DNA of 64,000 bases from Hyphochytrium catenoides (taxonomy: Eukaryota; Protista; Hyphochytriomycota), in assembly GCA_900088475.1 (NCBI GenBank), contig FLMG01000265.1, positions 248,001 through 312,000 on the forward strand, in the 5' to 3' direction. The translations under genes and the position numbers were made by a program. The notes under the pieces are model-generated. The model did not search any database, was not told the origin of the DNA, and was given only the letters and a program-made list of their open reading frames with translations. This document shows, piece after piece, positions 1 through 64,000 of this stretch (the stretch's first letter is position 1; every line of letters begins with the position of its first letter).

Positions 1-1021
1 GCGCCTTCGGCTCTGCAACTTCATCCTGAGCTTGGACCTTTGCAATGGCTGCCGCTTTGGTCTCTGCTGTTACCTTGATTCCTGTCGGTGTGTTCAGCTT
101 CTGAAAGTATCCATCTACTTGCTTCTGGTTGGTAAGAGACGCAAGCTCTGCATGATAGGGTTTATGGGGTCGCTGATAGAAGTCATTGAACCCAGGAAGG
201 TTGGTTCTTGGAGTCCTGTACGAGGGGTAGGGTTCATAGTAGGGTGAGGCTACCGGTGGATGAGGAGCTGGGGTGTGCGTCTCCGGGTACAACTGGGGAG
301 AGACCAACGAAGACGGGTAGTGTGATGTGTGGCTATTATACTGCTTCTCCTGAGAGTTGTAGGACTGTTGCCCTTGCAGGACATAGTTGTTACTCTGATA
401 CTTCATTGCCGCCTCCTCGTAGTATGTCGGCGCTCCTGAAGCCTCCTTGTTGCTATATATGAACATTAGTCCGTCCATGTTTGGGCCAAGCACTGTCGAC
501 CTCCGTGCCGTAGTCCTTCGTTGATAGTGGTGATAGTGTCTTACACTACGTCGATACCTAAAGGCTGTAGACTCTCTAGGTCTTTGGGGAGGATAGAGAC
601 TAGCCCGAGGCACAATGACTGATAATCGGCCATCCGGAAGCTCCTGGACAGCGATAGACTGCCGTCTCCCTTCTTCTGCCGTATTTCCACCTGCCACGTG
701 TTCTTCCTCTTCATTGTCTTCTTCATCCCCTTCCAATGTCTCACAGATGTATCTGCCTACAAAGAGCATGATGGCTACACCACCGACAAAACCTATCACC
801 ATCGCGATAGTTCCATTTATACTCATGTCCTTCTCTAGAATAGGCACCATCTCCCCTGCAATAGCAGCAAGGACGATACCAGCTGCAAAGTGTTGCACCG
901 AGGACGTGATTCTTGGGCCTGGCTCATTCTTCAGGCACTGGAAGAGCAGCCCGCCTAGAATCATAGACGTCGTGGGGAACGCAGCCAACATGGCCGCGGT
1001 TGAGATGTCTCCCCCTCTCAT
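1..1021 (-). CDS. ZIP-family (ZupT/GufA-like) divalent metal transporter, N-terminal part; runs off the window edge
   Basis: Not in the ORF track because there is no stop inside the window. Manual translation from ATG 1021 is open to base 1: MRGGDISTAAMLAAFPTTSMILGGLLF...RITSSVQHFAAGIVLAAIAGEMVPIL...IAMVIGFVGGVAIMLFVG. This gives three TM helices with the ZIP TM2 motif (HFAAG...E.VP), followed by a long hydrophilic loop. Confidence 0.8.
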   Translation of the reverse strand, partial: MRGGDISTAAMLAAFPTTSMILGGLLFQCLKNEPGPRITSSVQHFAAGIVLAAIAGEMVPILEKDMSINGTIAMVIGFVGGVAIMLFVGRYICETLEGDEEDNEEEEHVAGGNTAEEGRRQSIAVQELPDGRLSVIVPRASLYPPQRPRESTAFRYRRSVRHYHHYQRRTTARRSTVLGPNMDGLMFIYSNKEASGAPTYYEEAAMKYQSNNYVLQGQQSYNSQEKQYNSHTSHYPSSLVSPQLYPETHTPAPHPPVASPYYEPYPSYRTPRTNLPGFNDFYQRPHKPYHAELASLTNQKQVDGYFQKLNTPTGIKVTAETKAAAIAKVQAQDEVAEPKA

Positions 1022-1298
1022 AGCTGTGGTTGTGCTAATTGAGGGGACAACGCTGTCCCTTAAACTCTGGGAGAAAAGGGAGAGAAAACGCCGCTAGCGG
1101 CGCGGCGATCGGGGATCCAATGCTGTCGCGAAGAAGTTGCGTCTGCTGGTGAGAGAGTTATTGACTGATTGTCCCTCTTCCATGTCTAGTCGATGCTATG
1201 CAAAGTCCTGAACAAAAAGTAGAACTACTTCCTTGCAGCTTGAGAAAGTACCAGGAATGATGGCACAACCATCACGTCAACCCAAGGGACCGGTCTAG

Positions 1299-1301
<3 letters not shown>

Positions 1302-1369
<68 letters not shown>

Positions 1370-1505
1370 CCGGCCCACGAGTGTCCTGCAGTGTGAGTGA
1401 GTGAGAGAGAGAGAGACCTGCAGTGTGAGTGAGTGAGAGTGAGAGAGAGAGAGACTGCAGGACACTCGTGGGCGGGGGAAGAGAGAGAGAGAGAGAGAGA
1501 GAGAG
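1302..1505. repeat. Fold-back inverted repeat with (CT)n left and (AG)n right microsatellite arms
   Basis: (CT)n-ttccccggcccacgagtgtcctgcagt ends at 1392. Its reverse complement actgcaggacactcgtgggcgggggaa-(GA)n starts at 1454, with one mismatch. The spacer holds a direct repeat of cctgcagtgtgagtgagtgagag. Confidence 0.9.
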
Positions 1506-2262
1506 GTGTTAGGTCACCAGAAAGCTGGGAGCGGAGGAGCTTCTGAAGAGTTCAGATGCTGAAGGAGGCCAAGAGACAGACAGAAAGCACCAAAAATTCA
1601 TCATCAACCTCTCGCCTACCAACGTTCTCTCTCTACTTTTAAGCACCCATATATATATTCAAATCTTCACTAACATTGTCCACCTCTATCGTTCTCTCTG
1701 TCTGCCCATCTCTCCCCCTCTGTCTCGTTAGATCTTCTGCTTGCTGTTGTGTGTTCCGCTTACCCCTTCGTCCTCCTGCTTCCTCCCTCCTCTTCATGAT
1801 GATACATTTCTACTCCAACAACCGCTTCTTGTAAAAGGTTCGTCTCTCGAGCCCTGTCCCTCAACTAATACGCTAGGCAGATGACGCTCTGTCTTGTGGA
1901 CCTTCCTACCCTTTAAGGGATAAAAGTGTTGGGCTCACAAAGTCATGATGGTGAGAACTTCTGGTTGAGGTTGGCCTAATATTAGCTATGGGAAAATAGA
2001 CCTTGGATGGTCTTTTCAAAGTGCACAAGTTCTGTCATCCTATTGGTCATTCAGACGAAAGGGACAATCTGATTGGGTATAAGATTTGATTTAGGTGTCT
2101 GGGTTTAGGCTTCCTTGAGGATACAGCGTAAGGTAAAACCTATAGACAAATAGCCGTGACGTTCAATCGCTTTTTACTTTCAGAAAGTCCGAAGAGACAC
2201 ATTATTGACAGGAAGGCGACAACAGAGAGAGGAAGGCGAAGAGAAAAAGACTCTGACTCAGC

Positions 2263-2266
<4 letters not shown>

Positions 2267-2307
<41 letters not shown>
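2267..2307. repeat. (AG)n microsatellite
   Basis: Perfect dinucleotide run visible in the sequence. Confidence 0.9.
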
Positions 2308-2312
<5 letters not shown>

Positions 2313-3489
2313 CGAGCGAGGAATAGGAGAACGGAGATGGAGGAGAGAGAGGAAGGCCAGCACACAGCACTCGGCATGCCAAGCTCCGTTGGCTGTATCG
2401 CTGTATGGAATTGGCGTACCAATCCTTTCTCTCTATCATCGGCGCGCTCTCTACAGGTCTACAGGCACTCTTAATCCCTTCTTGTGACGACCTGGGCTCA
2501 CATCTGTTCGTGTGGCAGAGGGCACCATCTCCCACCTCTGCGTGCTGCGTCGGACCTCACACCATCCGCATGCACTCCACGCTTGTGGCCTCATCGGCAG
2601 AGACTGGGAACAGGGGAGTTAAAAGTTAATAGGCAACAGACATGCCGCGGGATCGTCACCGCAGAGTCATGATCGTCCGGCGGTAGAGAGCTTCGTTGTA
2701 AGGCATAGTAACACTGGTTTCTCTCCCTCTTCGTGGGCTATTCTCCTCTACCTCCATCAGAAGGTCCGTCCTAGAGTGCTCTTCTTATTATCGTCGTTCC
2801 TGGCTCTGGGTATCAGCTGCTGTCATTATCTCCCTCGATGCGGAAGCCAGATGCCCTTCGAACTACATTCTCCTTGGCCTTTCCGCATCACATTGAACTT
2901 CATACTTCCCTGGTTGCTACTCTTCGGGGAGCCAGATGTCAGCAGACATGCCCATCCACCTCCATCCCCAAGTTTAGACCTGTGCATGAGTCGTTCTGGT
3001 ATGGACCGAGCAACTCGAAATACAGGGTAGAGCCTGGTACGGACGGGTTGCTATCATCAGAACAGCTACGCTAACGGGCTTTCTGTCTTTGATTCTCTTG
3101 AGTCCTTCTTTGCAGATACTCCTGACAGAGCTCTGCCAAGATCGCCTCTCATCAAAGTGAGCGAGCGGTAAGGCCAGATGGTCGATTTGGGAAAGTTCAC
3201 AAGGGTCTACTTCTTCGAACTATCTGGGAGAAGTTCCATGCCTCCGTCACACTCTATATTTGGTTCTTTCTACAGCGCCACCTCTAAGTGCCCCTGCTTA
3301 TATCTGAGAAGGGAGAGGATCATCCGAGAAGAGCGTAGCAAGGAAAAGGGATGATCCTCCTCCACGTCGGTAAGTGTGAAGAATTGAGGAATGAAGTGGG
3401 CGAGAAAGCAGAGTGTTAAAATACGATATAAGTGTATACATAGATTTTGGCGAGAATGGAAAAAAGTGGAGTGCCCTGGACTTGTACAG

Positions 3490-6400
3490 CTAGTCCACGG
3501 TCTTCCGATGTCTTGGCTTCGCAAGTTGCAAAAGAAGCTCTCTCCATTCTCTATCAAGCGATGTAATGCTGACATAGAATCCTCTTCCTGAACCTCCTGT
3601 CGCTCCGACTTCATGCTTGATGACTTTAACATAAAGGTCCACCTCCACATACCCGTCAGGTCCTCTTGTGCAGAATGAAGGCATGGGGTCCGGCAGCTGA
3701 ACAGAGGAGATCTTCAAGTTCGTCAGAATGGTGGGCGGATCTCCAGGATAACGCAGAAAAAGGCTCATCTTGGAAACCTTTGCTATCTCTGCGAACTCGG
3801 AGATACGGCCAACGATTTTATCGGTGATGTGGAAATACTTGATGGCAAGAGGAGGATTGACATCTCGTAGAGGATCTGCTTGCTTCATGAAGGACTGACG
3901 GTATCGTCCTCCCACTCCAGTCACGTTATACAGCCGTAGCGTGCCAATTCCATGCTCGTCAAGGCAAACTTCAGATGCACTCTCTACCTCAGCTACTTTC
4001 GCCTCCCGATAAGTTGAGTGAGAGATCAAGATCTGATTACCCGTGGTGTAAGACTCAATCTTGGCCGCAATGCTCACAGTATTGCCTACCACACCATATT
4101 TTGCTCTCTTCAGACTGCCGATGTTTCCAGCGATGGCATTGCCCGTGTGGATTCCTATGCCCATTTCAATCTCTGAAAGGCCATCAAGCTGGTTGAGCCT
4201 GTTAACTTCCGGCATTGCTGCTTGCATTGCAACTGCACAGGCCACCGCTCTTTGAGCATCATCAAATTTGCTGATAGGGGCTCCAAAAATGACTTGCATC
4301 CCATCTCCGATGATCTCATCCACCACCCCACCGTGAGCATGAATGATCTCAAGCATTCGCTCCAAGTAGCGGTTCAGAAAGCTGACCACCTGTTCAGGCC
4401 GTAAACGGCTGCTCAGAGCAGTGAAACCTCTAAGGTCTGACATGAGAATGGTGACTCTCCTCCTCTCTCCGCCGAGCTTCAGACCTTCAGGAGAGTCGAG
4501 AAGCTTTTCGACCACGTCATCTGTTACATAGCGGCCAAAGGCCTCTCTCATGAACTTGTGTCGTTCCTCGAGAGACTTGATTTTCGTCATGTCACGGATA
4601 ATAACGACCACTTCACCACCTTCATTGTCGTTCATCAAAGCGCCAGAAAAAAGCACCGGCACCGTCTTGCCCGAACAGTGCTGGATAGAGGTTTCTAGAC
4701 CGATCAGGCCCCTTCTATGACGGGCCTCTAGCTCCTTGAGGTCCGGGAAGAGCATGTTGATTGATTTCATCCGAAGCTCCTCTTCGGTGTAGCCAAACAG
4801 CTCACAAGCGGCGGAGTTGACCATCTTGACCTCTGCATCCTCCAGCGAAAGACGCTTGACGAAGGAAGAGCGATTGAGGTCCAGCCCACTGCCAGATTTC
4901 TTTTTCCCTCCATGGCCCAGTAGAAGGCCATCCTGTGTGATCTGTTCTATTTTAAAGACAAGTAGGGCCTCGGACATGCTCTGTAGGATGTTGTTTACAT
5001 AGCTTCGAGACACCGTCGTTGTCATCAGTGCCTTTGCCATATCATTGGCAGCCTCCGATACCTTCTCCATCTCGTCCTTCGTTTTCACACGGATCTGATA
5101 CGAGAAATCACCGTTGCCAAAGTGGTCCATGCCTCTCTGGATAACGATGAGAGGATAAAGTAGGAGATTCGAAAGGGCGACGGTGCACGCGGTGATGAAG
5201 ACCAGACACGCCACACAGACATAAGCAATATTTCTCCGCATGTCATTGAGGTCACCTAGCGCTTCGTTCCTGTCGATTTTGCATACCAGAGTCCAGGGTT
5301 GAACGTCCAGGATGCCGCCGGAGTCCCGCAAGTCGATATCGGTCAATTTCACCTCGACGCTGACGCCGCGGTAGTCTACCAGAGGAGAGTTATCCTCTGC
5401 TGGAGTCCAACTTTTTTGATAGAGAACCGAGGTATTATACGTTCTCATGCGCAGGACGTCCTCTGAGCTAGAGCCGTACTCGGCACTGAGACGAAAGAAC
5501 TCCTCCTTCTCCTCGTTTGAAGCATTTGGGAAGAAGAGGGATTCTGTTCTAAGCCTGCCGTCATTTTTACCTTGAATGTAAGCATCAAAGGTCTTCCACT
5601 CCACAAAGTTCACACCCTGTGGCCCCTCCTGCTTAGACATGAACTGGTTCAACCCCTGCGCAGATATGGAGACCACAACTAGTGCTTGCTGCTTGTCAGG
5701 CTGGTAGGAGAAGTATGCCTCGGACCTCATTTCTGCAGGAAAGTACAGCCAGAAGTCGGAACGGGAGACGTCGCCCTTCGCTTGAGCATTCGCTATAGTA
5801 GCGAGAGGAGACGCTCCGTCACCCTGTATGTCCGGATACCAAGGGCGAGCGTAAGGCCCTGACCTGACATCTGCAAAAAGATCCACTCTAGAAGGAAGCG
5901 AGTAGATGATCGTTCCATCTAAAATAATCATCAACGTGGCGAACATTTTCCTCTCTAAGAAGCTTTTGAAGGTGGGATCATGAAGCGCTTTCAGACGCGA
6001 GTATTGCGCTACACCTTGCTCCAATGCAGCATTCAGAGACTGATTGAAGACAAGCTTCTGTTGAAGAGCTTGAGCCCACCAGTCCTTTGGAACAAGATCA
6101 GAGGCAGAAGAGCCGAGACGCTGAAGCTCATTCCTTTCCATTTCTGGTCTGCCTTGAACGTACTGCTCGTAGAGAGTCTTGACATCTCCGCGTAATTGTG
6201 CCTTGACCGTTGAACTAGGTCCGGTGGTCCCATTCTTCATCACTTCGATTGCCTGTATAAAGTCTGAGATGGCTGCCGTGACGTTCTGAGTGTTAGAGAA
6301 GAGTTGCAGCTCCCGCTCTATATCCTCTAGGTACGCTTTGATCTGTATAGTTTTACGAGAAAAGAGGAGAATGCAGTAAGCCCGGCAGTCACGGCAGACA

Positions 6401-7331
6401 GAGATTGGAAAGTCAACGCTCAGCCGCCCACAAGGGAAAATTGTAATCTCAAGGGCAAGGATGGGAGGGAAGAACTAGGCAGATGTGACCTAGGCCCTCG
6501 AAGATGAAAGCTTAGGAAGGATACGAAGCCGTGAATGACACCTGAGGCTCAGCTCAACTGATTCATTGGGAGACTCTGAGAAGGAGATTCTAAGACGAAA
6601 TAGGTAGGGAAGGAGAACGGAAACGGGAACCGGTAGTGGACTAGGCACATCATAATCAATCTCATAGCAGAACCATAGACTGACGGAGCAATGACTAACC
6701 AGATTTACTCTGCCATTTGAGATCAGCATCAAAGAGTTCTTGGTCTGGCTCTGAAAGCGATTGGCTGCAATGGTAAAGCTGAGCGTGGCCGTAGTAATGA
6801 TGGCAGCCAGTCCAATGATGACCATGGTCACGACTAGCTTTGGCCGGACGCCGCAGATGAGGAATCTCCGCTTCTGCTGAGCACAAGAGGGATGATAAAG
6901 TATCAAGAAGGAGAAAGAACGGATATAGGACAGATGGGCTGGCTTGACAGGTAAGGACTCAAAACAACGCGGAGACACAAGCCCAGGAGGCTGAAAAAAA
7001 GGGCGATAAAAGCTGAAGAGAGTCATAGTATAAAGGCACAAAAGTCAGGCTTGCGCACAATAATAAAATAAAAGGCAGGTCACTCCGGCCACTGACAAAC
7101 CTCCATTGGCCGTCCGCCAATCTGGCTGTCCTCTGAGCCTGATGGGGACTTGAACTGCGCTATGTCTCTACTTTGGATGGGAACGAGGACCCGCTCCAAA
7201 AACGCAGAGCTCCGGAAGAGGTCCTCATCCCCTAGTCCCCCTACCTCGGAGTCCCCGGAGAGAGATGACGTTCGCATCTGCGTCGGTGAGCGCTCAAACT
7301 TGGAGGGAGGCCCTCCTCTCTTCCTGATCAT
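3490..7331 (-). CDS. Class III receptor nucleotidyl cyclase (TM-Cache-like sensor-TM-HAMP-PAS-cyclase), Cya2-like putative guanylyl cyclase
   Basis: Exons about 7331-7101, 6876-6700 (TM1) and 6341-3490, joined in frame by GT-AG introns. HAMP: LYPLIVIQRGMDHFGNGDFSYQIRVKTKDEMEKVSEAANDM. PAS: VNSAACELFGYTEEEL. Cyclase motifs: ILMSDLRGFT, DEIIGDG, MGIGIHTG, GNIGS..RAKYGVVG. The true start codon is uncertain and may lie further upstream. Confidence 0.9.
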
Positions 7332-8529
7332 TGAGCTCTCTATCCACTTGCGAGCCTGGCTACTATCTCGTCCCTCTCCCCCAATATTAGAAGTAGCAGG
7401 ACCGGAAGAGATTGTCCCTACATGCTTGTACTCTTCGTTTAGCTCGTGTAGGGGACGCCACAGCAACGCCGTGAGCTTCCCTGTCTCTCACTACTTACGG
7501 CTGTCCTCCACACGTTAGAGCGTTATCCCTACTTCTTCCATGCTCAACAAAGCTCTCAACACCGTGTCCATCAGCTCTTACTTTTGTCAGTTGTACAGTC
7601 AGTCTCTACTAGCGTCCTCCGCGGTACACTTGCCAAGCTCTACCACTCATCAAGCGTTGACAACATGCATCTGCTATCATGTTCAGAAGCAGGAGTGGGG
7701 AGGCAAGCATGAGTGACACTTATTAGATTGGTCTTTGGAAGCGAAGCGGACGGGAACCGAGGGGAACAGGGGAGGGAGAGAGAAGAAGAAAAGAGAAAGA
7801 AGAAGAGATGATGCCGCCCTTTTTGGTAGCTGCGCAAGGCCACAGCAGGTCCTCCTGCATTGACGTCCAACCCTTATTACTACTACGAGACATCAGAAGG
7901 TTATAGCCTGGATGGGGATAGTCCAAGGATGTATTATTACTATACAAGACGGACCCAACAGGCTGGTAGCTGAGCATCCGCCCTCAATGAAGGAGTTGAT
8001 GTTTTTGGTTCGCCCGGTGATGACAAGAAATAGCAGGAAAATCGAAAGCATGTCGCTAAGAGCTAGGACAATTCTCTCTCTCTCTCTCTCTCGTCTCACT
8101 GTCTCAGTCATCTACAGAGTGCGACGAGCGGGCAAGGAGGTGCTGCTTTTACTCGGTGGCTTGGCCACAGGAGCCGCTGTAATGCTTGCTCCTTGATAGC
8201 GGAGAGTTAGAGGATCGGGCCCCCTGGCATTACTGACTATAGGAAGACGGACGAGGACCTGGGCTGGAAAGTAAAAGGGCCTGACCTGTCTGAGACTTAT
8301 GAAAGGAAGAGACCTAATGCTGCCGGAGCTGCCGCAAAAGGAGCCAGAACCGCTCGAAGAAAGAAGAGGGAGGTAGGCCCATTTATAGACAGTAAAGTAC
8401 CATGAAGCGACAGCAGGCTCATCGCAAACAAAGGTGCCATAGAGGACAGGTCTCATCTCTCAAAAAGTTAAACACTACCTTCGCCTTATAAATAGAAGAC
8501 TAGATGACAAGCGAGCACACGCACTCTGG

Positions 8530-10429
8530 CTATGGCCTAACTGTTAGTGGTAGATACATGCTGGCGAACGGTGGATGACGGCTTCCTAGCTTTCCCCTTG
8601 CGCACCACCCTGAGTACAGAGTGTAGAGCGCTATCAGACTCGAACCAAAGCCTAGCCCTCGAAGGAAGGCGTCGACAAAAAGACTCCAGCGACTTCCCCT
8701 CCTCTCTGTGGGTCTTCTTCCTATCTCCTGTTCTACAGTCTCCGTTACCTCAACGAAGGCGGAATCTATCTCATAAAGCGGCATGAAGGAGCTGTTGTAT
8801 GCACAGGACGTGTCAGGGTTTCTGAAGCTGGGAGGATGGGGCTTGCTCCCTGGGGCTCGCTCGAACGGAGAAGGCTCGGGGAGGATACTGTCCAAGAAGG
8901 AGAGCGCTCGGGCAGCTACCTCTGGGTTGCGATATTCGTCATTTAACGTGAAGAACTTGAGGCTCCATTTCCCTTCCTCTATTGCCGTGAAGGTCTCATT
9001 GAGGTATGGCAGGTTGTTATCCTTCATAACGAAGAGTGCGAAGCTATTCATCTCCTCCTGAGACGCGATCTGGATGGAGGGTAAGCCGTCTATGAACTGA
9101 CCTTCAGCAACCATGTAGTACATATGCAATAAAGGGACGTTCACATCTGTGCGGGAACGAAAGCGGCTACTCAGCGTTGCGAAGAGCTCTCTCTGCCACT
9201 TCCGGTGTATGATGTGGAAGGCCGTCTTGCTATATATGAAGGGTGCATGCTTGAGAAACCTTCTCTCTTGCATCCCATACGCTGCATCTAACATTTGTTG
9301 GGTACGGAGAACAGAGGAGATCCAGATACCTCCATTCTCTACGGGCTTTTTATGAGAGATCACGTGCTTCTCCTGAAACACTCGAAGCCCTCCTTCGCAA
9401 GAAAAGAGATCATGAGGCGTAATATCATGTCCGAAGATGTAGTCATCGTTGACCTGTATGAAGGTCTCTGAAAGTCCAGGAATGAGATAGAGAAACTGCT
9501 CCAAAACGTTTGTGTTAAACGTGGGGAGAGCGTGTTTGGCATTGTCTGGGAAGAGTGAGTCCTGGTCTACTACCCGGATGCGCTCACTATTGATATCCAG
9601 CCAACTTGGCACCTAAGGTCAAACAACACAAGGTAGAGGTATTCGAGAGTCAGGGGCACAGCTATTGACAATGAAAACGAACGGAAGTGAAAGACGACAG
9701 ATAGTCTGGACAAATAGCATCGGGGGTAGTTGACCTTCAACAGAGCCGAGACAGGAGAAGAGAAGACTGGCACGGGAAGAAAGGCCCTCTCACCTGTCCG
9801 GGTGTGACAATGTAAATAGTCCCAACCAGCCAAGGCGCGTTCTTTATTAGTGACCGGAGTGAGTATTTTAGCTCTCCAATGTCTCGATCCCTTGATCCAC
9901 CGACAGCGGACGGTCCTCCATGTTTTAGTCTGCTCTCTTTGTAGCAAGGATCGCTGCCGTTGACCCAAGTGTACACAATGGACGAGTGACGCAGTTGCTC
10001 AAAGTTCTTAATCACGCACTTGCCGGGCCACTGCTCCTCAAACGTAAGCGCAACGTCATTTCGTAGGACGGGAAGGGTATTCACAGGCGTTGATAAGACT
10101 AGAGCTCCTACGATGAGAACGAAGCCTACGGTACATAAGAAAAGCCCACCCCGTGCTTGAAGAGTTAAGCGGCTTCTAAGCGTCTCTCTCAAACAACGCA
10201 TTCCTCTTCTCAATGGCCAGTAACAGCATATTTCAGCCGTCTTCACGTTCATTAGACACCAGTAAGAAGCTGCAGGCGCTGTGCGGACGCAAAGGCAAGA
10301 TCGTACTACTCTCTGCGCAACAATGCGGTCGGGTGAAGGAGAAGAGCAAGATGCCGTATGAGGTGTGTTCCAGCGGTCTGAGCCTGTCTCCCCCGAAGAG
10401 AAAGGAATTTCTGCCTCTCCTTCTTCCAC
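8530..10429 (-). CDS. Stealth-family hexose-1-phosphate transferase with N- and C-terminal TM helices
   Basis: CR1 IVYTWVNGSDP; CR2 ELKYSLRSL..NAPW...TPGQ|VPSWLD...LPTFN...VNDDYIFG; CR3 KHAPF...RFRS; CR4 FFTLNDE...PSPFE. One phase-0 GT-AG intron at 9793-9613. The start is either ATG 10429 or the later MRCLRE ATG. Confidence 0.9.
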
Positions 10430-13050
10430 TCAGCATTGCAGGCACGCATCATCTTCACTGTCCATGCGCCAAGGCCTCAATCGAGCGTTACCTTTTTCTA
10501 TACTAAGTAATAGTACTCCTTTCCTTCCTCTTCTCTGTCACTGTCTGGTTCGCTCTCTCTTCTGTCTTTTGGGTCTGGGCCTACTTGGCTCTTGACGTTA
10601 CTTCGACGCTGTGAGGATGTGATCCATCAGCTCCGTCTCTCAATCTTCCAGGCAGGTTATCAGGCGATGGTGGAGGCAACGCATGCCAGGACTTGACAAG
10701 CCTCCACAGTCTCACACTCGGCGCCCACCCATCCTGCTAGTCATTGTAGGATGTTCGGCGTCATTTAGTTAGCCCATCCGCCTGTATCGGGTGGGAGTGT
10801 AACGACCTGACTCGTTTATAAGGGTCAAGTATGTATTTCTGGTTGTGACGGTCCAGAGGTGCAGGTTGGCGATGGCTTGGTCTCTTCTTACCCCTCCCTC
10901 CTCTGTCTTACCCGTTCTTGCCCTGTCCTGTTTCCCTATTTTCTCTGTGGCCTCTTCGTCATCAGTCTCTCTCCCTTTTCCTCTCGCTCTCTTCCTCTGC
11001 CTCAACTGCTCACAACTCCTCTCTCTCGGTCTCCCATCTTCCTTCTTCCTTGATGGTCTAACTCAACGCTTTAGCTTGTGCGCGCGCGCTCTCTCTCTCT
11101 CTCTTTCCCATTCAAATGTTCCTTAAAATTATCAGTCGCTGGTCGGGTTGACTATTCTCTGGACCAGCTACGGGTATAGGTTATGTCCTGGTGGATGCAT
11201 TCCGTTTGGCGGGCCTTGGGAAGTTGTTGACTCGACAGTTCTAGTTGTTTGTCTTCTATGCGAGGAGGAACGACTTCAGTGGCTTCGTTCCTCACTCTGT
11301 AACAATCTCCACCAGAGTCTTTCGTCACGCTTCAGCTACAGCATCTAGAAAATCTTTGATTTGTACAGACGACCTTCTTTTTTGTCCTTAGAAGGAGCTA
11401 CGTCTCCTGAAGTCATACAGTTTTCTCTCTACTCTCTACAGAGTCTGATGGTCGTCGGAGACGGGTCTTTAAGTCAAAAGCTAGTCTGCACTACTAGATG
11501 GGCTTCAATGGTTTTCAATCTCTACCTATTCTGACCAGTTCCATTCGTCACGTCAAGAGTCACGTTCAAGAGCTTACAGTACTGCCCTAGTAGGGAAAGA
11601 TTTTGTACAAGGGATCTTTTTTCTTAGCTGCAGAGGAGCTTACCTGTCCAGCGTACATATTAATTGCTATTTGTCAAAGGGTGCTTGTGAAAGACCGCCA
11701 CCGACCCCTTGATGCTTCTCTGTATCACAAAGCTCACCTACCGCGAATTGAGAAGAAGTTCTCCAGTAGGAAAGGGGAATACACCTCAAGCGCTTGTGAC
11801 TGCAACCAAGACCTTTACTTTGTATTGCTGTCATCAAATGTCATCAATACTTATGATGGTGGACTTTTCAAAAGATTCAATTAGGGGATCTTTCTGCTTG
11901 GAATGTCTTATATTCCCTGCTGCAAAGGCTGCCGTAGCTTTAGCAATATGGCGACCCCATATTATTGGGCTAGGTTATGACGTGCTTGTTGGCGTGTTGG
12001 CTGATGCCAGGGCTTCAGGGCAGCAGCTTCCTCTTCTTATTAGCTCTTCATCCTGTGAGCACCCGGCGACTCGGTCTGGTGGTTCTTCACTTCTCCACTG
12101 TAACCTATTGTAAAGGATCGAGCACTCCTGGGGAAGAACTGAAGCGCCGGAAGGAACCGAAGCTCTCCTAGTGGTAGTCCTAAAATAAAGACCTTCTGAA
12201 GCTATTACATTAAGGCCCTATAGGGGGACTGTGCCGATACACGAAGATGATGGTTCTTAGCCGAAAATACCGCTTATGGTTAGCCAGTGAGGTCAACGAG
12301 CTCAGAAAGCTGCATCTCAGCGGCATGGAGCTCTGGTCTTGCTGCATCCTCATTCAATCGTCGTGATCTATGGGCCTCCGACAAGGTGTATCAAGTCTCC
12401 TCAGCTCAGTCCTCTTGCTATCCAACTACTGATGCATCGCACTAGTTGAATGTTCTGAGTAAGGTCTGACTTTTGCATAAGCTGTCAAGCTAGCGAGTAT
12501 GGCGCCTTCACGGCAAGGGTTTGGCGAGCTCTCCAATGATCGAACCCTACAGCTAGACAATGGTGTTCTCTGCTCACTAGCATAAGCCCTAATCACTATC
12601 AGTCCGGCCTGCACGTTGGCCTCGATGAGTCTCTCCGCGCTGAGACGATGCCTATTGAAGGCGCTTACAATGCTCCTTAGAGGTCTGGCACAGGTATGAC
12701 GGAGTTAACATATTAAGTGTTCTTCCTTGAAAAGTAGGAAGTAGACATTGCCCACACACTTTTATCCTTTGTTTCCAGGGAATACTCTACTGCCTCAACT
12801 TGCAAGGCCAACTAATGTCGTCTTCATGGAAGGACAGGAGACGAAAGTGGAATAGACAGGTTTGCTCTATGAGCTGAAAGCGCTCATCGCCATCACTAAT
12901 AACCATATTTGCCTAGGAGAGGGATGTGCTGATCACTTCGCCAAGTGCTGTCCATGGAACTGACTTATTTGAAGAGTTCCGCAGACGTGTCACCGGTAGG
13001 TCTTCATGTGCCCCTACAATCCTGGAGAATGGGAACTTGTCCCTAGCCCT

Positions 13051-16000
13051 CCTTCCTGTCCGTACTCTTGAGCAAGAAAGTAAGAGCTGATCCGGTGATA
13101 CTGTCGCAGGGTATGAGAGTAGCTTTCAAAACTTCCGTTTGGCGTTCCTCGTCATGCCAGTGGTGCTATGCCTGGCCCTTGCAGTTTTGGGCCGGTGCGG
13201 AGTGCTTGTCTATAGTGGCCTTGTTGGGCCGGTCTGGTACTTTGCCACGCTCATGGTCACGGTTAACCCCTTCTGGCAAGTCTACGAGTACAGGGGCTTG
13301 GGGTAGGTGTCAGACGGGCCTCGCGGACTATGGTCATACTTTTCTATACAAAACGCTATATCTTCTCCTTTTGGGTTCTAGCAGTCGATGAACGGCACTG
13401 CTCTTCCGGTCACTCCCACTCAGGGCTCTGCGCTTCTGATCAGTTTCCCCTTTTCTTTCTCGTTCTCTCTATCTCTTCCTCATCGTCCAACCCCTTGTCA
13501 AAAGGAGGTTCCGCCAGTCCCTCTATATCCTCCACGTCAGATCTTCTTAGCGTTGTGACTTAACTTCTTAAGGTCACCAGTCTTCTCTCCTTGCCCGCAG
13601 ACCTGGGTTCGCCCGGAATATGTTCACAGTGCTGCTGATTATCAGCTTTCTAATCGGCATAGTCGAAGTCTATTTGACGGTCTTCCTAGGTGATAGGTCC
13701 TCATCCTGGATTGTAGGGAGCTCTCTCTCTGGCTTTCTGACTATCGGGGCAATTCCTTTTTTCTTCTTCGTCCAGGTCAGTCATGTGCAGACAATCACGG
13801 CGCCCATCTTGCGTAACTCGTTCTCTCATCAATCTAATTTCCGGTTACTTCTGCACCCTCCTATCTGATGCTTCTGCAGCATCGGAAGGTCCGAGAAACG
13901 CTAGTACATAATGGTCCTATCTCAGAGGACGATGGCCATGGGCTACGGGAAGGTACCTGCGGCTGGATTTATTGTGCCTTTGATTGGATTTCTAACAAGA
14001 TTATGGCTTCGAAGGTCCGGAAAGCAAGGATGGCGTGGAGATCGGAGAAATGAGCGGGGCGACTAAAGAGCAATCGCAAGGGAAGGAGTATGTCTCTGGA
14101 TTTGATAGAGGTAAGATTGAAGGGACAGCGCTCGAGAAAGAGAAGCCGAGAATTAAGTGATGATGGGGGAAGGAAAGGACTAGGGCTCTTTGATAGGTGA
14201 AGCGTTGGACTCATCTTAGTCATATGGCTGCGACAATGAAACAGGACCTGAAGCACATTAGCCCTTCTTGTGGCAGAGGCACCCAAGACCATACTCACTT
14301 ATCTCTCTTTTGCCCAGATGCACATTCACGAATACTCCCTGTCACGTACTCTACGGCATTGTTAGCCGCAACCATTTCCTGGGCCAACTACCTTATTCCA
14401 TCGGGTTCAGTGCTCTCTCAATGGGATTTAATCTACGTCTGTGTCTTTGCCAGCCTCTATGTCATTGGGAAAGAGAGGACGAAGGATATCTCTTATCACT
14501 TCGGTTATCTCATTTTTTATGCAGTGGTCATGACCAAAGTAAGGGCTCATATCCTGTTGCTTTTCTTTGTCCTCATGGTCTGATGATCTCCTTCAAGGCG
14601 CCCAATTTCCTTGGACCGCTCTCTCTGAGAGCGTTTGAGTCCCTCCATCTCTCTTTGGAGACGTATCTACCGTCGTTTTTGTCATGGGGAGAGCTCTTCA
14701 TTTCCTTTGGCTACGTGCTGATGATGCAGGTGCGCGGGACTTTATCCTGACCTGATGGCTGTCGTATGCCTTTGGCATGATATTCGACAACTTGCGGTGT
14801 CTACGGACGCTCCAGTTATTCCTGGTTCTCTGACGTCACTTCACGTGTACTTCCGTGACTTTTTAACGGTTCCATCCGTTACTCTTGGCTCTACTCCGTC
14901 AAGGCTCTATCATTTTGAGTCCCGCATTCATTCAGCAAAACTTTAACTGTCGGCGCTACTGACTTATTCTGCAGACTTTTTTCTTTACGCTGTCGATTGT
15001 TGTCGCCAAGCTCTCAAGGCAATCCTCGCACCCGGCGTTACTCTTTATCGCGCAGCTATATTTCTACCTCTTCTGGTATCTATTAGTAGCCAACGATCGC
15101 CCCATAGATGGCTCGTACTGGGTGACGCTATTATGGAATGTGAGTATAAAGTGGTAGGATTGAGAACGAGGTACATTAGAATCTTGCGAGAGCAAAGGAG
15201 TTCCCGGCGACGATGTGCTTTAACGCCAATCCGACTGAAAGTGTCGGTAGGACCGCACAAAGAAAGCCCTTTCAGGATGGGTACGGGCGTGCCGGGAAGG
15301 ATCACTAAAGTTTTGAAGTGGTCTTGAAGGGACGGGGGAAACGGGGGCTATCACCGGGACTGACATCTTGTCCTCTTCCTCTTCCGCTGTATACCGACAG
15401 AATGTACACGTCATTCTTACCAATACTGGATTCTATGCTGACGTCTTCAGAACAGGCGTAGCTTTTATCAAAAATCCCTTCTTGCCTTGCATCCGACTCG
15501 ACTCTCTGAACTGCTACAGGTAATCAGATCTGGCCCTGTCCTTTACTCTCGACGGTTCAGAGTCACTATGTATTGCCGGAACGAGGTCGAGAGCTTGAAA
15601 ATGGTCCCATAATGTTCCTTGAAGCCTAATTAACCTGAGCTCACTCCGTCGACACATGCAGGGCGTCATTGAGGGCAAAACGTCAGCGGGAGGAAGAGGA
15701 GGAAGAAGAGCTCTTGAAGCATGCAGCCTATGATAGCAGTGATGACACTACCTTTTCTAGAAATGTATCCTCACCCCTTATCAACAGAAAGTCGGGAAGG
15801 TAGGCAGACTGTGTCTGGTCGAGAGCCATTTGGTCGGTTGTCTAACTCTCTCTGGACTTGGTTTCAGGGTGAAAGTCACACGGTATGACGTGGAACCGCT
15901 CTCTGAGGAGGAGATAAAGTCGCTCATCTTTCTGATCACGGTATCCAGCCGCTCAGCCTAAGCTCCCTGGAAGCCTGACTGTTACGTGCCTTCATTATTT

Positions 16001-17133
16001 TGTGTGCTCGTGTGCCTCCCTTTCTGCTCCCCTTGTACCCTTTCTTTTCTTATGCCTTACCAAGCCCTCCTCCCTTCCTCTTTTCAGATGGCGGAACAGG
16101 ACAATATGGCAGACTCCACCGCGCTCATCATCGTGCCCTCACTGCTGAGCCTCTTTTCGATTCTTAACCCCAATAACGTCAGTGATGCATACCTCTTCCC
16201 ACCTCCTTACCCTCTCAATCTCAGTCGGCACACTTTCCAGTAGTTCTCTTCACAAGCATCTTCCTTTCCTATAGTCACCTTGGCCAATAACGCCCAAGTT
16301 CCGTGCTCAAAGTCTTTTTGTACTGACCATCAGGTTTCCCCTCACTCTGCAGAGCTCATCCATAATGAGCAAAGGCAACTTGTGGCTACGCTGTGTGTTC
16401 ATGTACATCGCGCGGCTTATAAGGTAAATTTGCCCAAGAATTCATCAGACAACAGCCATTTTTACTCATCTATAGCGAAATACATCCAGCTTCGTTGTTT
16501 CCAACGTTTTACCGGCATTGTCGGCTCAAAAGTAACCTTAAGGCCATCTTCCTTCTGTTTTACTTTGCAACGCTCTTTCTCTCGTTCTCACGTTTTCCCT
16601 TCGTTTTTGGGTGCGCTTGCTGTTCAGTGGCCACCTTGCCAGGGAAATACTTACACATAAACTGCGCTCAAGCTCCAAGGTAAAGTATAGGCTGTCTTCT
16701 CGACTGACAACTGTCCCGTGAGGCACCGCTAACAGCTGCTATCTTCGCAAACTGCAGGCGGATGAGCTGGAGGAGACTAACGAAACGAGTCGAGAGGTTG
16801 AAAAGCTGGACAGGTGCGAACACTCATTAGCTCTAGCTCTTCTATTATGCGGTTCTTCCGCTCCTCTCTTCCGCGCCTGCCAGCTGTAATGGATATTATG
16901 AACCAATCTCAGCTATCTAGGTTGCTATGGTCCCATCTATCTCTCACCCCACTGTTATCGACGTGTCTTTATGCAGCATTGTTATGCGGGACTTAAAGGA
17001 TCGCTTTTGGTTCTTGGTGGCAGTGACAGTGAGCTGCACTTTCGCCTGCTTTCAACACGACGACATCCCCTCGCGCTTCGCCTTCCTTGTTCAGGTTAAC
17101 ACCGACTTCACACCCACAAATGGACAGCCTTGA
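13051..17133 (+). CDS. Multi-exon, multi-pass membrane protein of unknown function
   Basis: A series of GT/AG-bounded hydrophobic exons, e.g. 13601-13774 (MFTVLLIISFLIGIVEVYLTVF...IPFFFFVQ), about 14318-14538, 14598-14729, 16088 (MAEQDNMADSTALIIVPSLLSLF), and a last exon DRFWFLVAVTVSCTFACF...TGA ending 17133. The 5' end and some junctions are unresolved. Confidence 0.55.
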
Positions 17134-18220
17134 GGAGGGAGAAGGCCTGAAAGGGGCCTGTTACTTCTTATTCTTCTACTTCCTGCATTGCCTTATTCCG
17201 CGCGCTATGCCTTTTGGACACATCTGCTCCGGCAGTAAATGAGCTCCGAATGAGCAGATTTGAAAGTCGCGCAGCGCTTCAAAGGCTCTGTATCCTTACT
17301 ATGGCGTGATTGAAAAGGCCCAGTAGGTGCAGCACGCAAGGTTGCTTCTTCAAAGCCCACGAAAATAGAGGTTTCAAAGGGCGCCCGACAAAGACGAAGC
17401 ACTGAGATGGGGCGATAGATAGGGAAAATGGTAGCAGAGTCAAGACCATGGCAACATATCGAGAATGAGGGCTAGGTTGGGTTACAAGAGACTAGGTCAG
17501 AGGCACTGGGTGGGGCCCGGAGGCCCTTCTCTCATCGTATAGACAGAATAGAACCTCTTGCTCTATCGCCCCATCCATCAACAAGAAAGGGTTATATATC
17601 TTCTGTGCTCCTCCGTTCCCCAGAGTCGTCTAACGCATATCCATGTTTCTTCAGAAGTGTCCTCTCGCGGGTCACTCTTGTCCTACATCGATTCGCAACG
17701 CTACATCATCATTGCTCTTCAGCTCCCTTCCGCGTATTACCTCTCAACCATGCCGATGACACTGGAAGAGAGAACTGCTCTGCCCAGCCTATGCCGACCG
17801 TGATGCTCCCACAGAGCTTAGTTTCTTCCTTCGTCCTCAAGCCACCTTGTGCGATCCTGGTGTGCTTGTCGGCTTGGTTGTTTATCAGAGAATGAGCAGC
17901 GGCTTGGTTGCTGGGGACAAGAGGCCGGTGGAAGTCATGCCAACGCCTGCGGCAGCAACCGTAAGACTCTCTGATCACAGGAAAGATACCGTACAAGTCA
18001 GAAAGGGGTGACTCCCAGCACCCAAGGATGGAGGCAATTGGTTGTTATAGTTGACAGGTGTATTGTGAGGTGAGGGGACGACGTCGATACCCGGTGCGTG
18101 GCGTCGCCCCCATCAGAACACGTGTGCGGTCGATTGGGAGAACAAGAAGATCTCCCTTGTCTTTCTTCTCAGCTGCCTCCCCCTCTCTCTCTTGCTCTCT
18201 TGCTCTCTCTCCCTCTTTCT

Positions 18221-18336
18221 NNNNNNNNNNNNNNNNNNNNNNNNNNNNNNNNNNNNNNNNNNNNNNNNNNNNNNNNNNNNNNNNNNNNNNNNNNNNNNNN
18301 NNNNNNNNNNNNNNNNNNNNNNNNNNNNNNNNNNNN
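18221..18336. other. Assembly gap (N run) next to a CT-rich tract
   Basis: Run of n characters. Confidence 0.99.
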
Positions 18337-18363
18337 TCATTGAGACAAAATCCTTATCAGAGA

Positions 18364-20122
18364 ATGAGCAGCGGCGCTCTTATCGCGCGGAGGAGTCTGT
18401 TGTTCTCCCGCTTCAAACCTCTCTTTTCTACCCATAATCTTCGACAGAGCGCTGTGCCTTCCTCAAGGCTGAGCTCCACTCACGCAATCATGACCAAGAA
18501 AGCGCTTGTTCCAGTGGTAAGAGTGGCCGCAGGGGAATAGGGAGGACGAGGTCTGAGAAGGTAGTAAGAGGAGCTTAAACGTTGCCTTGAAGCGTGACAG
18601 AGGGACACGCACACAGAGAGAGAGAGAGCCAAAGAGGAGGGGGATACATTGAGAGGATCGACCCTGAGAGGAGCTTGTCTCGCAGCAGCCTAACAAGCTT
18701 ATCATCCCATAGGCAGATGGTAGTGAGGATATTGAAACAGTCACGATTGTGGATGTCCTCCGTCGAGCCAAATTTGAGGTGAGTAGGCCAATGATGCCTA
18801 AGTATCGCCAGCGCACGACTACGGCGGCTATAGACTGTGAGAAAAGGATGACTAGGCCCATTAGGGGCGATACGGGTAGAGATGAGGGCCGCTGAACCAG
18901 CCGAGATGCGATTAGACTCGTTAGAGAAAGTCCTCGCAAGTGCCAGGAGTCGGAGCGCTGAACGACTCACTCTTTCTTGCGAGTAGGTGGTGCTAGCAAG
19001 CGTCATGCCAGGACGGAATGAGGTGACGCTGGCCCGTGGCTGCCGCCTGGTTGCTGACCGTAACATCTCCGAAGTGCTGCAGCACTCCCATGACTGGGAT
19101 GTCATTGCACTGCCAGGGGTAGGAGAGAGTTTATCAGCTCTATCATCCTGGCTGATGGGGTCTTTATGGAGTTCTTTCTTCGCCAATCTCTTTGTGTGTC
19201 TGCTCTCTCTTTCTCAGTGTTTCTCTGCTATTGACCTGCGTTTCGACTCCACTCGCTGTCTGTTCCGTCGGCCACATTGGCACTCTCGGTTGCTTCTCTC
19301 TCTTCCATACCAGTGAATCACCTGTGCTTATCTTCCTTTTGCTGGTATCGTGGACAGGGCATGCCTGGTGCTGAACACCTACGGGACTGTTCAGGGCTGA
19401 TTGAGCTCTTGAAAAGACAGAAAGCTGCGGGCAAACTCTATGCTGCCATCTGTGCTTCTCCTGCAGTCGTCTTTCATCACCACGGACTCCTCGAAGGGAA
19501 GAAATTCACATGCTTCCCCTCCTTTGCACAGAAGATCCCAGGTACGATCTATACGGCGCTAGAGGATGAGGGATGCATGCGATTGCAGCTGTAAAGAGAT
19601 TTAAAAATGGACAACGGGTCGAGAGGAGAGAGACAGATAGGCAGACAACAGATAAAGCGGCGGGTCACGTGCAGCAGGACGGAAAGGCAGGACCGGCACG
19701 GGGCGAAATGGGAGAGAGGTACGGCATGCCGCTTCTGCTGATGTCCTACTTGTAGGGGCGAGTTCAGCATCCTCGGACCGCGTCGTCGTATCAGGTAACT
19801 GCATTACCAGCCAGGGGCCCGGCACATCTATCGAGTTCGCGCTGAAGATCGTCGAGCATGTTGCTGGGAAGGTCAGGAAAAGCTGTTCTTTCTTCTGTCA
19901 TTTTCATTCTAGTCTGCGGGTCACTTGTGCCCATACTAGACCTATCTATGGCCATCAGTCCAGGTCCTACGTGTCCCCTCCATCTTCTCTCTTTTTAGTG
20001 ACCAACCTGGGTTCATAATCAGCTCCGTGGCTCATATCGGTCTTTCTTGACTTTACTGCCAGAGCGTTGGCAAATCCACGGAAGAGCCTTTGCTTGCTGC
20101 TGTCTCTGTGGTTGGTGCTTAA
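18364..20122 (+). CDS. DJ-1/PfpI (YajL/ThiJ-like) glyoxalase/deglycase with putative mitochondrial presequence
   Basis: Six exons give KKALVPV|[19 protein letters not shown]...[15 protein letters not shown]...[11 protein letters not shown]...[14 protein letters not shown]...VVGA*. Catalytic Glu and Cys are present. The N-terminal extension is Arg/Ser-rich with no acidic residues. Confidence 0.92.
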
Positions 20123-20462
20123 GGAAGCTGGAAAAAAAAGCCGAGATGATCAATCGCTTTGTAGGCATCTAGGCCAGCTACTGTTTTTAATACTGTTTGA
20201 TAATGAATTTGCGTATGACTCGCTGTAATCAAATGAAGACCATAAGACAATCTACTTCGTCAGTGAGTAAGCGACGAGTAGAGTGGCAGTAGGACGAACT
20301 GGCTAAGAAGAAATGGGCCGCACTAGACAAGCGAGGCGCTATCACTTCAGTCAGATCTAGAGCCACTCCTGCTGGCGGAAGAGGAGGGTCTTCTACGTGC
20401 CCTCCTATAAGAAGAATGGTGAGCCTTGTTTTCGTAGCAAAAATACGAGCACGACCTGCTTA

Positions 20463-23228
20463 CTACCTGGGCGGAGACGAAGACTGGGACCTCGACCTTT
20501 CTCTGCCTCTGCTGCGGCTTCTCGAGGATTGCCTCTGTGCTTTTGCTCTCCTCTCGGGTGTTGGGCTCTTGCTCTCTGACACTTTCCTCGGCGGCGAATC
20601 GTCTCTGCGCCTTCTGTCCGCTTTCCCTCTACTTCTGCTCCTTTCGAATGACCTGGGTTTGTCTCTACGTTCTCTACTCCTACTACGCGAATGATGTCGT
20701 CCTCGTTCCTCCGAACGTTCTGCGTGCCTTCTCGCTCCTCTTTCTTCTGACCTCCTCTTAGCTTGGGTCCGTCCTCTGTCATTGCTTCTGCTTCTGCTAA
20801 GTAATTTGAAGGGAAAGTCAGTGGTGGGAGTTGTTTGAGAGGGATACCCTGATCTTACCTCTTCTGTTCTTTTCCGTCTCTTTGCGTTCTTTCTTCCCCT
20901 CTTCTTCTTGTCTCTCCTTCCCTAAAGCGGAAGCGGCTGCGGCTCTCGCTTCTGCGCTCTCTGAACTGTCTTCGCCCTCTGAAAGAACCACTGTCTTCCC
21001 TGCTGTCGGCCCTTCCCCTATAGGGTGGGCGCCTGGAGCCTCCTCGAAAGCCTCCACCTCCCGGTCCTCTGGAGTCTGACCGGTATCTGGAACGAGACTC
21101 TAATTAGAATGCAAGGAAGCGAATAATACTTTGTAATACTTTGGACAATCGGGGAGCAATCTACGTGGCAGCCCGCAAGGACAATGCAGAGGAGAAGGCA
21201 CGTAATCCCTGGCCGTGATAAAAAGGTTCTCCGCCTTACTGTCTTAGCCCTCTCCCACGGTAAATGGTTCCATCAGGACCAACCCGGACCTCGCCTCGGG
21301 GAAGCTCCTCCTTTTCTTTTGTCTTCTCTTCCGCTACCGGCACAAGAGAGAGGGAAGTAGTGTGAGACGATACGCGCACTGAGAGACAGACAGGTAGTAC
21401 TTCCAAATATATTTGAAAGGGAAACGTCTAACCTTCCTTGAGCTTGGCCTTATCCTCTTTTGACTCTTCTTCATCTGAAGAAGAAGATGCATCTTCTTTC
21501 TTCTTCTTTCGCTTCTTATCCTTTCGGGCTTCCTTTTTCTTCCTGTGGATGGGGTTGAGGGCAGGGCCTCAAATGGTAGGGGTTATAGGGGTTTACACCT
21601 TACCTTCTCTTTTTCTCCTTTCTCTTCTTCCGCTTCCTCCTTTCTTCCTCACTAGCAAGCAGTACGTTAGCTCACTCGCGCGAGGGCTCTGTCTTAGTGG
21701 GAACAAAATGTCAACGGAAGACCGGATTACCTGCTAGAGTCGGAATCGTCTGAGCTCCCGCTGGAGCTGCTTTCCTCACTTGAACTCGCCTCTCGCCGTT
21801 TTTTCGACTTCTTAGTAGCTTTCTTGTCTGCGAAGAGAAGGTAAGCTCGATGGGGACGTAGGGTTGTAGATGCTAATCCTCACCCTTTGGCTCTTCAGGG
21901 TAGCAGCCGCAGTCAGTGATTTGGATCGGTGCCACTGGGCGGTCCCGAGCATCAGTTGGTGTGGCGTCCATTCTGAGAAGGCAAAGAAGATAACGTTACT
22001 TGCCGACCTCCCCAATAGATAGAATAGAGAGATAGATAAGCAGTAAGGATGGCTAATTGGGGAATACATAAGAACCAACTCTCAGCAGGGTGAGCCATAC
22101 CTCCTAACTATGTCTTCACCCTTCAGAACCTCTCCAAACACGACGTGCTTGCCGTCAAGATGCGGGGTCGGAGCAGTGGTGATGAAAAACTGCGAGCCAT
22201 TAGTGTTGGGTCCTAGTTAAAAAGAGTGTCACGGCGTAAGATAGAAAGAGAGGAAGCTGAATGAGGAAACCAGTTGAGGAGCTTGTAGGAACATTGGGCG
22301 AGAACAGGTAGGTATAAGTGAAGACTAGGTGACCGAAGACCGCCACTTTCGCGGTGTCAGGTCTGGATGGCGAAGTATGATACTCAGCAATGAAAGAGTA
22401 GTTTGGCCAGTGATAAGGGCAGAATGAGTGCAAAGAAGAGGCTATCACAAAGACAACTATCGACCCAGTGGGAGAGTTACGACGATTCGTACCGGCATTT
22501 GCCATACTCAGGCGGAAAGGCTTATCGTGCCGGTATCGGAAGCCCTCATCTGGAAATCGCTCTCCATAAATGCTTTCTCCTCCTGTACCATTTCCAGCTG
22601 TGAAGTCGCCCTGCGTGAAGGTGGCCAATGTGAGGGGTCCGCCCAACAGTGAGGATCGGATCGAACGAATGACGGACCACAAAGAAGCAAGTCAGCCGTC
22701 AGATTGGTCTTCAAAGGAAGCACATCCAGGAACGTAGGGCCGCGGACGCAGTGCAACGCAAAAGCCACAGAAGCAGAGCAGAAGACGATGGGAATACGTA
22801 CGCCTTGGCACATGAACCTCTTGATCACTCTATGGAACTTGGAGCCTAAAGGATAACGTCAATCCAGATAATCGACAGAACACCCTAGTAAGTGGGGTTG
22901 CTATTGCCGTGTCTGAGGATCAGCGTTATGTTTGCAAGCACCTTTGTAATGCAGAGGCTTTCCAGCTTTGCCTAGTCCTTTCTCTCCCGTACAAAGAGCT
23001 CTGAAGTTCGCTGTCGTCTTTGGAAGTCCCTCATAGAGCTGAAACTCGATGCGTCCAAGCGCTTCATTGCCAATAGAAATATCTTTTAAGCGAACGGATG
23101 ACCCACATGATGTGGGTAGAATCAGGAGGAGCAAGGAGAGGTGGACGTCAACGCGAGAGGGAAGCGATATAGGCTTGTCTGTCGGGTGCTAATATTATTA
23201 ACTTACCGAACCAACAAACTGGTGCCAT
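20463..23228 (-). CDS. Cyclophilin-type peptidyl-prolyl isomerase with Lys-rich and RS-rich C-terminal region (PPIG/CYP63-like)
   Basis: Spliced exons give [16 protein letters not shown]...[35 protein letters not shown]...[30 protein letters not shown]. The last exon is Arg-Ser rich and ends [11 protein letters not shown] (TAG at 20463-20465). Confidence 0.93.
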
Positions 23229-26200
23229 GGTTGCAGCGCTCAGCGGTTGGCAGACGGAAGCTACCTAACGCCGCCTGGAAGGCGAAGGACCGCCCAGATG
23301 CAAGAGCACGACACCACTGATCTCTCGAAATGGCCGTGCTGACCGCCAATGCAGGTTCGTCCGTCTCTTCTGTGAGGCAGTCTCATCAGCTGAAAGCCAC
23401 CACCAGACCGCTGCATGGCCAACAACTTCCGCAAACTCCATCTGATAAAGGGCTCTAATAAAGATTAGAAGAACAAAACCCTTGTGTTGGAGAGTGATGT
23501 GAGCGTTGAAGCTTTTGAAAGCGGCTAACGCTAATCCGTATCTTTATACGTACTCGAATCCCTTGCTCGGAGCTCGAACAGACAGTCACCATCATGGACA
23601 ACCTGAGAAGGCTCACAAGGCAGCTCTCAAGGCTGCATTGATCCAGAGCATGGTTATTATCATCTGACTGCTGGCGAGAGGCAGAAGAATAGCTTCAGCC
23701 AGGCACGCAAGGTTTAGAGAAGTTGACGATTACCAGGCTTGTCCGGCTCACCCCGAACCGAAGGCCTAAAAGATGGCGTATAGGGAGTACTCCGCATCCA
23801 TGGTTGGTGGTAACCCCAGCAGCTCTTCTCTAGTACGAACCAGGCCCGTTACTCTGGGAGTACTCCATTTGGTAAGGTCTAGAAGGACCCCTCCTCCGAC
23901 GGCTGCGTGATAGCAGAGATATTGTTGGTGCGATGATTGGCACTGACATGATGAAAGCGACGAGGCGTCGCAGGAGCTGCTTGCTCATCAAGTAACATGT
24001 CGCCGCCTCTGCCCCAGTAGTCATCATCACTCGTTATGTACCATACCAACATCAGCGATGATTTCCATCCTCTCTTGGTGGAGCTTGATTATACCAGTGG
24101 TGCTCTGGGGCTGGTGGATGACTTTACTATTCTCGTCTTCTTTATAATTGAGTCAAGTCATTAGAGGTAATAAACTCCTTGATCGAGGGCAACGAAGAAC
24201 GGTACATCTAGGCATCCAAGGCAATCCACCATCGTCTTCTAGCTTGTGCTAGTTAGAAAGCAGCGTATCGCAGTCGTTATACCTTAATGACTGTTAACTG
24301 CAACCCATAGGGGATGCTGATTATCGGTATAAGCATAGGACACCTGTTGCGGCAACGACGGCGCTGCTGGTAGCGGGCTTTCCGATAGTGTTAATGTTTG
24401 CTTATCAATCGCGAAGTCACTGCAAGATAATGCGGAAGCTCAGTTACCTTCGAAGTACCTACAATAAGAGGCTTTAATTGCTTCTGGGGCGGCATTGAAT
24501 CCTCCGTCTTGGAAGGCGGGGTAACAAGGATATGCCAGCGCGCACTTCACCTCCGTCCTGCGGCACAATCCTTGCCCATGCTTCGTCATTCCAGGACAGA
24601 GGAGTCGCATCTCGTCGTACGCCGCACTGATAAGGAGCAGTGTTCCTCCATCCTTGTAGCTATACTCACTATTAGAGGTCAGAAGGACAATACTAGGCAG
24701 TACTGATGGATAACACCAGCCGATGGCTTGGTTGTTCATGCAGCCCTCTTCCTTCCTTTTGGTACCGCCGAAAGATGAGGCTTGCAGGTAAAGGTAGGCC
24801 CATCTTTACTCATTAATGAGCCACAGCTCACTAATGGTCACTTTGCTGACCTCATTGTGAGCGTGAGCGTGACAACGCCTTCCTCTTTCATACGAGCAAC
24901 GGGCCTCAGCTCTTAGAATATGGACCTTGTTCTGAGTATTTTCCGTCCTCTGCGGGTGCCGCACCCCAGAGTTATTACCAGCAACCTGACTGCGCTTCTT
25001 CGCATGCCTCGGGAAGGGGTGATCTGAAAGTTTGGTAGGTGTCTGGCTTCTTCCTTCTCCATCCTCCTGTTTTCTAGGTTTCGTTGCGAAGAAGGTGTGC
25101 ATAATAATGGCTTGGACACGAGAACGCTCTATGTGATATGATCTAGAAGTTGGGTGCCTAGATTTGCGTGTTCTCCGCCGATGGAGACAGACAACTCTTC
25201 CGCACATGACGACCATGGACTCTGAAATGACTCTCCCTCCCCTTGCATTGAACTTTTGCTAAACGCAACGACCGGCCAACCTGACTTGCCTCAGTTTGGG
25301 TCCTTTCCTTCCTTCATTTCGTCTTCGTTACCAACTTGCCAATGGCAATACGAGCAATCTTTCCCAAGGCCTCTAGATGAAATGGCTCCTTGCGATCCAC
25401 AGTTTCCTTAGCTTTTCTTTTACTAGATATGGCGTGGACTCCAATGACATAATGCTGAACCTCACTCTTTCATATAGACGTTGGAAGGACCCGCCAATGA
25501 TCCTGGCGACACAGGCAAGAGGGCCCAGATCTGATGGGCCAATCGTTAAGAGAGAGCTTACAGAGCATGACGCCAGCCGCGTTGACCTTGGACGCGTCTA
25601 CAGCTAAGCAGAGAGCTTAGTACCATGAAACCTGTGCTAGAGTCGGGGGCTTCAGGTCTTTATCACCGGTCAAAAAATAGTCTCAACCAGGTGGAGCTCT
25701 GCCCATCATCCTCTCTATTATTCGGTCACTCCTAGAACTAATCTGCAACTCTGGACCGTGCTCGGCAACTCAGAAGAAAGACACCAAGTAACGAAAAAAT
25801 ATCCGTCATAGAGTCGCTAACGGCCGGTAGCGTTACCCCTAATAACCGTGCCTCTCTTCTCTTCTCTCCCCCCATGGCTTCTCTGTGTTTGTACCGTCGG
25901 AAAGCGTCTTTCCGTTTTTGTGAAGTTGGGGATGTGGGTTGATAACTGGAGTTGTACTGAAAGAGAGATTATGTACCAGTAAGAGCAGGTGGGAGAGAGG
26001 CCGCGCCGATACTGTAGACAGACAGAGACACAGGGACGGTACAGCAGTAGATCTATAACAATGCGGAGAGAGGAGTGAAGCAAGAGGAAGAGAAACGCGG
26101 AGAGCTGTACAAGAGGAGGAGCAGGAGGAGCCGGTGCCGCCAGCGGATGAAGGACAGGGACACCCCCATTATCATAGTGCCAAACGATAAGGGACGAGCT

Positions 26201-26349
26201 ATCAGACAACTGTTTTCTCCTGTGGCTTTGTCAGGTTCTGACGTGGTAGATCGCTGACCGCAGCTAAATCTCCGAAAGACAGCCAACGACGAAAAGCTGT
26301 GAAAGGCTACGATCGCCTGGACAGAAAAGAGAGAGCAGGCGATTCAGTT

Positions 26350-28379
26350 ATGATTGGTCTGCGGCATAAGCTCCGCAAGCCCCGGCTAATCCTTTTTCTA
26401 TCACTTTCATGCGGTACCCTTCTTTACTCTGTTTTTAACAGCCGCATACAGAGCAACGGCTCTGAAACATCGGGTGAGCGGGTTATCTTTTTATTCACAA
26501 GTTCTACTAAGTGAGCTAAAGCAGTGTTGTCATAGGGCTTGCGCACGAACATGAATCCAGTCTTGGTCTTCGGCAACGGCTACGATCCCTTTCTCCGGAA
26601 GCACAGGACGCGCTGCAGCATGTAGAACCTTTGGCATTCAGCCCTGTCAAGAGGAACCCCGACGATCCATGCTATGGAAAGAAAGATTGGACTTTCGCCT
26701 GTGAACCAGATCTGTTTCTGAGCTGTATAGCGGCTATTGTGTGTCTGATTCTGACGGCGGGAATGATGGCTGGACTAACTATGGGCCTGCTCTCCCTTGA
26801 CACGCTCAACTTATCGATTTTGAAGCTCGAGGGTGAACAGAAAGAGAAGGAGGCAGCGGAGAAAGTTCTTCCAATAATCGCTAACCACCATCTACTTCTG
26901 GTCACGCTTCTTCTATGGAACTCCTTTGCCAACGAAGCGCTTCCTATTTTCCTCGACAAAGTGACGGACGAATACTCAGCCATTCTGATCTCCATGACTT
27001 GCGTCCTCTTCTTTGGCGAGATTATCCCTGCAGCCTTCTTCACTGGACCCCGCCAGCTCTTCGTTGCTGCTAAGCTTTGCCCGCTGGTGCAGATTCTGCT
27101 TTTTCTCACCTTTCCAGTCGCTTATCCCATTGGAAAGGCCCTAGATCTCGTCTTAGGGCACTCCCAGGATATGACACGGTACAAGCGGAACGAGTTGAAA
27201 GCGCTCGTCGCCATGCAGAAGGAGAGAATGGATGGTATGGAGCAGATGCTCTCTCGCGCAGCTGACCATAGCCACTATGGTGGGTCTCCTCGCAGGCGGC
27301 ACTCATCGTCTTCTCTGGAAGAGAGCACTCTAAATGTGGACGAAGTGACGATCATTCACGGAGCATTGGATATGGCTCACAAGACGGTACGCGATGCCAT
27401 GGTGCCTTGGAAGGAAGTCTTCACTCTGGATGCGAACTTGGTGCTCGACGACGACTTAATGGCAAAAATAATGTCTACTGGCCACAGTCGTATCCCTATT
27501 TACATGGCAGATACCATGAATATTAGGGGCCTCCTCTTGGTCAAAAAACTCATCGTGGTTGACCCTGACGATAAGAGAAAAATAGGCGATCTTGCCCTCC
27601 GCAGGCCCATTCTCACACACCCGAAGGCAGGCTTGTATACTCTACTTAATCGCTTTCAGACAGGGAAAAGCCACATGGCATTAGTGACCGAGAATGTGGA
27701 CTACGTGAAGCGATGTTGGGCGGAGAGAAGGCCGATTGACCCAGAGAAGGTGACATTCGAAGGTATCATCACTATTGAAGACGTGATTGAGGAGCTAATC
27801 CAGGAAGAGATTGAAGACGAATCTGATCTCACTCAAGACATCTGTGAAGAGTTGACCAGTCACAAAGTGTCGCCTGAGGCAACCATGAAAGTCGTTCTGA
27901 TAGCTGTGGAAAAGTTCAAAGCTTTATTGAGGCGGGCTAAGAGGAGAAAGGAGGAAGTTGACCGGTTGGTAGAGAGTGTAGAGATGGAGATCAGACAGAA
28001 CGAGTCCGCCAATCATCGGGGTAGGTCAGATGGACAAGGGTATGTTCGAGAGATTATCGATGAAAGACCGCCCCCAGCTCCTAGGAGGCGCTCTCGGCAG
28101 ACCTCACCGACGAACCGTGAGAGGTTGCACAGTAGAGAGCGGAAGCCATCGAGGAATAGTACTACGGAGTCCGAATACGCCAGGAAGTCGAGCTGGACTT
28201 TGACAGGCGGAGCCACAGCCACTGCCGTGGCGATGAGTTTTGGCATGTCCCCTGCCAAGCGCTATCAAATGCTTGGAGGTGGCTTGCAAACGGCCGGAGG
28301 ATCTGACGGTTATGGGCAGAAGGACAACCTGACCAATGGAATGACAGGAGAGAACTCCCCCTTGCTGCGCAAGCATTAG
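26350..28379 (+). CDS. CNNM/DUF21 plus tandem CBS domain metal (Mg2+) transporter, Mam3-like
   Basis: Exon 26350-26473, a 62-nt GT-AG intron, then exon 26536-28379. Motifs: AGMMAGLTMGLLSLD, HHLLLVTLLLWN..ANEALPIFLD, FGEIIP, GHSRIPIY, FQTGKSHMALV, GIITIEDVIEELIQEEIEDESD. Confidence 0.93.
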
Positions 28380-28784
28380 TGACTGCCTCTGTTTGATTCC
28401 TTCTTTCCTCTATCGTAAGCTGCAACGCACGTCCATTAGTTCCTGTCTTATGGCTTAAATCGCTCACTTCTTGTGACATGCCTCCTATTTTCTTTACCCT
28501 TCTTTCTGCAATACAATCAGTACTTACTTGGCTAGGTTGGCATATTATGTATGCTCCTATAAGCAAGCAGGGCTTCAATTTTCCATGGCACCGGTCATAC
28601 GACTAATATTAAGGTTCACTTAGCTGTCACTTTTACTGAGCCCGAATCTCACAACGGCTTCTCCCCCGACAACCTGCCAGCTCCCTCTACGCTTTGTCAG
28701 TTCCTTACACCACCATCATAGACGGGCTAGTTCCCGATCAACGCCTTTCTAGCTTCGCGACTTGTGTTTATCAATTTCTAACAA

Positions 28785-29904
28785 TCACCGCTTAGGCGAC
28801 ATTGCCGGCAGAGCGGACTTGCTGTTCACTAGCTTGCCTTTCTTCTGTAGAATGCCCAAATGCCCCGTTGTGAGGCGAAGAAGCTCCTTCTTCAATTTCT
28901 GAACTTCAAGCTCTGAATCAGCGATGGGCTTTAAGCCTGCCCTACGTCTGAACTCATCCTTCGTAATGCCATAGCGGGCGGAGATGCCGGTTGCATCGCC
29001 ATCCGTGGTTGCCCATAGAACTATAGCTTCTATGGCGCTCTCAAAAACCTTGGTTGTGAAGCTTATTGCGACTCTGTTTATGTCCACTCTGGCTCTCTTC
29101 CTGTACCTGAATTTGCGGATTTCGCCCTGTCTTGCCACATAGTTGCTTAAGCCTTCAGGGTCTACGCACCAGTGATCAGGGACAGGAGCTGGCCGCACGC
29201 AAATAGACTCGTAATGTTTTCTCTGCCTTATTTTGAATAGCTCATACTCAGTGGCCTGCCAGCTGAGCTGCAAGTCATGCCGGTTATAATGAACCAGGTC
29301 CGGCACAACGGATGATCTGTTCTTGAAAGCTTTATGGGGAGGAGATGGAGACAGCTGTGGACTGGACGAAGACGCAGAAGTGGGCAGGCAAGCGGAGGTA
29401 GGAGGTGGATCCGATAAAGGAACAGATGATGAATGTAGAGAGGATTTGGGCGATGAGGCTGTTTGGACGACAGTAGAGCCGCGGGGGCTCTTCAGGATTC
29501 TGAACTCTGCAAGCTGGGCCTTTTCTAGTATCGAGAGAGTGTGGATGAAGGCCTTCAAATTGGGTCTGCTCTCTGTCAGTTCACTCTGCTGAATGGCCTT
29601 GATAAGTTTACCGCGCCGAACCTTCCCACTGCTCCATTCCAAAGTCAAAGTTAGTAGGAGGCACCATGAGTGAAAGGAAGCCAGAGAGCAATGTCGAAGC
29701 ATCAAGGCAGAGAGAGAGAGCTACCCAAAGGTGCAGCGGAATGATGGGAAAAGGAAGGCCTTACCCCGATGGTGCAAGGCGCTTGAATAGTCCGTGAAGG
29801 AACTTGTGATCCTCCTCCAAGTCCTTGTCAAGCCTTTCATCGAATTGCTCAGGTGTCAGCCTTTGGCCAAAGTTTGATGGATACTCTTCAGGTTCCTCCT
29901 TCAT
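28785..29904 (-). CDS. Hypothetical protein, possibly with degenerate EF-hand-like motifs; may extend further 5' (about 30.2-30.8 kb)
   Basis: A long open exon ends in TGA at 28785. An upstream exon MKEEPEEY...LFKRLAPSG ends at a gtaagg donor near 29764. No family recognised. Confidence 0.6.
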
Positions 29905-31290
29905 CCCTGGATCTATCTTCGCTATATGCGACAATGTAAGGCGCGAGCCATGGCCAAGAGAGAGCGTATGGTAGGCTGCTTATTCTCTTCCAAGACGGCG
30001 GCTGGCGCCAGAGCTAGACATCCACCAGGTTGTTGTTCTGTCTTCTTCTCGGCTCCCAGTTGAGTGCTAGCTGACCGACTGACAATAATGTCAGCAGAAT
30101 CAGTGTGCGCCAGTCGCCGTGGCTCATACTAAAGATCGTTCTCATAAGCTCGTGGGCAACAACCTTTGGCAATGATGCACCTTCTATCAGCTTCCCATGC
30201 CGCCCTCGCTTGCTCTAAGGTGGGTACTTCGCACTTTCCAGCTACTTTGCCCGCGGCTGATGAAGAAGAAGAAGAGATGCCTGGCGCCGATGGTTAGAAG
30301 AGAGGCCGAGACAGAGATGGCAGTGACCTCAACCTGTGGATGATGATGATGATGCTGTGGTGGGGCGTTACATCCTCCACCACCGCTGCTGCTGTGCGGT
30401 GTCGACGTATTTCTCACAGCAGCGCCACACTGGGCCTTTATGTATGGGGACTGATCCCGTTCTGACGTTGAGCTAATTGCCATGAGCGTTAGCGGCTATA
30501 AGGCTTGGAACCACACAATCGTACAAAGAGAAGACTGATGTCTGGAAGATCTTTGCCGAGTGCTGCGATGAGAGACCAGTCCATCTTTTTCTTCTGCAGG
30601 CAGAAGTGACAGGGCTCGAGAGGATTCGAGGTGAGGGGCAGGACCTATGAGGACCTCAGAAGGCCGCTTCGAGGTGGAAGGAGAAGCTGGGGGCTTGACT
30701 CTCTCCTCCTTCCATTGCTGACGAGACAACGCCGAACGTACCCCATGATCTGAGGTTGTGCAGTCCACCTCTTCCTGTCTCGACCTGCCATACCTGTCGT
30801 TCTTACATTTCTTCTTCGTTTCTACTACACCCTTCCGTTTCTGTCATCGATAATGATTAGATTGTCCAAGTCGTACGCGGTTCGTGTTTGCTCGAGCAGC
30901 AGTGACGAACGACTACACTTGATATGAATCGATAGACAGAAGAGTTCTAGCATCCTCCAAGCCTCCTTTAACCTAGCGCTCCGAGTTTAATATGGGAGAA
31001 GGGCTGTAGGAGTAGCGACAATAAGTTTGGGAGATGGAGGAGCTTGAAGGACAGGCAGGCAGGCAGCCTTCGCTGATTTGATGCGATGGCGGACAAGGAG
31101 AAGCCAGATATAAACCTGCTGTCCAGCGAATCATCGCTGAACTGAACAAAAGAACCCCGAGTTAGGGAGCAATGAAACCCTTGCGCTGTTAGGAGAGGAG
31201 CTTCCTCAAGTTCACGCAGCAAAAGCTCGCCTAACAAATTCTGAAAGTATGTGTTCGGTCTTTAATATAGCGCTCTGATGCCTACAGCTG

Positions 31291-32103
31291 TTACGAGGAG
31301 GTGCCCTCTTTTACCGTCGGAGTGGTAGACGAGGGAGCAGTCGGCTTTAGATTGCCCAGAGGTATGTACTTGTACTCGAACTTAGCAACCCAGTCGTCTA
31401 GGGCATCCTTCTCGAAGATAGTTAGATCTGCTATGCTGGTGTTCTCCAAATCCTCCTCTGCGAAGCTCATCTTCGCCAAGGCGCGTGAGGCGTCACGCCC
31501 AGCGAACATCTCATAAGAACCCCCCGGTCCGTAAAATGAGCGGCCGCTGGAGACATCATAGATCTTGCCTTTCACGGAGATGAAGACGGGTTTGCCGTCC
31601 TTGCCGTCATAGTTCCGCAACTCTTCTATTGTATAGTCCCGTGCCGCCACGAAGTTGCCGACCACTGGATACTTCAGGTTGAACTTCTCTACCCATTCAT
31701 CCAGAGTTTTCTGCTGGTCTGCTGTTAAATCGCTGAGGTCCAAGTTGTCAATATCTTTAGGGTCAAACGACATCTTTGCCAGCGCACGGGAAGCATTCTT
31801 CCCCGCAAACATGTGATAACCACCACCTCGACCATAGAAGTCCTTGCCAGCGGTAACATCGTAGACTTTATCCTTGAGAGCTATATAAGGAGGCCGGGTA
31901 CCATCACCTTTGAACGGCGTCAGAAGTTCTAGAGTGAAACTTCGGAAGGATGGGTCTGACTGAGGTCCCCTGTCGGTCTTTCCAGAAGACATTTCGGCCG
32001 TGTTACGCTTCAGGTAGATGCTGGTTAGCGCAAATACAATAGCTGCGGCGACGGATGCAATGATTAGCTCTGTAGACGTATAGCCCAGCAATGTCGCTGT
32101 CAT
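31291..32103 (-). CDS. Membrane-associated progesterone receptor (MAPR) family protein with two tandem cytochrome b5-like heme/steroid-binding domains
   Basis: Single exon. An N-terminal TM anchor is followed by two copies of YDV..G..FYG.GG.Y.MFAG..ASRALAKMSF...LD.W..KF..KY...G. Confidence 0.93.
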   Translation of the reverse strand: MTATLLGYTSTELIIASVAAAIVFALTSIYLKRNTAEMSSGKTDRGPQSDPSFRSFTLELLTPFKGDGTRPPYIALKDKVYDVTAGKDFYGRGGGYHMFAGKNASRALAKMSFDPKDIDNLDLSDLTADQQKTLDEWVEKFNLKYPVVGNFVAARDYTIEELRNYDGKDGKPVFISVKGKIYDVSSGRSFYGPGGSYEMFAGRDASRALAKMSFAEEDLENTSIADLTIFEKDALDDWVAKFEYKYIPLGNLKPTAPSSTTPTVKEGTSS

Positions 32104-32934
32104 CTTCGTTAACGAATGAAGCCGCGGCAAATGCGCGTCTTCAGCTGTAGATCTGCCAGTTTCACAATGTGATCCAACAACAATGCCTGTTGATGCTTCA
32201 AGAGGAAACAGGAAGTGCTACCGGTATCAATGTCTTGCTGATGCTTTCGTTTGTCTTAAACTTTACTTTCCTGTCTGTCTATCTGTCTCTATCTCTCCAT
32301 CTGTGCGCCTTCAGGCATGCAGGAAACAACCCCTCCTTGAGATCTTCAGAACTCATTGGAAGGATCAAGAAAGGAGCAGGAGGAGGGCTTGCCTTTTATG
32401 GAGATCTTCAGAATGTCAGAACCTCGCTTCCCAGGCACTGTCAATAGGAAAGCCTGTACGACCCTGTCGTGCTGTAGAAACCCCAGGCTCGAGCTGTATG
32501 GGAATGTGAAAGGGGTACCGCCCCCGCCTAACCCAGGGGGGCTTTCCCTTCAGTAAAAGCTGTGTTTTGGAAGGTGAGTAGCGTCGATACCTCCAATGTA
32601 ACTGGAATAGTCTAGCTGTAATGATAACTACGCGGTTGATTATCAGGGGGTTATGGCATCGATGATCCTCAATATCAAAGAAAACTGCCGAAAGATGGAA
32701 AGATGAAAGGTCATCATCACATCACTTTCTCAGCTCCCTCAGCCTCCTCCGCGACCTCCCCGCCCCAGCCCCTCATCGGCAGACTTCCCAGGCACCGCGC
32801 ATCCTGGCTTTTGTGAGCTTGAAGCCCAGGCAGAGCTGACTAGGAGCTCATTGTTCATTACTCCGAAGATAAGATAGCAATACCGCAGTGTCGTTGGTTT
32901 TCTGACATTGTGCTGTGGAAAGAATCTGGGAAGC

Positions 32935-35505
32935 ATGGAGATGACAAAAGAAGCCCTGAAGAAGTCATGTCGGGAGCACAGCCTCTATACGACGCCCTAT
33001 CTCAATGATAAGCTCTACCTTCACTATAAGGTAGCCCCTCCTCAGTGCTATACTCTGTTTGAGACCCTGCTGGCTTAAGGTCTAATAACTTCTAATCTTC
33101 AGGGGTACCGTCGCATCCAGAACCTGGAGGAGTACACCGGTGTCCGAGTTCTCTGGCTAGAGGGCAACGGCCTAGGAAAGATTGAAGGACTGGAATCCTG
33201 CACGCAGTTACGATCGCTCTATCTGCAGGAGAACATCATAGAGAAGATTGAAAACCTTGATAAGTTGGTACGTCCAGAGATAACGAAGTGCATGGCCGTA
33301 ACGTATCGTCTCTGAAAGGATGAGGGTCAATGTCTATCGATGAAGGGACCTGAGCTGTAACCATTCCCATCGCTGTTTCCTCACGGTATGGCCCTATGAC
33401 CTATGCTTCTTCGTCTACAGACTGTGCTGGACACGCTGAACCTAAACCAGAACTGCATATCAAAGATTGAAAACCTTGGGAAGCTTCCAGCACTAACGGT
33501 GAGCTCTCTTTCTGACTTCTTATATTGGAACCCTCGCTTGTGCGGTCCGTAGGATCCATACTCTTGATTATTCGCCTTCCGTGTCGTTTCTTTACCGGTT
33601 TTATGTCGCTCTTACGACGTCACTTGTAGACTCTGCACCTTAAAGGGAACTATCTAAGCAAGAAAGAGGATTTGATGGGTCTCCTGGAGATTCCGTCTTT
33701 GTCCGTGCTTGACGTACAGAGCAATAGAATAGAAGATGAAGGGATCGTTGACATTCTCATTCGAATGCCCAACCTCTCGGTCTTATATCTTCAGGTCACC
33801 TAGCTTCTTTACCTTTGATGAAAAGTTGCTGCCGCGTTGGCGACTAGTACTTCCTATGATCCCCTCAAGCACTTTGCTAGTCCTTTCTTCTCGGGCGGGG
33901 GCCCCGTCCTCCCGGCGTCTCGGCGTGCCCGTTTGTTGGTTCCTTCAAGTGCGACAGAATTTATCTATCTCCCTTTGAGCTTAATCGTCACCAGTAAGCC
34001 TCTCAGTCAGCCTATCTTTCAAGAGATCCCAATCCCTTTGCACCTCGGTTGCACGGTCATCGTCTTGCCAAATCACGTTTCCCTGACTCCCTCGCGGCCT
34101 ATGTTGTCCTCTCTTTACATTAAAGGGGAACCCTGTCTTAAAAAAGATCAAGCACTATAGAAAAATGGTCATCTACAAGTGCAAAAAGCTCCAGTACCTG
34201 GACGACAGACCCGTTTTTCCGGAAGAGAGGCTCCGCGTAGAGGTAACGAGAGTATTTGGCACCAATTGTCCAGTAAACCACCGCAGGCACTCATTAGCTC
34301 GGGGGTCCCATCTTTCCATACTCCCAATCTAAACCTTAGGCCTGGGGCAAAGTATACGAAGAGACAGGGGACGTGCAAAAGGCGAATGAGGCAGAGAAGG
34401 AAGAAATTGCCCGCCAAAGGAAGGAAAAGCTGGAAAAAGACGAACGAAACTTCCAGATGTTCAACCAGATGATGAAAGAAGGAATGGCGTACCGAGCGCA
34501 GCAAGAGAGGCTTTCTAACAATGCAGAAGAGGGGCCTGAGGTAAAGCCCTTTTTTACCTCTACTTTCTATACTCTGTGGAGGATATGTGCCACCTGCTTC
34601 CTTCACTCTCTATCCGGGGCCTTGACTCCATTGTGGTTTTAGTCCTTACTATGGGCCAAACATTCGCTTACTCCAGCTATCAGCTAGCAGATAGATTGGG
34701 CTCATTCTCTGGCTTTCAAATGACATTGTCTGTACCTGAGTGATTTCAACTCTTTGCAGATCAGTCCCTATTCTGGAGAGCCAATCGTAGCCGCTCAAGA
34801 TTCTGCTCTGGTCACAAAGGCGAGAGAGGAGAGATGGGCGAGAATTGTAGGAGAGGCCGTGGACCCCGCGAAGTCAGAAGAGCCAGAAGCTAATGGAAAG
34901 CAAGAAGTCGCTCCCGATCACTCTCTGGAGACGCTGACGCTGGTGAGCATGACTCCGTTGCTGTTGATTCCATCTAAATTAAAAGCACTTGTTGGCATTG
35001 TCCATGTCTTATCTCTTATAATGTGGTGCCCCAAGCTCGGCCACTCATAGACTACACTCTGCTATCTTGTACCTTCACTATCGCTTATAAGCTTGCTTCT
35101 CTTCGTTGATCGCTCTTTATACCCTAACCTCTCGTCAATTATTCCGGCGAAGGTCTCGAAGGTTGGAACAGGGGATATCGTGTCAGATGGGAGTAGGCCG
35201 GACGCTGATGTGCAGAGTTTGGCACAGAAGCTGAAGGCTGCCAAGCTAAAGTATGAAAGTCTTCCAGACACACAGGTCAGCGTGAACCAATAAAGGAAGT
35301 CAGAACAAGAAAGAGAAAGGAAAAGTGATAGGATGACTTATTTTCTGTACCTTAGGAGCAAGGTACTGGCACATTCCACCGTCTAATGAAAGAGGTCAGA
35401 ACGGAAGGCCACCCTGAGGCCACTGCTATTGCTAGTGAAACCGAGACAAATCAGGCAGTCCTAGAGGGCCGGGCTGCAGTGACAGCTGTCGATGACATGG
35501 ATTAA
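32935..35505 (+). CDS. DNAAF1: Dynein axonemal assembly factor 1 (LRRC50/ODA7)
   Basis: [55 protein letters not shown], then SDS22-like LRRs, the LRR cap GNPV..IKHYRK...[15 protein letters not shown] and a coiled coil. About nine exons with GT-AG introns. Confidence 0.9.
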
Positions 35506-35948
35506 CGTGGACGGATACGGAGGACAAGGGCTTGGAGAGCCCTTTTCTTCAGTTCCGCCAAAACGCCTAAGTGGACTTACCCTCGGCAACACAGAGGGAT
35601 GACTCTGACTAGGTTTAGGAGGGTAATTTAAGTCGTCGAAATACACTCCGCTTGTACGTAGAATGGCAGAAGCCAGAAACTAGGAGGAAGAGAGTGAAAG
35701 GTCAGCCTATTAGATTTCTAGTGACGCCATCCTAGCAACCTCTACTTATATGCGGCACTGAAGGCCAATGCCCAAGGCAGACTGGCGGCCGTGATCATGA
35801 TTAATAACCACGTGAATAGTGTAAAAGACAATAAATGATATTGCATGAGGTGCGTGTGCTCTGAGTATAGTAAGTACAAGTTTAGTGCTGTGTGCGCTTT
35901 CTCTTCTTTATCAGACTGTTCTTCTATGCCTGGTGCTTCGCCTGCCAT

Positions 35949-40250
<4,302 letters not shown>

Positions 40251-41299
40251 TTGGATCCTATTTTAAAGCCCCTCTAAAGGCTTGTTCAGCAGACCCATCG
40301 TTGCCTCTCTGTCACCTTAGGGCAGCGAGTTCCCGTGGCTGCCTCAATAGCGTCTAGACCTACGCTGCTGAAGCTAGGGCAGAGCTCCAGATTAGGCCGT
40401 GTTCACTCGGCCGGCCGGATATCCCCCATAGATGCGCCATATACTCGTACCTTTGTCTCCTCTAGCTTCAGTGAGGAGGTTGGAAGCCTTCATTCTTCTT
40501 TCAGTCTTTCATCTGTCCCGAGGTCTCCCTGTCCTAGTCCGTCTTCTGTTAATCTGGTTCCCTCTATACCTCTCTTACGGCTCTCTGTCTCTCTCCTTTA
40601 GCTATCTCTCTGTCCTCCATTTCCCGTGGTTACTTTGCCGCCTTCTTTGGCGAGCTGCTTGGTTCTGCCTCGTCATCTCTCTTCCCCCCTCCTTCCTTGC
40701 CACATGGTGAACGACTAAAGCTGCTCACCTCTTTCTCTTCTCTCTCTCTCTCTCTGTCTGTCTGCGGTCTGTGTCTGTGTCCGTCTTTCTCTCTTTCTTG
40801 TGTCGCTGACTCTCCACTAGCTGTCTCTCCTCTTTCTGTCTCTCCGTCTTTCTCTCTCTCTTATTCTCTGTCTGCCTTGCAGAAAAGAATTGATGCAAGG
40901 TGATCGATGAAACGGACCGTCGTAAACCAGTACGCTTACACATGGAATCATTCAGGATGAAACTTTTAGGGATTAGGAATAAAGATTGTTTACAGGTCGT
41001 TAGCGTCCTTGAGTCGGACGTTAACGGCCTCTCGTGCTTGAAAAGGAAAGGAAGCGAATCTGCAACTTCTCTTTTGAGCTCTCTCAGAGGTCATGCGAGC
41101 AGCGCTGCTCCGAAGTAGTCTTTGGCCTCTGATCCCTTGTGGACGTCTGATGCTTATTGCCCGCATTTCGTCGCTCAGGCCTCTTAAGACGTCTGAGAGC
41201 GAGGACTTTTACACCTGAGAAGCCGGTCACGATCGCGCTGGTGCTATGACAAGCTGAGGATTAGTCGTTCAGTCTCAGTGCCTTTTTATAATAACGTTC

Positions 41300-43404
41300 T
41301 TATATTGCTTCCTCTATCCACCGCGTGTCGCTGCCTTTGAATTCTCTCTTCCTACTAAAGTAGAGCACTAGCTCAAAAGTCATAGATGTTATAGCACTCA
41401 GAAAACCCTTAGACGCGAGCTTTGGCCCTAAACCTCTAGCGAATGCGTAGATGCCTTCCTCCTGATAAAGAACCCGGAACCCATGGAGAAGGTTCTTGTA
41501 GCGTGTGGGAACGTTAGGATCGGGAGGACGATGTAGGTTTTCTTTTCCTATTTGGGGGACTCCAGCTGCAACCTCCACGGCAGCAGGTGTGGCTACATTG
41601 GGGACGCCAACCTGAAGTCGTGTCTTGACCACATCTAGAGGGTTGCAAACAATAGACGTGATAGTGCCCGCAATGTAACCTGACGCGAAGATCCTCGTAT
41701 GGTTCTTCCACGGTGGGCTGGTGACCTGTAAAGGGCATCAGATGTCATACTTATGAAGGAGGATGCCAGAGAATAATCGGCCCACAAGAGCATAGAGAAC
41801 CTTCACCGACCCTGGCCGTAGAGCAGTATTCAAGTTCACCGACCCTGGCCGTAGAGCAGTATTCAAGTTGAATGTGGCCCGCAAAGAATAAGTCACCCAA
41901 ACAAGGCGCTAATGCCAAGCAAAGGTGCAACTACAATATAGCAGAGTGTCTCCAGTTTGTTTTTTGCCCTACCGGAGCTCCTTCTTGGTGCGGCTCCGGC
42001 GTCACGGGAAAGCGTCGCCCAATGATAACCTTACTTCGTTCATAAACAGCCCACCAAACGCTTGACGCGAGTCCTGAGGTAACAGACGGTGAGAGTTTGA
42101 GAGTGTACAGCGGGACCGCGAACTACCCGCTACCAAGCATACCAGAGAAGAATACCAAACACGTCGACAACAAAAATGTACCAAGACCACATTCACTAAG
42201 TAAGAGCCTCAGATTCATCCAGGAGATGAGAAGCTCTTTTCCAGCGGATAAGGAGATCTCCCCCAGCGGATGAGAAGATTCTTGAGAGGAGAAATGCTTC
42301 AAAGAGCCTAGAAGCAAGGTCAGATGATGCCCACCGTAGAGCACCAGGGTCGCTCCAGCTCCCCGGTACAGAGCTCTGACTCCTTCCTCCTCTATGACTT
42401 TCTTCACCGCATACATTCCTCCTCGGTACTTGTTGCCATCTGCCTGAATCTTCTGCACGACGACATCCACCGGCACAGATGCTCCTAGACGAAGAGACGT
42501 GAACCAGCACACCATGTTGTCAATGCTGGTATCTCTTCTTAAGGCTTTTCTCTTCTTCCGTTGGACTTTCTTTGCCACCATCGCTATGTCAAGCACCTTC
42601 TTCGCATTCTCAAGTCCTCTACTTCCCTGACATTTACACTCACCTATGCTAGCGCCTTCAGCTATAAGACCCGCCAGAGACGGCACATAAGTAGTCTTCC
42701 AAGGGCTCGAAGAAGTTGGATCCCAACCAAGGGCATCTTTAGCGTAAATGTACGTCATTATGTAGATGGCATACGAGGGCACGTAGCTACACCAAGGTTA
42801 TCGAGAGAGAAGAGTGAGCCGTGATGGAAGCGTAACGCCAAAAGCCAGCGTAGAAACGAGTGTTGGGCCGCATTCCCATCGTAGATGAGAGTAAAGATAA
42901 GAGGATAAAAGCACCGACCAAACGAGAGCAAGATTCCTGGGAACGCCCGGGTGAATACATTCTTCTTACCCCAAAGAGCATGACCAGTAACCCTTGTACA
43001 AGCCTTTAAATCCGTCATTCTTGAGGACCCCTCGCAGCTGCTGTTTGGTAAGTTCAAAGGCACCAAGCCTAGAAGGACTAAGATTAGTCTAGTGCTCAAG
43101 CTAAACATTAGAAGTGGATCACTTGGAAGCAGGTGGAGAATAAATAGTCGCTGAGCGCTTCCTTCTAGAGAATGCGTTGCCAGCCTCATTCACTCCAGAC
43201 ATCCAAACGTCGTGGTCAATACCTAGTTGTGATGGTTCTGTCCACTTGCTCCTTGGTCTTCAGCAGAAAGAACGGATAAAAGACGGCATTTTCCACCACT
43301 GATAGACAGCTTGAGAGGACCATGAGTCGAGGCACGCTGAGCTCCTGCCATCGAACGTGATGCGGGTCAAATTTCGCACCATCGCTGTTTCGCTCCGGTA
43401 GCAT
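41300..43404 (-). CDS. Mitochondrial carrier family protein, SLC25A44-like
   Basis: Three carrier signature motifs: YPFFLLKTKEQ, VPVDVVVQKIQ, NPLDVVKTRLQ. Also EEG.RALYRG / EEGIYAFARG and SSVWWAVYE. Six exons. Confidence 0.88.
41802..41867. repeat. Perfect 33-bp tandem duplication in the last intron of the carrier gene
   Basis: ttcaccgaccctggccgtagagcagtattcaag occurs twice head to tail. Confidence 0.95.
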
Positions 43405-44334
43405 TGGGGGAAGAGGTTGAGACTCCCTGCTTGAGAAGTGGTGCTTGCACCTCCACTACTTACACCTAGGCACTGAAAACCCGTAGGAGCCGAAGTCGTC
43501 AGACGTACAATGCAACGGTTCAGCTACCTAAAAGACATGCTGTCCCAGCACGGCCCCTATACTTCAGTGAGATGGCCGGCGCAATGCGGTTATTCGAGAG
43601 CGACCTCTCTGTCAAAAGGAAGCTCACCAATCTTCCAGCACCAACCGAAGCACTGTAAGATGGTGGAGCCTAGATATACCTAGGACTAGCAATGAAAGCT
43701 TGAGAAGCGATAAATTATACGGAGTAATGCTAACAGGAGAAGCGATCCTGATGGCTGCTGTGAAGGGCGAGCGGCCTGTCAGTTGAGGGAGATGAGAAGC
43801 TCGCCGAAAGGGTAAGCGGCGATCCTCGTTCGAAGACAGTCGAGGACTGTGATGATGATCACTCATGGCTCGAGGATCAAGTGGTGGGTTTGTGCCTACA
43901 GGCTGCTTATCATAAGAGGTTGTAACGCCTTAGCTTTGTGTTAGAGCCGTGTGTTTGGCGTTATCAAGATATTGGAGCTCAGACAGGGGTTCTTTGCGAC
44001 GATTATTGGAGGCATGGCTCTACAAAGGCTAGAGATGACTGTCTATTACAGGCTTTTGTACCCATAATACGATAATCGTCGGAAAGGCTCGAGGCTGGGA
44101 GGCTTGAAGATCTGTGCTGACTGAGAATCCTTTGGTCAACCAAGGAGGTGAACATTGATTGATGAGTCTCCTTTGATCATTGTCATCGAGAACTGGGTCA
44201 GCTGCTCGCTCTTGCTGCCGGACAGAGGCCTCGTGGAGCCTGACTGTTGTTCGTCTATCTACCGGCGTGAGCTCTTTTTCTTTCGTTGAGACTCTGCGTG
44301 TTCGACCTAAGTAGGTGATGATAGTCAAGCTGTC

Positions 44335-45909
44335 ATGGCGACAGTAGGGCCAGACATGAGGGGCAAACCTTTGGTGGTGGTTGGAAGCATCAATGCTGAT
44401 ATCTACGCTGAGATCCAGCGCCTTCCCGGCCCAGGTGAAACGATCACCGGTCGAGGCGGCAATGTCCTAGCAGGAGGCAAGGGGGCCAATCAGGCGGCTG
44501 CAGCAGCGCGCCTGGGTTATCCGGTCAAAATAGTGGGACAGGTAGTAAGGCCAGTGCACATGCGTACTCTCTGCCATCAAGTATCTGACTGCAGCAGTGC
44601 TAACGTCAGGCTGGCAGGTTGGGGATGATGCTAATGGGAAGTTTCTTCTCTCGACGCTGCAAGAGTGTGGTGCAGATGTGACCAATGTCAGGACTGTCGA
44701 ATCCTGCCCCTCTGGCCAAGCGATTATACTGCTTCAGGCGGATGGAGATAACAGTATTGTCGTTATCGGTGGGGCAAATCGTGCCTGGAACGGGCTGCAA
44801 CCGTCTATAAAGCAAGTGATTCAAGAGGCCGGCTTGGTCCTTCTCCAGCGGGAAATACCGCCTGCTATCAATGAAGCTGTCGCAAAGGCATGTTGGGATG
44901 ACCTTAGGATAGCAACCAGCAACTCTCCTAATCAAGCACTCACTATTGCGCTGCGTGGTGTTATAGGTTGCGAAGACGAGTGGGGTCGGTGTTATCTTGG
45001 ATGCTGGAGGCTCGGACGAGAAGCTTAGCTCTGATTTACTGCACTCGCTGTCCATCCTGAGCCCCAACGAAACAGAACTAGCCAGTCTGACTGGCCGTAG
45101 CACAGGTAAAGTATATCCATGAGTTTGCCTTCCTGTGAGGCCAGAGTATTGACTGTTCCGCACGGCATAGACCGAGAAGAGGACGTAATAGATGCCGCTA
45201 AGGAGCTAATGGAAAGTCAGGTATGTCAAACTCCATGGATCAAGCAGCAGTAGTGGCCGTGACAGGACTCAGAAATACACCTTTTGATCTGAATAAAACT
45301 CTAGGGGTTAAACGAGGTGCTAGTCAAACTCGGAAGCCGTGGCTCGATGGTGGTTAGTAGGGGTTCAGATGACAACGTAGTACGGCAGAAGGCCTTCAAG
45401 GTGCATAAAGTAAGACAGACTCCCGTTTGTGGTGGTTGAGAGTCAAGACAGTGAATGAATGTCGACGTGATGGCCGTAGGTAGTGGACACGACAGGTGCA
45501 GGGGACTGCTTCACTGCGGCTTATGCAGTTGGACTGCTGAAGGGAAAAAGCGAGAGTGAAGCCTTAGAGTATGCATGTAAGAACCAGCTCTTACTTATTC
45601 TTTCCACCTTCCTCTACTCATGGGATCAGTAAAGATTGCTTACGCCTAGAGGCGCCATGATAAAATCCATCATTTGTTGCTGTTCTTGCGATATGCTTTA
45701 TCTTCTTCATGCTTGGTCCATTGCTGCCGTCTTCGCACTTCTGCATCCATTTCCTGTCCCGGTGGTGAATAACTAACGGCCTGTATGAAGCTGCGGCTGC
45801 TGCTTTGTGCGTTGGGAGGAAAGGCGCCATTCCTAGCATGCCGTCTGAACAGGAAGTCCAAGCCTTTCTTATCAACTATCATAAACAAAAAGAAGAAGGA
45901 ACCAGATAG
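44335..45909 (+). CDS. RBKS: Ribokinase (PfkB family)
   Basis: VVVGSINAD...LPGPGET...GGKGANQA; LLQREIP; SPNETEL; VKLGSRG; VDTTGAGDCF; GAIPSMP. Seven exons, including one predicted GC-AG intron (44888-44966). Confidence 0.93.
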
Positions 45910-46024
45910 GAGCTACGGAGTTGGTAGTGAGGAGCTTATCTTACATAAATTATGTACATTCGCTTTTGCGTGCTAGTTTACAATGCCTAGACCACAACTT
46001 AAAGTCTTCCCGAATAACCTCTCC

Positions 46025-46765
46025 TTATCGCAACGCTATGGAGAGATTCTCAGCAGGAATTTGTCGGTCTGATCTCATCTTTAGTGCTTCCGCCAGGTCC
46101 GGAACGCTGACGGGACACATGGCTCGATCTACGTCTACATCAGCGTATCCTAAGATAACATTACCATGGGCGAATGTGACGTGACGGCGAGGTTTACTAT
46201 CTTCACTTGAAGTCGTTGAACCCGAGCCGTCGTTTTTTCCTGAGCTTCTTCGTCTCTTTCTCGAGGCATGTGGCTCAATCGCAGACAGGATGTCATGCGC
46301 TCTCTTCCTGTACTTGATCCTATAGTTAAGAGCTTCTCTGCGAAGGTTGAGATAAGGGTGGCTCCCTGTGCTTGCCTCACTACTCGTTAGAGATGTATAG
46401 AAAGTCTGCAACGGGTCCCCAAGCTCCACCGTCGCACCTTCTTCTTTGAACAAAGCTTTCAACTTCTCTACCGCCATTTGAAGGAAGTCTCTAGCCCAGG
46501 TGGTTCTTCCCGGAAAGTGGGCGCAGATACTTGCTAGATGAGAAGCTAGCTGAGAAAAGAAACGCGGGTAGTCTTCTACCGTCTGCACCGACTTCACAAG
46601 GTACCTGAGGCTCTGGCTCAAGATACACTCTATGGGACTATCGTCAACAGTCATCTTAGCTGGTACCGTTGACTCAGTCGACATAACTGGATCCGGCGAA
46701 CCGTTCGAGCTCTGCAACTCAACACCGCCGAAGTGTCCTCCTCCCTGGCCATCGTCTTGCACCAT
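46025..46765 (-). CDS. Hypothetical protein with basic NLS-like segment and PP1-docking RVxF-PhiPhi-R-like string
   Basis: Intronless ORF from ATG 46765 (the ORF track starts at an upstream TTG). It contains RKRRRS and KPRRHVTFAHGNVILGYADVDVDR. Confidence 0.65.
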   Translation of the reverse strand: MVQDDGQGGGHFGGVELQSSNGSPDPVMSTESTVPAKMTVDDSPIECILSQSLRYLVKSVQTVEDYPRFFSQLASHLASICAHFPGRTTWARDFLQMAVEKLKALFKEEGATVELGDPLQTFYTSLTSSEASTGSHPYLNLRREALNYRIKYRKRAHDILSAIEPHASRKRRRSSGKNDGSGSTTSSEDSKPRRHVTFAHGNVILGYADVDVDRAMCPVSVPDLAEALKMRSDRQIPAENLSIALR

Positions 46766-47331
46766 CCTAGCCTTCCGTATGCTGCACTTCACCGTCGAAG
46801 GCAGGAATGACAACGATCTCTGGGATCTGTGATGGAAAGTTCTCAAGGAGAATCGGATTTACGGACCGTCTTGAATGTTATAACTTCACTTCGATTAAAG
46901 GAGTTCTTGGTATGCGGGCCTTTCAACTCTCTCAGATACCGAGTATCCGTGAAGACTGAGTGACTCCTCGTAAGCTCTCCAAAGACTCATTAATAGTGAT
47001 AGCGCCTCCGCCAGTCTGTCATCTAGAGACCTTGTAGCTGGTCTTTGTAGAGAGATTTGGCCGTTGTTAACGAGAGAGAGAAGAGAGAATAATACTTTTG
47101 CGCCGGCTGCTGTTGGCAGTTTGCGAGTCAGGTGCTGGTGTGCCTCCTATGCCCTATCCTTTCTGTATGCAACAGTCCAACAGTCTGTGGTCTTCTCCCC
47201 TCTCTCTTTCATATCTCTTGAAGTGTAGACTGTCCTATCTCCTCTCCTCATCTTGCTCCTTTTTCTGTTTCCCGACCTTGATATGCCTCTGTCTCACCAG
47301 GAGCGGGTGCAGTTGTGTTGTTTCCAAGGTA

Positions 47332-47412
47332 NNNNNNNNNNNNNNNNNNNNNNNNNNNNNNNNNNNNNNNNNNNNNNNNNNNNNNNNNNNNNNNNNNNNN
47401 NNNNNNNNNNNN
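47332..47412. other. Assembly gap (N run) followed by a CT-rich low-complexity tract to about 47670
   Basis: Run of n characters, then a polypyrimidine tract. Confidence 0.99.
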
Positions 47413-50136
47413 TCTCTCTCCTTTCTCTCTTTCTCTCTCTCCTCTCTCTTTTTCTCTGTCTCTCTCCCTCTCATCTCTCTCAACCCTGTTCTTCTCACGG
47501 TGTTCTATCTTGGATTTCTCTCTCTCTCGCTGTTTCTCCCGCATTCTCTCTGTCTTCACTCCCTATCTGCAGCTTTCTAGTGTTATTCTTGTTCTCTGTC
47601 TCTTCTCTCTCTTCTCACTCTTCCTCTCTCTCTTTTGTACTTTCTTCTTTCTCCGGCTCTCTCTCTTTGATGTTTGAGTTGCTCTCTGTCTGTTCACCGC
47701 CCTTCCCTATTTTTCCCTGTGGCTTGCTCTGTCTCTCACATGTCAGATTATTGCTGCCTCTGTCTCGCTCTCTCCTTGCTAGACGCGCTGCTCTAGAACT
47801 AGAACTACCTATCATGCCCCCCACCTCGTCTCTGGTGTACATGTGTACACGTACAGCACAACTGGTCACCAGACGACATCTCCATGGAATCTGTCTCCCA
47901 CCGTCCTTCCAGTTTCTACTTAATATACATGAATCAGCCGCTCTACATCATGACTCTGACTCACTCTGTCTTGTGCCCGTCAACGACAAGGACCCGAATC
48001 TTTGGGTTCCGCCGCCCCTGTATCGCTGACACTTCAACATCACCATGTTGTGCATAGGGAATAATAGTCCAGGACCCTGCAGTAAGAAGGGTCCCCATAA
48101 CTACTTCAGGAGCAGTAGTAATATCAGGTACCAATGCCCCTTGCTAGGTTTGACTTGTCAATTAGAGAGTGAATTGACATAAATGATGGGGGTGGTACTG
48201 TAGCGTTGATGGGAATAAGGCCTTAATTTAAGTCACTCTGTCAAATAAGAGGTCTATATTGAACTTTTTGCATTTTTGTGTTCTTATTACTGGGGAAAGG
48301 AACGTTTATAGAGAGGAAGAAACGACCAGGATTTTTTACTCGAGTCTGCCCAAAGATTCTCCTGGAACCTTCATCGTCTCTCCTCTCTCGCCATTTCCAT
48401 TGCAACCAAGCGTCATACCTTCAGAATCTTCGGATTGACATGAATCGTCACAGTCTTTATACTTCTAGGCTGGACTATCGTCATTTGGAAGACACTGCCG
48501 GAGGCTTATCGTCTCTAAGCAATGTATTGTATGCGTCATGGAGTAGCCAAGTTGCCGGCATAGAGTGCGGAGCTTCTGCCAGGCTTACTGGCGCTGCCGG
48601 AAGCTGTTCTTAAAAGATGAGCATAGCGGATGTCCACATTTTATCGCCAGGGCGACGGAAACGGGCTAGAGTTATTGGGAGCTAGCCACATGAAGAAGGC
48701 ACTTGTTGGACACTGCGGTGTTTTAATAGTCAAGGCTAGTTCGGGTGGTGATCCTATAGTGACATGAAGGTTGTGATCACAGCATGTAAGACTCTAATGA
48801 AGGAGTCAGTCCATATATCAAGGAGCCGGCGATCAAGCTAGTAAATCTTTGGCCCGGTTTGCAGGGCTCTGTAGTGAAGGAGTCATGCTTCTTGCTGAAA
48901 ACCACAGATTCTCTCAATTGGAGGGTGACCTAGTTAGGCAAAAGCAAACAACCCTGATAAGCCCCGGTTACCTAGAACACCTGCAACCTCGACGACAATC
49001 CTTGCCTAACCAGGACAGCAGAAGAAGGCCCCTTCTCAGGCAGCATGCTCTCTGAGTAGTGTTCACGCAGTACCGTCCCTATAACTTAAGGTAGTAGCCA
49101 GACAGGGATTGCGTTATTCGCGGCGGTACCCAAGAGCGCCAATGGGAGTAATGTCACTCGTCAGGGCGGCCGCCATCCTCCCTGTCGTCTATTGGATGCA
49201 AGGCATTATACACGCTTTCTACAGTCGCTCTCATTTTGTCATCAGTACTACGCTCAACGCTGGCTCTTTACTGGCTTGTAGCCCGTCAACAGATCCCATC
49301 TAGCCTTGGGAAGTACAAAGCGCTGAAGAGGAGGACTGAAACGTACATCTGGGAATACCTCTATTGCACTGTCTGTCTGTTTGTCCAGAAAGCTATGCCA
49401 CCGTCAGAGGCTGAGGGAGAGCCGCCTTTATACATCCTTTTGACATCCTTCTTGGATATCTTCACTTCCCAAACCTCCGTTACCGGCTATCTCAGTAACG
49501 GCCCGCTTTCTATATCGTCCTTTGGTTCTAACCACCAAGTGGTTCTTCCTCTCTCTGTCACTTCTTTCCTCTCCCTTCCTCCTTTCCTCTCCCTTCCTCT
49601 CTCTTTTCCCTCTCTCTTTCCAGGTCTGGTTCTGCTCTCTCATCCCCCAACCCGCATTGTCGCTTGCTTTCTCTGTGCAGCTTTGACTTAATCGTCTCGA
49701 ATCACCGCTCCTTTTTGCGTTTCTAACTTGTCAGAAGCCATACGGCTTGTGGAAGTCCCTTCTCCTTTCTTCCTCAACTCTGCGTCCTTTCTCCTTTTCA
49801 CTTGCTGGTCCAATGAAGGCAAGGTTGCCTGAGAAGCAATGGTGAAGGCTGAGGGAGGCTTGACTATCTTGGACGGGTGGTAGAGTCTCTGTTGCTTCTG
49901 TTCTCTTTGTATTCTATGTAGTCTCTCTTCCCTGCAACCTCCTAATGTTGCTGCCTTCATAAGCTTCCTATGTGTCTATCCCATTACCGGGCTGGCACAA
50001 GTAGGACAGACGGCAGAGTCTTTGCTTCTTTCACCAGCCTTGGGACCAGGCACACCGTGTGACGCGCACGTAACGTACCATGGAGCTTTGTCTACGTTAG
50101 GAAGTGGCATTTCTCACCGAGCTCGGGTTCCGAATT

Positions 50137-53100
50137 ATGAAGAGCACAACCAGAATAACATCATGCAGCAAACCTGTGTGAGTTAGCGGAGTTATACTCT
50201 GGGCCATAGGAACTCGCATTACCTGTATACAGTTCCGCTGTGTGCGCTTGCTTGGCTCTCTGTCTCTCTTTATCTTTCTCTCTTTCTTCTGTCTCTCTGT
50301 CTCTCTCTCTTAACGTAATCTTCTCTGTTCCTAGCTTTCTCCAACTCTTCACTTGCCTAGCTGCAAGGATTTTTGCTGTTCTTCTTGCTGTCTCCGTCAC
50401 TGTTGGTGGTCCTTGTGGTGCCTTCGTTATCATAGCTCTATTGACCCACTCACCTTGTCTGTTCCTGCATATCTCGGCCATCTCCCCGGGCCATTAGCCT
50501 AGCTCCTCCCCTGCATCGCCCAACGAGGAACAACTCCTCTAGCAGCTTGTCGAGCACTACTAGAAGCACAGGGCAGTTATCTCCAAAGGCTGAGGCTAGA
50601 GAAGAGGAGAATGTGAAGGAACTAGCTGCCGCTTGCCGACAGGTGTGGTCCCCGTGTCAATTGGGTCTTTCTTTGCTTCTCGCCCTGGCAAAGTGTGTCC
50701 AGTCTGAGAAAGTCTCTGTCTCTCAATCTTTCTTCATCTCGATGCTTCTGTCACTTTTGCTTTCTGCCCAGACTGGCTTTTGATAACTCAGTCCTCTCTC
50801 GCTCGCTCTTTGTCCTTAACCCCCTCTATCTCGCTCTCTCGCTCTCTCGCTCTTTCTCCTTTATTTGTCTCTCTGTGTCTCTCTTGTATTCTTTCTCTCT
50901 GTCTTTTTCTTCCTTATCTCTTGTAACTCTCGCTTTCGCTCACTCGTACTTTGTGCTGTCTGTGGCTAACCTCCTTTCACTTCCCCGCTATCTCTTTGGG
51001 ACGGCCTATCCAGCCTTGTCTGCTCTATGTTCTTTCTAGACAACTGCATTGTACCCATCATTCCTGACACTTCCTCTACTCTCTTCCCCTTCATCCCACC
51101 ACGATCTGGAGCTAGCTCTCGGGTCTCCTTCAACTGTACAAGGAGCCAGGCCAAACGGATGAGGACGTTGCGACTGGCAAAATGCGGAAAGAAGGCTCGT
51201 CCCTGTCAGCAGCTTCTTCAGTCTCTACCGCTCGAGCCATCAACAAGTTGAGAGGAACCGTAGAGGAGAGTAGGAGACACTCAAGATTTGAGCCACACCT
51301 CTCATCAAAAGTGGGACAAGCAGACATAGAGGCAGAGCTGATTCTCATCCAAGATGATAAGAAGGTTAGAGTTCATTACCCTTTCCCCTGGTCGCCGAGT
51401 CATCTCTTCCTCTCAGCCTTGGGTACACTCTCTCTCCCTCTCTCTCTCTTCCTCCCTCTATGCTTTCTTTCTCTGCTCTCTTTCTTTCTCTAAGTCTTCC
51501 CTCCCTCTCTCAGCCTTTTTCGTTCTGCCTTTCCTTTTCTCTTTGTGCTTTGTCATGTCTCTCATGTAGATCTTTCCTCCTCTTCTACCTCAGTCCTTTG
51601 AACCTGCCCCGTCATCGTTCGCTTTACTGGCTTCGTATGTTCACGGTAACAGGGCTCGAAGCTATTGACCTAAACAGCTCACCTAACCTATCTCCTTCCC
51701 TATGTTTTGCCCGTCATCCCTATGCAGCCCGCTAAAGAGAGAGAACGGGGACTGCTGAACCTAATTCAGTGCGTGCTGGAGTCTATCCGGCAGTGTACGG
51801 AAGGGGATGGCGAGCACAGCAATAACGACCCTTCTGTGCCACTTTCGCCTCGAGGTGAAAATGGCTCAACGACAAGGCTAGGCCAGGGCCAACTTTTTCA
51901 AAGTCTGGTCCGCCTTCTATCTATATCTGAATCCAGAAGAGCAGAGCTTGATAGAGATTTGATAGTCTCAAAGAAGGAGGTTCAGCATAGAATAGGAGAG
52001 GTGGAAAAGCTTCGAAATGAGCTGCAGATTTTCAAGGAGATCGTCAGGCAACATGGGCGGCCGGAACTCCTCCGAAGAAGAAGCGGAAGCCAGCTGAGTG
52101 ACGCTGTAACCAGGACACTGCAAGAGGTAAAGCAACTGCAAGGTCCTGCTAACCTTAGTAACGAAGAAAAGCCAAAGGAGGTGCGGAGCCCGCATTCGAA
52201 GGACGCTGCAGTGCAAGAAAGTACATTATCTTCTCCAAGACAGGTGCTAGAGACATCGGACGACGAGAGGGCGCGAGATGAGGAGCCAGTTATAGCGAAG
52301 GGGAAACCTGAAGATGAAGAAGACGGAAGCTCTGCCCTCCAGAGAGAGTTGGACAGCGTCTCAGCCACACAGGAAGTAGGGAAGGAGCACTCAAGGTCTT
52401 TTCAGCATCAGCTGATGCAAGACAGCAAGCAGGATATTGATGGAATCGGGTTCAAAGAGTCGCCGGAACCTTTGTGTCTTTCCTCCTCTTCCAGCTCTGA
52501 CGGAGTCAAGACTGTCTTGACCTCGACAACGTCGTCAGCTCTCGTTGTTCCTGATTCTCTCTCGTCTCGGGAGATTCCATCCGAGTCGTCCATTCAAGGA
52601 GATGATCTGCTAGCAACTCTAAGCGTAGAGCTCTCCATTGTGAAGTCTAAGCTGAGAGAGTCTATGGGCGAGCAGGCCTTCTTCCTCTTTATGACCGATG
52701 TGGCACGGAACCAGGGAAGTGAGGCTCAAGAGCTGTACGAGAGAGAAAGGAGGAAGCGCGTAGATTTAGAGAATGGCCTCCTCTCTCTGAGAAAACGAAA
52801 GGAGGTCCAAGATAGAGAGCTTCAGAACCTTAGAGAGAACTTTGACAGGTACAGCAAATAATCTGGGCAGATCGGTGGCTCTCAGACATACTTCTACCAT
52901 CTTCCCTGCTAAACATCTATCGTTGCTTCTTCCTCTATCTATGTCCTGCTGACTGCGCTCTCTGTCTCGCGTTTCTCACTGCTGTTTCCGCTGAACCACG
53001 GGGTTATTAGCACTCGGCAAAATGATCTCAAGCTCCTGCGCCAGGAGGTGGAGACGCTGTCACAAGCCCTTTCATCTGCAAGAGAAGAATCAGCTCTCCT

Positions 53101-55756
53101 CCAGCAGATCCTCAGTCTCTCGGAAGCCAGAAGAGATAGAGAACTAGGGAGAATCTCGCAACAACTAAGAGAAATGAGAGCGGAGAGTGAAAGGAGGGAA
53201 TCGGATCTAAAACGGACGGTAAGAGAAGACGAGCGGCCTAAGATCGAGCGAGGCAAAGAGGATCATGGACAGAGAAGACGCCAAGCGAGAGTTGAGCTCT
53301 AAGCTCGCCCGTAGTGAACCGTGTTAGGGATATTAGATAGAGAAAGAAGCCACAGGGCCTCGTCTTCATCGTAGCGCTGCGCACAATGCTTGCTTCCGCA
53401 TAAGGGCATTCTTCTTCGTTTCTCCTTCTCTTTCTTCCTTTTCGTTCTGACCCTTTCCGCTTCTCCATGTTCTGCTTCCTTATCCAGTTGGAAGAAAAGC
53501 AAATGCTGAAGTTAGCTTTGGACAGCTTGCAGAAAGAGGTTGAAACGCAGAAGGCACTTTTGAGTGGTGCAGTCTGCGCTCAAGAACAGCGTGAGGAGGA
53601 CGAGAAGAGGCATCGAAGAGTCAAAGAAGAGGCAGAGACTCTGAGAGCGGAGCTCTGCAAAAGCCAAGGAGAGAAGCTGTCCTTTCTATCGGAGAAGAGA
53701 AGTACGGCTACCTCCTCTTAGCTATTCATTTGTCCTTCTAGATCACGACGCTTCCCGCTCTTCCTCTAGCCTTGACGGTCCCACTGCCTCAGAAAACTAA
53801 CTCTACCTCCGCTGATGGACTTAAGTTCACGTTCTTCCTGTTAATCACTGCTGCAGTATAGAATCTGTTACCCTTGGACTTTGCGTGGTCTCAGTCATAC
53901 CTCTCTTTTCCCTCTCTTTTCCCTCTCCTCATAATTTTGCTACAAGTTAGCACCTTGACTTCCCTATTTGGCTCTTGATGTTCTCTTTTCTAAAAGTTAC
54001 GTCGATTTCATCAGGTCTTCAGCAGCAGCTAGATGTCATCAGAAGAGAGAACGAAGCGCTATCTTGCTCTCTCAAAGAGAAAAGCAAGGCTTTGGAGAGA
54101 GAGGCAGAGCAGAGCGCGTCGCTTATGCACAAGCTCTCATTCTTTGAGTTAACTTTGAATGAACTCTCGAAGTATAAAGAGAAGGCAGCGCACTTTCAGC
54201 AGGCCCTCGCGCAGGAGGAAGGAGAAAGACTGAAGCGAGAGAAAGAGAGAGAGGTAAAACCTTTTCCACTGTTCTAGTACATTGTATTTCCTCTCTTGCG
54301 TAGGTATTTGTCTGGTCCTCTCTTTTGTACGGACCTTCCCGTTTGTCTGTGGCTCACGGTGAGCACCGCGGCGCTGACTTGTATGTGCTTTAGGAAAGAG
54401 AAAGGGATAAAAAGATTGAGGTAGAAACAACTCTTGCCAAGCTCCAGCAAGGTAATGATGACCTGCAAGCAAAGGTTCATAACCTTCAGACGACGATAGC
54501 TCAGCTGGAATGCGAAGGCTTATTACACAGCAAGAAGGAGCAAGAAAGGGAAAGTGAACAGTTGATGCGAGAGCAACAAGAAAGAAGGAAGAGAGAAACA
54601 ATAGAAGCGGAGCTAAGAGACGCGAATGCCGCCCGGGAGGAGACAGAAAAGCAGCTACGGGAGAAGACACACTGCCTCTTAGACAGAGAAGAGGAAGTGT
54701 GGCGGCTTAGAGAAAAGAATGCTAGATTGGAGCGGGTGGCAATCGCTAACGATGATGCACTGCAGAACCTTAAGCAGGTATGTCAGAGAGTACCATGTGC
54801 CGAGATGTGAAAGGTTCAACCCTTCAGTCCTCAATGATTCACTTGCTTCATCAGTGGGTCTCTTTCGGCGGTCCTTGAATGCCTTTTCTATTTCACGGCG
54901 CAAATTATAATGATCGCTCTCATCCTAACATATTTGGCTGGGTCTACCATGTAGATGCAGGAGCAGAAAGCTGAGCTGGAGCTACAGAAGAAGTACTTGG
55001 CGGAGGTTACCAGCATGATGAATTCCCGGCTCAAGTTGCAGCTCGAGCTTCTTGACCTATGTCCAGATAAAGAGCGGGAACGGGGCGGCTGGGCTGCGGG
55101 AGGATTGAGTGCCGGACCTCCCCCACGCCCAATGCGGAGAGTGGGACAGACAGATGAGGAGTGGAGGCGAACAGAGGCGCGATGGCAATCCCTGCAGGTA
55201 AGCATACCCCTTCCCGTCCGACTGTCCTCTCCCAGTATAGATGATTGTTCGGCTGTCCATATGGGTCATGCTCGCTGTATGCGCCTCCATTATGTCTTCT
55301 TCTGCTCTTCCTCCTGTCAGACGTTGATAGCTCCTTAACTCTGCTGCCAACCTTGTGCGGCTGTTAGGCTGAGATCAGCGAAAAGAACCAGAACCTTGTC
55401 GCTATGAGCAGGAAGCTCAACGGACCGCTGACTTCCTCTACACCTCAAGGTAAGAGCTAAAGTTAAGCCTCTCCTACTATCTATCCCAGCTGCTAGCTAT
55501 GTGAGCTCTCATGCTCACAGATTGCGGCTTGCTTCGTCCAGTCCCTGAAGAAGAACAGATGGAGCACCAGGGTGGTACAAAATGGGAGGAGAAGGAGACA
55601 GAGAAGCAGGAGCAAGATACCTATTGTACAGCTTTACGTCAAGAGATGTCTGCCATGCGTGATAGCTACGAAAAGAGACTGCAGAGTTATGAGGAGGAAC
55701 TACGAGTTTGCAGACAGACCATTGCGGATCTTAAAAAAATGGCCGCGGTGCGGTAG
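50137..55756 (+). CDS. Large coiled-coil protein of unknown function
   Basis: About 11 GT-AG-joined, E/K/R/Q-rich heptad-like exons with compatible phases where checked: 50137-50177, 50498-50643, about 51143-51364, 51728-52848, 53011-53218, 53488-53701, 53997-54253, 54394-54777, 54955-55197, 55368-55449 and 55542-55756. Confidence 0.75.
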
Positions 55757-56004
55757 GCCCAAGCTGCTTGGCCAAAGGTCTCATAAATAATAGCTATTAC
55801 ACATTAGCAAAGGTTGGAACCCGGCAGGTCTGAGGATATGGCAGGTCCGGGCTAGTATAATGAGACGCTGTAAAGATTCCCGAAGCAGCCTAAAAGCTCC
55901 AGAGTTAAAGCAGCACAACTAACTAAGGTCACTATGTACACTAAGGGCACAGAAGAATGAGTGGCCCATCTGAGACGAGAAACTATTGAAGACTAAGGAG
56001 ATCG

Positions 56005-58979
56005 TTATCCTTCAATCTCTTTCCGGATAGTTTCGTTGAACTGCTTCAGCCCAACCAATACGTCTTTCCATTGTTGCTAGAAAGATTGAGGAGAAGGTGG
56101 TTGAGCCAAAATGTTAGTTGTCCTGACTTGAGCAAAAAGACTCACCAGCTGTATCCTCCCCTTCTCGCTATCCGCGGGAACGGTTTGCTCTTCAGCTTTC
56201 CTAAGATCTTTGAGTGGCCCCATCGAATTTACTAAAGCAAGAAAGTCTCCGAGTCCCGTTAGGTCGCCTCTGTCAGGAAGCCCGATTGAGCTGAAAGACT
56301 CGACAGCAAATGGCAGAGCCTAGCAATAAGGGTTAGAGGGGGCGCGGAGCGCAAAGCAGACTAGTCAGTCGAAGAGCACACCTCTTCCTCGAGGTCAAGC
56401 TGAGCGCGATTTTCCTTTCTCCAGCTTGCGGGTTCACTCTGACTTGGGCTCATCCAGAATGGCTTGGGCAGATCTGTGGCAAAGGTCGGAGGCATTGGGT
56501 CACGCATAGGAAAGCAGGAAGCATCGCATAGAGGTAGTTTTAAGACTCCAAAGTCAATGCAAATAGGCTTCATCAAATCGTGAACCGCTATTTACCTTCT
56601 CGATGCGATAGGGTGGCCCTATAAGAGCTGCTAGAGAGGGAGGTGCTCCTATCAGAACGAGTGGAGCCAATTCCAAATACACTTTGGAAGGACGCAGGGT
56701 TTGGCACGGGGCCTTGGCCTGGAGAGGTCTCCAAGGAAGGACGCGGGGATGGCGAGTAGATGAGGTTGCTCGACTGCGAAGTAAAAGGTGGTGAAGAGCC
56801 TAGTACGGTAGGACCATTGAGTGAAAGAGGAGAGGGATGGGTTTGCGCTATGCTTGGCGAACACGAGAATGGTGGAGTCTGCTGAACAACAGGAGGAGAA
56901 GACCCGATGGGGATGGCTCTTGTGTGTGTAGAAGGGCTATTTGTCCTCTGGGTTTCATCCAATTGTGCTCCGTTCAATACATCAGTGACCTTCCCTGTAG
57001 CCCTGTTTTGAGCGTCATCAGAAGTGGAAGCACCGTCCTCTAGGTATAGAGGTTCAGGGGATTCCGGAAAACTTCGAGGGAGGGGAGCTGAAGTTCTCTT
57101 AGGAAGAGAGCTCCCTCGGGGATGCAATGGGGGTGAGCGCATCAGAGACCTCTCTGAGCCCAGCGATCCGGCTTCAAATTTAGGATAGCTTTCTCCTCCA
57201 CCAGGATGCGCTGCGTGATTAGTATAACCGAAAGGGTTTGCAAGAGGCGTGTTGTTCCAAAGCCCAGGAGATCTGGATAAGGGGTCATGGGATTTGACAT
57301 CAAGACTTTTAGCATGGATCCTGCTATCGCTGTGTCTAGGAGCCAAGTTGCCCGCTGAAAGCCTAAATTGCACTCGAGTCGCGTCGTCAGCAGAAGTAGA
57401 GGGCTGTCTGCCCAAAGTCGGTATCGGCAGCTCATTGTGAACGCCCGATGGCGCAGATTTGGGGATTTCCATAGGACTTGACCGATTGCTGTACGTCTCC
57501 AGGGATGGGCTTGTGCCTAGGCGAGGATGCTCACGGTAACCTAATCCTTGACCTTCATCATAACGCCCTGGCAATGCAGAATCTTCCGCTTTGTTGCTGA
57601 CAGAGGTGTGGCTTCTACCTTCTCCATCATCTTCGTGGCTTGATGGGGAGACCCTCGATGGTACATAGTCTTGAATAATGACGTTGGTAGAGATGAGTGG
57701 GTACTGAGGCTGCACCTCAAATGAGCAATCTCTTCTGTATTGACATACGAAGACAAGATTGCCATATGGTGCTTCGATGATAGGAAAACCATAGGAGGAG
57801 ACAGCAACGTCGGAGCTAAAGCTCAGCTGAGAGACGTTTTGAATTCGCCCAGCGGCTGCTGTACCGGCAGTTGGTGGGCCGTTATCTCCCGCAGCGTAGA
57901 GAGCATAACCCATACAACCTGCCGAGGGCGTCCCCTGCGAGCTGCGAAAGAGGCGATAGGCAGGTAGCGTTCTTGCAAATGTGAAAGCTACCCGTAACAT
58001 GACCCCTATTCTTTTGCAGACCTATTGAATGTACGATCGATGAAAAAGCAAGCGTCAGCGCCAAAAGGCCAAACCATAGCATAGCAGAGTGGTGACAGTA
58101 TTGACGAGTAGTAGTAAAGAGAGAGAGCTTGAAAACCATCATGAGACGGACTTATGGCGGAGGAAGGAATCAAATTTTTAGAGGCAAGAGCTAGCACAAA
58201 CGGGATATGATCTCAACCTGTCGAAGCTGCGCGATGACTTTATCTGGGTTGGAAGGCTCCCGCTGATTTCTAAACTGTATTACCCAACGCTCCAACAGAA
58301 TCTATTGACAAGGTACAGTTAGAGAACGAGTCTCTTTGGCTTTGAGAGTCAGGATGCTGCGAGCCTGACTAGCGTTCCGATAGAGAGAGAAAGAGCATAT
58401 ATCTCAGACCATTCATTGTCTGGTAGGCGGCTCAGTGATTTCCACCAAGTCGATGGCGTGCCTTACCGGTCGGCGAGTATCCTTCTTACTCCCATGTGAG
58501 CCATTGTAGTTCTTGGCACTACTCGGATCCCAGAACACGTCCAGGCAAAGAGGAGTATGGACGTCGCTCTTCCATCTTGACATTTTTCGGCGGATATAGT
58601 CGATCTCATCTATATCAAGATTGAACTGCATAAGGGTAAGAAAGAAATTAGGCGAGGCCCTGGAATAACTTTAACCTTGAATGCAGATCCTGTTATGGAG
58701 ATACAATGTCCATCAAAGATCACTTCTTGAGTGTGATCAAGCAACCTCAGCCGTGCAGAGATCGCATAGATGTACAGAGTAACGTACCCGCGCACGCCTT
58801 TGTCGGCTCTCAATGTCAGGCTGAAAGTTAACCCTTGCCTGTGTAACCACCTCCACTATCTTGAACAAGCATTCCACCACAACCTGCTCCGTCTTTGTTC
58901 TTCCGGAGGCCGGATCCTTACCACTAACGCTTACGAAGGAGGAAGAACTAGCTCTCCGATGGGTTCCTGTGTAGGACAT
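56005..58979 (-). CDS. ATG13: Autophagy-related protein 13 (N-terminal HORMA domain, S/P-rich disordered region, C-terminal ATG1-binding region)
   Basis: KTEQVVVECLFKIVEVVTQARV...RFNLDIDE...ILLERW...VMLRVAFTFARTLPAYRLF. The C-terminal EEEALPFAVE and GDFLALVNSMGPL resemble the conserved ATG13 C-terminal motifs. Confidence 0.88.
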
Positions 58980-60262
58980 GATGGGCCCTGTCAAATCACC
59001 AAATCTACGTTGCCTGACCAGCAGCCAATATGATGCTATGCTACTGATATGTGAGCTGTTGCCTCAGCCCATGTAGACCTTTGATCTGAAGCTTCTGGAA
59101 TACCAAACTTCTAACCTCCTGGCCCTAAATTCTTAGTGAGTACCATAGAATCTACGACTTCACTGCAAGCTCATCGATCAGCTTATCTTCCATCGGGGCC
59201 CTTTCTACGACTTTTGCGAATTTCAGAGCTTCATCTGCACATGTCTGCATGTCCACAGTGTTTTATTGTTGAAGAGCGGCGACTAGAGAATGATTTCCAA
59301 CAAAGAATGATTTTCGCCAGTTTGTGACTCCATTTTCGCCGCAAATAATTTTCGGCCCCAGCATCCGCACTTTAGAGCGCACATATGCGCATTTATCTCC
59401 TAGGCAGTGACAAAAGCAATCATTCCTGAGGATATGCCGCTAAAGCATGGGACTCTCTGTGTTGCTGATGCGTATTACCCAAACATTCGCCAGTGAAAGC
59501 CTGGACTGGCAGATAACAAGAAACTTGTAACGCCTGGTCTAATTCTGAATACCGCAGCTCTTTCACACCTACAGTGGCTCACTCAATTGGGATTCCCAAG
59601 GGTTATTCCGAATGAGATGATTATGACCTACACTTCCTACCCTAATCTTACAGGTGCGCACTAGGCGTTGAGACCAATCCTTACCCACCCATCCTTGTTG
59701 ACAAACACAACGGGCTTGTCCCCCTAAGAGTTTTCTTTAGGTTCTATTCCAGCTCCAGCCTGCCTGACAACCCAAGGGGAGGGCCCATAATACCAAGGTT
59801 TAGTTAGATTCTGGGGCAATTTTTGGGCGGATCCTTGGCATCCTCTCTCCTTCAACATGAGATGTGACCTCTCATCAACTCTAGAGCATGGCTTCTCGGG
59901 AAGAATGTGAGTGAGCGATGGAAGCAGTTGATGCTGGCGAGGAAGAGTGCAAGCCAGAGCCCCCGTGACTTGTGATAATAAGCCCGAGTTTCACTCCGGA
60001 GAGATATAAGTAGAGTGCCCCTAAAATGATCCTGATGTCGTTTCGTGAAGGGAAAGAGAGCCAACAGGAGCCCCCGAAGATTGGAAGGAGTAGCAGCTGA
60101 GCCGCAGGGCAGGGCCAGGCAAGGCTCAGGGGCGGGGCAGGGAGAGGAAGAGGCGAGTCAAGCAGCTCCACTTGCAGGACAAGAGGGAAGAGGTTGGGAT
60201 GACCACCAGCAGCCAGACCACGGCAGGGAGGAAGAGGAAGCACGAAGGAAAGACCGAGGAAG

Positions 60263-60301
60263 GAGAGAGAGAGAGAGAGAGGAAGAGAGAGAGAGAGAGA
60301 G
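60263..60301. repeat. Interrupted (AG)n microsatellite
   Basis: Visible dinucleotide run. Confidence 0.85.
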
Positions 60302-60954
60302 GTGAGTGTGTGTGAGCGAGAGAAAGACGCCTAATAGCGAGGAGAATGGTATGAAGAAGACGGTTGAAGGGTGAGTGTGAGCTAAGCCAGGTTCGTTCTT
60401 CTTCTATTCTTTCCTGTCGTGCTCCTCGCCTGCCCGTGGGACTGCGGTAGCCTTCCTCCTCCATCAGCCGCGCGATTGGAGCCATCGGTCCATGTGTTCC
60501 TGCGCAACCGATTGATCGCCGCCACCTGTAGAAGTGGTGTTCTCTCTCTCGGTGTATTCTCCCTCTTCTTCACTTATCGGGAGCCCCTGCATCCTTCTAT
60601 ATCTCTCCTTTTACCTCGCACAAGTTGTGAGACTTATTGTTTGACTGGCAAGTAACGCATCTCGCTCATCTTCTCCCTCCTGTTGTCTACCTTCTTCTCC
60701 CGTCATGAGTATATCGGTGGTCTAATCCCAAACTAGAGATCTTCGAGACATCCACAACCCCTTGATCGACGAGGACATCCTGCCGTGACAGCCTCTCTGT
60801 GCCTCTACTTCCAAGAGGGACTGGCCTATCTGTCAGCGTGCTACCCTATCTGTCTTTCGGTCTTCTCCCGGCGGAGGTCTTGTTTACATTCATGTACCAC
60901 AGATCATCTACAGATCTTTCTACCTTTCCGCGCCGTTCCTCTAATGTTATCTAG

Positions 60955-63900
60955 AGGTTGGAAGAGCACCTTCGGAACTCCAATCGGCAACCTCAGAGAG
61001 CAACGACCGCCAACCAAATCCAGCAGAACGGAAGAATGACTTACCTTTCTCCAGTGGCTCCTCGGACGGTAAGGCATTGTCTCGTCCTCTTCAGTAGGAC
61101 AGGTTCTTCCTCTCTCATGTTTTCAGACCAGATTGCTCTTCACAAGTCCTGCTCAACATTAATAGTTGACCACCATTTTTGGAGTGGCTGATCGTAGTGT
61201 TGTCCTTTGTACTTCAGCCGCCGAGGACGCTTAGAGAAGCTCTGCTTGACAGCTCTTCGAGGGTCCGTTGTCAGTCGGTGAGCTACTTCTTCTACCAGAT
61301 TTATCTTTGAGGCCTCTGTATCTTAGCTGCCAGTATTCCTCCTTCTCCCCTAAACAAACCGCCGTCCTGTCACCTGGTGTCCTTCTACCTTCACTAAGTA
61401 TGTCTACCAGACAGTCAGTCCTGCTGTTGGCTCATTACCTAAGCTCTCTTCTAGCCGTCTTCCATCTATGCAGAGGCGAAGGATCATCTTTCATCCCCTC
61501 GTCGGGAGCGCCAGGTGTCCGGTCGTAACATCAAGAACACGTTACGGCTGACCGCGATGGAGCCAAACCATACAGGGGCCGACAATAATAACGAGTATCG
61601 TGTTCGATTGCATCCAAGACCCGTCCAGGTCGTGCTGGGTCACCCTGAAGGGCTCAAAGGAAGAGACAAATACCGTCAGGCGACTCCAGGTGAAGAGACA
61701 GAGTAACAGTGCAATTAGCTCCTCTTGCTCTTCTGGTAACCTTGCTCCCTAAAATGAAGGTTTTGCTTCGTCTTTCCTTGCCCGCTAGAGTGGCATGTAA
61801 GCACTCTTTCTGGCCACCGTCGAGTTGGTTCACGTTTTTGTCCAATTTTCTGAGATTCAAAGCGCTTGATTTTGCTTCGGTTCCCAGTCTAACCTGCTTT
61901 TCCAAGCAGAAGCAGAGGAAAACAACTTGTTCTACCCTGGAAGGAAGGTGCGATCACCCGCACTTAAGTCTCACTCGGTCTCTGACGCGCCAGAAGTAAC
62001 AAGAGAGCATTTCTCTCTTGACCTCACTCCTAAGCCTCTGTCCCTCGTCAAAAGTCTGTCAACGCCTGACTATGGAGCGAAAATGGTTGAGGAAAGACCT
62101 CCAACCAGGGAAGGTGGGGGAGACGTGAGAGCGCAACTGGAAAGGCTAAGTCTCGAGAAGGGAGCCGGAGGAAGAATAGGCTCCTCATTTCCTATCTCGT
62201 TAGAGGCACAAAGTGGGCTCAACTCGTTCAAGAAGCCTGAAACTGTTCGCTCCCATTCAGTGGGATCCACCTCGGTCTCAGTAAGGCCGATCTCCATCCA
62301 GGACTACGAGCAGGACACGCTTCCCATTTCTCCAGCCTCTTCACCGACGGGTACGGAGAAAGACAATCAGGCAGGGGACAAACGAAGAGATAGAACAGTA
62401 GCCAATTCGGAACCTAGGGCTGAAGCTGAAGGAGTGGGACCCGGAAGAAGAGACTACCCAAATCGCAGGCTGCCTAGCCAGAGGGTTCGCTTGGATGATG
62501 TGCGACAGCCTTCGAAAAGGTAAGTGCGTGAACTGCGATTAAACTTGTTCATTGCCTAGACGCGCTCGGTACAGATAGCGTATATTGTCTTTGTATCTTG
62601 ATTGTTGTTCTCACATCACCTCCTTGTCTAGGGTGTCCTTTGCCTGTACAGCTTAATCCCCTTATGTGCCAGGCAGTAGTAGGGGCTAACTTATCGTTTA
62701 TTATGTCTCAGCCCTCTCACCTTGCAACTGGACAGCCCGTCGGATCAACCTGGCACAAGCATATCGCAGCACCATTCAAATGGTGGGCGAGTGCCTTCCT
62801 GGACTGCCGAGGTGACAAGCGTTAGGACCCCGGTCGAGATCAGCCACAGACGAGGGAGATCTGGTTTAAGGCTCCAAGGGGTAAGAGGGACCTCTTTGAC
62901 GCCGGACCGGGACCCTCTTCTCCCCGACAATCAGGAGGAAGAGCTCCCACGTGCCTCCTCCTTCTCGTCGCCTTCGACATCATCTCTCTCTTTAGCCTCG
63001 TTGGCATCAAAAGAACCTCGAAGTCCTTCTAGAGGCAAAAGGGAAGCCTGGGTACAAGATAAAGCTGAAAACCCAACCATAGCAAGGATCCGTCTAATGA
63101 AGAACCAGAGAAGCAACAGTTTGGATTCAGGGTCCCCTGCAAAGCAGCAGAAGAGTCAACTTAAGTCGTCTGGTTCTTTTGGCTCTGTGAGGAGTGAGGA
63201 AAGAGAGAGCATTAGCGGAGGTAGCGATGGAGGAAGACACCAGTTCCCACTCTGGAAAAATAAGAGATTAGCAGACTCTCTCTGCCTTTCTGATGGTAGC
63301 GCATTAAGCAACCAAGTCGAACCGAGTACCAGAGCAGGTTTGCACATGGGAGAAAGAAAAGACCAAGAGGGAGATGAGCCAGCCGTGTCCGCCCTAAGCG
63401 GGGAAGGCAGGGATAAGAAGGTGAGGTGAATTCCCCGACGTCTGTTCATGCTGATGGTGCTAACATCCATCCTTCATGATACCTCTAGGGTTCAGCTGGC
63501 GAATGGCTTACCGATAAGAGGCAAAACTCTTTTTTCTCGTCTTCTGCCGGGGATGTTGAATGTCCACAAGAGAACAACAATCGCTCTCTGGCCTCTGCTT
63601 TGCAGCTAGCTGCGACTGAGACCTGCCGAAGCTTCCGGTGGAAGAAGGGAGAGTTAATCGGGCAAGGAACGTATGGAAAGGTACTGAGAAGATAGCTACT
63701 AAGTCTCTTCTGGTCTCTTCTAGCTCAACTATATATCGTCAAAGCTCAGTCTTCGCTGCTGTATGCGTTCACCATAACGCTCTCATCGCCGTCGTTGACG
63801 AAAGAGAGTATTATCTTCTCTTTGTCCCTTCCCTGTTGCAGACGCAATGGGCGCCTCGTTTCTTCTTCTTACTCTTCTCGATGCTGCTTGCAATAGGTCT

Positions 63901-64000
63901 ACAAGGGCTTAAATGAGGAAACAGGCCGTCTCTTTGCCGTCAAGCAGATTGAGCTGTCGCTGTGCTCTCAGGCCCAGAAGCAGCAGATTCGGACAATTCA
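60955..64000 (+). CDS. STE11/MEKK-type MAP kinase kinase kinase with long disordered N-terminus; truncated by the window end
   Basis: Splicing 63680|63897 gives FRWKKGELIGQGTYGK|VYKGLNEETGRLFAVKQIEL (kinase subdomains I-II of the STE11/NPK1 type). Upstream S/P/R-rich exons lie at about 61.5-63.4 kb. The start codon is unresolved. Confidence 0.82.

What the first reader, a model, noticed from the sequence alone, without database searches (positions are those of the whole stretch)
3490..7331. Bacterial-architecture receptor cyclase with a Cya2-type guanylyl cyclase signature in an intron-containing eukaryotic gene
Seen: TM-large extracellular Cache-like domain-TM-HAMP-PAS-class III cyclase-C-terminal beta-rich domain, with introns only near the 5' end. 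The substrate-specifying positions are Glu (VDEIIGDG) and Gly (RAKYGVVG) rather than the Lys plus Asp/Thr of adenylyl cyclases. Known: Glu/Gly at these positions is the pattern of the Synechocystis Cya2 guanylyl cyclase, while animal guanylyl cyclases use Glu/Cys. The chemoreceptor-like Cache-HAMP-PAS layout is typical of bacteria. From memory, the C-terminal tail (PLAIKYF...TNLKI...DLYVKV...FYVSITSL) resembles the extension on cyanobacterial and deltaproteobacterial cyclases. Inference: a horizontally acquired one-component chemosensor feeding cGMP signalling in a flagellated protist. This is the best candidate here for an undescribed system.
Basis: partly seen in the sequence, partly recalled or inferred. 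Interest (0 to 1): 0.72.

Follow-up and report, generated by a model that had tools for sequence, protein, structure and literature searches.

The report
Bacterial-type receptor cyclase in a protist
A relative of the oomycetes carries an intron-split gene taken from bacteria for a membrane sensor joined to a Cya2-type cGMP-making domain, but exactly three catalytic residues are replaced, so it probably works as the helper half of a two-part enzyme rather than making cGMP alone.

Summary
On the minus strand at 3490-7331 lies a gene encoding TM1, a double-Cache sensor, TM2, HAMP, PAS, a class III cyclase domain and a C-terminal beta domain. It is collinear over 895 residues with uninterrupted bacterial proteins. 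Intron 2 falls exactly between residues that are adjacent in those proteins.

The catalytic domain is closest to Synechocystis Cya2 (E = 4.5e-54) and keeps its Glu/Gly base pair. The C-terminal tail has the PilZ fold but lacks the c-di-GMP-binding motifs. It is a hallmark of the whole Cya2-like family.

All nearest relatives found are bacterial. A tree places the protein in the dCache-HAMP-PAS cyclase clade, on a very long branch. The donor phylum is unresolved. Composition matches the host, a stramenopile near the oomycetes.

Of 46 positions that are at least 95% identical in 330 bacterial relatives, the window protein keeps 43. The only three it has lost are Cya2 Asn569, Arg573 and Lys608. 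This is the pattern of the non-catalytic partner in heterodimeric cyclases, such as chytrid NeoR.

Unverified first-stage notes of this scan list three more such genes on other DNA of this genome.

No RNA data were available, so expression and intron 1 are unverified.

The parts
7101..7331 (-). Putative exon 1: ATG at 7331, 77 codons, a Ser/Gly/Glu-rich N-terminal extension with no homologue
   Evidence: Translation. GT at 7100-7099. No TM segment. No RNA or homology support. An alternative start, an ATG near 7026 inside 'intron 1' and in frame with exon 2, cannot be excluded.
6877..7100 (-). Putative intron 1 (224 nt, GT..AG)
   Evidence: 5' site GAG|GTTTGTCA, 3' site ...TGTGCTCAG. Pyrimidine fraction 0.69 against 0.46-0.52 in the exons. 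In-frame stops.
6700..6876 (-). Exon 2 (59 codons), holding TM1 (residues 14-32, nt 6781-6837) and the start of the sensor's first helix
   Evidence: The N-termini of P0045, P0112, P0130 and P0162 all align here.
6343..6699 (-). Intron 2 (357 nt, GT..AG, phase 0)
   Evidence: Two in-frame stops. 5' site CTG|GTTAGTCA. Pyrimidine fraction 0.64. The junction is collinear with P0045 residues 56/57.
3490..6342 (-). Exon 3: 950 codons plus a TAG stop at 3490-3492. It encodes everything from the sensor to the C-terminus.
   Evidence: End-to-end BLASTP with P0045: 34% identity over 895 aa, E = 3e-137.
5230..6342 (-). Extracellular double-Cache (dCache) sensor (exon-3 residues 1-371) with an N-terminal helical region of about 130 residues
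   Evidence: Model pLDDT 80.9. The top Foldseek hits are CtaA, PctA/B, PscC, DctB and TlpC dCache domains at probability 1.0. 14 positions are invariant across 14 homologues.
5173..5229 (-). TM2 (exon-3 residues 372-390)
   Evidence: Kyte-Doolittle mean 2.54 over 19 residues.
5026..5175 (-). HAMP domain
   Evidence: PF00672, 25.7 bits against a cutoff of 25.
4561..4839 (-). PAS domain, preceded by a host-specific insertion of about 26 residues (4840-4917)
   Evidence: PF13426 39.3 bits and TIGR00229 44.8 bits. The insertion is visible in alignment A2.
3889..4482 (-). Class III cyclase catalytic domain of the Cya2 type, preceded by the FGRY transducer motif (F at 4537-4539)
   Evidence: PF00211, E = 3.1e-27. 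PDB 2w01 (Cya2), E = 4.5e-54. Asp 4435-4437, Arg 4429-4431, Glu 4315-4317, Asp 4303-4305 and Gly 4093-4095 are kept.
4072..4074 (-). AGC Ser at the position of Cya2 Asn569 (ribose contact)
   Evidence: Asn in 326 of 330 bacterial modules.
4060..4062 (-). AAG Lys at the position of Cya2 Arg573 (phosphate contact and transition state)
   Evidence: Arg in 330 of 330 bacterial modules.
3952..3954 (-). CAT His at the position of Cya2 Lys608 (phosphate contact)
   Evidence: Lys in 326 of 330 bacterial modules.
3493..3879 (-). C-terminal PilZ-fold domain (exon-3 residues 822-950), with an inserted segment spanning window 3649-3693 (an ~11-residue gap against the bacterial relatives in alignment A1)
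   Evidence: Model pLDDT 88.9. The top Foldseek hits are all PilZ domains. 20 of 75 family tails hit PF07238. RxxxR occurs in 4 of 75 and [DN]xSxxG in 0 of 75.

Best explanation
This is a whole bacterial one-component receptor gene: TM, dCache sensor, TM, HAMP, PAS, Cya2-type class III cyclase, PilZ-fold tail. A stramenopile close to the oomycetes acquired it by horizontal transfer and has fully domesticated it. It has host composition, at least one intron inserted within the homologous coding region (a second, upstream, is predicted) and host-specific insertions.

Inferred signalling path: a ligand binds the extracellular dCache domain. The signal passes through TM2, HAMP, PAS and the FGRY transducer element to the dimeric cyclase.

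The catalytic domain keeps the two metal-binding aspartates, Arg450 and the Glu/Gly pair that reads guanine. It has lost exactly the three residues that hold the ribose and phosphates and stabilise the transition state (Asn to Ser, Arg to Lys, Lys to His).

In a head-to-tail class III dimer, those three residues and the metal aspartates come from opposite subunits. A homodimer would therefore have two crippled sites. A heterodimer with an intact paralogue would have one competent site, built from this protein's aspartates and the partner's Glu/Gly/Asn/Arg/Lys. It would also have one degenerate site that may still bind GTP and act as a regulatory site.

I therefore read it as the non-catalytic partner subunit of a heterodimeric guanylyl cyclase, bringing its own sensor.

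What is shown: the architecture, the bacterial ancestry, the eukaryotic integration and the residue pattern. What is inferred: the heterodimer, GTP as substrate, and any ligand.
For: Architecture and collinearity.

Cya2 kinship and Glu/Gly pair.

Bacterial ancestry:
- No representative among 1.84 billion is closer than bacterial-type proteins at 35-39% identity (the contigs examined are short or densely packed metagenome and MAG contigs without taxon labels).
- None of the 120 best module hits carries a eukaryotic source label or a eukaryotic name.
- Full-length relatives occur in Methylomirabilota and Binatia MAGs.
- The careful tree puts the window inside the dCache-HAMP-PAS clade with support 93/97.
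- The constrained tree scores 27.8 log-likelihood units better than the free quick tree.

Integration in the host:
- Neighbours are ATG13, CNNM and Stealth genes.
- The CNNM gene is 45-55% identical to oomycete proteins.
- GC is 0.503, GC3 is 0.562, and RSCU correlates at r = 0.72 with the neighbours.
- Intron features are described.

Selective loss of catalytic residues: 43 of 46 near-invariant positions are kept. The three lost are Asn569, Arg573 and Lys608.

Precedent: chytrid NeoR lacks NxxxR (it has T and K), is inactive alone, and forms active heterodimers in which only one site is catalytic (PMC12264004).

Candidate partners: unverified first-stage notes s1-338274 and s1-342129 report three more dCache-HAMP-cyclase genes in this genome.
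Against: - No partner sequence could be read, so complementarity is untested.
- The replacements are conservative: Ser can hydrogen-bond, and Lys and His can carry charge. Some homodimer activity is therefore possible.
- No RNA evidence of expression was available.
- The very long branch (1.6 substitutions per site in the module, 3.45 in the N-terminal half) could reflect relaxed constraint.
- In NeoR, restoring N and R did not restore activity. The motif alone therefore does not decide activity.
Confidence: 0.6

Rival explanations
1. It is an active homodimeric guanylyl cyclase. Ser, Lys and His substitute well enough for Asn, Arg and Lys, and the receptor makes cGMP by itself when its ligand binds.
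For: The metal aspartates, Arg450 and the Glu/Gly pair are intact. The substitutions are chemically conservative. The fold-defining and interface positions are conserved, 43 of 46. Cya2 works with a single active site (PMC6005667).
Against: Arg573 is invariant in 330 of 330 relatives, and Asn569 and Lys608 are each present in 326 of 330. The NxxxR motif is described as crucial for the transition state and is missing precisely in the non-catalytic halves of heterodimeric cyclases (PMC12264004). Three hits on one functional side are unlikely to be neutral.
Confidence: 0.2
2. It is a pseudo-cyclase or a decaying gene. The cyclase domain no longer catalyses anything. The protein is either a ligand or nucleotide-binding receptor with a non-enzymatic output, or a recently inactivated copy of a gene family.
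For: Loss of three catalytic residues. A very long branch. No expression data. Several paralogues could make one copy dispensable.
Against: An intact 950-codon exon with no frameshift relative to bacterial homologues. 43 of 46 near-invariant and 89 of 105 positions with at least 80% conservation are kept. Invariant sensor residues are retained. This is not the pattern of random decay.
Confidence: 0.15
3. The gene came from the cyanobacterial lineage (a Cya2 relative), for example as a relic of an endosymbiont, rather than from another bacterial phylum.
For: Cya2 is the best solved match. The nearest ESM Atlas cluster, for both the window protein and its sister P0045, is a dCache-HAMP-cyclase cluster whose labelled members are mostly Cyanobacteriota. 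The contig of P0164 has 43% GC, like the cyanobacterial loci. The AU test does not formally reject grouping with the cyanobacterial clade (p = 0.08).
Against: The careful tree places the window in a clade that holds Methylomirabilota and Binatia MAGs and is separate from the CHASE2-type cyanobacterial clade. The constrained cyanobacterial tree is 6.9 log-likelihood units worse. The family is spread over at least ten phyla.
Confidence: 0.25
4. It is bacterial contamination or a chimeric assembly, not a gene of the eukaryote.
For: All close relatives are bacterial.
Against: The gene lies within a 64-kb window with eukaryotic genes on both sides of it in the wider region. It has the neighbours' GC, GC3 and codon usage. 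A 357-nt stop-containing intron with GT..AG ends interrupts it at a collinear position. It is only 34% identical to its best bacterial relative.
Confidence: 0.02

Closest known systems
Synechocystis sp. PCC 6803 Cya2 (sll0646), guanylyl cyclase, PDB 2w01
   Same: It is the best solved match to the catalytic domain (E = 4.5e-54). It shares the Glu488/Gly562 base pair, the supporting Lys-Tyr, the metal aspartates, the FGRY transducer motif, and a C-terminal extension of about 118 residues that boosts activity in Cya2.
   Different: Cya2 has a CHASE2 sensor and no HAMP or PAS. It keeps Asn569, Arg573 and Lys608 and is active as a homodimer. The window protein has a dCache sensor, HAMP and PAS, is encoded by a eukaryotic gene with introns, and has Ser, Lys and His at those three positions.
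Uncharacterised bacterial dCache-HAMP-PAS-cyclase-PilZ proteins (P0045, P0112, P0162, P0130; Methylomirabilota MAG L006; Binatia MAG L007)
   Same: Same domain order and similar length (about 960-970 aa). Collinear from TM1 to the C-terminus at 30-36% identity. Sister or containing clade in the module tree.
   Different: They are uninterrupted bacterial genes with the full catalytic set. The window gene has introns, a putative N-terminal extension, an insertion before the PAS domain and another in the PilZ-like tail, and the degenerate triad.
NeoR subunit of heterodimeric rhodopsin-guanylyl cyclases of chytrid zoospores (Rhizoclosmatium globosum)
   Same: A class III cyclase domain lacking the NxxxR motif (T...K in NeoR, S...K here) in a protein that brings its own sensor. 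NeoR is inactive alone and supplies the metal-binding side of the single active site in a heterodimer with a paralogue.
   Different: The sensor is unrelated (rhodopsin against dCache-HAMP-PAS). The base pair is Glu/Cys. NeoR belongs to a different, fungal cyclase lineage. Heterodimerisation is demonstrated for NeoR and only inferred here.
Naegleria Cache-containing bacterial-type adenylate cyclase (noted in Upadhyay et al. 2016, PMC4822843)
   Same: A protist gene combining a Cache sensor with a bacterial-type class III cyclase, attributed to horizontal transfer.
   Different: I did not compare the sequences. It is described as an adenylate cyclase. Nothing is reported there about a Cya2-type Glu/Gly pair, a PilZ-like tail or loss of catalytic residues.

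Membership tests
Class III nucleotidyl cyclase (Pfam PF00211) | Sequence match to the catalytic domain profile above the curated cutoff | tested here: met
   95.8 bits against a cutoff of 21.9, E = 3.1e-27. 57 PDB cyclase chains match.
Class III nucleotidyl cyclase (Pfam PF00211) | Two metal-binding aspartates | tested here: met
   Asp at Cya2 positions 448 and 492, as in 330 of 330 relatives.
Class III nucleotidyl cyclase (Pfam PF00211) | Asn and Arg of the NxxxR motif plus the phosphate-binding Lys, which make a site catalytically competent | tested here: not met
   Ser, Lys and His at Cya2 positions 569, 573 and 608.
Cya2-type bacterial guanylyl cyclase subgroup | Glu/Gly pair at the base-recognising positions, with the supporting Lys-Tyr | tested here: met
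   Glu (VDEIIGDG) and Gly (KYGVVG) align with Cya2 Glu488 and Gly562.
Cya2-type bacterial guanylyl cyclase subgroup | Closest sequence kinship to Cya2 among solved cyclases | tested here: met
   2w01 scores E = 4.5e-54. The next unrelated cyclase, CyaB, scores 1.9e-28.
Cya2-type bacterial guanylyl cyclase subgroup | Conserved C-terminal extension after the catalytic core | tested here: met
   The tail aligns with cyanobacterial CHASE2 cyclases and others. It is present in 255 of 303 fetched relatives.
Cya2-type bacterial guanylyl cyclase subgroup | Preference for GTP over ATP and activity as a homodimer | not testable with these tools
   This needs an enzyme assay. The residue pattern argues against full homodimer activity.
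dCache_1 extracellular sensor (Pfam PF02743) | Profile match above the curated cutoff | tested here: not met
   No hit at E < 1 in the window protein. Among the collinear homologues, P0162 (49.7 bits) and P0165 (46.3) pass the cutoff of 45. P0130 (44.6) falls just below it.
dCache_1 extracellular sensor (Pfam PF02743) | Tandem PDC (double Cache) fold between two TM helices | tested here: met
   Model pLDDT 80.9. The top 47 Foldseek PDB hits are dCache-type sensor domains of chemoreceptors, sensor kinases and related proteins, at probability 0.93-1.0. TM segments flank the region.
PilZ domain (Pfam PF07238) | PilZ beta-barrel fold | tested here: met
   Model pLDDT 88.9. Foldseek ranks 1-24 are all PilZ domains, TM-score about 0.4-0.65 normalised to the model. 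20 of 75 family tails hit PF07238.
PilZ domain (Pfam PF07238) | c-di-GMP-binding motifs RxxxR and (D/N)xSxxG | tested here: not met
   The window tail has neither. Across 75 family tails, RxxxR occurs in 4 and [DN]xSxxG in 0.
Heterodimeric class III cyclase, non-catalytic subunit (as in NeoR, tmAC C1, sGC alpha) | Metal-binding side intact, NxxxR side degenerate | tested here: met
   The pattern is described for NeoR, sAC and tmAC in PMC12264004.
Heterodimeric class III cyclase, non-catalytic subunit (as in NeoR, tmAC C1, sGC alpha) | A partner subunit with an intact NxxxR side exists and pairs with it | not testable with these tools
   Paralogues are reported by first-stage notes. Their sequences could not be reached.

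The most novel reading that the evidence does not exclude
After a bacterial homodimeric Cya2-type receptor cyclase entered this stramenopile lineage, it duplicated and the copies specialised into a heterodimeric guanylyl cyclase. Each subunit carries its own extracellular dCache sensor. One subunit (this gene) supplies only the metal-binding side and a degenerate regulatory GTP site. This would be an independent, recent replay of how eukaryotic heterodimeric cyclases arose. It would also be the first eukaryotic protein with a PilZ-fold domain and with a dCache domain lacking the VWA insertion said to mark all eukaryotic dCache_1 proteins.
Probability: 0.35. Interest if true: 0.75.

Novelty: new variant of a known kind. 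Interest (0 to 1): 0.58.

Why it matters
It documents the transfer of a complete bacterial one-component receptor, from sensor to output, into a eukaryote. The gene then gained at least one intron and apparently expanded into a small family.

It would put a Cya2-type guanylyl cyclase module, with its PilZ-fold tail, in a eukaryote.

It contradicts the generalisation that all eukaryotic dCache_1 proteins carry a VWA insertion (PMC8915833).

The exact, selective loss of the Asn/Arg/Lys triad offers a natural test case. It could show how homodimeric cyclases become asymmetric heterodimers with a regulatory pseudo-site.

As a by-product, the 'structurally uncharacterised' C-terminal extension of Cya2, which is needed for high activity in optogenetic cyclases (PMC5995499), is identified as a PilZ-fold domain without c-di-GMP motifs. 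It is conserved across hundreds of bacterial cyclases.

Tried and rejected
- The first word-index search with the whole ORF drew its words from the N-terminal half. It found only weak cyclase-domain hits and no close relative.
- The three top hits of the region search (P0042-44) looked like orthologues. They are bacterial proteins with two cyclase domains whose scores are inflated.
Source names for P0042-45 could not be obtained.
- The look-up of sequencing runs listed no RNA run. Read laying was therefore not used, and the introns could not be checked with reads.
- The search for related loci with the N-terminal alignment A2 failed for lack of conserved stretches. The full-length alignment A3 worked, but the scan stopped at 600 pattern matches, so the taxon list is incomplete.
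- phmmer with the C-terminal tail alone found almost nothing. A profile was needed.
- The 102-row quick tree left the window protein unplaced on a long branch. The 58-row careful tree and the AU tests were needed.
- The tree of the N-terminal half is unresolved for the window protein.
- Rauch et al. 2008 (PMC2572937) is not held. Cya2 residue roles were taken from the review PMC6005667.
Each exon was searched by reference, and the joined step is left out.
- Searches by sequence in the scan's own findings returned nothing.
- I found no paper that calls the Cya2 tail a PilZ domain. That search covered only the held library.
Full report
**The gene**

The minus strand between 3490 and 7331 carries one gene. 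A 917-codon ORF (3490-6243) continues open upstream to 6342.

My reading of the exons is as follows.
- Exon 1 is 7331-7101, 77 codons starting at an ATG.
- Intron 1 is 7100-6877.
- Exon 2 is 6876-6700, 59 codons.
- Intron 2 is 6699-6343.
- Exon 3 is 6342-3490, 950 codons plus a TAG stop.

Intron 2 lies between codons (phase 0), and so does intron 1 on the predicted model.

Intron 2 has two in-frame stops. Both introns are pyrimidine-rich (0.69 and 0.64, against 0.46-0.52 in the exons). They have similar 5' sites, G|GTTTGTCA and G|GTTAGTCA.

Each was searched by reference, and the joined model was left out.

**Architecture**

Pfam finds HAMP, PAS_9 and Guanylate_cyc above their cutoffs. NCBIfam agrees on the PAS domain and on the HAMP region. 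Hydropathy gives exactly two membrane segments, one in exon 2 and one at exon-3 residues 372-390.

The 371 residues between them do not hit Pfam dCache_1 directly. However, the protein aligns end to end with the uninterrupted 963-aa bacterial protein P0045 (34% identity over 895 residues, E = 3e-137). Relatives of P0045 do hit dCache_1, and P0162 passes the curated cutoff.

An AlphaFold model of the sensor, built on 14 homologues, has pLDDT 80.9. Its best Foldseek matches in the PDB are double-Cache ligand-binding domains: CtaA, PctA, PctB, PscC, DctB, TlpC and Mlp24/37. The model has about 130 residues of helices at its N-terminus. This probably explains the modest TM-scores.

**Intron 2 confirmed by homology**

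Exon 3 begins at the residue that aligns with P0045 residue 57. Exon 2 aligns with P0045 residues 10-49 and, by extension, ends at residue 56. The N-termini of four bacterial homologues all find exon 2 as their best match in this part of the window.

So a stop-containing 357-nt segment with GT..AG ends sits exactly between two residues that are adjacent in the bacterial proteins.

Exon 1 and intron 1 have no such support. An ATG near 7026 would be an alternative start. No RNA run was listed, so neither expression nor splicing could be observed.

**Catalytic domain**

Among solved structures the best matches are the Cya2-based fusion 6fht (E = 4.3e-63) and Cya2 itself, 2w01 (E = 4.5e-54). They are far ahead of CyaB at 1.9e-28.

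I used the table of key residues in PMC6005667 and the numbering offset derived from the printed alignment. I then checked the result on an alignment of the window protein with 330 bacterial modules.

| Cya2 residue | Role | Window protein | 330 bacterial modules |
|---|---|---|---|
| Asp448 | metal | Asp | D 330 |
| Arg450 | phosphate | Arg | R 329 |
| Glu488 | base | Glu | E 314 |
| Asp492 | metal | Asp | D 330 |
| Gly562 | base | Gly | G 262 |
| Asn569 | ribose | Ser (AGC, 4072-4074) | N 326 |
| Arg573 | phosphate, transition state | Lys (AAG, 4060-4062) | R 330 |
| Lys608 | phosphate | His (CAT, 3952-3954) | K 326 |

But three other catalytic residues are replaced.

Of the 46 alignment columns that are at least 95% identical among the 330 bacterial modules, the window protein matches 43. 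The three misses are exactly these three residues. It also matches 89 of the 105 columns conserved at 80% or more.

This is not random decay. It is a targeted loss of one functional side of the active site.

**The C-terminal tail**

The tail aligns with the tails of cyanobacterial CHASE2 cyclases (Tolypothrix, Calothrix, Aerosakkonema). It also aligns with response-regulator cyclases and other architectures. A profile of it finds it in 255 of the 303 proteins fetched up to that point.

In several bacterial members it passes Pfam's PilZ cutoff, and 20 of 75 tails hit PilZ. The model of the window's tail has pLDDT 88.9: six strands and a terminal helix. Its 24 best PDB matches are all PilZ domains, including Alg44, MotI, YcgR, VCA0042 and BcsA.

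The c-di-GMP-binding motifs are absent from the window tail and essentially from the family. RxxxR occurs in 4 of 75 tails and (D/N)xSxxG in 0 of 75.

Etzl et al. (PMC5995499) describe the 118-residue Cya2 extension as structurally uncharacterised and as strongly stimulating activity. I found no paper in the held library that calls it a PilZ domain.

**Origin**

- **Exhaustive search.** A search of 1.84 billion representatives with the whole exon-3 product found nothing closer than dCache-HAMP-PAS cyclases of 906-970 residues at 33-39% identity. The contigs I could inspect for these are short metagenome contigs carrying uninterrupted ORFs. The ~1,800-residue hits are kinase-STAND-GAF-cyclases of bacterial type.
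- **Source labels.** None of the 120 best hits to the module carries a eukaryotic source label or a eukaryotic name. Such labels are abundant in the CNNM search.
- **GTDB species representatives.** Full-length relatives were found only in a Methylomirabilota MAG and a Binatia MAG. Matches limited to the C-terminal part of the protein, from the PAS or catalytic domain onwards, come from at least ten phyla. That scan stopped at 600 pattern matches.
- **Trees.** A careful maximum-likelihood tree of the cyclase-plus-tail module (58 rows) puts the window protein inside the dCache-HAMP-PAS clade (93/97), sister to P0045 and P0112 (93/81). It is apart from the cyanobacterial Cya2 clade.
- **AU tests.** On the 102-row set, constraining the window to the dCache-HAMP-PAS group gives a tree 27.8 log-likelihood units better than the free quick search. 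Grouping with the cyanobacterial clade costs 6.9 units (AU p = 0.08), which disfavours it without rejecting it.
- **Atlas and composition.** The ESM Atlas's nearest cluster, for both the window protein and P0045, is a bacterial dCache-HAMP-cyclase cluster whose labelled members are mostly cyanobacterial. The contig of P0164, which groups with P0045 and P0112, has 43% GC.

The donor phylum therefore stays open.

The window protein's branch is very long: 1.6 substitutions per site in the module and 3.45 in the N-terminal half.

**Host context**

Neighbouring ORFs encode Stealth, CNNM and ATG13 domains. The CNNM protein is 45-55% identical to proteins of Achlya, Aphanomyces, Saprolegnia, Phytophthora and other oomycetes, and to none more closely. 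The host is therefore a stramenopile near the oomycetes but outside the sequenced ones. I did not test whether it is flagellated.

The cyclase gene's GC (0.503), GC3 (0.562) and codon usage (RSCU r = 0.72 with the pooled neighbours) are those of the host. Contamination is very unlikely.

This scan met similar genes before on other DNA of the same genome. First-stage notes describe one 'fully intronised' Cache-HAMP cyclase (s1-338274) and a tail-to-tail pair (s1-342129). These notes are unverified, and I could not read the sequences. There is no second copy in this window.

**How it most likely works**

In class III cyclase dimers each active site is built from both subunits. One subunit supplies the metal aspartates. 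The other supplies the base-reading pair, Asn, Arg and Lys (PMC6005667; PMC12264004).

A homodimer of this protein would have Ser/Lys/His in both sites. A heterodimer with a paralogue that keeps Asn/Arg/Lys would have one complete site, using this protein's aspartates. It would also have one degenerate site that still carries this protein's Glu/Gly pair and might bind GTP as a regulator.

Chytrid NeoR is an exact functional precedent. It lacks NxxxR (it has T and K), is inactive alone, and forms heterodimers with RGC1 or RGC2 in which only one site is catalytic. Removing nucleotide binding at the other site raises activity up to ninefold.

I therefore favour the partner-subunit reading, at about 0.4 on its own. 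The alternatives are a weakly active homodimer (0.2) and a non-enzymatic or decaying copy (0.15). The overall statement, a bacterial-derived, domesticated Cya2-type receptor with an asymmetric catalytic domain, is much safer.

**Comparison with what is known**

- Cya2-type guanylyl cyclases and bacterial dCache-HAMP-PAS cyclases are known kinds.
- A Cache-bearing bacterial-type adenylate cyclase in Naegleria was noted in 2016 (PMC4822843).
- Gumerov et al. state that all eukaryotic dCache_1 proteins they found carry a VWA insertion (PMC8915833). This protein has none.

I rate it a new variant of a known kind. It is interesting mainly for three things: the selective catalytic asymmetry, the eukaryotic PilZ-fold domain, and the apparent family expansion. 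It is limited by the absence of any expression or biochemical evidence.

Noticed in passing
P0050, P0088, P0091, P0107, P0162 and about 250 other fetched proteins; alignment A4: The C-terminal extension of Cya2-like bacterial cyclases, called structurally uncharacterised in PMC5995499, is a PilZ-fold domain lacking the RxxxR and (D/N)xSxxG motifs. It accompanies the catalytic domain whatever the N-terminal sensor (CHASE2, receiver, GAF, dCache, kinase-STAND).
   Followed up: partly
L001:1418-9036 and L002 (GCA_030427205.1, contig JAUHXC010000012.1): A bacterial protein with two tandem Cya2-like cyclase domains (P0043, 1011 aa) lies next to two 160-aa cNMP-binding proteins and a Ser/Thr kinase. 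In L003 its relative P0042 is followed by a kinase fused to a cNMP-binding domain. This looks like a possible bacterial cGMP signalling neighbourhood.
   Followed up: no
L077 (Thermodesulfobacteriota MAG JBMORF010000056.1): Three separate ORFs on one locus each carry the complete cyclase-plus-PilZ-like module, so this is a local gene cluster of paralogues.
   Followed up: no
window 8530-10429, minus strand: A Stealth-family gene (conserved regions CR1 to CR4) is split between two ORFs (9737-10429 and 8530-9612). CR2 is divided between them, which implies an intron of about 120 nt.
   Followed up: no
window 26631-28376 (+) and 56588-58000 (-): A single-exon CNNM/DUF21 transporter ORF is 45-55% identical to oomycete proteins. 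There is also an ORF with the C-terminal part of ATG13. Both were used only to place the host.
   Followed up: partly
window about 2140-2535: A dinucleotide microsatellite reads as (SL)n in one frame of an ORF just downstream of the cyclase gene's 3' end.
   Followed up: no
window 4840-4917 and 3649-3693, minus strand: Two host-specific insertions relative to all bacterial homologues. One is a Gly/Lys/Ser-rich segment of about 26 residues before the PAS core. The other is a segment in a loop of the PilZ-like domain (an ~11-residue gap in alignment A1).
   Followed up: partly
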